A stretch of 63,273 nt of DNA, filler included, from Olpidium bornovanus S191 (GCA_017911155.1; 29 parts of 29 records of this genome joined end to end with filler, not necessarily neighbours in it), one strand, 5' to 3'; counted from the whole stretch's first letter, positions 1-63,273 are shown. Notes: a model not told the origin generated them from the sequence alone. Numbers and translations: made by a program.

Positions 1-1116
1 CATGGCGACATCTGCGGTCCAATCAATCCTCCTTTTGGACCTTTCAGATTCTTCTACATTCTGGCAGATGCTTCAGGCAAAGTGTCCCATCTTTCATTAC
101 TTTCTACGCGAAATCTATACTTTGCGAAGACATTGGGACAACTAATCAAATTCCGTGCGCATTTCCCCGATTTTCCCATCAAAACTTTGCAAATGGACAA
201 TGCTTGCGAGTTCCGCTCGCATGCATTCGAGGACTACTGCACGGTTACGGGCATTGACCTTACGTACTCGGCCCCTTATGCACACGAACAGAATGGACTT
301 GCGGAGTCATTCATCAAGCAAATTCAGCTGATTACCTGCCCCCTCCGGATGCGTTCGGGTTTGCCTGCGTCGGCTTGGGGACATGCGGTATTACATGCTG
401 CAGCGCAAATTCGCCTTCGCCCATCATCGTTGGAGACAAAGTCTCCCCAGGAACTGATCTCGGGCCGGGTCCCGGACATCAAGCCCCCCCGCGTGTTTGG
501 CTGCAGGACTTGGGTACCTGTGGAACCGCCACGCCGACTCTCTAAACTCGCCGCCCAACGCCGAGAGGGCATCTATGTTGGATTTGATTCCCTGAGCATC
601 ATCCGTTACCTGGACCCGTCAACTGGATCGTTGCTGCGTGCCCGATTCGACAACTGCATATTTGACAAGAATATTTTCCCTAAGCTAAGTACCGAGGGAA
701 ATTCTGATGGCGCTGCCTGCTTGAATTTTGCGGCTCCCGAGTCTTTCATGATGAATCCCGATCCGCGCACTGCACTAGCAGAGACTGAGGTCTCCAAGCT
801 TTTGCACCTCCACCGCCTAGCGAATGAGTTGCCGGATGGATTCGCGAACTCGGCCCGAATCACTCGGTCGCCCATCAATGAGGCTCGGAACGCCCCAGCC
901 AGGGTTGCGGTGGAAACTACCGGGTCCCCGAGTAATACTCCACGGCTTGCGGGGACGCCTGCTTCTAGTGCGAGGAACCTCGCCCTGACAAGCCCTCCAG
1001 TGCCCGTGTTGTGGATGGTGTGTCCGGCGAAGGTTTCGTTGTGTTTATGCCAGGGTTACCCTGGTATAAACCGTGAAAAAAAGCCAGGCGGGCGCCAAAT
1101 ACTCATCGAGTATTAG
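1..1116 (+). mobile_element. Ty1/copia retrotransposon integrase region (Bianca-like), truncated by both contig ends
   Basis: Frame 1 is open from base 1: HGDICGPINPPFGPFRFFYILADASGKVSHLSLLSTRN...MDNACEF...HEQNGLAES (D,D-35-E triad), then WGHAVLHAA, VFGCRTWVP and GIYVGFDSLSIIRYLDP. The sequence degrades into a low-quality tail after about 1000. Confidence 0.9.
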
Positions 1117-1407
1117 GTTTAGGTTAAGCTTGAAAGAGGTAGGAAGCCCCGTTGACGTTTTATTCTGGTTTTCATTGGTATATTTTCAAGGGGGTTCCAT
1201 TTCCGGTAAACTTTTCCTGGGGTGCCTCTTTCCGTTTAACTTCCCCCCTCGGGGAATTTTTTTTTGGTCTTCCTTTCCAAAATTTCCGAGCTGTTTCCCC
1301 CCCCCCTTGTCCCCACCTTCAACCCTAACCTCCCTTCCCCCCTCCCCTGGCCCTTTCAACCAGAACCCCCCCCCCTTCAATCCGAACCCCCCCTTCAATC
1401 CGAACCC

Positions 1408-1507
1408 NNNNNNNNNNNNNNNNNNNNNNNNNNNNNNNNNNNNNNNNNNNNTTAATTAATTAANNNNNNNNNNNNNNNNNNNNNNNNNNNNNNNNNNNNN
1501 NNNNNNN
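1408..1507. other. Artificial contig-joining spacer (N44-TTAATTAATTAA-N44); 28 copies in the window
   Basis: Identical 100-bp block starting at 1408, 4475, 8040, 11115, 12806, 16608, 19193, 20535, 23448, 25129, 26797, 29420, 31171, 32538, 34925, 38311, 40593, 41809, 43787, 45207, 47259, 48933, 50093, 52002, 57818, 59008, 60329 and 62024. TTAATTAATTAA places stops in all six frames. Confidence 0.99.
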
Positions 1508-1819
1508 CCCGGGTCCCTGCCGGGACATCCCCCGGACGCTGCCGTAGATACTACGAGAGGCGTGCGCCACGGTCAGATCTGCTCACGGACAGCGCTCGCG
1601 CGGCAGGCGGGATTCGCAGGGGACTGCGTGGAGTTTTGGCGGAAGGGTCCGCTGTCGGTCTCTCTAATCTCCCTGCCCCCCCCCCCCCCGCTCAGCCTGA
1701 CGCGGGGGCTTCCTCTCCGCCGAGTGACGGTAATTGCGCCTTCGCGCCCGCCGTAACTTCTACAGCCTCGGGCCCCTGCCCGTCGGGGGGCAGCGGGGGG
1801 AAGGGGCGGTAAGGGACCT

Positions 1820-4314
1820 ATGGCCCTGTCGGATGAGCCCCGCCTTTCACAAACGCCTCTCCCACTTGATGCGGACCTCGAGAGCGGCTCCGAAACGCCG
1901 GCCGGCGGCGTGATTTACAGCGCCATGTACGCCAACGTGCCTGTCTACGAGTTCCTCTGCAAAGGAGTCCAGGTCATGCGCAGGAGAAGCGATTCGTACA
2001 TGAACGCCACGCAGCTGCTGAAAGTTGCAAATTTCAATAAAGGCCAGCGGACGAAAATTCTCGAGGCGGAGGTTCACATAGGCGTCCACGAGAAAATCCA
2101 GGGCGGCTACGGCAAATACCAGGGTGAGCGGTCGACCCGCCCTCGAACCCGGGCTCTCCTGCGTCAACCCCCGCGGTTTTTTTTTTTCGCGTGCCCGTGT
2201 TTTCTGAATCTTTAGCTTAATTGAATAGCTGACGCGAAACCGCGCCGTTTGCGAAACAAAAAAAAAAAGGCACATGGATTCCTTTTCCTAGGGCCGTTGA
2301 CTTTGCACGGCGCCTAGGGGTGGAAGGCGTACTCCGGCCCGTCCTCGATTTCATGGACGGATCGCAGTCGCCTCCGTTGGCCCCGAAGCCGGTCAAGCGC
2401 TGTCCACGCGGTGAAGGATTCACCGGCGTGGGATCGCAGACTCCCGTTGCCGACCGGGACGCGTTTCCGGCGTCGTCAGTTAAGTTGACATCGCGAGAGC
2501 GGCGGAAGCCCGCACGTTATCTGGCCGAGTGCGGCCACACGAGCGGAAGGAGCACGGGCAGGGCGCCGCACCCCGGGCGGCGGCCCGCCGGCGCAGTCAG
2601 GCGCACCGGCGGCACAGCGCCGCGCGGGTTGGCGTCAAAAGCAAAACCGCGGGTGACTCCAATCTGCGTTTGGTCACCGCGGTCGCACGGAAATGGCAGC
2701 AGGGAAAGCTGGCGCGAAATCATATCGAAGGCGGACAAGCCCAGACGAAGGACGCTGGGAGGGATTGCCAAAAGAAGGCGCACCGCCACCGGCGCGCGCG
2801 AACGCGAGCCGTGCCGCCGCGTCCCGTCATTGCGATCGCTCCGCGGCCCTACAGCAGCGGGAATGGAGGTGTACACGTCGTATTCCGCGCCGCGCTACGG
2901 CGTCGAGTTGCGGAAGAGCCACGACCAAGTCGTCCGGGAACTCCTGGACTATTTTCTCTCTCCGGACACCAGGGTCCCGCAGATTCTGCTCATCCCGCCT
3001 CCGGGCCTTGATATCAACCTGAGCATCGACGAAGAGCGAGACACGCCACTGCACTGGGCCGCCGCGACGGCCCGCGTCACGGTGGTCGGCTTTATTCTTG
3101 ACAATTTTTCCGTGGACGTCGACCGCGTCAACGCGCACGGTCAGACCGCCCTGGCCCGCGCGGTGCAATTCCGCGACAATTTCGACGACGGCACCTTCCC
3201 CATCCTCCTCGACCTGCTGCAACCGTCTCTGGGCCACATCGACGCGCTCGGGCGGTCGATTCTGCACCACGTGCTGCTCGGCGGGAGGCGCGAACCGCGC
3301 TCCAGGCAAACCGGCTACTACCTGGAGCACGCGCTGCGGCTGATCGCCAACACGTCCTTCCGCTGGCTGCTCGACCACCCGGACGCGAACGGGCGGACCC
3401 CGCTCGAATACTCCCGCCGCCTGGGCTGCGAGAGTTTTCCGCGGATCCTGCTTGAGGCAGGCGCCACGGAGGGGTTCAGGCGCGTCGCGTGCGGCGACAG
3501 CGACGGCGACCAGGAGGTCGGCGACGCCCGGGATCCCGGGCACGCCCGCGTCCCGGTCTGCGAGATCCGCGTCGCCGATCTCGGAGCGACCGCCGCGCGG
3601 GCGGCAGGCGAGACCCTCTCGGCGGCGGGCCCTCTGGATCCCGAGCTGGCCCGATGCGCGTCGAAGTTGGCGCTGCTGAAAGCCATTTCCGGTTCGGCTG
3701 ACGAGGGCGTCTACCTGCGGGTGGCCGACGCCGTCGACGCGTACCTCAAGCAGCTGTCGGACGACCACCACGCTCGCCGCGGCGACACCGAGCAGACGCT
3801 GGAGGAAGCGGTCCGCCAGCTCGGCGCGACGCGGCAGAGGACGGAGGAGGCGAAAAGGCTGGTCGCCGGCGTGCGCGAGCTTTCGCGGGAGCTGGAGCGG
3901 GAAGAGGGCGACGTCTCGGGGCTGGTGGCCGCGCTCAAGAGCAAGATGCTCGGCAACCAGCTCCTGCAGATTTCGGCCCTGGCCCGCCAGCTGGCCGTGC
4001 CCGATTTCCCGCAGAACGGGACCGCCACGCCCTCCACCGCGGCGTCCACGCCCTCCACCGCGGCGTCCACGCCTTCCTGCGCCGCCCCCCCGCGCGCCGA
4101 AGGGGAAGCCGCCGCCGCGACGCCTCCCAGTTTTCGGTTCCCCGAGTCCGACGGCCCGCTGCAGGCGCGCGAGCTCCTGGCGCAGATCGAAACGCTGGAG
4201 CGGGAGCGCAGGGCCCTGACCGACACGCTGGTCGACCTGAAAGCGAGGTCGCTGGTGGCGGGGCCGTACCAGAAGCTGGTCGCCAAATGCTGCGGCGTGT
4301 CCGACGCGGACATG
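1820..4314 (+). CDS. APSES/KilA-N + ankyrin cell-cycle transcription factor (Mbp1/Swi4/Res family); 3' end lost at a chimeric junction
   Basis: Exon 1 1820-2123 ([12 protein letters not shown]...[19 protein letters not shown]...[13 protein letters not shown]). A GT-AG intron at 2124-2269 restores G-TWIPF. Ankyrin repeats ([23 protein letters not shown]), a coiled coil and the C-terminal [10 protein letters not shown] motif follow. Further introns in 2400-2860 are possible. Confidence 0.9.
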
Positions 4315-4474
4315 AACTGGTTTAAAACCAATTGTCGACAGTTCGGTGCTCACTGTTGAGTGCCATTCATGCGCAGACTGTTGGAGCCCGTACAAGGCTT
4401 TGTTTAGCTTCCAAACATGATCAGGAAACTCTGGATTCACTGCACCTCGAGGTTGTTCCATGAAGACAGTATGA
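4311..4474 (-). mobile_element. Ty1/copia reverse transcriptase fragment fused to the APSES gene at a CATG site
   Basis: The minus strand reads FMEQPRGAVNPEFPDHVWKLNKALYGLQQSAHEW (copia RT KLxKALYGLKQ motif). Homology stops exactly at CATG 4311-4314, where GC content changes abruptly. Confidence 0.88.
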
Positions 4475-4576
4475 NNNNNNNNNNNNNNNNNNNNNNNNNN
4501 NNNNNNNNNNNNNNNNNNTTAATTAATTAANNNNNNNNNNNNNNNNNNNNNNNNNNNNNNNNNNNNNNNNNNNNAG

Positions 4577-4637
<61 letters not shown>

Positions 4638-4890
4638 AAAAGAAAAAGAAACCCCCGAAGCAGAGGGAACGCCCGCCTTTCCTCGCGTCATCCGCCAGCC
4701 GCTCTCCGCTCTCCGCTTCGCTCTTCGCCGCCAGCACCACTCTTGCTCCTTTGTCCTGCGAAAAATAGAACCCACCTCCCGCCCTCCGGTCCCCCCGTTG
4801 CCCCTTCTCCCCTCGGGCGACGACTCTACATAGACAAGAAAAGAGAAAGAAAAAGAAGAACATAAACACAAGAACAACCGACAAAAGAAA

Positions 4891-7800
4891 ATGTCTTCCG
4901 AACAGGTGAGTTTTCGCTCTCGCCCGCCTCTGAGAAGCAGCGCGTGCCTTTGCTTCCGCTTCCTTCTTCCCTCCCTCCCTCTGCCGGGACTGCGCCCGGC
5001 CGTTTCTTTTTCCTCTTCGCTCGCGCGCACTGCGCCGTTTCTTCCTGCCGCGTTTTCCTCCGCCGTTCTCTTCTGCCGTCGTCGCGCGACGGCCGACGTT
5101 GCACGCGCTTCTCGAAAACCTCCTTCCCGTCGGGGCACATTGTCGCGGTTTGGAGGCCCAACCCGAGGTGCTTGGGGGCGCGCGCGCTGATTGCGTCCTG
5201 TCCTCGTCGTAAACAAACTCGTTTAGGTTTCTAACATTATGACCAGGCTCGCCGGTGCCGAGTTCTCCGCCGCTGCTGCGGAGCTCGCCCAGCTCGTGAA
5301 AGATGTCGGCGGCAGTGTCTTTGACGACCTCAACGTCCGCGAGCAGCTGTCTGCTCTCATGACGAGCAAGAAGAACGCCGACGCCCGCGAGGGTGCTCTT
5401 GCCGCCGTTTCCGCACTCGCCATGTCCGACGCCTCCCGCGTTTCTGAGCCCTTCCTCATTGCGATTCTGCCTCTTGTTCTGGAAGCTGCTGCCGACAAGG
5501 CGCCCAACGTGCGCGAGGCGGCGTTGCGTACCGGCAAAGATGTCGTGTCTTCCCTCTGTCCGTACGCCACCTGTGTCGTTCTCCCCGTTCTCTTTGACGG
5601 CATCTCTTACGACAAGAAGTGGCAGACCAAGAGCGCGTCTCTTGCCCTTATCAACGTCCTGGTCAACACCGCTCCGCTGCAGCTTGCTCAGCAGTTGCCC
5701 CAGATCGTCCCTCTCGTCTCCGAGCTGATGTGGGAGACCAAGAACGAGGTCAAGGTGGCTGCAAAGCAGACGATGACGGAGGTGTGCTCCCTGGTCGCCA
5801 ACAAGGACATTGAGCAGTTCATTCCCGCTGTGATAGAGTGTATCGCCGATCCTACGAAAGTCCCCGCCACCATCCACCTCCTTGGTGCCACGACCTTCGT
5901 CCAGGCCGTCGAGTCCCCCACTCTTGCCATCATGGTCCCGCTGCTTGCTCGCGGTTTGCTCGAGAGGAGCACACCAATTCTTCGTAAGACGGCCCTCATT
6001 GTCGACAACATGTGCAAGCTCGTTGACGACCCGGATTTTGTCCGTCCCTTCCTGCCGAAGATGTTGCCTGGTTTGAGGAAGATTGCCGTCGAGGTTTCGG
6101 ACCCCGAAGCGTGCACCGTGATTGCGAAGGCCGAGGCCACTCTCCTCCGCGTCGCCGGCGCGGTCAACGGCGTCGTTCCCGAGACCGCCTCCCGTGTCGT
6201 TGATCCCGTCAAGACCAAGGCTGCCCTCGAATCCCTCGTCGGCGGCATGCCTGCCGTCGTCACCGCCGTGCTGGATCACGTCTCCAAGATGTGTGCGCAG
6301 CTCGCACTCGTCAAGAACTTTGACAAGGCGGCTTGGACCGAAGCTGTCGTCCCGTACCTGTTCGCCTACATCGCGAAGGACGACGCCGAGAAAGTTGCCG
6401 TCGCGTTCCTTGACAAGTGTTTCGAGGCCGCCACCGTGAAGGAAAAGGCCGCCGATGAGGAGGACGAGGGTGAAGACCTTTGCAACTGCGAGTTCTCTCT
6501 CGCGTACGGTGCGAAGGTCCTCCTTAACCGGACGCGCCTGCACCTCAAGCGCGGCAAGCGCTATGGCCTGTGCGGCGCAAACGGTACCGGCAAGTCCACC
6601 CTCATGAAGGCCATCGCCAACGAGCAGGTCGAGGGCTTCCCGCCGAAATCAGAACTCCGCACCGTCTACGTCGAGCACGACATCGACGGTTCCGAGGCCG
6701 ACACGCCCTGCGCTGAATTCGTGCTCCAGGACCCGCTTCTCGAGGGCATGTCGAAGGAGGAGGTCACGGCCGCCCTCAAAGCCGTCGGATTCTCGGACGA
6801 GATGGTCGCTGCTCCCGTCGGTTCCCTTTCAGGCGGTTGGAAGATGAAGCTCGCCCTTGCTCGTGCCATGCTCGAAAAGGCTGATATTCTGCTGCTTGAC
6901 GAGGTAGAGCGATTTTTTTGGTTTGCCGCGTAACTGATGACAGCTCCGCTAAGAGTCTTTTCTGAACGTTTTAGCCGACCAACCATCTTGACGTCGTCAA
7001 CGTCGCTTGGCTTGAGAACTACTTGCTCGGCCTGAAAAATGTCACCTCCCTCATCGTTTCGCACGACAGTGGTTTCCTTGACAGGGTTGTCACCACGATC
7101 ATTCACTACGAGCACCTGAAGCTGGTCCCGTACAAGGGTAATCTCTCAGCATTTGTTTCCCGCGTCCCGACCGCCCGCGCCTATTACGAGCTCGGCGCGT
7201 CCGAGCAGAAGTTCCGCTTCCCGGAACCTGGATTCCTGGAGGGTGTTAAGACGAAAGAGCGCGCCATCCTGAAGATGAAGGACGTCGACTTTTCGTACCC
7301 GGGCTCGGGCAAGCAGCAGCTCACAGGCATCACCTTCCAGTGCTCGTTGTCCTCGCGTGTCGCCGTCATTGGTCCCAACGGTGCCGGCAAGTCCACCATG
7401 ATCAAAGTAAATGCTCTGTGTTGTTTCGGTGTTCGGATGTGCAAGTTTTGCGATATGCTGACTTTAACGAATTTATAGCTCCTCACTGGTGAACTGGAGC
7501 CCAGCGCCGGTGTCGTTTGGAAACACCCCAACTTGCGTATTGCGTACGTCGCCCAGCATGCCTTCCATCACATAGAACAGCACCTCGACAAGACGCCCAA
7601 CCAGTACATCCAATGGCGTTACGCGTCCGGCGAAGACCGCGAGGAACTCGAGAAGGTCACCCGCCAAGAGACCGAAGAAGACCGCGCGGCTGCCAAAAAG
7701 GTGCACGTTATTGACGGCGCCAAGAAGGTCGTCGACCAAGTGCTCCGCCGCCGCAAGCTCAAGCAGTCGTACGAGTATGAGGTCTCGTGGAAGGATCACT

Positions 7801-8039
7801 TGTCCGCTGACAACACGTGGCTTCCGCGCAAGACTCTTGAAGAAATGGGGCTTCACAAAATGATCGCCGAGGTCGACGCTGCTGAGGCGGCCGCACAGGG
7901 CCTCAACCGCCCGCTCACCCAGAAGGAAATTGAGAAGCACCTCGTTGACGTCGGCCTCGACCCGGAATTTGCTACCCACGCCCACATCCGCGGCCTGTCC
8001 GGCGGGCAGAAAGTCCGTCTGGTCATCGGTGCCGCCATG
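4891..8039 (+). CDS. YEF3: Translation elongation factor eEF3 (HEAT + two ABC domains + chromodomain insert), 5' part
   Basis: Exons 4891-4905 (MSSEQ), 5227-6903, 6975-7406 and 7479-8039; all introns are GT-AG and phase-consistent. Motifs: [22 protein letters not shown]|[22 protein letters not shown] chromodomain, LSGGQK. Confidence 0.97.
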
Positions 8040-8339
8040 NNNNNNNNNNNNNNNNNNNNNNNNNNNNNNNNNNNNNNNNNNNNTTAATTAATTAANNNNN
8101 NNNNNNNNNNNNNNNNNNNNNNNNNNNNNNNNNNNNNNNCATGTCGGCCTTCCTCTGGATTGCGTCGTTGGAATCGTCGTCACCCTTTCTCGCGCCTGCG
8201 GGGATCCTACGGGTTTCCGCTGCTTTGCAGGTTGTCGTCAAGAAGTAGGACCGCATTCCAAAGTCTGGGTACCGGACAGTCAGGTTGGCGAAGACGAACG
8301 CGAGCGTACCGGGTAAAAGCTTGCGTTTCGCCCCGCGAC

Positions 8340-8775
8340 GATACCTGTCGCAATCCGATGGATATCAGGCACTTGTTGAATTACACAGATGAGCAGATTG
8401 TTCCCTACACGCCCGACACTGAGGACATCACCGAGGATGAGGGAGTAATAAAGTTAGGTCGAGGCAGAGGAGAAGGAGGCTGGCGATGGTAGCCAGAAGC
8501 TTCCTGTTGTCGCCGCTGCAGAATCCTCAGCATTGGTCGAAACCCTGGAGATAGGCTGGATCAGCAATACAATGGCGGTTAATTTGCGGCAGCCATGAAA
8601 AAGTTGTGAAAAACGTGAGCAAAATCAGGAGGAGCCAGCTGGCGCAGAGGATTAATGGCAGTTTTTCCCAGCCTTTGGATTGCACAGCTTGCCGTAGGCA
8701 GATGTACCGTTTACTAGTATAGAAAATTCTTCGGATTGATATTGAATATCAGTTATTGAAGTTTGTTATATTGAG
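8340..8775 (+). mobile_element. Degenerate 3' end of a pogo/Tigger (CENP-B-like DDE) transposase
   Basis: NPMDIRHLLNYTDEQIVPYTPDTEDI, then in another frame EEKEAGDGSQKLPVVAAAESSALVETLEIGWI. This resembles recalled pogo-type transposase C-termini. It is frameshifted and followed by an AT-rich tract. Confidence 0.5.
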
Positions 8776-9360
8776 CATGAGTCCTTTCCTGGGACTTTGT
8801 CAAATTTTGTTTTTTTACAAAAGATAATAGTAAAGGCTGTGTGAGTTCAGACTGGTTCCAGCGTAGGATGGTTGGGTCTCTAGGGACGCCGTTTCCGAAA
8901 TCCAGAAAAAAAGGAGGGAGGGCGAAGAGAAAGAGATGTTTAAGCAGCAAGTGTAAAAGGACGTGCCTTCCAAGCACAGGCCTCGCAGGAGCATGGCCGC
9001 AATCCCGTCGGGGTTTGTTCTGGTTTACAGTTGTCGGCCATGTCTTGTTTCCTGCGTCCAAAAGAAACGACATTTTTGTCTGCGCAGGCCGCTTTTTTTT
9101 ATTTCTCGGCCACAGCTGCGCTCGTTGGACGGGAGGGGGAGGGAGGGGGGAAGGGCAGCCCCTTGGAGGGCGCGTTTGTCACGTGACCAGTTGCCCTTTC
9201 CCCTGCGATTGGATTCACCCGGCCGTCGCACGCGAAAACCCAATAACGCATCCTCGCAGACTTTTGTCGGGGAATCCGCAGCAAACTTAATGCGCGCAGA
9301 ATTGCCAGCAGGATATGACAAGAAAGAGATCTGCCCGGTGCAAGACATTCCCCAGTTGCG

Positions 9361-9432
9361 CGGCTAGTATTTCAGCGGTAGAAGATTGCCCTCCTAAGGC
9401 AAGGGTCCTGGGTTCGATCCCCAGCTAGCCTG
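9361..9432 (+). tRNA. tRNA-Arg(CCT), non-canonical at positions 1:72 and 10
   Basis: Cloverleaf: acceptor (C)GGCTAG/CTAGCC(T), D-stem TTTC/GAAG with loop AGCGGTA, anticodon stem TTGCC/GGCAA with loop CT-CCT-AA, T-stem CTGGG/CCCAG with loop TTCGATC, discriminator G. A T5 Pol III terminator lies at 9441-9445. Confidence 0.78.
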
Positions 9433-11214
9433 CTTTCTCCTTTTTAACCTTCTCCGCGGTTAATCGATGCAAGGGCCCCGGATAAACTGGCTGGCAAGTT
9501 GTTGCTTTTTTCTAGTAGTCCTCGAACGACGCAATTTTTTTATCCGGAGACGGGAAAAATTTGCACCCAATAAGCAACAAAAGCGACGCACCGAGAAATG
9601 ACGCAAGTGAAAGACAGAATTGGCGGCAACCAGCAGCCAACCGCCGTCGAAGGCAGCGCATTCGTGACGTGTGATGAGGCTCGTGAGCGAAAACCGGCGG
9701 CAAAACAATCCCCCATATACCTCGTTCCGGACTCCAAAGTCATATGCAAAAAATTACTGGTGCAACGCCCGCGCGGCAGCCCCCAATGCCGGACAAACAG
9801 CGGCAGCCGCACTTTCTTTTGTGCGCTTAGCAACTTACAAAAGAACGCCTATACGGAGCCCGTGTCTGCGAGCGGCATCACCCAAAATCAAGTTCTGGCC
9901 CGTGTTCACTGGCTTCAACCAGGAGGAGAAAAGTGATGGCGCCTGACCAGGGCCGTTCAGCGATGCCTTCCTCGGCAAATGGCCCCTTGCCCTTTCCGCA
10001 CGACCATCTGGGGCTTGTGCGGGCGAACTATTTGGGTACAAGGCAAACGCGAAAAAACAAGTTGTTTTCGGACTGTTATCGTGACAGGATCTTTGCCGAG
10101 CAATAATTAATAGTCGACTGTGCGGGAAAACTCCTGCGCTGTGTTTACTACCGTATCAGTGTTTCGCGTCTTCGACCGGGTTTGCAGCAGCGTTTCTGCA
10201 GCTCCTGCCAGCCCTACCAGCGCCGAGGAAAATCTCGGTCCCCCACAAAGCGACCGAGAATGCCGGACGTTGCGGATTATGCAAGCTTTGCTCCGAAGCT
10301 ACAATCCTGCCGGAAAAACTCACCTCAGCGTCGTCTCCTGCTGTTTGATCAACCGCGCCACGCAAGGGGAGGTGGCGGTGGCGTGGGTCGCCTCTGGACC
10401 CCTCAGCTCTGCTGTCCAAACAACACCCGTCTCTTTTTCCACCTCCCTTTCCTTTCGCGTTCTCCTTTCCTTTAAGCACACGCCTGCCGCAGTCTTGCAG
10501 ACGGAGGCGTCCAGCCCTTCGTGCACGTTTTGTGGTGCTTGGCGGGCCGAGGATGGTTGGCGACCTTGGCGGAATCGGAAGATCCGGCGAGGTTTCGAAC
10601 TCGACATCAAGTTTGAGGCCTTATCCGCAAATCACGACTCACGCCTTTTTCAATACAGCGTCCTAGCCTTCGCGCTTGCGAAAAGTGAAAGGGGAAGGCG
10701 GGGGTGTGGCGCGGCGCAAAGGAGAGTCAGGCGGGACGGACGAGTTCGGCGTGTGTCGGGGGCCGGAACGGGGTAATCGGGCGACGTCGGCGACCGGTGA
10801 TGCCGTCTGTTAACCGCACCACTTCTCTTTCCCCCGCCGTCCCCCTCCCACGCCGCACACACACCCACGCGCGCGCGCGCCCCAAGCACCGCATCTGGAA
10901 AAGAAAAGACGGGGAAAAGAACCGTCCACAATTGAAACTCCGAGCTGCGGCCCTCTGTAAAAAAAAATTCTCAGATGGCCAAGTAGGACGGGGAAAAAAT
11001 TTGCACATCTATAGAAGACAATTGATCTCGTCGTCGGTGTAGCTTGTAACGTCAAAACAAAACCACAACTGTCACACTTGAAGGTCTTGCTGCAGCCAAT
11101 CTTGTGGCGGACGGNNNNNNNNNNNNNNNNNNNNNNNNNNNNNNNNNNNNNNNNNNNNTTAATTAATTAANNNNNNNNNNNNNNNNNNNNNNNNNNNNNN
11201 NNNNNNNNNNNNNN

Positions 11215-11826
11215 CCAGAAGGAAATTGAGAAGCACCTCGTTGACGTCGGCCTCGACCCGGAATTTGCTACCCACGCCCACATCCGCGGCCTGTCCGGCG
11301 GGCAGAAAGTCCGTCTGGTCATCGGTGCCGCCATGTGGAACCGGCCGCACATGCTTGTGCTCGACGAGCCGACCAATTACCTTGACCGCGATTCTCTTGG
11401 CGCTTTGGCTAGTGCCATTAAGGAGGTTCGACCCAAGGACATTACTTTCACCGAATTTCGTCCGTCTCCGTCAACTCTGCGCTAACTCTGAGTTCGTCGG
11501 TTTTCGCGTTGTGCTGTGCGTTTCAGTATGGCGGTGGCGTCGTCATGATCACCCATAACTCCGAATTCTCCTCCGCGCTTTGCGGCGAGGTTTGGGCCGT
11601 CAAGGACGGCCAGCTGACGGCTTCAGGCCACAACTGGGTTGTCGGCAACGGCTCTGGGCCCAAGATCAAAGAGAAGGAAGAGGAGGATCAGTTTGATGCC
11701 ATGGGCAACAAAATCACTGTCTCCAAGAAGAAGAAGCTTACCGGCAAAGAGCTCCGCCAGAAGAAGAAGGACCGCGCCGCACGGCGGAAGCGCGGGGAAG
11801 AGGTCTTCTCCGATGAGGACGATTGA
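11215..11826 (+). CDS. YEF3: eEF3, 3' part (overlaps the 5' contig by 121 bp)
   Basis: 11215-11335 matches 7919-8039. It continues [24 protein letters not shown], has a GT-AG intron at 11426-11526, then [14 protein letters not shown], a Lys-rich tail and EEVFSDEDD-stop. Confidence 0.97.
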
Positions 11827-12677
11827 CGAGCCGATAAAACGCGAATTCACGTTTTGTTTTTTCTTGAGCTTTTGTGTAATCTTTTTTTTTCTTTACGTTT
11901 TCAAATTGTCAGACGCACCGTTTACTGTAGCATTTCCATGCACTAGCAACCTCGCTTTGCCCCTGCTGCTGTTTTTGAAAACGATGACGTAACTCGTCCC
12001 CCACGCATCTCCCCCCCGCCCCCCACCACGCCGTAGAGTTGTACTTATCATCGCTAACCGGCTCGCTACACCAGAAAATAACAGCAAAATCGTTGCCGAC
12101 TTTCAAGCATTAGGACGAGCAAAAGCGGGAGAAGTCGGATTTATAAGCGGTTTATGCTTCGGACTCTGGCGCTGGCCCGGTTATGGAAAATCGTTCGATT
12201 TCTTAAAAGCGCGCGGGGGAACGTTTTATCGTTCCGGTCGCAGGCTCATGTTTTCGGCGTGTTCTACCGCATCGAAGCTCTCCCAAACACGCTTTCAGCA
12301 GCAGGACCCGCATCTCGAGCGCAAAAAAAAAAATAAATTGCGAGGGGGGCGGGGGGGCAGGGGGGTGGTGAGTGGTCTGCCAACAGTTTTCCGTCTGTCG
12401 ATTTTCAACACTTTTCCGTCGATCTATTTATTCCTTTAGCGCAAGGGCCCGCATTTTTTTTTTTCTTCTTTTTTTCCGTCCACCTATTTACGCGAAAGAG
12501 AATTTTTTTTTTGTCGGGAATTTTCCGGGGTAAGACGACACCCTTCCTGGGCGAGGAGCCACAAGCCGTCAGGCCAAAAAGGTTTTTTTTTTTTTTTTTT
12601 GTTTTCTCCCCGTCTTGGGGCAGGGAAACAAAATACTTCCCTCTTGCTGCTGCTACGGGGGCCGGGGGGCGTCTTGT

Positions 12678-12713
<36 letters not shown>

Positions 12714-12905
12714 CCCCGCTTTCACGTCTCTTTCTGACGACCGGAAGGGAGTCTCTCTCGGCACGAGCGCGAGCGGAAAAAAAAAAAAAAAAAAAAAAAA
12801 AAAAANNNNNNNNNNNNNNNNNNNNNNNNNNNNNNNNNNNNNNNNNNNNTTAATTAATTAANNNNNNNNNNNNNNNNNNNNNNNNNNNNNNNNNNNNNNN
12901 NNNNN

Positions 12906-14290
12906 ACAACCTTCTGCGCCTCCGCCGTCGAGTAGAGCTCTGTTAAGCTGACTGGCGCAGTCAGCGGTTGCTTCTCCATCGACTGCAGAGTGTTGGTGTT
13001 CGGCACCACGGCGTGGTAGATCATGTCGTTGTCGTGCGTCTGCTTCGCCTTCTTCTCCGACACCACCGACTGGTTGGACTTGGTTATCTCGGCCAGTGAT
13101 GCGGCCGCGTCATGCGGTATTAGGGGAGTGTTGGTGGACACAGTGGAAAATTCCCGTACGGTACGCGACGCCTCCTTAGCCGCCTGCTCCGCGACAGTGT
13201 ACCGCGCGAGGGCCTCGCCGTGGTTAACTTCCGCCTCCACAGCCAAGCCCTTGTTATACTGTGCCAGCGCGTTAAAATAGCTGGCTTTGACCTTTCGGCG
13301 GGACATAAATTTGCTGGATATTGGTATCCCAGGCCCCCTCGAAGTCGGAGCGAGGACGAAAGATGCGTGTCCACGGCCTGGCGCAACACGTACGGTACAC
13401 CCACCTGGACAAGCTTCAGCCAAGCCTTGTCGATCCATCCCTTTTTCTCGAGCTCACCAAACTGGTCGGCGATCTTGGCGTATTCCTCCGCGGCGTGGGC
13501 CGCAATTTTGGCGATGAGACCGGGCTTCTTTTTCTCCCCCAGGCTCTTTTCGAGCATGCACTCCTGAGCCTGCGCGAGTGTGAGCTGGGAAAGGACCTTG
13601 ACGGACTCGCGGGACAGATCGGCCGAGGGGGCGTGGAGGAAGTTGTCGTTGATGAAGTTGAACACCCCCGCGGCACACTGCAGGTAGCGGTAGGCCCTCT
13701 TGAGACCGTCGACCTCGGACCGGGTCTGGCCCGAGGCCATCGCGGTGAGAGTGGCGGCGATGTTGAAGATAACGCACGCCTTCTCGTAGGCAAGGCTGTG
13801 CTGAGCAGTGGCGCGACCGGTAAAAGCGTCGTACCAGTTGAAGTGGACTTTGACGTGGCCGTCCTTTTCGTCGACGGGAAAGCGCAGGTCGAGCAGCTCC
13901 AGCTGGCGGTAGTACTTGTAGAGGATGTCCAACCCCGTGGAATCTGGCCCTGCGCCGCGCATGTCGTTGCGCAGCTGGTGGAAGGTGGCGCACTCCGGAG
14001 CGTAGTCGTCCGGATCTTCCTGGTAGACATCGGCGATGTACCGCTTCAGCGGCGAGGCCCAGTCCAGATCGTCCGTCCGCTTGAGCGGCACCTGGATGAA
14101 CGGCGACTGAGGCTAACGCGCGGGCAATGCGAGAGTCAGGACGGGAAGAGCGAGGGATGCGCACGTCGGGGGCGCCTGTCCGGGCGTCCGCGCACAGCGG
14201 TACGCGGGCAAGGCGCCACACCCCTCGTCCGGCGGGCGCCACGGCGAGTGCCGGGCCGAAAGCAGGCAACCAAAGGCCGCGCCGTACCAT
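12906..14290 (-). CDS. BRO1: BRO1-domain ESCRT-associated protein (Bro1/Alix family), 3' truncated
   Basis: ATG-only exon 14290-14288, intron to 14113, exon 14112-13405 (QSPFIQVPLKRTDDLDW...FNWYDAF...YEKACVIFNIAA...AAGVF...LTLAQAQEC), intron 13404-13292, exon from 13291 (VKASYFNALAQY...HDNDMIYH). Confidence 0.92.
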
Positions 14291-16107
14291 CTCGGGAGCC
14301 TGCCGCCCAGTGTTCGCGCGGCGTGGTCGGTGTGGGAGAGGGTTCAACGTGGCGGGAAGGGCGCGGGGAGGCCGTCGGGCAGCAGAGGCGCGCTCGCTCC
14401 GCCCGCGCACCCGGCGCCCGCGGTCTCTCCGTCAATTGAAAAAAAAAAGGTGGCCTGAAGTAGAGATTGCGAACGCCACCCCCGCGACGGCAGGCAGCTT
14501 CTTCCCGTCGCCTCCTCCTCGCGGGCTCTCCGCGGAACTTCCTTCTCGCTTCCTTCCCGCCGCCGAAGCGGGACGGTCCCCCTCTTTACCCAACCGAACA
14601 CCCGCCAGTGCCAACGGTTGACCGCCCCCCAGGGCACTGATTTCACAGAGGTGCTTTGGCGTGCAGAGGAGCGACATCCCCCTCTCCCACCTTACCAGCA
14701 AAGGATCCTCCGCACCCAGCTTGCTTCCCTTCTGCACAGGTATCGACTTTTGTACAGGGTACCTGCGGCAACCCCCACCTTTGGGCGCCCTGTTGCACGT
14801 AGACGCAGTGGCAAAAAGGAGAGCACGCGCAGAGACCCACGGATCTTCAAGTACGTGGAGGCGGCCATTGGCAGCACTGGCAGTTAATAAAAGAAACAAG
14901 GGCAAATTCCATGACGAAAATTTACAGAGACATGTTACTGAAATCCTGGAGGCGTGTTGGTTAGCGGCGGCGGCCGGGGTTACCCACCAAAGCTGTTTCC
15001 TTGACGTGGTTAGCACAACTGCATCGACCACGAGGAGAGGGACACAACCGGATAGTTTCACCCCCATGGTGCAATTCCGTCGTGGTCGTTGTCGGTGTGG
15101 CGAGGGGAGGTCCCCGTAGCAGGGGGGAGTGTTGTCGGAACTCGCAATTGTAACCAAACCCCGGAGGAGGAAGGCGCGAATGCGACGCTCTAGGCGAGAT
15201 GGGAAGCAGAATTGAAGGCGGCCATCTCTACATGTCCCCGTGAGGGAGCCGTCCTTCCGTTATCTACTTCTAATCTGTTATGGTAAAGAACTTCGTTGCG
15301 AAGTTCCATGGGGTTTACGGGAGGAAGTAGTTCATGCCGCGCGAGATGCCTTTCGATTCGACTTGAAACCCCACTTTTTCTCCAACATGTGTCTCCGTAT
15401 TCGGGCGCAAAAGTTGGTGTTCTGCTGGTCGATCTCCTGGCGTAAAATAAAAAAATTCGAGAATGCCAGAAACATGTTCCCCGTTTCCCCATTCCCCCAA
15501 AATGTAAGTATAATGTAAATAATGATAATTATTAGTTAGTAATGTGTTATTGGCATATTTGTGGGTTGCGCACCGGCCGGCCGGTTAGGACAGGCCACCA
15601 ACGCCCGGTGAACGCGAGCCATTCGCTTCGGGGAAGCGGATTGGGACTACCGGAGGGGAGGGGGGAAAGGCTAAGGCACCGCAGGTCCCATCCCCCTCCC
15701 GCCCTTTCACCACACCTTTATTTGTTGCAATTCGTGGTTCCGTGCGCGCTCAGGGCCGCGAGCGATACACCTCTAATCGAAAGGGGATGGGGGAAGGAGG
15801 GGGGGGAGTAGGTGGGCGGTGTTATGCGTGTACCCCTGAGCGTGTGGCGTCAAAGCGCAGGCAAAAAGAAGAGAGAGCGCGCCACGAGGGCGAGGGGGAA
15901 GAGGGATTGTCGTGCTCCGCGGAAAAATAAAATTCTCGCGTTGGGACCTCGTTCCTGTTGGCCTTTCTTTCGTTTTCCACCGTAAGAGAAAAAAAGGAGG
16001 GGGAGAGAGAGAGAGTCGCGAGAAATCACGCCCAATCCCACTTTCTCTCCTCTCCCCTCCCCTCCCCTCCCTTTCCCATCCCCATCCCCTTTCCATTTTT
16101 TTGTTTT

Positions 16108-16340
16108 TCATTTCTTGTCTTTCCCGGTCTTCGCCTTCAAGTCCTTCTTGCCACGGTCGTCATCCTTCTGCTCCGTCCTCTTGATCTGTCCGGTGAGCTG
16201 CTCGTCGTAAACCGCCAGCTTGGACGACATCATCGACTGCAGCTCCTCGATCTTGTCGGCGAGCGTGGCTGTGATAAGCGCCTTCAGCTCGAACGCCGCC
16301 GCCTCCTGCTGCGGGGTCATCTTGTACTTCTTCTCGATAG
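16108..16340 (-). CDS. Terminal exon of a coiled-coil protein, possibly CFAP119/CCDC189-like (flagellar central pair)
   Basis: AG acceptor at 16342-16341, then IEKKYKMTPQQEAAAFELKALITATLADKIEELQSMMSSKLAVYDEQLTGQIKRTE...KAKTGKDKK-stop. The heptad pattern and basic tail resemble the recalled CFAP119 C-terminus. Confidence 0.4.
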
Positions 16341-17601
16341 CTTTTTTTGTTTTGTTTTTTTTGGTTTTTGTTTTGTTTTTGTGTTTTTGGTTTTTTGTTT
16401 CGTTTTTATTTGTTTTTCATTTTGTTTTTGTGTTTTTGGTTTTGTGTTTTTGGTTTTTTTTTGTTTTTTTGTTTGGTATTGTTTTGTTTTGGTTTTATTG
16501 TTTTGTTTTGGTTTTTTTTGTCGGAATTGGAGGATAACAACAACAAAAAATCAGCTCTTCGCGGGGGATGCGTAAAAAGGACGCAAACCAGGGGCGCAAT
16601 TTGCATGNNNNNNNNNNNNNNNNNNNNNNNNNNNNNNNNNNNNNNNNNNNNTTAATTAATTAANNNNNNNNNNNNNNNNNNNNNNNNNNNNNNNNNNNNN
16701 NNNNNNNCCCATGGCTTTCTTCCTCCACAGCGGTTGCGCTGGATCGATCCCGCGGCGGCGTCACAGACGCGCGGGAACTCGGAGGCCCCCTCGGTGCGGC
16801 ACGAGGGTGGGGCACGCCGTTGGCACGTTATTGTCAGTGGACGCGACAACCAATTGCCGGGGGGGGGGCAAGACACGTGTCGCGTTATTGCGCAAAAAAT
16901 AACAGGCCCGTCGCACCACTCCCACGAACCAAAAAAGGAAAACAGAAAACAACGCAAAACAAGAACAAAAAAAAAGAAAAGATAACAAAAAAAGGGATAA
17001 AGTAGGGAGCGGGGACGAAAGCGGGTGTCCCTGCCGCGCACGCCTGGTCGCGACCGGCAGATCGTCCGCCGCGATGGAAACCGACCGCGCGCGCGCACAG
17101 CGTCGGCGTCCGCGAGTCGTCCCGTCCTGGCGCGCGCATGCGAAACCCAGGGTGGGGCGGGGGAGACGGGCGAGTGGCGGGGTGAGGGGTTTCGGGACGT
17201 TGCATATTGGCCGGGGAAACGCGTGCATCCTTCGGGTTGCGACGCCAGGGCCACGCGTGCCGTTGTGGGAAACGGATGGCCAAAGGGCCGTTCCCCGGCG
17301 CCCGGTTTTCTTCCGAATCCAATTACCCCCGCTACCGCCCCTGCGCCCCAGCTCTCGCCGCAAAGGGCCGCCTGGCCCCAGGAGATGCATAGCGCCAGAA
17401 ATTGGTGCAAAACACGACTTTGAGCACAAAACAGTTCCATTCTTTTCGTTCGACAATGTTTCTAGGTACGGAAAGCGGCGCACTCTAACAAAAATTAGAA
17501 CGTGAAAAACATCCCAAAGGTTGTCGCTGCTCAAGAATTAAAGCCGCAGCTGGCATCATTCGTTGCTGAATGAGCTCTAGTACTAACCTTGGATTGCTCC
17601 G

Positions 17602-19061
17602 TCAAGTGGATGTTCTTTTCACCTTTTTATACTATATGCAGCGAATCAAACCATGACACAAACTTCCAGGACGCTCGGCGCAATGAATCTCTTACGTGGA
17701 TTCTCAGTGCATGGATCGTCCTTCCGGGGAAATTCCGCATGATGTTTACCCAGTTGGGTTTGTCCACGTTACCAACAAGATCTAGGAGTGTTTTGGTCTC
17801 GAGAGGTGACCAGTTGCGGGTGGCAGGTGAACGGAAGGAAGGACGCCGTACCTGCGTCATGTTGAACAAACTGCACCTTTTGGCTTGGCGGATAGACCGA
17901 AACTACCTTCCCGAATCCGGGTTAGCGTGAGTTGACAAGCGGCGAAAGAAAAACTAGTCAAACCAAGACGCGGTCGCTCATCACCTTACTCTCGCAAGCT
18001 ATAGGGGTTCTGCCCAACATAAATCCAATGTCACACCAGTGCATGTATGGGTTACTTGTGCATAATCGAATTAGGTCCGCAACTTGTTGCTGAGTCCAAT
18101 GTGTGCGGTGGCGTAAATGTAACTCTTCAGCATACGTCTTCGGGCGATCCTGACGGACGACTCTCATTAGTTCTTTAAACGTAGATGATATTAATGGGCT
18201 GGTTCTGCAAAAAAAAAATTGACTGCACTCGAGCAATAATTTCTCAGGGTTACCTGTGCTAATTGCAATAGACAGGGGCACATCCAGGTCGTTTTTCGCC
18301 ACCGCACTCAGGGTTGCTCCGTTCCTCGCTCGTTCAAGAGTTTTCGCGTAAGCTTCGTTTGACCTCTTGCCAACGAACCAACTGCGCCTTGTAGGATCCA
18401 ATTTATAAAGCCTTTTTCTTGCAGCATTCGCTGACCGACCCGGAAGGCGTCTCGATACCTCCAGCCAGCGGATCAAACGATTGCTTTCCAGCATCTTGTC
18501 GACTGCGGCCAGAAGAGTATTATCTTCCACAGACGTCCATTTTGTTCCTGACGGCCCTGCCAGTAGGCGCAACGCAACTGCCCTTTGCTGGCATGACTTT
18601 GCCGTGCGCCCAACGTCATCTGCAATGGCAGTCCAGTTGATGGTTTCATTGGACACTTTATGCACCTCTAGTGCAGTGCCAAGGGCTTGAGATTCTGTGG
18701 ATGACCATCTCTTTAAGGCTCCAATGTGGCGTGTGATCTTTGACCTCACAGAACACAAAGACCTTCGAATCTGCTCTGCAAATTCCTTCCAAGTAATCAC
18801 TTCCGGATGCTCCTTTTTGAGCTCGACAGTTTCCAGCAGCAGCCGGACCTCGGCTTCGCTCCATGCTATTCCCGAACGGCTTGTGCCTACTTCGGCACGG
18901 GGCACCGCGCGTTCGCCGTCCCCAGGAGGTTTTCCGCGGGCGATTGCGAGCACGCCGGAATCTGTAGCGCTGCACGCGCCGCTCCGTACCGTCGCCCGAG
19001 ACCGGTCGTTATCGGACGCGGCGCAGCGGAAGAACGCCGGAAAGCCGCGAAACACCGGCAA
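17602..19061 (-). CDS. Protein with five Myb/SANT repeats; start uncertain
   Basis: Repeats begin WSEAE, WSSTE, WTSVED, WTQQQ and WSPLE, each with a second Trp and a GR[TS] helix. Phase-0 GT-AG introns at 17985-17903 and 17695-17632 join CESK|FRSI and RIH|YKKVKRTST-stop. Confidence 0.75.
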
Positions 19062-20805
19062 CGCTGGTTGCCCAGACTGCGGAAACCCGAACGGATGCCA
19101 GGAAGAGATTGCCAGTTCCTGTCGCTGTTGGCCAAGCGATCCAGGGAGAGCGTGGAGGGCGAGCGCCGGAGCCCTAACCAGAAGCGTCGGGGNNNNNNNN
19201 NNNNNNNNNNNNNNNNNNNNNNNNNNNNNNNNNNNNTTAATTAATTAANNNNNNNNNNNNNNNNNNNNNNNNNNNNNNNNNNNNNNNNNNNNCACCCCGT
19301 GGCGTTCTTCCCGTGATATCCCCGTCCGTCCGTCCCGCCTGCCGCGTGCCAACTACCCGCGCGCAGCAGTCAACCTTGCCCGAACCCCCCCCCCCCCCTC
19401 CCGCGCCCCCCCCCCCCCCCCTCTCCCCCTCCCGACGCGGGTGAGCGGTGGAGGCCCCCCCCCGCGTCAACCCGCCCGAGCTGCTCTCCCGCACCGCCCG
19501 CAGCCCGCCGCCCGCCGCCTCCGCGTCGTCGCCGCCGCGCCTCAGAGAGAGGACGGGGGCAAAATAGAAAAGAAAAAACAAAAAAAAACTTTTTTTTTTA
19601 CCCTGCCCGCGAGAAAGAAAAGGAGGCGGCGGCGGCGGCCGTCCGCGGGGAAGTTTCTTGCAAAACCCCGCGGTTTGTTTTCCCAAAAGCGGGCGCGAAA
19701 AAAAAAACGCGCTGGTCGGAAGGAGAGCGCCCCCCCCCCCCCCCCCCCCCCCCTTCTTCCCTTTGACGGATTAATTGAAAAAGATGCGCTGTGGTCTTTC
19801 GCATAAGGTTGCGGGGCCAAATTGCCACGACAACAAATTTAGGGTTCTCTAATATGACTTTTATAAAACCCACCCACCATCCCCCGACCCCGGAATAAAC
19901 CCCCGCGCAAAAAAAAAAAAAAAAAAAAAAAACACAACGTGATGGAGCACCTTCTTAGTTTTCATGGCATTTCCGGAATGGGGTGGACGTGAGCGACCAG
20001 TACAGGAACATACTACTGCACGGAGCTGGCTGTGCTTGTACTTGGATGCCATTCTTTTTTCCGGATCTTTGGCACAACTATTGTAAATGCTTTCATTATT
20101 TCCAAAATGAATGGCGGACACAAAATCATAAGGATTTTTGCCATCAGCTCGCATGAGACCTCATGATGGAGGGAATTAGTGAAGAAACCTCGTCTGACAA
20201 GGCGTCGCCGCCGCCAAGAGGAAATAGCAACGGTGCGGCCTGCACAATCGCCGCACATCTCGAAATCGCAGATTGAGCTTCCGAGGACACGTTTTCTTCC
20301 CGGCTCCCATCTCCCATTGATTTACGAGGGTACCTCACGCTTAAGCTGCATTCTTTGTCACTACAAGGCAAACCAACTGAGAGACGAGCAGTTTACAGCA
20401 AAGGCATCAACATCATGCCAATAATCCACAGCGGAGGAACAGTGAACCACAAATATACTTAGCCGATGTTCGGGCAAACCGTTCACTGGGCAGCGGCAGC
20501 GGCAGCGGCGCGCCGCCGGTCCCTGAAGACGGTANNNNNNNNNNNNNNNNNNNNNNNNNNNNNNNNNNNNNNNNNNNNTTAATTAATTAANNNNNNNNNN
20601 NNNNNNNNNNNNNNNNNNNNNNNNNNNNNNNNNNCATGGGTCAAACAATGGAAGGAGTGGAACCATCAGACGTAAGAGACAAAAAAATAATTGTACTTTT
20701 TATTGTAACGATTACCTAATTTAACACTAAAAAATAAAACCTTCTGGTATGCTAACTGGAATAACACTGCGTTGTGTAGAATAAAGTGAGAGTGTGTGAA
20801 AACCA

Positions 20806-22667
20806 TTACGTGCTGATTGCTAATGAGATAATCGTGGCGCAAACATATTGCGCTGTTAAAATCAAATCTTGCTCCTGCCCAACCCTAACCAGCCCGCCGA
20901 AACCCCGCTCGCCGCCTCTCGCTCCCCAGGCCTTCAAGGAGGCCCTTTCTGGGGTGGAGGGGGAGGGAGGGGAGGGGGGGGAAGAAACGAGGGTGGGTGA
21001 GGTGGATTTTCGAGCTTGATTTGTTTTTTCTCGTTTGTGGAACTTTACTTTCCGTTGTTCCTGGCGTTTCTCTGGCATTTCCTCCAGAATAAAAAAAAAG
21101 AACAAAATTGCCCCCGACGGGGATCTGCATACCCCCAACGACTTCGCGGGCTTGCGAGGCGAAGGAACATAGGATCGACTTCACCTTTTGTGGTGGTGGC
21201 GGTTGTGGTTGCTGTCCAGTAAACGGCGGCAATCGCCGAAAAAGCCACCGCTTGTCGGGCTGCGGGCCGTCGTCGCTGTCGCCGTCCACGTCGTGGGTGA
21301 TGTCGACCTTGACGATCTGCAGGCAGAACTCGGCGACCATCATAGCGATCAGCCGGCCGCGCAGCTGGGCGGCGTCGTCGGCTGCGGCGGCGGCGGTAAC
21401 GCCGAGACCGAGGGCCGGGCCCTCGGCGCCGAGCGACGGGTCCGAAATCTGGTGGCTGCGGAGGTAGTCCGCGAGGACGTGGGCGGCCTTCCGCCGGCCG
21501 GCGCGGGTGTGGCCGCTCTCGTATCCTGTGAGTGTCGCGGGCATGTGGGGGGCGAGTCGCGCGTCCGCGCGGGAAAGGAAAAAAAAAATAAAATAAAATA
21601 AAATAAAACGTAAACAAACGGGCGGGGGGGCGGACAAGGGAAAAAACCCTCCCCCCCCCGCCCAGGGAGAGAAGCACGGCTCTACTTTCCGTCCCAAACA
21701 ACATACCCAAGTCTTCGACCATACGGTCCCACATGGGGCTCTTCGCGAATTTGAAGTAGCTGCCTTGCATGAGCGCGACCACGGCGTTTTTGGGCTTTTC
21801 GAATACCGTGGCCAGGGGCATGTCGTTTTCCAGCGCCTGCACTACGCTGCGGCTCGCGCGGGCGTCTACGTTGACCTCCAGAACACTGTTCCGGGCGAGG
21901 TAAAAGTTGAAGATGTGGGCGGCCACGCCGCACCTGTCTTCCTCCGAAGCGAAGTTGTAGGCCCTGTACTGCTCGACCTCGAGAAAGAAGAACTGGGGCG
22001 GCAGAGATGGGCTCGCGGGAGGCGCGAGCGCGCGCGCGCGCGGGTGGGGGGGTCAAAACTTACAACAACAACAAAAAAATAAGAAAAAGAACTCCCCGCA
22101 AAAACCAACCAAGTTCTCGCCGCAGTGGCTCTCCAGCAGCGAGCGCAGGAAGTAGCACATTGGCGCGACGCTCCGCAGCATCGCCTTGAGGCCGTCCTTT
22201 TCGATCTCGCGGACGGTGACGTCGTCGGGCGGGGCGACTCCGAAGAATCGCTTCAGCCTCGCCGCCGCCGCGAGCGTCTCGCCGCACCGCCGCCGCGGGT
22301 GGCGGGCGTGGAATGCGTCCGCAAGGCGGCGGGCGACGGCGGGGCGGCACGAGCGGGACGGCGCCGCGGTCGGGCGCCGACCGGCATCGGGCGTGCTGGG
22401 GGAGCGGTCGCGGGGCGCAGCGGCGGCGGCGCAGGAAGAGGAGGAGGAGGACGAGGAGGAGGAGGTGGTGGTGGTGGTGGCGGTGATGGTGGTGGTGGTG
22501 CTGATGGCGAAGTGCAGGCGGTGCGGGCGGTGAGGGAGGCGCAAGCGCGGATGGTGATGCTCCGGCTGTTTCACGTGCGCGGCCCGGGAGGCGGCGGAGC
22601 AGGGGGGCGGAGAGGAAGAGGGGATGGCGGAGGAGGCCGCGGCCTGCTCCTGCGCCTTGTCCATCAT
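20806..22667 (-). CDS. RGS (regulator of G-protein signalling) domain protein
   Basis: LKAMLRSVAPMCYFLRSLLESHCGENL|FFFLEVEQYR...IFNFYLARNSVLEVNVD...ALMQGSYFKFAKSPMW. Introns 22109-21993 and 21706-21526 are phase-consistent. The last intron (from 21132) and terminal exon are tentative. Confidence 0.82.
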
Positions 22668-23595
22668 CCTCGAGGACCAGCCTCGTCTATAATGATTGTT
22701 TGGAGGGATGTGGGGGGCGGGGAGAGGAGGGGTCGGATGAGAACGAAAGAAGGGATCGGGGAAAAGTGAGAGGAGGGGATGAGGAGTGAGGATGTCGGTG
22801 ATTTTCCCGCCTTTGCCCTCATTCGCTCAACAGAAAAAATGGCCACGCGACGAGGGAAGGGGGTTCCGGGGCTGGAGAGAGGGAGGGAAGGGGTTGGTGG
22901 GCGTGCGGCAGCGGCGGCTGCAGCTTGATCGCGGAGGTCCTTCGGCACGTCCCCCGAAAAATGAAAAAAGCGGGCGAGAAAGAAAAGAGTGAGGGGCACA
23001 TTTTCTGCCCCCGCCGCCTCCCCCTTTCGCCCCCCTCCCCCCTCCCTCCCCGGGGCACGCGCGCGCAAGCGGAAGTTCTTCTCTTTCCGATACGTGGCTG
23101 CGCCGCGTTTTTCGAATTTTTTTTTCCGAAATTTTGCGATTTGCACGCCCCGCGGGGAGGGAGGAGGAATCGAAGGTGGGGTGGGGAAGGGGGGGGGGGG
23201 GCGTGAAAGGGGTCAGGAGACCGTGCCCAAGGGGAGGGGCCTGGGTGAGTAAGCCGCGAGTTGATTCAAACCCGGAGCGTCGCCCTCGTCCTCGGCCCCT
23301 GCCACGTCTGCCATCTGCCGTCCGGCCATCTGCCGTCCGGCTCCGGCGGTCGTCCTCGGGCAAACAATTTCCTTCTCCGGGAGGGTTTCGACAACGACGG
23401 GGAAGTGTGCCGTCAACGTCCGTCCAGGTGTGCCGCGGCATCCATGANNNNNNNNNNNNNNNNNNNNNNNNNNNNNNNNNNNNNNNNNNNNTTAATTAAT
23501 TAANNNNNNNNNNNNNNNNNNNNNNNNNNNNNNNNNNNNNNNNNNNNAGCAATATTGATCTTTTCAACGAAAACTCCTCAGGATGTTTCCCCCAC

Positions 23596-25022
23596 CTGTC
23601 GCAGGTCATCGAGGGTGTTAAGTTCCGGCGAGAGCCCTCCGTGTATGCACAAAAACTGCTTGTTCATGATGGCGGCCAACGGGAGCGAGCAGAAGGACTC
23701 CATGACGGCGTCGTACACTTTCTCGGAGTATTTGTGTTTACCTGGCGTCGCACGCAACCCCCACCCCCACCGGGGCGAGTCAAATTTCAGCGGAACGCCA
23801 CAAAAAAAACCCCCCGGCGCACCCGCACTTGCCCCGACCCGGGTGGAGGTCAAAATCGGCGAATCCCCCCCGTCTAGCGCGGCGCCACCGCCGCCTCGCA
23901 GCTCCCGCCCTGGGATTGGGACGTACATTCCAGCTTGAAGGTAAAATAATCCGTAAGGTGTCGGCACTCGTGGTTCCCCCTCAGGAGCAGCAGGGTCGTC
24001 GGGTACCAGATCTTCAGAGCGTACAGGTATAGGACGCACTGCGGTGGGATCGACCAGGATTATTGTCACCCGAACCCTGAGAGCGGCGTGACGCACCCCC
24101 CCCCCCCCCCCAAAAAAAAGGAAAGCAAAACCTATCCGGCCCTTTTTTTGTTTTTTTTTTTCTGTACCTCTATCGAAAAGTACCCTCGGTCGACGTAGTC
24201 TCCCAGGAAAAGGTACTTCGTCTCGGACGGCTTTCCGCCGACTTCGAAGAGCTTCATGAGGTCGTAAAACTGCCCGTGGATGTCGCCGCAGACGGTCACC
24301 GGCGAGTCGACCTCGAGGAGGTTCGGTTCCTGTTTCAGTATCTCAGTTGCTGTGGTGAGAATGAACAAGGCCTGCTCCTCCGTCAACCGGCCCTCGCGGT
24401 ACAGGTGCTGCTTCAGGAAGGCCACGTCGGGCTTCTTCTCCGGCGCCGCCGTCGACTTGTAGTAGAACTCAGAGTCGGAGGGCTCGGTGACGGCGGGTGG
24501 CGGGACGTCTTTTTTATTTCGGGTTTACGCCGCCGGGGGCCCGAAGCCGCCGAGAGGTTCGAGCGAGACGAGATTGGAGATAAGCTTTTCTGCTTGCCCG
24601 TCAGTGCACGAAACGGGCTGGAGCCCCGTCGCCCTACTTTTCTTCACTCTCTCTCTCTCTCTCTTTTTCTCTCTCTTCCTTTCTGCCACTCTGTCTCTCC
24701 CCGCCGTTTTTTCGTTTTTCGCCGCACCTTTGCAGAACCTCTCCTGCGTCGAGACCTTGTTGCCGTCTTCCATGACGTGGACGGTGAAGTCCACCTTCGC
24801 GGGCGGCGAGCCGGAGATCATCGCCTTGTTCGCGGGCGCCCAGTTCTTGGGGCCGGTGTTAATCTCCGCCAGCGCCGGCTTGAGCTTCGGGCTTACGGCG
24901 CCGCCCGCCCCTCCGGCCTTCCCTCCGGCCGCCGCATCCGAGGCCGCGGGCGGCGGCGGCGGCGGCTGCGCTTTCGGGCTGGCGGGCGCCGCCGGGGTTT
25001 TCGGCGACGGCGGGTTCGACAT
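23596..25022 (-). CDS. CNA1: Calcineurin (PP2B) catalytic subunit A, 3' truncated
   Basis: Exons 25022-24728, 24508-24168, 24038-23927 and 23741-23596. Motifs: [67 protein letters not shown]. Confidence 0.97.
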
Positions 25023-25069
25023 AACCGGGGGAGGAGGAAGGAAGGGGGGGGGAAGAGGAGCTTGCTCTT

Positions 25070-25109
<40 letters not shown>

Positions 25110-25502
25110 CTTTTTTTTCCCTTTTTCCNNNNNNNNNNNNNNNNNNNNNNNNNNNNNNNNNNNNNNNNNNNNTTAATTAATTAANNNNNNNNNNNNNNNN
25201 NNNNNNNNNNNNNNNNNNNNNNNNNNNNAGAAGCAAAACTCCAAGATTCTCCATTGGTTCGATAAGATGCGATCGTATCATCGGGTGCATCTGTCATTTG
25301 AGCACGGCGGATATTCGTGGAGACAGATACGACGGAGTTAAAATTCATGGAGCCAATAAGCACAACAGGAAGGTAGCAGGATAGCACACAAAATTGGACA
25401 ACTCCAGACGTCGAGGTTCAGAAGCCAGTGTGTTACCGGATTTGCCGGAATTCTTTCTTCGCGCAGCAGAGGGAGGCGTGCGTTCTAGACAGAGTCCCTC
25501 AC

Positions 25503-26638
25503 CTGCAAAAAGCTGACGACCATGCACATGATCGAGTAGGAGCTCAGGCCTCCTGTGTACACTTCATTCATTTGCTTTTGCATCAACTGGTGTTTTACTA
25601 TCAGAATTAATGGGCGTGCCGCTGGGTACTTGTCCATGAAATCCTTGACAATCTTTGCACCATTAATGCCGCCGTCGGAGTTGAACGATACGTCCACACG
25701 AAATTTAGTTATCTTCTCATGAAATTTGATAATCGGGACCTTCGCGTGTGCAACTATCGAAACATTTGTAGCGACACCGGCTCGTTCGAGCAGTTGGCCA
25801 GTTTTCTTGAGAGCAATTTGGACAGACCCGGGCAAAGGCGTCAAAACCACAATGTCCAAGTCGCTGTTGGGGAAACCATATGAGCCACCTGTGTTCCGCA
25901 AATTCAACCGGAACAGTGTGCGACAAAAATCCTCGTAAGCCCTCACCTCGTCGGGAGATAAAGCTTTGTATTGTAGCTGCCAAAGACGGATACGAACGCA
26001 TCTGGGTAGATTCGCTTGATCGCCCGCGAAATTCTAGCAACCACGAACGCTCGCATCTTGTGTTCCACTGGGGTCGGGGAAATATAGCGGAGAAATTCGT
26101 GGATCTCGCGATTCAGGCTGCAGAGCACGCAACGCGGGAGAGGGGGGACGGAGGAAGACGGGTGAAGGGCGGCGAGGCAGTCTCGGGCATCTTAGCAACC
26201 TCCTGTATCCCGCGCGGGCCCACGGTTCCTCCGCGCTGCACTAGACGGTCCCCGCCGGCTGGTGAAACAAACGTGCCAGATATCCGCTTACGCGAGGTGG
26301 GGAGCCAGAGGATAGTCTTTTCCGGAAAACCAAGGGGCGCTGCCACTCTTCTTCTTCCTTCTCTCGGCCCTTGCGCCTGCCCTCTCCCTCAGCTCGTCCT
26401 CGTCCGTTGACGTGTCAACTTCGGAGTGCCGCCGTTTCCTGGGCCGCCGCGTCCGAGAGCCGCTGTTTCCGCCCTTCCTTCCCTCTTCGCCACCATCCTC
26501 CTCCCGCCGGCGCCAAGGGGCTCGCTCCTTCTCTGGTGTACCCCTGCGCCCGGACCGCTCCACGTCGCGGCCCGGGTCGTCCTCGTCGTCGGCCGATTCC
26601 GGCTCGAACGCGATGAAATCAGCGGCGCAGGCGTCCAT
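25503..26638 (-). CDS. TRF4: Non-canonical poly(A) polymerase of the TRAMP complex (Trf4/Trf5/PAPD5 family), 3' incomplete
   Basis: Exons 26638-26292, 26117-25947 and 25863-25503. Motifs: LNREIHEF, VFGSYNTKLYLPT-SDLDIVV, AKVPIIKF, VDVSFN, NEVYTGGLSSYS. Confidence 0.95.
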
Positions 26639-28152
26639 TGGGCGGGCAGTCCCTATTTCTTTCGGTTTTTTTTTCTCTCTTTTTTTTTTTTCCCCCTTCT
26701 CCGCGGGCCTTGTGCGCCGGCTTCGCGCGGATCCGTGGCTGCGCGCGAGCCGGCGGGGACGGCTGGGTTTGGGTGGTGGTGGGGGGGGGAGGGGGGNNNN
26801 NNNNNNNNNNNNNNNNNNNNNNNNNNNNNNNNNNNNNNNNTTAATTAATTAANNNNNNNNNNNNNNNNNNNNNNNNNNNNNNNNNNNNNNNNNNNNCATG
26901 AAGGGCAGGTGCAGAAGCGTGCAGGTATGGCTGGGCGCCGCCAGATTCCGCAGGATTCTGCGGCTTGCCCCATCAATGACTGAACAAGCCGACCTCATCC
27001 TCTGTGATGTCGCCATCGGTGATGTTCCCATTGTTGTTGTAAAGGGATTTCCTTTTTTTTCATCTCTGTTGACGAATTTCTAATTTGTTCCGTTGTCTGC
27101 AAATTCCCCAAAAACCACTTCACATTTTTTTGACTGGTTAGTGAACTCACGGAAATCCCAATATCCGAACAACCAACTGCAAAATGGCAGTCGAACGGAT
27201 GTCCGAAAGGCACAGCACGGGGCCCCCTTGCCACCCGTGGACGAATCTTTCGCAGTTTTTAGCTTTGTAACGAACCGTTTTGGCACGCGTGCCCGGCTAC
27301 ACCGGCGGCAGTTTCTCATCCCCGTCTCCGTCGTGCCGTGCGTACGGGACAAAACCTGAGGAACTTCACATTCCCATTTAACTCTAGCAAGGTACACGTA
27401 AAGAGGGTTCACTCACTTCCGCGACAAAAACAACCCCAACGAACTGCCGCAGCGGCCACGTAGCCGCCGCGGCCCTGTGATCAGTCCTTGGCGGACGTGC
27501 CGCCATCATCCTAAGTTGATCATGTACTTTAGACAGTTTTCCGCATCGCGAGGCAGACGCGAACCACGCATGTCGTGCAAGTGGTAAGTACAAGCCGGGC
27601 CCCGCTCAAGCCACTCGGTCAGTCCCTCACGGCAGGATAGCATACGGCAACTGCGAAGGAAGGACAGGCGCAGAAAACTCCACCGGGCGGCATCCGACGG
27701 AGACACGCAGCTGCGCCAAACGCTCGTAAACGACACTTCTCCTTTCGGCCCTTAGCCGCCCGTGACACAGGCCCTCGCCGTTTTTCTGAAAAGTTCTGCC
27801 AGAAACAATTCCCGAACCGCCGGGAGTGTGATGAATCAGCGGGTGGACGTAGGCACGCCGCTCACGGCTGGCGTTCTGAGCGCTGTCCCTGCCTTTTGGC
27901 AGTGCAAATACTACACGAACAGCTAACGGTGAGTCCGCAGCCCGGAATTGCAACAAGTGCGACGCGGCGCGCCAGCCAAAGCTTGCCGGCGCAGCGGTGG
28001 CGGAGGTGCGCGTGTTACGCAGGGATTGTCCACAAAACCCGGGCGAGCGCGATTATCGGCAGGCAGCAGAGTCGGGCCGCCGTCCGCTGTCAAGACCAAA
28101 CAAGGAGGAGCCCTAACCCCACAGGACCCTTCTTCTCTCTTCCCCTGAGATT

Positions 28153-29419
28153 ATGGATGGCGCGGCCTGCACGCACCGCTCGCTTCCTCCAAGGGTCTGT
28201 GGTCCTGTTCTCGGATTTCTCACGGTGTCGTTCGGCCGCCTGGCGCAACACCGGCCCCCCTTACAGTCGTCCGGGGGGGGCGGTCCTCCGCGCAAGCCGC
28301 GCGCTTCGGCAGCCGCGGCCGTCCGCGGGGTACAACGGGCGACGCCGAAGTGTTCTGCAGCGCGGCAGAGTTCGAGCTCCCGCGATCTCCAAGCGCCAAA
28401 GTGCGGCTCGGCCGGCGAAGCAGCCGACGCACCGCACGTTACACTGAAGTGGTGGGGAGAAGACGACGACGGCGTCGATCTCCAGCCGTGTGAGATCGTC
28501 AGCGCTGGACGAGGAGGAAAGGCCGTGGTCTCGACCGCCCGCAGAGGCAGGGAAGTCTGGGGACGGCCGCCCCGGAGGCCCCCCCCCGGCGCGCATGGGC
28601 CTTCCGTTAGGACGGTTCACAGCAGCCGCGAGCCAGTTGGCCCGCAGGCGATTCCCGCGAAACCGAGGTGTAGATATTCGATTCGTTGCAACCGGCACCA
28701 ATTTCGCGCATACCTGGAAGACATGGGCGTGCTGACTTTGCGCGTGACCCATCCTTCAGGCGTGGTATGTGGCTAATGGGGGGGGGGGGGGAGAGAGTCG
28801 CGCGAACAAGCGCTTTCCGCGACTAAATGCTTTTACGCCAGGTACGTATCCCAGGTTTAAGTCGACTTGTGCCAGACCACGGAAAGTCGCACAAGGATAC
28901 CGGATCAAGGACCAACTTTGCGTCCTTTGCAGACACGTGGCCTATTTTGAACTCGGACGGCCAAGTAATTGGAACTCTTGAGCTCGGGTTTGAGTTGGAA
29001 TGGTCGGTTGAGGGAATGGCCGAGCAGCAGGAAACGTTGTCGTCCGAACAGGAAGTTGCGAACGAGTGGGGCTGCCGAAAAGCTCGCGAAGAGGACTTCG
29101 TGGAGGAACGACCTCGCACGCCGCCAGGCCCTCCAGCGCCGAAGCCGAAGCCAATGCCAATGCGGCGAGGGAATTATTCTTCGGCGTTCGTCTCGCCGGG
29201 GGGAGCGGCCGTTCGTCTCGGCGCCAGCGAGCAGGATCCTCCGCAAAATACTCGCTCAGTGAACAACAACGACCGTCAGGCGACGGACAATACGGTTCGC
29301 ATGGATTCTCGATTACCGCCGGACGTCACCGTGAATTACGTGCGAACAAAGCATCCAGCCGGAAACGGGGATGCCGGCGGAAGGTCGGTTCCGCGTTCGC
29401 TTGCGGAGATCCATCGTCG
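28153..29419 (+). CDS. C2CD3: C2CD3-like centriolar distal-end protein, N-terminal C2 domain; 3' truncated
   Basis: SLPPRVCGPVLGFLTVSF, VTLKWWGEDDDG, RYSIRCNRHQFRAYLEDMGVLTLRV, a GT-AG intron at 28765-28841, then VRIPGLSRL...VIGTLELGFEL. These are collinear with recalled C2CD3 N-terminal motifs (SLPPLVEG, VRWWGE, YAIRCGPKQFTSYLTDM). Confidence 0.82.
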
Positions 29420-29776
29420 NNNNNNNNNNNNNNNNNNNNNNNNNNNNNNNNNNNNNNNNNNNNTTAATTAATTAANNNNNNNNNNNNNNNNNNNNNNNNN
29501 NNNNNNNNNNNNNNNNNNNAAAGGCGCCGGCAATCGTGCCTGTCACGGCTTTCTCTATCTTCGCGGGACTTCTCCTTCTCGCCTCCTTTCTCCTGGTGGG
29601 GTCCTGGCAATTTATGCCAAAGACGTACGGCCTCATGTAGAATGGCGCCAGCCCAAAATCTCAAGCATCGGCACCACGCGTTCCGTCCAACCCCCGGCAC
29701 CGGGGTGCCGTGCGCAGAAAAGCGACCAGACTCCTCCCCCCCTCCGCCCGCCCGCCCGCTCTTTGAGATTTGCGGA

Positions 29777-31170
29777 ATGCCGGGCGCTTCTCCCGAACCG
29801 GCGAGCGTGTCGTTCGACAATTCGAGATGGAGCCGTGCCGTGACGGGGGCTGCCGAGGAATACCGGAACACGGTCATCCTGGTCTGCGTGCTGGGCGCAT
29901 CGATGCTGCTGCACACGCTGGTGTACTCCGAGCTGCGGAAATGGGCTCCGAGGGCGCAGTCGGCGTTCGTGAACGACATCGTTAAAAGCAGGTAGCTTTT
30001 ACAAAAAAAAAAAAAAAAGAAAAAAAAAGCTTTTCGATAGTTTTCACATATCCGTCAAAATTGTCCTCCTTTCCCTTGGTGTTGGCAACGACGCCCCAGC
30101 CAATGGCCGATGTTCTACCTCTTCCCCACGTCCTGCTGGAAAGTCGGCTGGCGCCTCTGGCCGTTCGCGGACGCGGCGGAAAACGAGGCGGTGCAGCAGG
30201 TCTTCACTGTCCTCGTGATCCTCGAGGCGGGCTGGCTCAGCATCAACGGCCTGCGGGCCGTCTTCGCCTCCCTAGTGAGGCAGAACAAGTGGGTCAGGGA
30301 CCCTGCCAAGGCCGCATCCAGGACGAAAAAGCCGACCGCGGAGCAGGCGGAGGCCGAGCAGTCGTGGAACAGGAGGAAAGTGATCACCCAGCTCCGCGTC
30401 ATGAAGCGGCTCTGCTACGGGGGCCTGTTTTGCGCAGTGGCCGGGGCCGTGGTCGGCACGTTCCACCGGCGGCTCGACATCTGGCTCAGCGTCCTTGCCA
30501 GTGCGTCAGTGAGCGGCGCGGAGGGGGCGGGGTGGTCAGCTCCGAGAAAAACCCGATTCGGCGTTCTCAGCCTGACGTCTGCGGCCGGGGACGCGTGTTA
30601 CCGATAGGTACGGCGGGCATCACGTTTGGGATCGCAGCATCGCCGTGGATAAAGAGTATGATCAGCTCGCTGACGGTACGTTTCAGCGATGACGCAGCTT
30701 GCCGAAGGGGGAGAGCGGTAGATGGCCTGCCATGATCACGTACCTCGGTCCTTCGCCTCCGTCAGATCGCCATTGCGCAACCAATAACGCTGGACGATAA
30801 TGTGGCGATCAAAGGCGAATCCGGCGCAATCGAAGAGATCAAATCACAATACGTTGGTACGGAGTACGTTATTTTTCTCCAGCTCGAACGGCTCCGCATT
30901 CAGCCGTGGGACGCTCCGCTCACGCAATTCCGCCGTCGCACAGTGCACCGTCTTTGGGACGGCCGACGGCTGATCCACCCGATATCCGACTTCACTTCGG
31001 TTCCCTTCGAGAACCGCACGAAAACTACGGCGTGGAAGATCGGCGTCATCCTTTTCTACCTGGACCCCCTCATCGTCGCGAACCTGGGCGAGCTGCGGTC
31101 GCACCTCGCGCACATCTTGGCGGCCACCGAACCCGCCAACAAGCTCTGGGACAAGAAGGTGGTTGACATG
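29777..31170 (+). CDS. MscS-family small-conductance mechanosensitive channel of bacterial subtype, four introns, 3' truncated
   Basis: Exons 29777-29991, 30100-30500, 30608-30675, 30766-30856 and 30944-31170; all four introns are GT-AG and phase-matched. Spliced product includes RRKVITQLRVMKR...SVLASTAGITFGIAA...IAIAQPITLDDNVAIKGESGAIEEIKSQYVVHRLWDGRRLIHPISDFTSVPFENRT. An alternative in-frame ATG lies at 29642. Confidence 0.85.
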
Positions 31171-33770
31171 NNNNNNNNNNNNNNNNNNNNNNNNNNNNNN
31201 NNNNNNNNNNNNNNTTAATTAATTAANNNNNNNNNNNNNNNNNNNNNNNNNNNNNNNNNNNNNNNNNNNNAACAAAAAAAAGCAAAAAAAGCGCAGCTCG
31301 AAAAAGCGCAACTCCGTAAAACTCGGATGAAGCGCAATTCGAAAACAAAAAAAAAATAAAAAACGAAAAAAAAAGACGACGATGCCGACAGCCGCTTCCG
31401 TCGACGATCTCGTCTCGCTCTTGCGCCCCGGCCCGCCACTCGCGCTTTGACCAAAACGATGACGACGAAGTCATGTCGCGGGTGTCGCTAGGGACAGATC
31501 CAGACCGCCGGGTTTCTGCAATTCACCGCCAGAAGATTTGCTTGTCAGCACAATCCATGGTCTCCGTAAATGCCGAGGAAGGTAGGCTTTTATTGTTTTT
31601 TTTGCACTGTTTGAACATGGACGCCGACGTCGCCGATGCCGCCGTCGCTCGCCATCGCGCGCCGTCGCAAAAGCTCCCGAGATCGGCAGATTCAGGTTCG
31701 CGAAGGCCGCAGACGTGCGCCGTTTTCTTTTCGGGGGGGGGGGAGGTTTAAGAAAAAAAGAGAATTGGCCTCTTTTTAGTGTCGCGCACTAAGAAAGGCA
31801 ACGGTGAAAACCAAAAAAAAACCTACTGCGCGGGTTACACCGCCTCGATTCCGGCGGCGCTTTTCGCCGCTCGGGGCGTCTACGGTCGCGTCGGGGCGTC
31901 GTGCCCCCGGTCAGAGACACCGCCTCGGCCGCGCTTTGCGGCCTCCATGGGCGTCTGCGGTCGCGTCAGGGCATCGTGACCCCGGGTCAAAGTCCGCCCG
32001 CGCACACACGCAGGCCACCTCGTCTGCCGTTGCGGGAACCGGGGGCGAACGCGCGCCAAGACCGCGTTCACGGCGGTCGCGCGGCGCGGCGATCACGAAG
32101 GGGCCGCGCACGGGCGCGCGCACCTTCCCCATTTTCCCCCCCTCCCCTTCCCCCCGCCGGCGCCTTCCCCTTCCACTCCTCCCTCTCACGCATCCACCAC
32201 CCCCGCCCGAACCCCCCCCCCTCCCACCTCGCCGCCGCCGCCCTCGCCACGAGACGACTTTCGCGCGGGTTTGCCGCTGTTTGCAGCCGTAGCCCGAGCT
32301 GTACTGCGGCAGCAGGCGCGTTTCGCAGCAGCCCATGGCGGCGACAAAGGCACACCTCTTAACGCGACGCACTGCGGCTGCGGGAGCGGAGGTGCTCGGC
32401 AGCGCGCTTTCCGCGCGCGCGCGCGCCGCGGGCGCGCCCCGAGGCGGTCATGGGGGAAGGGCAGTTTCCTTTCAGTTCCTTCTCTGCTCGGCGCCGGGCC
32501 CCCCCCCTCCCCCCGCACGCCCGCCCTTACGCCCGCTNNNNNNNNNNNNNNNNNNNNNNNNNNNNNNNNNNNNNNNNNNNNTTAATTAATTAANNNNNNN
32601 NNNNNNNNNNNNNNNNNNNNNNNNNNNNNNNNNNNNNCATGTCCGCCATCTTCCCATCAACGATCTGCACGCGTCTCTCATTCACTGCCATCTTGAGCGC
32701 CTGGCAATCCCGCTTGATATGGTCGAGGCTATCGCAATACAGGCATCGCGGTGGCATTTTAGGAGCCGAATTTTGCATCGAAGCCGGTCCTGTGGGCACG
32801 ATCGACGCACGGTTTCCGGTACTTGCAGTCAACAGCTCATACATCTGCTGCAGCTTTTCTGCAGTCGCCTTCTCACTTGCAACCTGATTCAGTCGAAGCT
32901 CCTGCATCATCTTTTCCATAGCCGCAAAATCTTTATCTATTACCGTAGTCGGTTTCCGAACTGGCGCTGATACGTTCTCCGTCGAAGATGATGCTGCGAC
33001 CGGCGCATGGTCAGCCTCCGGTCCACTAATCGAAGAATACAGGGCCCGATATGCGATCAAATCATTGACTTGGTTCCGAACCATCTCCCAATTCGTTGTG
33101 AACTCGCCATCGGCCGTCTTTAATCGCCGCACAAGTTCTTTCCTTCCTTCGACATGCGTGGCCTGAATAAAGACGGGCACCTTATCACGCACCCGAGCCC
33201 GACCAGCGGCCGAAAGCTCATCATACTTCCGTTCGAACGTCGTCAAAACTTCCACCAGAAGCTCCGTCTTCGAAGGACGATGCACCCATGCCAAAAACGT
33301 ATCGGCCGAGATGCGCGTTGAATCCCTAGCCCGAAAAAACTGCTTTAATTTCCGCTTGGAAGCTTTTCCACGTCGCATGATTCTTTGCCAGGACGGCATT
33401 GACGCGGGGCTGCGTTTCGAGCTCTGTACAGTTTTGAAATTTGTTCATAAGGCCGGCGTCGGACAGCTGTAGTAGTTGGAGAGCGGCCTGAAACTTGCGT
33501 AAATATGCTGTCGCATCTTTGCCGTCGAAGAACCCTTCTTTCTCGGTGAACCGCAAGAGACACGAGATCCTCGTCCTTCCAGCATCCATGTCGGTGGCGG
33601 GGTTGTTTCTGCCCTTGCGCCCATCGTTTCCGCTTCGACCGTTACGCGTCGATATTAAACTTTTGAGTCGTCGTTAAGCTAGTGTCCCAATGCCAGCACC
33701 GTCGATAGCGTTCTCTAGCGTCGAACACTCCGCTTTTCCTGGATTTCTCGTCGTAACCGCTCTTGCGTTT

Positions 33771-33786
33771 CTCGCAGAGGCCACCA
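33771..33786 (-). promoter_or_regulatory. Primer-binding site of element A
   Basis: TGGTGGCCTCTGCGAG lies 2 nt after the LTR-terminal CA. Its complement CTCGC-AGAGGCC-A-CCA parses as a tRNA T-stem, acceptor strand, discriminator A and CCA. Confidence 0.75.
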
Positions 33787-33788
33787 GA

Positions 33789-34142
33789 TGAGGTGCGGAA
33801 AACGAGCACTCGATGGCCCGAGTTTCCTTTGAGAAGATCGCGAGTTCGTTGCTTTTATTGCGTTCGATTCTACGTTCGGTTCGTTTGTTTGGTGCGTTCG
33901 AGCTCGAGGGGGGGAAGAAAAATCTATCTGCGTACAACCGTCGAACGCGTAAACTATTTCTACGCGTAAATCGAAATCGAGAAGCAATAGACGGGCGACT
34001 TGAAGGGGGTAGACTCAAATCAAAGGTTACAGAGTCGAACTGGAATAGAATAAAACCGAATCAAATAAAGTACAATCAAAATCGAAACAGAATAAAATCG
34101 AAGAAATAAGGGAAAATCAAATCGAAATGAACAAAGTTCACA
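33789..34142 (-). repeat. Putative 5' LTR of element A (TGTGA...CA, about 354 bp)
   Basis: The minus strand begins TGTGAAC and ends CACCTCA immediately before the PBS. The 5' boundary is inferred from the TG start only, since no second LTR is present. Confidence 0.5.
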
Positions 34143-35092
34143 CCACACCGCGCCTGCCGGGGGCTTGTGCTTTCGAAAGGGGAAGGCGCAGAAGGGGAGG
34201 GGACGGGACGGAGGGAAAGCGAGACGCTCCCACAGAGACACAGTAGACGATCGCGAAGTCGACGCGCAGGCAGATGCTTTGCTCTTGGCCCGACGGCACA
34301 GAGAGCACCCGAGACTTAGCTTTCCTCGACTTCGACGCGCACCAGGAGCCCGACGGCAACCCTTTCAACTTTGACCCCGTCCTCCTTTTTTTTATTTCGA
34401 CGGTAGGGGGTTTTTCGGACGGGGGATTTTTTGTAAGCGACAAGAAAACAGCAAGAAGAAAAAAAGGGGTAAAACCAAAACAAAAGAGATCGAGGGGAAA
34501 AATCGATGAGGCTGCGCAAGTCGAGAGAAATCAATGGAATTATGCAAATCGGCTTCGACGGGAGGAAAAGCAAAGGTCATGGGTTTGCGACAAACAAAAG
34601 GAAAGGAGCATCGACGCGGTGCCTGGCGTCGACCCGACTGCCTTGAGCAATCATTTGGGCGCCGACACCGCTGCGCCAAAATTGCAAAGGAGCTGCGAGA
34701 TGGGGAGAACTTTGTGACCAACTGGGAACGCGTCACCACGGTCATCCGAGAACCCACCGCGACCGGCTGTTGCGCCACGTTGAGGGCGTCGCTTTTGACT
34801 CGCGTCCCCCCCAGGAAGCGGGGGAGAGAGTGTTGCCAGCCAACCCTCATTACCCGCCTCCCCGGGCGCGGCCGAAGAGTGTCAACCTGAGCAAAGCAAG
34901 GACGACCAGGCGAGTAGGTCCGGGNNNNNNNNNNNNNNNNNNNNNNNNNNNNNNNNNNNNNNNNNNNNTTAATTAATTAANNNNNNNNNNNNNNNNNNNN
35001 NNNNNNNNNNNNNNNNNNNNNNNNCTCCCTCCCTCCCTCCCTCCCCCCCCCCCCCCCCCCCCCCCCCGTCCCCCCCCCCCCCGCCTCCCCCC

Positions 35093-35157
<65 letters not shown>

Positions 35158-35208
35158 CCCCCCCCCCCCCCCCCCCGTTGCGCCCCCCGGCGGGGTTGGA
35201 AAAAAAAA

Positions 35209-35239
<31 letters not shown>

Positions 35240-35447
35240 GAAGTCCAACGAAGGACGGCGGGAAGCGAGAAGCCCGCGTGTCGCCGCGTCCCGGAGGGGC
35301 GGCGCGGAGGGGGAGGAAGGGCGGGTGGCCGCGTGGGCTGAGTCGGGACCGCGGCGGAAGACCGGCAAATCTTATCGCGCGGCCCAGCTGCCGTCGCCAC
35401 GGCCCCCCCCCCCCCCCCCTTCCCCCCCCCCCCGCCGACGAACGTGG

Positions 35448-37856
35448 ATGATGCCCGAGCGTGTTCTGGCAGGCGTTGGTCACTCCAACCTGTCACCCGT
35501 CCCCGGCGAACACCTGGATCACGACGATGCCAAGCGCCAGCCGCTGCCGGGGAAGAGCGTTGACGTCGTTGTGATTGGTATGACGCGGCTGCACGGATAT
35601 TCGGCGGTTGGTTTCCCGAACGCTTGGGTGGTTTTTTGTTTTTATCGTTTGCGTCTTTTTGGGAACCTAAAACCTTGGAATCCTTTCCTTTCCCCCGTGC
35701 GAATTGTTGTTGTTCAAGGCAACGGTCCGTCTGCGATCGTCGTTTCCTTCCTTCTTCACGGTTTCAAGCCGTACTACGCCCCCACGTACCCCTTCTATAA
35801 TGACCCTACGAAGGTCGTGTCACTCGTCGCCGTACCGCCGAGGCCGCCGGCCCACCCGGATCCCCTGATTCACCGGACTTTGGCCGCGAACCCTTCCTGC
35901 TCCCTGCTGGACCAGGATCTGCGCGATCTCGCTCTTCAGGTGTTTCACACGAAGGAGTCGAGGGCCAGCACCCCTCTCGCTGCCTTGCTGGACACTTTGG
36001 AGAGACCAGACGCCGACGTCAACCCCGGGGGACAGCCGTCGAGGCTCATCTGGGTCAGAGACGTTTCTCCGACCGCGACTCCCATCCCGGCGCCGGAGCC
36101 CCTGCTTTCGCACGCGGTGCTTGGAAAGGGCCCCGTCGGCGGAATATTGTCCGGCGCGGCCGACCACGAATCCGGCGTCGAATTGGACTTCTCGCTGGGC
36201 GAGCGCCGCGATCTCGACATCGACAAGTTGGATTCGCAGCTGGAGGGCGTGCGGACGCTGAGCTACGCCAGCGACGTGGAACTTCCCGGGTTTCCTTTTG
36301 CGCACTGGCTGTGCGACCGGCGGAAGCGCCGGAGGCGCATATCCTCGTCTCTGTTAGACGAAGACCTGTCGGCCCTCCGAGCATGGTCGGCGATCACCCG
36401 CCCGCTCCGGCGCGATGTGGGCCGATATTATCGCGATTACGCCGTGGTGACGGGCATCGGAAACGCCTTCCACATGGGCACCGACGTTCATGCGTTGCAA
36501 CTGATGGAAGAGGCCCTGCGGATCGGCGAGTGCGCCTGTTCCAACGGAACACTGCGGCCCCGGAAATGCCCGCAATGTCAAGAGTATCGCTACCTCGTGC
36601 GGGGCACGGCCGAGGTCGGGACTGCCGGATCCTCGCTCGCAGAGTTCGCGATCCGCACGAACGCCGTGGTCCTGGCCACGGGGTCTTTTGACAGCCCGAA
36701 ATCCCTCGGCGTGCCCGGAGAGTGCGTGCACTCTCGCATCGTGCATTCGATCGCCGACGCAGTTCACCTGGGCTTTCCGGACCGGATGACGAGCGAGAAC
36801 GCCGTCTTGCCCGTTTTGATTGTCGGCAGCGGCCTTTCCGCCGCAGACGCTCTGCTCCGCTTTCGGGACTCCGGAATGCCGCTCCTACACGCGTTTCGTT
36901 CGGAAAAATACTACGCGCGCAAGAGAGAGGCCGGCGCAGTTGTCGGCAGTGTCGGTCACAAGGCCTCTCCGCTCTCGCGATGTCCAAAAGGCGTGTACCC
37001 TGACTATGCCAGGATATGGAGCCTGATGCGAACCTCGGACTCGGGAATATTGGAAAACTCTGCGTCATTGGAGCGGGAGACCGCGTTGAACGCGACCAAC
37101 CACGGAATGCGGTACGCCGGCCTTCCCGACTTCGACGTGATAGCTTTCGATGACCACGTCACATCCGAAGGCGCCGACAAACAGTCCGTGGATGTGCTGC
37201 TTTCCCGCCACGGGGACGCGCGGCAGTTTCGCGTGCGCGTCAGCGCGGCCGTCGTGCTCATTGGCCGGAAATCCAACCTTAACTTTCTGCGGGGGAGTCT
37301 CCGCTCCCGTTTCCTCCGCGCGAGGAGTGCGGGTCCGACCGGCCGCGAAGGCCTCGAGGTCGGCATCGGGAAATTCGCGCGGTGCGACCCTTACACGTTT
37401 CGGCTGGCGCTCGCTCCGCCGGCGGCCGACTTCCCGGCCGGCCAGTCGCGGCCGAGAAGCGAACGGCAGGAACTCCTGTACGCGGTGGGCGCGCTGCCGG
37501 GCGAGGTGTTCATCCGCTTCGGCGCGCTCGGCGGGCCCGTCGGCGCCGTGTCGGACCTGCTGCGCGCGCTTTCCCGCCGGCGGCGCCGGGGCGAGGACGG
37601 GTGCGCAGACCTGCCGGCGGCCGCCTGCGCCTCCGAAGCGGGCGCGGACGGGAGCCCCGCCACGGACGCGTGGAGGCTGATCCGGCGCTCGTCGATCCCC
37701 TGGCGGACGGACACCTGCCTTGTCGCGGGGAGATGCTGTTTGCTTCCTCCGCCCGCGTTATCGTCGGCCGCGCACCTTACCCCGCGCGCGGGGTCGCCGT
37801 GTTTCCTGCTCCAGTCGGACATCGCACGCAGGACCGGTTACTTTTTCTCGCGGTGA
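35448..37856 (+). CDS. OSGIN-like (oxidative stress-induced growth inhibitor) flavin-dependent oxidoreductase
   Basis: DVVVIG|NGPSAIVVSFLLHGFKPYY after removing intron 35578-35718; HPDPLIHRTL, LLDQDL, PLAALLDTLERPDAD; VVLATGSFDSP, LIVGSGLSAADA, VVLIGRKSNLNFL, LYAVGALPGEVFIRF. The order matches recalled OSGIN1/2 motifs. Confidence 0.85.
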   Translation: MMPERVLAGVGHSNLSPVPGEHLDHDDAKRQPLPGKSVDVVVIGMTRLHGYSAVGFPNAWVVFCFYRLRLFGNLKPWNPFLSPVRIVVVQGNGPSAIVVSFLLHGFKPYYAPTYPFYNDPTKVVSLVAVPPRPPAHPDPLIHRTLAANPSCSLLDQDLRDLALQVFHTKESRASTPLAALLDTLERPDADVNPGGQPSRLIWVRDVSPTATPIPAPEPLLSHAVLGKGPVGGILSGAADHESGVELDFSLGERRDLDIDKLDSQLEGVRTLSYASDVELPGFPFAHWLCDRRKRRRRISSSLLDEDLSALRAWSAITRPLRRDVGRYYRDYAVVTGIGNAFHMGTDVHALQLMEEALRIGECACSNGTLRPRKCPQCQEYRYLVRGTAEVGTAGSSLAEFAIRTNAVVLATGSFDSPKSLGVPGECVHSRIVHSIADAVHLGFPDRMTSENAVLPVLIVGSGLSAADALLRFRDSGMPLLHAFRSEKYYARKREAGAVVGSVGHKASPLSRCPKGVYPDYARIWSLMRTSDSGILENSASLERETALNATNHGMRYAGLPDFDVIAFDDHVTSEGADKQSVDVLLSRHGDARQFRVRVSAAVVLIGRKSNLNFLRGSLRSRFLRARSAGPTGREGLEVGIGKFARCDPYTFRLALAPPAADFPAGQSRPRSERQELLYAVGALPGEVFIRFGALGGPVGAVSDLLRALSRRRRRGEDGCADLPAAACASEAGADGSPATDAWRLIRRSSIPWRTDTCLVAGRCCLLPPPALSSAAHLTPRAGSPCFLLQSDIARRTGYFFSR

Positions 37857-38509
37857 AGATCTTCTCTTTTTTTTTTTTTTTTTTTTTTTACCCCTCCGTG
37901 TGCCCCCCCGGGGGGGAGGGGAGAGGGGGTTATTTCGCTAAATACCCGTAGCTGCTCTTTTTTTTAAAACACACCCGCCGGCGTTCCGTATACCCTTCCG
38001 GCGACGTTCGTGATTCCTTCCGTTCCTCGCTCCCCCGCCGCTTCTCGCACGTTTGGCCGACGTCGAAGATTCTGGATGGTTGACGTCGGCGCAGCCGGCT
38101 GTTTTTTTTTTTTTTTTTTTGCCCTCTTTGCAGATTCAAATGCGCACTTACCGGCAAAAGAAAATCTAAACAGTTTCCATTTCCACGTTTTTTTAATTCA
38201 GGCAACGCCCACAGTGCCCAAGTACTTTGTTGTTTTTTTTTTTCCTTCTCCGCTTTGTACCAAAGCGCGAAGAGCTAAAAAACGTTTCTGTTGGATTTTG
38301 GTCGGGGCCANNNNNNNNNNNNNNNNNNNNNNNNNNNNNNNNNNNNNNNNNNNNTTAATTAATTAANNNNNNNNNNNNNNNNNNNNNNNNNNNNNNNNNN
38401 NNNNNNNNNNGCATGATTTTTCCTAAACCTGGGCTCCTTGGAAGACCACGGGAACCCTGACCCGGTTACTTGCTTGCTCGGTTCGACGTTCGCGCCGGGG
38501 CGCTTGCAG

Positions 38510-39053
38510 ATGCAACAACTCGAACTTCGCCAGGCGAGATACCTGTTATCGCTGTCAAGCACCCAAGCCCTCGGGAGCAGGCGGTGGTTACGGCTCCGGG
38601 GGGGGCTACGGCTCCGCGGGCGGTTACGGCTCCGCGGGCGGTTACGGCTCCGCGGGCGGTTACGGCTCCGCGGGCGGGTACGGCTCCGCGGGCGGGTACG
38701 ACTCCACAGGCGGGTACGGCGGCGGCGGCTACAGCGGGGATGGCCGCACCTCCGGCGGATACGGCGGCGGAGCCGGATCGTACGTCTGCAGCGACGCAGA
38801 CGATGGAGGAGGCCCAGGCGTGTACGGCGGCGGGAGAGGGTACCCGCCAAGCAGTAGCGCCGGCGCCGGCGCATATTCCGGCGGCCGCGGCGGATACGGA
38901 GGCGGGGGGGGTGCTTATGGAGGCGGTGGTGGAAGCGTTGGTGGGTACGGCTCCGGCAGCGGAGGAGACGACGGCGGGTACGGCGGGCGGAACCGCGAGC
39001 GGTCGCCCGGTTACGGCTCTGGGACACAGGGAAGAGGTGAGAGGGGTGAGTGA
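38510..39053 (+). CDS. RanBP2-type zinc finger + Gly/Tyr/Ser-rich low-complexity RNA-binding protein (FET/TAF15-like), partial
   Basis: After a CAG acceptor at 38507-38509 the frame reads CNNSNFARRDTCYRCQAPKP, followed by GGYGSA repeats and RGG/YGG segments. Confidence 0.75.
38584..38720 (+). repeat. Coding 18-bp tandem repeat (GGYGSA), about 7 copies
   Basis: The unit GGCGGTTACGGCTCCGCG is repeated with few substitutions. Confidence 0.92.
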
Positions 39054-40165
39054 CACTCGCAAAATGATTTATGGCAAACTGGCATTTGCAAACCTCGGCG
39101 GAGCGTCCACGGGGAATCGGACGTTTTGTTCATTTGCGCCACCTTGTTTCTCCTGCAGGAGGGCGGTACTGAGGGATTAGAACTCCGTCTCGCAGAGAAC
39201 TGGTGCAGAAGTTCGTGATCCGGGGTCGGCGGCGTCAAGTTGTGGCAGACTTAAAGGTCCTATTTGGGTATTCTTCGCGCAAGTTGGAGTTCTTCCCCTT
39301 CTCCCCCTCCTCCTTCCCCCCCCCCCCCCCCCCCTTCCCCCCCCCCCCCGCATAATCCTGCCGGGATAAGGCTACGCGTATGTGTTTCCTTCGAGGCGAG
39401 GCGGTCCTTTTGCCAAGCACACGGGAGTTTACCGACTAGGGCGTGTGTAGAATCTTTTTTTTTTTCACAGCCATTTTTGTGCGACGTGGTTGTTGGGCGA
39501 CACGTCGTGTGCAGACGGCGAATGGAAAGGAGCGGCGGTTACTTGTTGTTTCTGTGCGGCTGCCACGCCACGCCTGGGCCAGCGCCCCCTCCCCCCCCCC
39601 CCTTTCTTTCTGAAACACTGCGCAGGCTGCGCACGGAAACACGCAAGGGAAACGGAAACTTGTGCCTCCGTCAAAATCGTCGTCTTCGACGAATTGCGGG
39701 TTGACCGTTCGCGGCAGCCCCGACGGCGGCGGAGGCGGGGAGGCGGAGGGGGAAAGGGGGGGAGTCGGCAGCGTTACTGGGAACTGCCGATATAAGCGAA
39801 CGTGTGCAATGGTAGCAAAATATATTGGCTAGACATCGGTGAGCTTCGCTCCCTCAGAGATTGCGCCAAGGCTACCCCTCATACTTTAGTTGGAACTCCT
39901 CAAAACTTTTCGTGGGGGCGCCAACAGCAATGGTCAGCAGTGTCCATGGTCAGCAGCGTCCATGGTCAGCGTGTTTTCCACTAACATAGAGGCCGAGTTT
40001 TGAAATGTGATGGCTCCTCACAGAGTGACCAAACCAAAACGCATCTTAGCTCGTTTTAAAAACCTTTTCAAGGGCTTCAAAAGGACCCCAAGACCACTCT
40101 GGTCCGGTCAGCCCTCGCCATCGAACAGTTTCATGTCAGGAGTCGCGCGCGTTTTCTCTCTTCTT

Positions 40166-40195
40166 TCTCTCTCTCGCTCTCTCGCTCTCTCGCTC

Positions 40196-40258
<63 letters not shown>
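40166..40258. repeat. (CT)n microsatellite
   Basis: A direct run of CT dinucleotides with a few interruptions at the 5' side. Confidence 0.95.
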
Positions 40259-40264
<6 letters not shown>

Positions 40265-40692
40265 GGAAAAGAGTTGGGTGTGACTGAGGGGGGCTTGTGT
40301 AAAAGGGGGGAGGGGGCCCGGGTAAAGTGGTGGGACAAGGGGGACAAGGGGGACAGGGGAGGGATAGTTGTTGGAAATAAAGGGGCGCCAGGGGCGGAGA
40401 CGCACTGCGCGCACCCGTTGCCCCTTTGTAGAGTTCCTGGTTCCCGTCATATAGAAAAGGAAACTAGTAAACAAAAGCCACGAATACAGTTCTCCTTCCT
40501 TCCCGCCGTTCTCACGGACCGGCGGCGCATCTTCGCGCGGCGCATCTTCTTCGCCTTCTCTTCCGGCTCGGCTTTAACAGGTTATGAGCCCANNNNNNNN
40601 NNNNNNNNNNNNNNNNNNNNNNNNNNNNNNNNNNNNTTAATTAATTAANNNNNNNNNNNNNNNNNNNNNNNNNNNNNNNNNNNNNNNNNNNN

Positions 40693-41610
40693 GGCATGGC
40701 TAAGCTCCTGCCGCACCTGAGAATATTTCTCCTTGAGGGAATATGTCTCGAGCATGATGCTGTCCCACTCATTCTGGAACGCGGTCATCATCGCGGGGAT
40801 TGAGGTCATGCCGGGCGGACGCGGCTTGACTGACTTCGGGACTATGCAAGGCGTCCAAAGTAGAGGGCAATTTATTGACGTCAAGGTCGCTGAAAAACCC
40901 GTCCACTTCCAACGGAAACACCCGCAGCAAGAGACGTCAAGGCCGGACTTCGGGTGAGACGGGCGCCTCACCGACGTTGACTTCCAGCAAGTCATCCACG
41001 GAAAGCTCCTCGTTTGTCCCCGGCTCCTTCGCGTTTTCGCTGATGTACTTGGTGATGACGCGCTTCTCGTACACGTTGCCGGTCTTCTTGCTGACCACGG
41101 GGTTCTCGGGTGGTTCGCCTGAAACTGTGGCACACGGTTTTCCGGGCGCGTCGGTTGGGCGTGAAAAGTTGGACACAGCCTGAGTTAATGTTGCGACGCG
41201 TGCCGGGGCGAACAGGTGAAGGCACTACCTCTCCCCCCCCCCTACCCCGCCCTCCCCGCAGCGTGGCTGCGCGCGGAAAGGGCCGAGACCGGCGCGGTCG
41301 CGCACATGCCGCTCATGTTACGGCCGAAAATTCAACGGCTGAACGGACGTGCGGAACGGACGGCGGATCGCGGACCGTCGGAAGGTCAACCCCCCCCCCC
41401 GGTGGCCACGTTTAGCGACGTCAGTCGGCTTTGCACGTCCGCCTAGTTCGGCAAAAGGCGACCGGCGGTAGGCAGCCGCGCCGCAGGGAGGTGCACACTG
41501 CGGCCAGCGCTCGCGTGCGCGCATCGCGAGAGCCCCGGGTAGCCGCTGGACCCTGTGAGTGTCGGCAAGAGAGGGACGAGGGGGAAGGGATACGCACGCG
41601 AGCAAAACAT
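40693..41610 (-). CDS. PRP19: Pre-mRNA splicing factor Prp19 (U-box + coiled coil), 3' truncated
   Basis: Exons 41610-41598, 41124-40972 and 40841-40693 give [32 protein letters not shown]...VKPRPPGMTSIPAMMTAFQNEWDSIMLETYSL. Confidence 0.95.
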
Positions 41611-41726
41611 GGTTTGTGTTCGGGACAGTCCCGCGTCGGCGTCCTCGGCGGTGCTGGTCAGGCCCGGTGGGCGGTGTTTGTTGGCGAAGGAGAGGGGGCG
41701 GGCGGGCGGGCTGGGGCGGCCGGAGG

Positions 41727-41796
<70 letters not shown>

Positions 41797-44700
41797 CCCC
41801 CCCCCCCCNNNNNNNNNNNNNNNNNNNNNNNNNNNNNNNNNNNNNNNNNNNNTTAATTAATTAANNNNNNNNNNNNNNNNNNNNNNNNNNNNNNNNNNNN
41901 NNNNNNNNCACAGAGAACCTTGTTACATTCATTTTTGATTTTGTTTTTTTTCTGTTTTTTTTGTTTGTTCTTTGTTTGTTTGTTTATTTGTTTTTTTTTA
42001 CGTTTTTGTCTTTTTTTTGTTTTTCATGTTTGTTTTTTTACTTTTTGTTTTTATTTATCTTTTTATTTTTGTTCTTTTACTTTTATCTGGTTTTTCATAT
42101 GTTTGTTTTTTATTTTTTTAATGTCTTTTGATTTTCTTTTGTTATGTTGTTTTTTATTTGGTTTTCGAAGTTTTGGGTTTTTCCGGTTTTTTCTTTTTTG
42201 TTTGATTTTTGTTTGTGTTCGTTTTTTTATTTTTGATTTCTTTTTGTTTTTGTTTTTAATGTCTTTTGATTTTCTTTTGTTATGTTGTTTTTTATTTGGT
42301 TTTCGAAGTTTTGGGTTTTTCCGGTTTTTTCTTTTTTGTTTGATTTTTGTTTGTGTTCGTTTTTTTTATTTTTGATTTCTTTTTGTTTTTGTTTTGTTTT
42401 TTGGATCTGTTTAGTTCTTTTGGTTTTTGTTTTTTTGTTCCTTTTTTATTTTGCTTTTTCTGGTTTGTTTTTTTTTTTTTTTTTTCTGTCGGTTTTTTTG
42501 GGTTTCGTTGGTTGTTTGGTTTTGCCGTTTTGGTTTTTTGTTGTTTTCTGTTTTATTGTACGATAATCTAAATGTAGTAGTACTATATATGATAGAGTAT
42601 AATTGATAACAATTTATTTGTAACGAGACCTGTGCTCTATCTGGTCGGGTTCTTGTTTTTTGTCTTTTTTTGTCTTTTTCTTGGGCGTTTCCCTCGGCCA
42701 GCTGTTGCCAGCCCCGGAAATTTACACGCCAGGCCCGCACGCCCAAACCCTCCTTTCAGGTCGCGCGGCGGATAAAAAAAAACCAACCAGGAAAGCCGCG
42801 GCAGGGCGCCGCCTCCCAAAGACTGCGAGGCCTCCACGGAGCAAAGAAGTTGCGTGAGAGGCCGAGGAAACTCCGGGCAATCCCGTCGCGCGGCTGTGCA
42901 GGGCAAACGCGATGTCCAAGATTCCCCGCCGGGCGACCGTTTCCGATACCGGGTGTTTGGTATGGCGTCACTGAATGCCAGGATTGCCGAGGTCCCGCGA
43001 ACGACCTTACAGATATTCCGTGCTTGACGAGATTCCGCATGCTCCTTTCACGAGGATGCGGGCAACCCGCGACGGACATACTGCCGACGGGATCCCTGCG
43101 GACGCCGGAGCTCCACGGCTTCTCAATGTCCCGGGATGTTCCACGGCCGTGCAGGGGGAACATGATGCTCAAGATCATTTCCGCCGATGGCCGCCGTTGG
43201 CCGGCCGCTTCCAACGCTAATCCCTGGCATAGGGGTTGTAAAATGACACCATGCGCCGAGTCAACGTAAGTTGGACGCGGCCCGTGATCTTGGCAAACGG
43301 GAAACGTCCCGGTGCGAATGGGGCAGATGGCGCCATTTCAACGGCGCCGTTTGAGACAAACGATTGACACTTGCCGGGTCGCGGAAGCGGCCGCCTACTG
43401 CCGTTGCCCGCGCGGCCGGGCATTTATGTCAAGTTGAAAACGCGACCGTTACTCGAGCGTTTATTGCACGTCGCCGTTTGTCGCGTTGGTCCCGCCAGCC
43501 GCCCCGTCGCACAAGTTCGTTCGGGCTCTCGTGCAGCGCAAAAGGCTTTTACGTTTCAGAGCGCAGCCGAACCATCGGCAGGCCTGACGACAAGCTTGCC
43601 GGGGAGGAGGAGAGGGTGGGGAAAGGGGGGGGGGGGGGGGGGGGGGGGGGGGAAGGGTTCACGTACATGCTTGTTAGATTAGGGTAATTTGATGACTGGA
43701 TATCGAGTAAAGGGCGTTTGCGAAACTTGTGGAAGAACCGGCGGGCTGTAGTAAATAGGTGAGGGTATAGTCGCCTACGGCGCCAGNNNNNNNNNNNNNN
43801 NNNNNNNNNNNNNNNNNNNNNNNNNNNNNNTTAATTAATTAANNNNNNNNNNNNNNNNNNNNNNNNNNNNNNNNNNNNNNNNNNNNAAGCTCAACGCATT
43901 ATCGCAGCGGCCCGGTGATGTGCAAGAACAACCGCGATCGGCGTGGTAGTTGTCAGGGGGGAAGGGCCAAAACCCCCCTGGAACAATAATTCTGCACTGC
44001 TCCCATGGAAACAACGGCCCAATGACCACGGGTAGCATCATTAATTCATCATGCACGCCGGAATAAATTTGTTTTTTTGCTTTTTTTTGTTTTTTTTGCT
44101 TTTTTTTTTTTCCAAGCACCCCGCGCCGGGAAAGGGAGAGCGCGCGCGGGGACTGTACTAGGGGCCGCCCGCCCGGCGCCGCCCGGGCCGCTTCCATCCC
44201 GCCCCGCCCCGCGAAGCCCGCAAGAGCAAAGGCGCGCCCGCGCTCTTTCTGTCTGTCCGCGTCTCTTCTTGCTCCTCTTCCGCCGCCGCCGGCCCCCGGG
44301 GCTCCTCAAAAATGGCCGCCGCGCCGCCTTCCGATTGCCGGATCGATGCCGCGGACCCGCCGCCGCCGGACACCCCGGACACGCCGGAGCGCGCCAGGCC
44401 CCGCGCTGCGCCGCGCCGGCCGAGGAGGCCTCCTCCCGTTCGTGAGGAACTGGCCTTCCTTCGTCCGGCACTGCCCTGGGAGGCCGCGCTCACTAACAAG
44501 AACACGTTGGCCGCGACGACCAGCCTGTGTACGTATTTTTTTCTTTTTGTCCGCTAGGGGCCTCAGCGTGTGAGACGGCCGCGGCGCAGCGACGGGGGCT
44601 TTTGCCTGTTTCGCGGGGCCTCCGCGGCAGAAACGGACTTGGCCCCCCGCGTCAGGCGGCGGCGCCAAGTTCCGGGCGAGAACGTGGGTGCCGACGCAGG

Positions 44701-45306
44701 TGGACGGCCCGCGGACGTTGCGCTCGCGCAAGTGCGGCGCGCGCCGAATCGTGGTGGGCGTGAGGCCGGGGCACCCTGGTGGCAGGCGCGGCCGGGATGC
44801 CGCCCGCATCGGACCAACACGCCGGCACGGTCGCTCCCTGGTGCTGGGCACTTTGCCCAGTTGACGCAGGCGCGTGCGAAAATCTTCTTCCCCCGAACCG
44901 TGGGGCGCAGTGATTGTTTGATCGCGAGGAGATGTAGATCCCAGAAGTCGGTTACCGTCCGTCGGCTGATTTCACGGCGGTTGGGTCACAAACGTTTGTT
45001 TCTCTCTGTATCCTTTTACAAAAAAAAATGAGAAGTCCTAGGAAGCGCATTTCTACCAAGACGCTTGGCTGCGGGGCTCCCTTCCCCGCAGGTACTGATT
45101 CTTTGGTCTTGCATATTCGGGCTTGGATGGTAAGCTTCTCATCGAATGTCTTGGCGTTCGCCAGATTTTTCCGCTCTGCAGACAAAATTTTTTTTTTACC
45201 GCATGANNNNNNNNNNNNNNNNNNNNNNNNNNNNNNNNNNNNNNNNNNNNTTAATTAATTAANNNNNNNNNNNNNNNNNNNNNNNNNNNNNNNNNNNNNN
45301 NNNNNN

Positions 45307-45511
45307 GCGTACTGGCGCGCCGTGCCGCACGCTCAATATGTTGTCGTTGAATCCCGTTTTCTTTCTCTTGAAGTAATTCCTCCCGGTCATAGTCCGTTTG
45401 GTCTCTGCCCTTGAAGCACTTCACATGTTTTCCTGCATAAGGAGTCTTTAACGGAGTCCCGTCGAGCTCCTCAAGCAGGTACGTGCCTGTTTCCTTTGTG
45501 TACTGCGGCAA
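45307..45511 (-). mobile_element. Ty3/gypsy integrase C-terminal fragment
   Basis: GTYLLEELDGTPLKTPYAGKHVKCF matches the recalled YxLxELDG...(A/G)xxLKxF tail of gypsy integrases. The upstream frame is not open. Confidence 0.55.
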
Positions 45512-45824
45512 GGTTAAGCATCTATTCCTCCCCTCGTCAGGTCTGAGGCGGTGCTACAGGTAAGGTGACCAGGGCTGGAAGTGCAGTTGGAAGGGGAAAG
45601 GTCAAAGTTTGAGTTCGAGTTAAGTTGGGTGGGGTCGAAGTCGAGCTACGGAGCGGAAGGAACGCTATTTATGCTCGACGTCAAGCGGAGGGCAGTTCGA
45701 CGGCAAAAGGTCGTCCCTTGACGTCGCGTCTGTCGACGCGGTGCGTCTGGTCCCTTCCTGCGCGGTTCCCACGCGGGGCTCCGAGCTCTTGCGTGCGGGG
45801 GGGTGCGGGGGGTGCAGGGGCAGT

Positions 45825-45868
<44 letters not shown>

Positions 45869-45872
45869 GCCG

Positions 45873-45909
<37 letters not shown>

Positions 45910-46398
45910 CGCGGAAAATAAAGCTTCCAGCCGCGGAGCTCCGCGAAAACGTTTTCTTTTTTTTTTCATTCCGTCTGCCGACTCGGCCGCCACTCGAGGT
46001 GCGCCGGACCTAGAAATGCCCCGGCCCCGGCTTTTTCCTTCGCGGGGGGGGAGCGGGTGGGGGATTTTTTTTTTTTTTCATTCGGCGTGCGCACAAGGGA
46101 CTCCCCGATAACCCCTGCCACGTTGCCCGCCAAAAACGTTGTTGAATCGACCTTCCGTTTCCGTGCCGGAAACGCCCCGCCCGCCCCGGAGTGTACGCGC
46201 GACGCCAAGCCCGCGCAGCGCCGGGGACATGTCACGGGGCGCGTTAGTCCCGAACGCTCGTCGGCGCGAACGAACGCGTCGGTCGGGGCACACCCCCCTT
46301 AGCGGGCGGGAAAAGCCCGAGCTTTTTCGCCGGCAAGCTCTCCCAGCAGAACGCGTCTGCGCATTATTTCTCGCGCGCGTGTCGAAGGATATGCCCGC

Positions 46399-46441
<43 letters not shown>

Positions 46442-46990
46442 CCACGAGCGCGAGGGACCAGACCAGTCGAAGAGACGCGAAGGCACACGGGGCGTCGGAG
46501 TGAACCCGTGGCACGCCGTCCGGCTGCTTCGTTTCGGCCGTCCTCCTCCTCCTCCTCCTCCAGCTGCTGCTGCTGGCTGCCGGCTGCTGCTCTGTGGAAG
46601 CACCCGCACGGCCGAGTGTTTTTTGGCGGAGGGGGGGTGGGGGAGTTCCCGCCCCGCCGCCCCGCGACAGCCCAACCAGAGCCAGCCAGAGCCAGAAACC
46701 AGCCAGCCCCCCCCCCGTCTCCTCCCCCTCCTCCGCGCCCGCCCACACCCGCCGCTCACACCCGCCACACCCCGCCCCCTCCGACGAAAACCAGGAGGCG
46801 CGCCGAAATATATAAGACGCAGCGCACGCGGCGAGAAGAAGAAGAAGAAGAAGAAGAAGAAAGAAAGAAAAAAAAAAAAAAAACACCCCGAGCTCTCGCC
46901 TTTCCGCAGCCGCTGCTTTCCCTCGCCCTTCAATCCACCATCACCGCGCGCGCACCTCTCCGGGGCAAACCCGAGCCGGAACTGCCCGCC

Positions 46991-47062
46991 ATGATTCGGA
47001 CGACCATGTGCGCCCGCGTGCACGACGGCCTGCCGCTCGCAGCGTCCATGGACGACGACAAC
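46991..47062 (+). CDS. SEC22: R-SNARE Sec22 longin domain, first exon only
   Basis: MIRTTMCARVHDGLPLAASMDDDN followed by a GTGAGG donor; matches the Sec22 N-terminus (ARxxDGLPLAAS). Confidence 0.85.
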
Positions 47063-47174
47063 GTGAGGAGATTTTTCTCGCCCTTCCGGGAAAACGCGGC
47101 GCCGGCCGCCAGTCGCACCCGGTGGGGGGGGGGGGGGGGGGGGGGAAAGGCGGGGGGGGGGGGGGGGGGGTTTT

Positions 47175-47212
<38 letters not shown>

Positions 47213-47360
47213 CCTCTTTCTCTTTCTCCCTGTTCGACCTGCGTACATTTTTTGCATANNNNNNNNNNNNNNNNNNNNNNNNNNNNNNNNNNNNNNNNNN
47301 NNTTAATTAATTAANNNNNNNNNNNNNNNNNNNNNNNNNNNNNNNNNNNNNNNNNNNNAC

Positions 47361-47952
47361 ATGGTTACGCGCGAACTTCTGGAGATAAAGAATAAAGGGG
47401 GCGACGAAGACGGCGGAGGCGAATACAGGCCTCCCTGGGAGAGAGGTAGGAGAGCCCAGAATGAAAAGGGCGCTCGCGCTTCGTCGCGAACGGCGGACCG
47501 CGAGTCATCGGGTGAGGACGAGCGGCCGCGGAAAAAACGTCCTCCGCGCAGACTGTCGGCGGGCGAAAAGGCCCAGCTGTACGATCTCCTGCAGAACGTT
47601 GACAACGAGAAGATGCTCGACGTTTTTGAGATAATCGAGGACAAGATGCCGGGCGTACGCGAGGCGGTAGCCGCCGCGGACCAGGCGGCAGAAGAAGCCA
47701 CGCTTGAGCTCGACCTGGAGAAGCTCGACGTCGCAACGTGCGTCGCGCTTCGCAACTTCCTGGTTTTCCGAAAATACCCTCGCGCCCGTAATAAGCCGAG
47801 CTCTGGCAAGATCCCGGCGGGACGAGGAGGTCAGGCCGAAGGCTCCAAGTGGTCCAAACCGGGAAAGAGTCCGTTGACGACGGAGGAAGAAGCGCGCGAG
47901 ATTCACCTCCTGCAGGGGAAGCTGGATAGGTTTGAAAAAGCGAACGGTCGCG
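47361..47952 (+). CDS. BET-family (Bdf1-like) protein, ET domain and C-terminal region; 5' truncated
   Basis: LSAGEKAQLYDLLQNVDNEKMLDVFEII...LELDLEKLDVATCVALRNFL (ET domain) and EEEAREIHLLQGKLDRF, then a GTGAGT donor. A Ser/Gly/Asp-rich segment ending at 48276 may be the last exon. Confidence 0.78.
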
Positions 47953-50192
47953 GTGAGTCGCGCGCGGGAAGGTGGCGGGGGAGGGAGGGCAGGGGAGGGA
48001 GGGCGGGGGCGGGTGGGGGGGAGTCGCCCAATGTGCCGCAAAAGGTTCGGATCATCCCGTTGTTTTCGCAAATCTTGCAGCGGCACGGCCCCCGGGAGCT
48101 TGGAAAGTCTTAACAACGCTTCCCCCGGCATAACAAAAAACGCCAGTGTCCGCCGTTTTTTCGAACGGCGGAGCCGGAGGCGTCGCGCGCAGTGTCGCCA
48201 GCGACAGCAGCGGCAGCGGCAGCGGCGACGGCGAAGACGGCTCCGGGTCCTCTTCGTCGTCGGAGAGTCTGCTGTAAAAAATGGTTTGGAGGGGCAGAAA
48301 AAAAAAAAAAAAAAAAAAAACGCCCATTGCCCGAAGGGCTTTTTTGTTCGCATCGTTATAGCCACAGAAATATCACAATGCCTCTTTATGCAGTACTATG
48401 TATCCATTTAATAATGCTGTAGTAACACTAGATGGAATTCGATGCGTCGCGTCTTCCCGTCCTCCCGCAACCGTCGTCTCCGAGTGGGAGGCCGTTTCGC
48501 CGGAAATACTGGAAAGAGATGAGGCTCCGGGGAGCAGCTGGGGCAAGCATGGCTCCCGGGCAGTGGAGGACGGTGCGCCCTCAGGCGGCCGGATCGTACC
48601 GGCGCCGTCCTCGGGACGGAACGCATTTGTACCCGGTCAGCTTGCGGTCAGTCCACGGGGACCAAAATCGCGCGTGACGAACTCGCGGTTCTTCAAGATT
48701 GTGCGTGTGGCGGACACTGTCGGATCAACACATCGACTGTCTCACCACCTTCCACGCTGTGGGAGAAAAAAAAAAAAAAAAAAAAAAGACGACGAAACGC
48801 CTACTGGGACGCATGTACGTGACCGTGACGAAGGCCGCGATCTGACGTTCCGGAACGGTGTTACGTCGGAATGGATTTCGGGCGGATACGGAGACGTAGT
48901 TCAGCAAACCCGTTTTGCGCGGTCGGATCAAANNNNNNNNNNNNNNNNNNNNNNNNNNNNNNNNNNNNNNNNNNNNTTAATTAATTAANNNNNNNNNNNN
49001 NNNNNNNNNNNNNNNNNNNNNNNNNNNNNNNNCATGTACGAAAAAAAAATAATTTCTGCGCCGCTTCCCTAGTGTAAAGGGGAAACTGTGCTAAGACTCT
49101 CTCTCCCTCCACGCGTTCGTGTTTTTTGCAGTACGGCGTCGTCCGGCGGGAGAGATGCGTCTCATCCTCCCTCCGCGCCACCGGTTCAAGCGAGAGGAAC
49201 GCCGCTTCCGCGTCTTCGGCCAACACCGACGGTAACGGACGGGATACGCGCACCGAGGCGCTCGACCGGCCGAGTTCCGCAAACCCGACAGCAGGCGGCA
49301 CGCCGCAGCATTCCGTACGGAAGTCGTATGGCGTGCGCTTTCAGGTTAGCTGCAAGCGGTGCCTTTCCCACCACACCCGCCACTCCCCCCTCGCCCTCCT
49401 CCGCCCGAGTCTTTTTGCGTTTTCTTTTTGTCTGCGCGGCCGGCGGTTGGAAAGAAAGTCACCTGACGTTTTTCGCAGGAATACTTGCACAAGGGAATCG
49501 GTTTGTGGCCGCCGCTCGCCGCAATCGCCGGGATGTTTTTTGTGACGGGCGCAATATCGTACGTGACCATCAAAGCAAAATTCGAGAGAACCGCGGCGGC
49601 GGCGCGACGGCTGGCAGGAAAACAATCAGATTCCCAAAAATTTGAAGCGGATTAATGGGCTACACAGTGTTTTTTGAGCGAAATATCCGCGGGGTACAAA
49701 ATCCACTTATTCTCGCATGCCGGGTCGGCGCGAAAAAAGGGGAGGGGGCGTGGAAGTGGCGCGAGGCCGAGGAGCAGGGGTTTAGCAGCAGGGTTTACGT
49801 ATGCATTGCAACCGATCGTGGCGGCCATGGTCGCTCACATGAGCTAATGGGTAAATAGATCCCAGAAGCATAATATGACACGACAGAGTTGAATTTAGGA
49901 TTCACGTCGGTTTGATCAACATCAAATTAGTTGCTCCAAAATTTACAGTCATCAATACTGAAGATCCTTGGCAATCAAAACTTTAATCCGCTTCATGTCT
50001 TCCAAGGCTTTTTATTTGCATCAGCTCTTGAAAGAACTAACAAGCATGGGACGCAGAGCACAATTTGCCACGTTGGGAGAGGCGGGCCGGGGNNNNNNNN
50101 NNNNNNNNNNNNNNNNNNNNNNNNNNNNNNNNNNNNTTAATTAATTAANNNNNNNNNNNNNNNNNNNNNNNNNNNNNNNNNNNNNNNNNNNN

Positions 50193-50929
50193 CATGAGCC
50201 GAGGCAATACCGGCCACCGTTCGCGCACATCTGCCGGTAACCCCCCGGCTAACGATGTGGCCAGAATTCCGGCCAAAGCGCTAAACCGCGTTCCCGTTAA
50301 AGATCAGGCCGAACCCACCCAATTAGCTTTTCCGCGCGAGCAGAACCACGAGCTTCCCGGACTCACACCCAGAAGCCGGCCATAATCGACAGCAGAAACG
50401 TCTTCAGGATTTTGGTGTGGCACTTCTTGTGCCCGAGACCTTCCAGTATCGCGACGATCTCCTGCGGAGTGTTGTGGGATCTCGGAAACTCGGGCATTGC
50501 TATTTCCGGAACGGAGCTGACGAAGTTGCCCTGTTCCAGCGATGCCACGTCGGGTTCTGGGTTCGGGCTGCAGCGGCCGTGCTGGCGGCAGTGGTGCTGC
50601 TGGCGTTCCGGCTGGTCGTAATCTTGGTGGCCAGAGCTGAACGAAGATTTGTGCTCCTGGAAACCGCCATCGTTAGCGACCACGCCGGCGATCTTGGCGG
50701 GGCGCAGTCGCTCAACAGACGTCCTCGACGACCGACAAGCGTTGTCCGACGGCGGAGGGCTTCCGTAGTCGCTGGCGCAAACGACGGCGGGGGGTGCTCC
50801 AAGCTTCCCGTCATCGGGCGAGGGCGGACCCCCGCCGGCAAGCGGGGCTGCGGCGATGGGCGAGCGCTGGCTCGCGACAGGCAAGCGCGGCCCCAGCGGA
50901 CCGTCCTCGGACTTGGCGGCGGTCGCCAT
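50193..50929 (-). CDS. Formate/nitrite transporter (FNT) family channel, 5' part
   Basis: A long disordered N-terminus, then TPQEIVAILEGLGHKKCHTKILKTFLLSIMAGFWV. Intron 50365-50281 joins to ALAGILATSLAGGLPADVRERWPVLPRLM (FNT TM1 region). Confidence 0.78.
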
Positions 50930-53900
50930 GTCTTGCGCCGAGGAAGCGCACTCTCGACGGCCGGAGGCTTTGGCGAGGTCGGGCGCGGGAGTCCCTCGGG
51001 GGAAGGCCCTCGGAGAAGGCCGGGGCAGCGGGCGGGCCGGCGGGCGGGTGGGTCCAGCCAACGGTCGCTGCCGAGGGCGCCGGGCGTAGCAGCGGGCGCG
51101 CGACTCTTTCCTCCTCCGGTCGGGTCGGACCGGGAAAGGAGGAGACCGGGTTCTTATTAAATTTCACTAACTCTTATTTTTCCTTTTTCATATTTGCTTT
51201 TTTTTCCCGCCGCCCAACTGCACGCGGTTCGCCCCCTTTCCCCTCCCCCTTCCCGCCCCCGCTTCCCCCCCGCTTCCCCCCCGACCTCCGTCCTCTCCCC
51301 CGCCGCCCCCGCCGCCCGATCCGCCGCGCACAAGGACGAACGGGCGAGAAAACCCTTTTCCGTCGCGTGCGCGTGCAGGCCAATTCGTCAGAATTCCGCG
51401 CCCGGGCAACCCTGGTGTCATCCCCCGCCGCGCGTCTCCATTGAGGCTCGTCACTTTGTTCAGAGCGGGTGCCCCCCCCCCTCCCCCCCGGGCTTTGTAC
51501 GGCCGAATCCCCAATTTGACGTTAAAGCGTTTCCTCGATCTCGTCAAACTTCGGGGTCGGGGGGAGAAGGGGGAAGGGAAAGGTTCTCAATACACTTCTT
51601 TTTAAAGGGAAAATAGGCGCGCTTGCGGCGCGCTTTGCAGGGGGGGGTGTGGAATTACCGCGAAGTTTGTTTCCCGTCCGCTGCCAAGCGGCTCCCGTGT
51701 GGTTGAGATCAAGAGAGACAGATAACAATAACCAAAAAAAAAAAAAAAAAAAAAAAAATCGAAAAACTTCGCGCGACTTGCAACGAAAAAAAAGGAGAAT
51801 TCGCGCGCGACTTTTTCGAATGTCACTTTTGACAGACTAACGCCCGATAGATGTCCGTGAACGGTCGCCGAAAAGTCAAAAACCGCGCCTCGGCGGAACG
51901 GCGAAGGAGTAGCTGCTTCGATGCCTCGCGGACGCGATTTTCGGATTGAGAATTTCGCGAACCGGCGCGCAACGCCACCTGCGGTGGGGGGAGGGGGGGG
52001 GNNNNNNNNNNNNNNNNNNNNNNNNNNNNNNNNNNNNNNNNNNNNTTAATTAATTAANNNNNNNNNNNNNNNNNNNNNNNNNNNNNNNNNNNNNNNNNNN
52101 NCATGCCGACCGCCACACCTGAAAATCCTCCCGGTCGCCATCGTCGCCGACGTCGATCGCCGCTCCGTGGCTGGCGTCGATCCCCGCACGACCGGCGTTC
52201 CGCGCGTTGCAGCTCCCCACGGCAACCCAACAGCGCATCTTCTTCTCGTCCGCGCTCGAAATCCAGGCCACCTCTGTTCCGTCGGGCTGAGATTGCATAC
52301 CTAACCTTGCAGACATCAACCACGTTTGCCCCAAGATAAGCGGGTACCCGAGGGCGTCTTGGATGAACAGGTTGACTTCCGTCGACGTCACCGACTTCGA
52401 TACGGATGTTGAGACAGGCCCCTCACAAATACGACTTCCCATGCGCCTTGCACATCTGCCAGATAGGCCGCGGATCATACAGCCAATTCGCTTCGGCAGC
52501 GAGCTGAGCGTCGGCCACGGTGATCTTGCTGCCAGAATTAATCAAGGCACGGACGGCACGCCCGAGACTCGGGATGAACACCTCGACTTGCGGGCATGAC
52601 CACGCCCAGGCCCCCTTCTCGATCTCGGACGAAGGCTCCGGGCCGGGTACCCTCGCCGCGTGGACACGACCGACCGACGGTCCCCCTCCAACTGGGACGG
52701 CGTTCACCTCCGGCAGCTGGATCACGTCGAAGTCGAGGTCCTGCCGCTCGTCCGCCCCGTCCGTTGACGTGTCCGTCCTGTCCTTTTCGAGCCGCGTCGC
52801 TTGGACAGCCACCCTCTTCGTCCTCAGTTGCTGATTAATTGCCTGCAGCATAGATATAGGGACCACGTTCAGCAGGGTCGTGACATCGACCGTCGCGGTA
52901 GCGTTGAGAACCGCATCGACGGCAAGTTGCTCTGGGTCTTTCTTTCGTACTGGGACTTGCAGCATATACGCCGGTTTCGCCGATTTGTCCTTCTCGGTCG
53001 GGGCCGAGACGCCTGCGACCCCAACGGCATCGCTCTCGCCCGGCGCAAGGGGCGGCTTCGACGCACTTCCCTTCCCAATGGCACTCGCAGGCTCCCAGAA
53101 TCCTGGAGGAGAACGTCCGCCCCCGTTCGCCTGGCGACCCTTGCCCTCGGTGACCACGTGCGCCCCTTGCCGTGGTCGCTTCAAAGCGGCCGCATCGTCG
53201 CCGACCGGCCTCGCTCGCTTCTCATTGACCGTCACCGTCTGTACGCGGACGCCGAATTCAGGCTCCCCGAGGCGAATGGCACTGTTTCTGCCAACGCTCA
53301 CTAGTGCTCCCTGGTCTCACTCGGCCGGTAGTACCGCCCGCATCCCCCCGGTGCCCGGGCGAACGACCGGGAACGATCGAGAATCCGGCCGGCAAACAAG
53401 GCCGCGGTCGTCAATTCGCACTTTTCCCCGGTCGATGGTCTGCCGCAGGTCCGCGCAGTCACGCCGGATGTGGCCCTCCTGATCGCACTACATGCATACT
53501 CGGGCCTGACAAGCCCATTGCCCTCCCGCCGGAGGAGGCGGGCCGGGCTCCCAGCGAGCCCGACTCGACGTCGTCGACACCGTCGGCCCGGCGGCGGACT
53601 GCATCCGTTCGATCGCAGCGATGAAATTGAGCAAAAGTCGCTCCAATCGGTCACATAAGTCACTTACTTCCCCTCGGCGAGGCCCAGTTGAGAACGCCAA
53701 CGCGTCGCTGGACGGTCTCGCTACGTTTGCCGCAACTTCGACCACGGACGACCTGGGCGCTTTTTCGACCCGTCGGACGACCCGAGTTACTTTTGCCATA
53801 TTCCGGATCACCTCTGAGACCCGTAGCCAGTCTGCTGTCAGGGCATCCCCCTCCCTCAAGGTCTTGGCTGCCTCGCGCCGGATCGCCGTCAGCATCGCGC

Positions 53901-54443
53901 GCAACAGCCACACCGTTTTCTCCGCAAAATAAGCACGCTCAGTCGTGTCGAGGTCACCGTACCGCCGGTCGAACCCCCGCAAAATGTCATCAGGATCCCC
54001 CCAATCCTTGGGCCCGTCGATCCATGCCACGAAGCGTTCGACCGTCACCCGCGTCTCGTCGAACCGCCGGAAGGCTTCGCGCAGCCTCTCCTTCGCCCGC
54101 ACCCACGTCATCCCCATTGTTAATTCGCGGACCTGTTCGTCAAGATCTTCGTGTACCGTCAGTTCGAACTGCAGCGCGACGTCCGCGTCCGCCAAGCGAA
54201 GCGGCTTCATAGCCACTTCGAACCGCCGCAGGTACTCTGTAACGTTACGTCGGTCGAAGCGCCCTTTCGCAGTGACAAATGCTTGTAATGCTCCCTGAAT
54301 CTCCGAGGTGCAAATCTGGATAACCAGGTGACACACCCGAACGTTGCCCATCGCGTCAACCGTTTCGGCCCTCGGTCTCACTGTCATCGATCGCCGCTCT
54401 CAGCGCAGACTACCCTTGTTACTTTTCGGTCTTACCCGCACTT

Positions 54444-54460
54444 CCTGCTCGGGAGCACCA
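54444..54460 (-). promoter_or_regulatory. Primer-binding site of element B
   Basis: TGGTGCTCCCGAGCAGG; its complement ends CGGGAGC-A-CCA, a tRNA 3' end with a GCTCC-type acceptor stem. Confidence 0.72.
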
Positions 54461-54463
54461 ATT

Positions 54464-54929
54464 TGTCGAGATCGAAACGCCTTGGTGGAGCCCTCTCGTC
54501 GTCGGGGAGAGTAGGGCGAAGGGCAATCGATGGGACGGAGGATAGGATGGCAGGCGGCAGAGCCGTACCCGCTGGGGGCTTGCGCGGAACAGGGAGGGGG
54601 TGCGAAGGGGAGGGCAAGACGAGAGGAGACGGAACGCTTCCCCTTCGAAGGACGCGGAAGAACCAGCGCGCGGACGGACGCTTTTACTCCTGGCCTGACG
54701 GCGCAAAGAACGCTCGAAACCCAACTCCCTCGACCTCGACCCCGGGCTGCCCGACGGCAGTTCTCGACTCCAACCCCCTCTTTTCCGATTGCCCGACGGC
54801 AACTTCGACTTCGCTCTCTTTTCGACGTCGAGGGAATTTTGGTGTGTAGCGGTATAAGCGTGGACGAAGCAAAGAAAAAACAGTCTCGGAGGAGTTCGTT
54901 GCGTTCCAAAAATGGCATCTGCCATCACA
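54464..54929 (-). repeat. Putative 5' LTR of element B (TGTGA...CA, about 466 bp)
   Basis: The minus strand starts TGTGATGG and ends TCGACA, 3 nt before the PBS. It has the same TGTGA start as element A. Confidence 0.55.
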
Positions 54930-55337
54930 TGCCTTCCATTGCCGCTACGTGATCCCCCTGGCATCGACGGGGTCGACGGCACCGAGGGCGATGATGCTCC
55001 AACGCACGCCCTGGAACGGAGCGAAGTGCGGCCGGGGGACAGAGAATTATGGCAGGTCCCCGTGTCTCCTAATGTCCCCGGTCACACCTTACACCTGCGA
55101 ACAACAAACACTGGAAACAAATCTGATCCCTAGAATCTGTCGCCAACTGGGGCGACTACGACATCATGGTTGCCCAGAAGAATTTCGGATGAAGAAGCGC
55201 CGCGAGGAAAACCATTGGCAGAGAAAGTGTTACCCGGGCCTGTGCCAAGACAAGGTTTTGAAGTTCCACGAAGGTTTTGGACCTGGAGGTCCTGAGATAG
55301 TTGAAGAAGGCCAGCAGGAGAAGACACCACGGGCAAC

Positions 55338-55781
55338 CTACCTTGCCACTATCTCGTTCCCGTCGAGGTTCGGAATTCTTTTCGACGCATGCTTGTTCAC
55401 GTACTTCATCAATTCGGTGAAGCCAGCTCCCTTCCGGACATTCTTGCTGGTGCCGACCTGCATTTTGCCGCTCATCCCATTGATATTTGTGAGGTTCTGA
55501 TTGTTTTCCAGCCACTCAACGATGAGCTCGTAGTGCTCCCTTGCGAATTTGGCTCTTGGCGTTTTGCTAGCGTCGTTTGCTTCGTCGTCGTCGTCGTCTG
55601 CACTGGCTTCCCCGGGGAATTGGGCAGCCGGGCCTTGGGCTGCGTCACTGCTGTTGAAGATGGTGCCGCTGGCAGCACCGAGGTCTCCTTCACTGCTAGG
55701 GCCTCCTCTTGATGTTTCCTCTGGTGTCATGGGAGGTCCTGACACGGCAGCATGACACATGTCACTGCCAGTAACGTTCAT
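55338..55781 (-). CDS. Hypothetical ORF, possibly a transposon-associated Myb/SANT-like protein
   Basis: An acidic disordered N-terminus, then FAREHYELIVEWLENNQN...GFTELMKYVNKH, resembling helix-turn-helix domains of DNA-transposon accessory proteins. Weak, by-eye match. Confidence 0.3.
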   Translation of the reverse strand: MNVTGSDMCHAAVSGPPMTPEETSRGGPSSEGDLGAASGTIFNSSDAAQGPAAQFPGEASADDDDDEANDASKTPRAKFAREHYELIVEWLENNQNLTNINGMSGKMQVGTSKNVRKGAGFTELMKYVNKHASKRIPNLDGNEIVAR

Positions 55782-55974
55782 ACCAATTGTGGCGTTGCAA
55801 TTCAGAGTTAACGGTTCTTGGTTGTTTTGGTTTTGGACTGGGTTATGGAAGGCGTTCAGTTTTGTTTACGCCGCCATGGTGGGTGATGGCTGCGCGAGCC
55901 TGCTGGGCTACCTTGCTGGACTAGCCTTGGGCTTCCAAGGGCAAGACCGAGTCCCAGAAGCTGCCGTCATACGG

Positions 55975-56083
55975 TATCACCGGTGATAGATCCTATCAAC
56001 CACCTCTCGCAATTTATTCCACTCTCTCGTTCGACGACGCGAGCGGGCGTGGAGGTGGTCGATAGGATCTATCACCGGTGATA
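55975..56083. repeat. 32-bp inverted repeat (1 mismatch, 45-nt spacer) with an internal 14-bp palindrome
   Basis: 55975-56006 TATCACCGGTGATAGATCCTATCAACCACCTC is the reverse complement of 56052-56083 except at one base. Confidence 0.95.
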
Positions 56084-57531
56084 TGGGGCAATCGCTGACT
56101 CTCCGTATCACCAGTTCTTTGACGGCCGTATCACCTGTGGTTTGACACCCCCTATTATATATATGTTGCGGTTTGCTCTTTTTCTTCTTCCCGTCCTCCC
56201 CTTCTTGTCTTCCTTTGCTTGCTGTTCGCAAAAAAAAAGTCTCCTTTCAATAGCACGTTGATGGTCACGTGACCCGTAGAACGCATCATACTGTCCACAA
56301 CATTCCTCCTCGCTCAAAGGGCCTTGGTTCATACCAAAAATGGAATACTCCTTTTGGTGCTCATACCCTCAGGCGTCTCAGGAGATCCGCCCGTTCTCTG
56401 TGCAGCTGGGGACCCGCGCTGCCTGCCCATGGAGACTATCCCTGGCCCCACCACACGCCCTGTCCCCAACCCCCAAGCACGCCCCTGTCGCCTCCCCACT
56501 CCCCCCCCCCCCACCAAAGCACGAGAAAAAGGTGCGGTGGTGGACGTTCTGTCGGCGGGATTTGCGTGCGGCGTGAATTTAGAAGCCCTGCAAATGCAGT
56601 GGGCAGTGTGATCGATAAGAAAGGGCGACTCCGGGGCGGCGGTCCAATCCCCCCCACACGCGGCCCCCCTTCACCGTCTGCAAAGCAACGTACCTTATGC
56701 AATAATCAACCTTGGCAGCCGACCCTGAAGGTTTTGCTGCCAAGGCGACACCCCTACATCCGCTTCCCGTCACGCGCCACACTGTGATGGGCGGTCGTGC
56801 CGCAAGCTTTTTGACACCTGACAGCATACGGTGTCCCTTGGCCTACTCTGTTTTTGGCAAGCTTTCCCGTCGACCCCCCACGCCCCCTTGCTTTGCACGA
56901 TATCGGAATCAACCGGCGATCCCGATTTGCCCTCCCTGGGCTGACTGATCTCGCGCACGGCCGCCGCTGTTTCCGGGGAGTTTCCACCCCCAGGCCTGGC
57001 GTCGGAGAGGGCACGGCAAACGAAAAAGCGCCCGCGCGCCGGTGAGACTTCATCTCCCGCTGCAGTTTGCCAGAACGACTAACTCTCCATTCCACCCTGG
57101 AGCGTTGGCTCTCAAAAAAAAAGCTCTTCAGTGGATTGGCAGATACGCCCGGAGCATTTGACAGGTGCACTATTGGACGGCGTGGGCCGGAGGTGGACCC
57201 GCCAACGGCAACCCCCGGGGTTGTGATAAGCCCGAGAAGACAAGACTTGTGCAGAGAAAACAGGGGGGGGGGGTTAGACCTTGCCGCCGACGCCGCTGGT
57301 CCGCGGTTTCACCGCCAGTTCTTCTGGAAGTAGGGCGAGTCTGATATCAGGCTGACCGACTTATCGAAAACCCATTCTCCGACCCCTAACTACTGCTCGA
57401 CAACTTTCTGGACACTCTCGTTAGGCAGCTTCTCCGCCGCAACACTGGTATTTCGGAGTGGAACAGGAAAGGAAAGGCGGAAAGGGGGAAAGGGGTGCGA
57501 GGGGTTATTGCGGCCAAGGCGGGACGCGGGC

Positions 57532-57620
57532 GGCCAGGGAACGTCCCGCGGCCGGCCAGGAAACGGCCCGGGGCCGGCCAGGGGACGTCCCGCGGCCGGT
57601 CAGGAGGACGTCCCGTGGGC
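57532..57620. repeat. GC-rich 22-bp minisatellite, 4 copies
   Basis: Units start at 57532, 57554, 57576 and 57598; consensus GGCCAGGGGACGTCCCGCGGCC. Confidence 0.85.
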
Positions 57621-58028
57621 AATCGAGGCATTAGAAACCCGTTGTTCGGTTCCTCCCGAACAAAAAACTAGGGAACAGCAGCGCTCCGGCGACACCGACA
57701 ACCCGATCCACGACGGACCCCGGGCAGGGCAGTGCTCTTCCCCGCAGGTTCCGCCCCCCCCCCCCCCCCCCCCCCCGCCCCGCCCCCCGCCCCCCCCCCC
57801 CCCCGCCCCTCCTCCCCNNNNNNNNNNNNNNNNNNNNNNNNNNNNNNNNNNNNNNNNNNNNTTAATTAATTAANNNNNNNNNNNNNNNNNNNNNNNNNNN
57901 NNNNNNNNNNNNNNNNNGCATGACGCGGCACGGCCTTCGTACGTGGTGCGTCCGGTGTTCCGTTGTTCCGACACTCTGCCACTGCTGGCTTTTAATAGAG
58001 CACGTACGATCTCGTTCCATATACTTAG

Positions 58029-59006
58029 GGCCCAATTGTGCTAACCGACCTGAGCCTGGGCGATGGTCTACCGCTATTTGGTGGTGCTCGCATACGGCCC
58101 ACGGAGGATGACTGCGGTCTGGTGAGTTCGTTATATTGTGCCTTATTTGCGTTGGACAAGAGCAGTGTGTCCTGTATTACCCAAAGATCAATAATCGCTC
58201 TAGTCGTCATTTTCCCCGCTGTTTCTTGCCAACCCGTTTTAGTACGCAGAGCTGCAGTTCGACTTCAACAACGAGATCTCAGTTGGCTTTAAAACCCACT
58301 TGCTCATCAACTGGCCAAAGCCTTCCATAGCCGCGTTGCCGATTTCGTTGATGCTGTCGGTCGAGCGACTTTCGGGCGCGGTGTGTCCTTTTATTGTCCC
58401 TACAAGCACGTTCATCAAACGGCTTTCATTTTTTTTTTCGTTGTTAACATTTCGCTTTTTGGGTTTCCGTGTGTTAGTTGGCCATCGAATTCGTCGCCGT
58501 TCCGAAACCGTGTTTCCACGTGTCGGTTTTGCCGGGCTACGATATGGTGCTGGACATCCGTTCGCTCATCGGCCACCGGGCGAAAGTGCAAGACATACCG
58601 AAAGTCACGTCGCTCGTCGAATCGCGCCTGCGAAGCGCGTTCGACAGCCAATTGGTGTACCCGATGAGAAGAGTGATACCGCTGCCGAGCCTGTGGACCA
58701 ACGTGGACCGGCATCTGCGCGAGTCGGCGGAGGAGGAGGAGCAGCAGGAGCCGCCGGCTCCGGCGGAACCGGTGGCGCCTTCGGCCGCGCGCGGCGAGCC
58801 TGGTGAACTATCGGCGGAGGACGACGGCAACGCGTCCGGCGCTGCCATTCTCGGCAACAGCCCCCAGCCGGACTCCGCCGGCGCCGCAGGCGCTGCCGCC
58901 GTGGACCTCGACGGCGGGAGGATCTCCCGCGACGGGATTACGGCAGACTGCCGCCGGTCGCCAACAGAGGGCGAAATGCCGTCCGAGCCAGGTCGCAAAT
59001 ACCATG
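58029..59006 (+). CDS. MMM1: ERMES subunit Mmm1 (SMP domain), internal/3' exons
   Basis: Exons 58029-58122, 58243-58380 and 58478-59006: LTDLSLGDGLPLFGGARI|YAELQFDFNNEISVGFKTHLLINWPKPSIAALPISL...|VLPGYDMVLDIRSLIGHRAKVQDIPKV...PLPSLW. Confidence 0.9.
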
Positions 59007-59458
59007 ANNNNNNNNNNNNNNNNNNNNNNNNNNNNNNNNNNNNNNNNNNNNTTAATTAATTAANNNNNNNNNNNNNNNNNNNNNNNNNNNNNNNNNNNNN
59101 NNNNNNNAAAAAAAAAAGGACAAAAGAAAAGAAAAAAGAAAGGAAGATAAAAAACAGAAAAATAAAGAGCAAAGAGAGAAAGAAAAAAAAACGAAGAAAA
59201 ATGAAAAAAGTAAAGAAGAAAAAAAAACGAAGAAAAATGAAAAAAGTAAAGAAGAAAAAAAAAACGAAGAAAAATGAAAAAAGTAAAGAAGAAAAAAAAA
59301 ACGAAGAAAAATGAAAAAAGAAAAGAAGAAAAAGAAAAAAGCAACGTAAAAATGAACGGAAAAGAAAAGTTTCCAGATCGGAGAGGCGGAGATATAAAAA
59401 AAAAAGCCAACCAACCGCCAGCCACCGAGATCTCTCTCTCCCTCTCCCTCATACTCAC

Positions 59459-59979
59459 CTGAAGAACACGTCGCCGCACGACACCCGGACCTGGGCCAGC
59501 AGCAGGACGGCGTCGTACAGGACGTCCTCCTCGTAGGTGACGGGACACAGCTCGAAGGGCGAGGGCAGGACGGTGAAGGCGACGAAGGGGGCGCGCAGGA
59601 GGTAGACGGAGCCGGCGGCGACGAGGTATCTGCGCAGGAGGGCGAAGGATCGGCGCGCGCGGCCGAGGCAGAAGAGCAGGCCGGTGCCGGCGGCGACGAA
59701 GACGAGGCGGTCGGGCAGGTGGCGGACGGCGGCGTGGCGCATGTACAAGTCGCGCATGGAGTCGACGAGGACGTCGGGGGCGGAGTAGAAGCGGCCGCCG
59801 GCGAGCAGGGCTGCGGAGGCGGCGGCGACGCGGTCGGCGTAGCTGTTCGCGAGGCACACGCAGAAGGCGCAGGCGAGGAAATAGAGGGCGGCCAGGGCGG
59901 TCAGGGCGACGTCGCGGCGGTTCCGCCAGAGGACGAGGTACGACGCGGCGCTCTGGAGGAAGCGGCCTCTGGCGGCCAT
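59459..59979 (-). CDS. Sphingomyelin-synthase-family (SMS/IPCS, PAP2_C) phosphosphingolipid synthase, first exon
   Basis: TM helices with PDVLVD/LPD, LLRAPFVAFTVLPSP and CGDVFFS (D3 motif CGDxxFSGH) interrupted by a GTGAGT donor at 59458. Confidence 0.85.
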
Positions 59980-60110
59980 AACTGCGGGGCGGGGGTTGGG
60001 GGGGGGAAAGGGGGCGGGTGGCAGAGGGAGAGAGGGAGAGTGCGGGACGCGAGGACGGGGAGAGGAGGAGGAGGAGGAGGAGGTTGCGTTCGTGGGCAAT
60101 CGCGTCGCGT

Positions 60111-60146
<36 letters not shown>

Positions 60147-61487
60147 CCGGGGGAGGGGGGAAACGGGGTGTTATAAAAGTCTCTCGCTCCCCTGCCGCGG
60201 GTTTTTGTTTTTTTCCCTTTTTTTTTTTTTTTTTTTTTTTGACCCCACCCCCGCACGCACACCGCCACAACTCCCGCTCCTTCTCCCCGCCCCCACGCCC
60301 ACGCCCCGCCGCGTCCCGCCCCGCCCCCNNNNNNNNNNNNNNNNNNNNNNNNNNNNNNNNNNNNNNNNNNNNTTAATTAATTAANNNNNNNNNNNNNNNN
60401 NNNNNNNNNNNNNNNNNNNNNNNNNNNNGTCTTGTCTTGTGCCTGTGGGACAAGCTGTGTGGATTTGAAGTCGGCCTCCATGTTTAAACTGTGCTAAAAG
60501 GAGAAACCGTGTCCTGCCTTGGCCCACAGAGCAGCTAGAGACTTGCTTCTTTTTCTGCGTCTTGGCTCTTTGCTCCCCTGCCTGGCCTGTTCTCTAGCCC
60601 GTCGGGTTTTTGTTTTTTTTTTTTTTTTTTTTCTTTTTCTTTAGAATTCTTCGTTCTCCCCCCCCCCCCCCCCCCGCTTCTTTTCCTTTCTGGGACACGC
60701 GCGCGGGGCGGGACGGGCGGCGGGGCGGGCGGCGGGGCGGGGAAGAGGCGTGCGCGGGTGTGGGGAAAGAGGGGGGCCATCCCGGGCGCGCCGCGTTCCC
60801 CTCTCTCGGCGGCGGTCCAGCGGCACGTGCGCAGCCGGAGCCGGCCGCGTGACGTAGGAATGAGAAAACGGGGGGCGAAAGCGGCCAACCACCAAACGTC
60901 TGGAACCCTCTCTCTCTCTCTCTCTCTCTCTCTCCGCCGTGGCAGGGGGGATGGCCTGCTCCCTCTCATCGACGCCCATGGAAGTGCCTGTAGTGTGTGT
61001 CTTTTGGAAGCAACCGTGTCGTCGCCCTCCTTTTGCAGTTGCATCCACTACGAGCTGCGTAGAATGCAGTCCTCTCCGTTCTGGTCCTCCTGCCATTGGG
61101 GCTCCTGATCAAGTGGCAGAAATGTGACGTCGGGTCTCCGGGGACGCTTTTCGTGCGTTTGTGAGAGGCGGAGACTGGATGGGTCAAGCCGCGGGTGGCC
61201 ATTGATTACGAGTTTCCACCAGGCTACACGTACAAATGTGCGCAACTATCCAATCATGGCCCCGATCTGCTGCTCCAAGCCGCTGATTGTGGATACGGTT
61301 CGTTTACCACCGAACCTGGAGACCGCGGTGTTGTCGGTAACAATTGTAAGGTGGCTTTCACGCAGGGATCTCAGCCTGCCGGAACAAAACGCGCGTACGC
61401 TGCGGCTTCAGAATTATTGATGCGGCACGCTTCACTCGTGAAAGCGAACAAAGGTTGTAATGGTTTCGATTCTCCGGAATAACGTGT

Positions 61488-61599
61488 CTTTCCAGTCGGC
61501 GGGATTCACGCTTGGTTGGCGACGGCGATAACGGACGGTTGCCTTTCCAGTCGGCGGAATTCACGCTTGGTTGGCGACGGCGATAATGGACGGTTAGCC
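61488..61599. repeat. 55-bp tandem duplication, 2 copies with about 3 differences
   Basis: CTTTCCAGTCGGCGG(G/A)ATTCACGCTTGGTTGGCGACGGCGATAA(C/T)GGACGGTT starts at 61488 and 61543. Confidence 0.92.
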
Positions 61600-63273
61600 T
61601 GGCGACAATGCTGGTGGCGAGGTTGATATTCCGGAAAAAAAAAGTTGGTAACGAAACGCGGTAGTTTCCATGAAAGGTGCAACGCCGGCCTTTTTCCGGT
61701 TGCTCAACCGGCTTGTGTTATGCTCCTTCCGTCCAACTCGACCAAGCAGAGGCAATAAAGGGCTTTTCACAAACGCTTCAGGTAGCGCATAAATAAGCGG
61801 TATCGCAAGCTCCGCGATGTTGCGCGCCGTATACGACAGTATGACGCCGGCAATCCTGGAGCCGCTCGGCCGACTGGTTGTCGCTGCCAGCGAGGACATG
61901 GACATGGAGCCTAACGAATCGAAACCGTATTTCATCGGCCACTGGTACCTCAAGCCCCATCAGCAGGGACTGGAACTCATCATTTCCGCGATTGGGTCGG
62001 CGGTGGCGACTAACATCTGGCTANNNNNNNNNNNNNNNNNNNNNNNNNNNNNNNNNNNNNNNNNNNNTTAATTAATTAANNNNNNNNNNNNNNNNNNNNN
62101 NNNNNNNNNNNNNNNNNNNNNNNAAGGTTTTCCGAATGACTTTCAATTCCGTGGTGTCGACTGCGGAGACCTGAGATGTCGCGTCTCGCGAAGCAGGGGT
62201 TGGCCAAGCAGCTTCATGCGCATAAACGTGGTCCCATAAGCTGTGGGATGTGAAGGCTGAACAATCCCTTGCGGCATCTAGCTCTGGAACACGAGGCAAC
62301 GTGTGCAACGGGACGGGCCGACTTGCGTTACACCTTTGCCCCGGTCCGGCGTCCAAGAGAGATTTTGGGATGCTTCGTGGTAGGGCTTCACGGCAATGTC
62401 ATTTACACCGTCATTACCGCAACGGAAGCTCTCGCTACAAAAAAGCTTTAGTAGCTTTCCTCGTAACGAAAGCCACTTTTTTGTTATTTTTTCTGTTACG
62501 TACCGTGATCGGGACTTCGATAACCCCGAGGAATGGTTTCAGGGATACATTCGTCGTTTGACTCCAAAGAGAAGTTCAGCTCAGAAATATCGGCTCCGTT
62601 CTGTTCCGGGGGCGGCCAGTTAGCATGATCGTAACTGATGTCCGAAGTCGAGGCCTGGAGGAGGAAGGAGCACGGTACGAGATCCAGACTCTGATCCCGG
62701 TCGGCGCGCTGGTATCCGACGTCAGGCGGGTTGCTCGGGAATTCCGCTGCGGACAAGTCGTGCAGCAACATCCCGTTTGCCGGGGATAGGGTGAGTTACG
62801 CCGTTTGGCAATACGTCACTATGAGAACGCGAAAGCACGCGAAGCTCCGCTCCCGATCGAGCTCGGGTTGGATGCCCCGCGCCGGCCTTTTGCGGTATAC
62901 CGGCCGTTTTTTTTTCTCGGCAGGCGCCTAAGTGCCTGGTGTCGTTTGGATGGTCCCGCCCGCGGCCGCCCCGGTTCTTTCTTTCTTTCTTTTTTTCTTT
63001 CTTCCTTACTTTTCCCCAGACCGGGAGGGGAGAGGGAAGGCGGGGGAAGGCCACGGCCACCATCCGCGGTACTGGAAAAAATCTGAACTCGGGGGCCCCG
63101 CGCTGAGCCGGATGCTGCCGCCGATAGCCTCCGAAGCTCTGTCGCAAGAGCCTCCCCCTGCGATCTCCCCGCTGTCCAAAGCTCCTCGAGGCAGCGCGCA
63201 TCAGCAAGGAGATCTTTTCTTATGACCGACCACCCGCAAGATCCCGCCCGAGCAAGTTGCTGAAAGTGGCGGG

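Follow-up and report, generated by a model that had tools for sequence, protein, structure and literature searches.

How an MscS-type mechanosensitive channel with the signature of a bacterial subfamily came to be encoded, with introns, in a zoosporic fungus is the question raised by the locus at 29777-31170 of the window, that is, of the whole stretch of 63,273 nucleotides analysed here. The initial annotation had read the gene as acquired from bacteria and subsequently furnished with introns. On the evidence set out below, we are fairly confident that the piece of the window carrying this locus (29520-31170) contains most of a gene for a compact MscS-family channel, which belongs to an orthologue clade of non-Dikarya fungi, has been inherited vertically and likely descends from one old bacterial source.

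Structure and transcription of the gene

The piece has a G+C content of about 62%, with an A-rich dip within intron 1. Its ORF listing contains no frame that spans the whole MscS gene. As the initial annotation had noted, no single ORF reveals the gene and four GT-AG introns have to be removed; their excision from 29777-31170 leaves a stop-free frame of 1002 nt, corresponding to 334 codons (Table 1), and the 334-residue translation contains all peptide stretches quoted in that annotation. The frame is still open at 31170, where the edge of the piece truncates the gene. Transcript contigs extend about 0.5 kb past this position (X2 rec6 measures 896 nt, 319 of them on the piece). The C-terminal α/β domain lies beyond the edge; residue 334 is located just past the conserved W-D preceding this domain, which is present in the orthologues.

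Table 1. Features of the MscS locus and of the adjoining left end of the piece
Feature	Position	Strand	Description	Evidence
Exon of a different transcript of about 1.6 kb	29524..29636	+	Bounded by AG and GT; encodes a hydrophobic segment	RNA contigs X1 rec1, X4 rec7, X5 rec13
Transcribed MscS 5' region	29634..29776	+	5' UTR or N-terminal extension; in-frame ATG at 29642	RNA contigs fit from 29634
Exon 1	29777..29991	+	From the ATG of the initial annotation; TM1 and 'DIVKS' stretch; ends in phase 2	Translation, alignment, RNA pieces
Intron 1	29992..30099	+	108 nt, GT..AG, A-rich, about 30-45% GC	Splicing, RNA contigs, intron comparison
Exon 2	30100..30500	+	TM2-TM4, charged insertion of about 18 aa ahead of R..TQ..V..R, start of TM3a	Translation, alignment
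Intron 2	30501..30607	+	107 nt, GT..AG; junction is the site of the two-residue TM3a deletion	RNA contigs, alignment
Exon 3	30608..30675	+	Remainder of TM3a (gate Ile/Ile), Pro kink, TM3b	Translation, alignment
Intron 3	30676..30765	+	90 nt, GT..AG	RNA contigs
Exon 4	30766..30856	+	MscS β-domain, first half (QPI.LDD ... G..EEI)	Pfam, alignment
Intron 4	30857..30943	+	87 nt, GT..AG, open in frame	RNA contigs, intron comparison
Exon 5	30944..31170	+	β-domain, second half (R.WD.RRLI.P...F...PFEN), and start of the C-terminal α/β domain; truncated by the edge of the piece	Pfam, alignment, RNA

Nine RNA-derived contig sets under one organism label match the stretch, and the best of them contain 0.76 of its sampled words, a value equal to the non-intron fraction of the piece. 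All four junctions predicted by the initial annotation are found in RNA-derived contigs, from six runs and two studies. The joints 30500/30608, 30674/30765 and 30855/30943 are seen as GT..AG skips in X1, X2, X3, X5 and X6, while removal of intron 1 is visible in X1-X6 as adjoining pieces of single contigs (29988/30097). One contig of 830 nt (X6 contig 18) displays all four junctions in one molecule, and X5 contig 14 displays three. The MscS gene is nuclear and transcribed, and its introns are spliceosomal. The raw-read RNA runs X13 and X19, labelled with the same species, yielded zero reads and do not constitute a test of transcription.

Besides the fully spliced form, contigs exist that retain intron 2 or part of intron 3 (30473-30637 and 30685-30794), at about half the depth of the spliced form. 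Those retaining intron 2 carry G>T at 30525 and at 30532 and possibly represent another allele or copy. A minor alternative joint, 30605/30685, occurs in two runs (X1 and X3).

At the left end of the piece, assembly and RNA disagree. The contigs of the MscS transcript match the piece only from 29634, with different sequence upstream, and the exon at 29524-29636 is part of a separate transcript, about 1.6 kb long, which goes on into sequence absent from the piece; no RNA contig joins this exon to the MscS gene. The two transcript forms have only the seven letters CATGTAG (29634-29640) in common, and therefore the first approximately 115 nt of the contig are joined to the gene differently in the assembly and in RNA. 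This may reflect a chimeric contig end, a structural variant or nesting of the MscS gene in an intron of its neighbour. The start codon is uncertain, since the mRNA also contains an in-frame ATG at 29642, 45 codons ahead of the start chosen in the initial annotation, and the ORF 29642-29995 shares the frame of exon 1. Translation may hence begin at 29777 or at 29642, the latter adding an N-terminal extension of 45 basic, Pro-rich residues. The frame from ATG 29642 stays open through 29 loose letters upstream, and some runs, differing by a T/C variant, have a short upstream ORF there.

Family, relatives and age of the gene

As determined by a Pfam scan, residues 220-284 of the translation match PF00924 (MS_channel_2nd, the MscS β-domain) with E=8.1e-8 and 32.7 bits against a cutoff of 20.2, and no EF-hand is detected in the 334 residues. 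An NCBIfam scan of the same 334 aa gives weak matches to the MscS and MscM equivalogs. Five hydrophobic, predicted transmembrane (TM) helices precede the β-domain according to a Kyte-Doolittle scan and the alignment. The last of these, TM3a, is the Gly/Ala-rich pore helix (S-x-LAS...G-I-x-x-G-I-A-A-x-P); Pro marks the kink, followed by TM3b and the β-domain, and in the alignment Ile/Ile take the positions of the L105/L109 gate of E. coli. Over 280-312 residues the window protein shares 30-37% identity with full-length subfamily members (BLASTP), and it retains most of the positions that are conserved at 85% or more in the subfamily. Among the retained family-invariant residues are R164, T168, Q169, R175, D239, G248, E251, R266, R267, P271, F280, N282 and W327-D328. 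The subfamily consensus, with its motifs R..TQ..V..R, LLASAG, QPIRLDD and YVVVR.WD.RRLI.P...F...PFENWT, reproduces the motif string that the initial annotation had given for a compact bacterial MscS subgroup. The assignment to a compact bacterial-type MscS channel gene, as opposed to one of the Msy1/Msy2 type, is borne out by the PF00924 match, the full-length alignment and the lack of an EF-hand in the Pfam scan.

Structural comparisons were made with the Basidiobolus orthologue in place of the window protein, which in its full form was scanned only against Pfam and NCBIfam. The AlphaFold model of this orthologue (pLDDT 88.6) consists of five TM helices, TM3b, the β-domain and the α/β domain, and a Foldseek search relates it to structures of MscS and YnaI with E ~1e-13. 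By analogy with other MscS channels, the protein presumably assembles into a homoheptamer and would open under membrane tension, thereby releasing solutes on hypo-osmotic shock; the function as an osmotic safety valve is presumed from membership of the MscS family (TC 1.A.23). A specific tie of the family to wall-less zoospores, for which the initial annotation had seen a possible role, is not apparent, because members occur in Basidiobolus, Glomeromycotina and Linnemannia, which lack zoospores.

For sequence searches the segment 30766-31170, comprising exon 4, the open intron 4 and exon 5, was used as query, and orthologues otherwise. An exhaustive phmmer search with this segment against 1.84 billion cluster representatives returned 491 matches at E <= 0.001, headed by Olpidium bornovanus, Borealophlyctis nickersoniae, Basidiobolus ranarum, Geranomyces variabilis and Gaertneriomyces; against PDB sequences and the Atlas the same query, with its intron-derived insert, gave nothing useful. 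The window's own protein was not found in the databases. The best full-length match is that of Basidiobolus (32% identity over 312 residues, E=2e-48). With a profile search the fungal matches were extended to Rhizophagus, Glomus, Funneliformis, Gigaspora, Dentiscutata and Linnemannia, and bacterial members from Lichenicola, Eremiobacterota, Asticcacaulis, Streptomyces, Arthrobacter and Salegentibacter were retrieved as well; the identity of bacterial members to the window protein is 35-40%. The C-terminal half of the Olpidium protein yielded about 1900 matches, the best of which are bacterial (Mucilaginibacter and others) at 45-52% identity, and among these matches a closer eukaryote was not found. 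Neither Dikarya nor non-fungal eukaryotes appear among the named matches, names being attached to only about a quarter of all matches. The subfamily is present in at least 595 bacterial species genomes, a count obtained with four bacterial sequences as query, which biases the loci towards Alphaproteobacteria, and the nearest large Atlas clusters are 100% bacterial. The fungal clade spans Chytridiomycota, Olpidiomycota, Basidiobolus, Mortierellomycotina and Glomeromycotina, with orthologues of 360-510 aa.

Two of the fungal entries call for comment. The deposited 526-aa model of Olpidium bornovanus (JAEFCI010001608.1, 445-2831) is mispredicted: its first approximately 284 residues are low-complexity read-through, and a further stretch of about 17 residues, close to where the window gene has intron 3, seems to come from an intron. 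The actual orthologue of this species is probably a normal MscS protein of about 370-400 aa. A second entry, of 401 aa, falls among the chytrids within the fungal clade; the intronless Logan contig of 1.75 kb that encodes it (SRR8816572) is probably the transcript of an unsequenced chytrid.

A FastTree phylogeny of 298 rows places all 16 named fungal rows in a single clade together with the query and three unnamed rows, at a support of 99. A 103-row IQ-TREE analysis (LG+C20+F+G4) likewise unites the fungal rows and the query, at 100/100. Within this clade the query pairs with Olpidium (100/93), and the zoosporic half, consisting of the query, Olpidium, Borealophlyctis, the unnamed transcript and two Spizellomycetales, is recovered at 98/95; in the other half Basidiobolus branches first, then Linnemannia, then Glomeromycotina, an order that resembles the species tree. 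Fungal monophyly is stable in quick trees, both with added Bacteroidota and other bacteria and with E. coli outgroups (support of 100 and 98). The window protein thus groups with a broad, vertically inherited eukaryotic clade, an outcome that the initial annotation had itself named as contradicting its account of the gene.

The introns point in the same direction. When gene models were mapped exactly onto DNA and their introns projected on the alignment, intron 1 (codon 72, phase 2) was found to share both column and phase with introns in Basidiobolus, Rhizophagus and Linnemannia, and intron 4 (codon 259, phase 1) with an intron of the Olpidium bornovanus orthologue, for which the comparison was restricted to the last introns since the model is wrongly predicted before residue 285 and in the region of intron 3. 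Introns 2 and 3 have no counterpart in the four well-modelled orthologue genes. In addition, orthologues adjoin typical eukaryotic genes, encoding a formin, a P4-ATPase and an EXS-domain protein. From the shared intron positions, the neighbours and the tree taken together it follows that the gene, along with at least one intron, was present before these fungal phyla diverged. Judged by these comparisons, the gene is old and vertically inherited among non-Dikarya fungi, and the family represents an old trait of the early-diverging fungi, one of its introns being older than the separation of several phyla.

Origin of the fungal clade and divergence of the window copy

Where the fungal clade came from is a separate matter. 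The subfamily is otherwise bacterial, and the named matches include no other eukaryotes, from which we infer one very old bacterial source. Descent of the fungal clade from a single ancient bacterial gene would be the most economical reading of this distribution, and we regard it as slightly favoured. In its more specific form, to which we would give about an even chance, a YnaI-like bacterial MscS gene was captured once by the fungal stem, gained introns, was kept in zoosporic, zygomycete-grade and arbuscular-mycorrhizal fungi and was lost in Dikarya. If this is true, early-diverging fungi possess a second, unstudied type of mechanosensitive channel beside Msy1/2, which has been kept for hundreds of millions of years, and gating might be altered in the window copy, whose pore helix is shortened. 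As an old, vertically inherited trait the family is a reasonable candidate for an ancient interkingdom acquisition, and the gene is not evidence for a recent transfer.

The trees leave room for an origin without any transfer. The sister group of the fungal clade receives a support of 22/69 in IQ-TREE; it includes two sequences from densely packed bacterial contigs that lack introns. When the tree is rooted on E. coli MscS, YnaI and YbdG, the outgroup branches are saturated, at 6-10 substitutions per site; in the rooted 41-row tree fungi and bacteria emerge from a basal polytomy, and the best tree itself had the topology of the constraint, at zero support. Given the sister support and the polytomy, the trees neither show nor reject that the fungi are nested in bacteria. 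The clade might accordingly derive from an ancient eukaryotic gene, for instance of the mitochondrial endosymbiont or of the last eukaryotic ancestor, that survives only in non-Dikarya fungi. A sister position of the fungi to all bacterial members is not rejected by the rooted trees, Alphaproteobacteria are numerous on the bacterial side, and plants retain a mitochondrial MscS-type protein, MSL1, which the subfamily profile matches weakly. We nevertheless consider this origin unlikely: it requires many independent losses across eukaryotes, non-fungal eukaryotes are absent among the named matches and from the nearest Atlas clusters, and the fungi show no specific grouping with Alphaproteobacteria, whose predominance is biased by the query used.

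Irrespective of the origin of the clade, the window copy differs from its relatives. In the alignment its TM3a is two residues shorter than in all of them, and the deletion falls exactly at the junction of intron 2. Four positions that are otherwise invariant among about 50 relatives are changed, namely G200W ahead of TM3a, A207T in the LASAG motif, N222S at the equivalent of E. coli N117 and W283R in PFENW. A lineage-specific, charged loop of about 18 residues is inserted before the R..TQ motif, and the branch leading to the window protein is long (1.1 substitutions per site). The intron-2 donor looks like it falls inside ancestral Ser-Ala codons, and therefore the deletion in TM3a may stem from a shifted splice site. 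Reading on into intron 2 (30498-30512) gives L-A-S-A-S, which is nearer to the family motif LASAG than the spliced LAST-AG. An alternative donor at 30509 (GTGAGC) was considered and rejected; it would restore 'LASA' but breaks the frame, and no RNA contig supports it.

These features could mean that the window copy is a paralogue in decay, or a neofunctionalised one, and has ceased to work as a tension-gated channel. The deletion, the alteration of invariant Gly, Ala, Asn and Trp positions, the long branch and the contigs that retain intron 2 or 3 at about half depth would all be in keeping with such a fate. Against it stand the frame, which is open over five exons with all four introns spliced out in one transcript, the retention of most family-invariant residues and the gate positions, which are still hydrophobic; decay or loss of gating therefore appears improbable to us. 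We rather regard the window copy as a divergent member of the family whose gating, to judge from its sequence, may differ.

In the form of transfer that the initial annotation had envisaged, this zoosporic fungus or its near relatives obtained the gene from bacteria, and introns were gained later. The protein does follow the bacterial subfamily signature, and its identity to bacterial members, as given above, was a point in favour of this view. The nearest relatives, however, are fungi of at least four other phyla or subphyla in the clade supported at 100/100, and two of the four introns are shared, intron 1 with Basidiobolus, Rhizophagus and Linnemannia and intron 4 with Olpidium, so that these are not lineage-specific gains after a recent transfer. 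We hence judge an acquisition particular to this fungus very improbable; an ancient bacterial source of the whole clade is plausible. Bacterial contamination of the assembly can practically be dismissed: this type of protein is overwhelmingly bacterial, but four spliceosomal introns are removed in RNA, which, as the initial annotation had argued from their presence, speaks against contamination, and the protein lies inside the fungal clade.

Comparison with known MscS channels

Work on fungal mechanosensitive channels has so far dealt with the large Msy1/Msy2 type only (PMC9367656, PMC13463886). Msy1/Msy2 of S. pombe and MscA/MscB of A. nidulans are MscS-like channels of the ER with a role under hypo-osmotic conditions (PMC9367656, PMC13463886), and they are large proteins with an EF-hand and an affinity to plant MSL9/MSL10 (PMC9367656). 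The window protein is a member of the same superfamily and has the MscS pore helix and the β-domain in common with them. Our literature searches on compact bacterial-type MscS proteins of non-Dikarya fungi found no paper, and the orthologues are experimentally unstudied as far as papers show. The window gene, by itself an ordinary member of its family, shows a compact bacterial-type MscS expressed and correctly spliced in a zoosporic lineage. The family lends itself to study by electrophysiology and, in chytrids that can be transformed, by knock-outs.

Among solved structures, the subfamily profile finds its best sequence match in MscS of T. tengcongensis (3t9n/3udc; 3t9n with E=1.9e-20 at profile positions 85-335), followed by YnaI (~1e-12) and E. 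coli MscS (~1e-11). MscM, MscK and YbiO are also matched, as is the Arabidopsis mitochondrial MSL1 at ~1e-6, and the search did not reach MSL10 and FLYC1. T. tengcongensis MscS and E. coli MscS (2oau and others) agree with the subfamily in the order of TM3a, kink, TM3b, β-domain and α/β domain and in the hydrophobic gate. They differ in having three TM helices compared with five here, and relative to both the TM3a of the window protein is two residues shorter, with Ser in place of E. coli N117. E. coli YnaI (PDB 5y4o, 6urt and 6zyd) resembles the subfamily in its five TM helices before the β-domain and in its overall fold; the profile matches its residues 69-288, and the model of the Basidiobolus orthologue aligns with it over about 330-340 columns at a TM-score of about 0.5. 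In contrast to this structural likeness, the identity to YnaI is only about 17-20%, and the proteins considered here form a subfamily separate from YnaI, characterised by the motifs R..TQ..V..R, LLASAG and YVVVR.WD.RRLI.P...F...PFENWT.

The closest counterparts are the proteins of early-diverging fungi deposited as 'Mechanosensitive ion channel MscS domain-containing proteins', among them Olpidium bornovanus KAG5462791, Basidiobolus ranarum KAK9717632, Geranomyces variabilis KAJ3177110 and that of Rhizophagus irregularis. They are orthologues with the same architecture and are 32-50% identical to the window protein, and the insertion of 18 aa, the TM3a deletion and the altered invariant residues are found in the window copy only.
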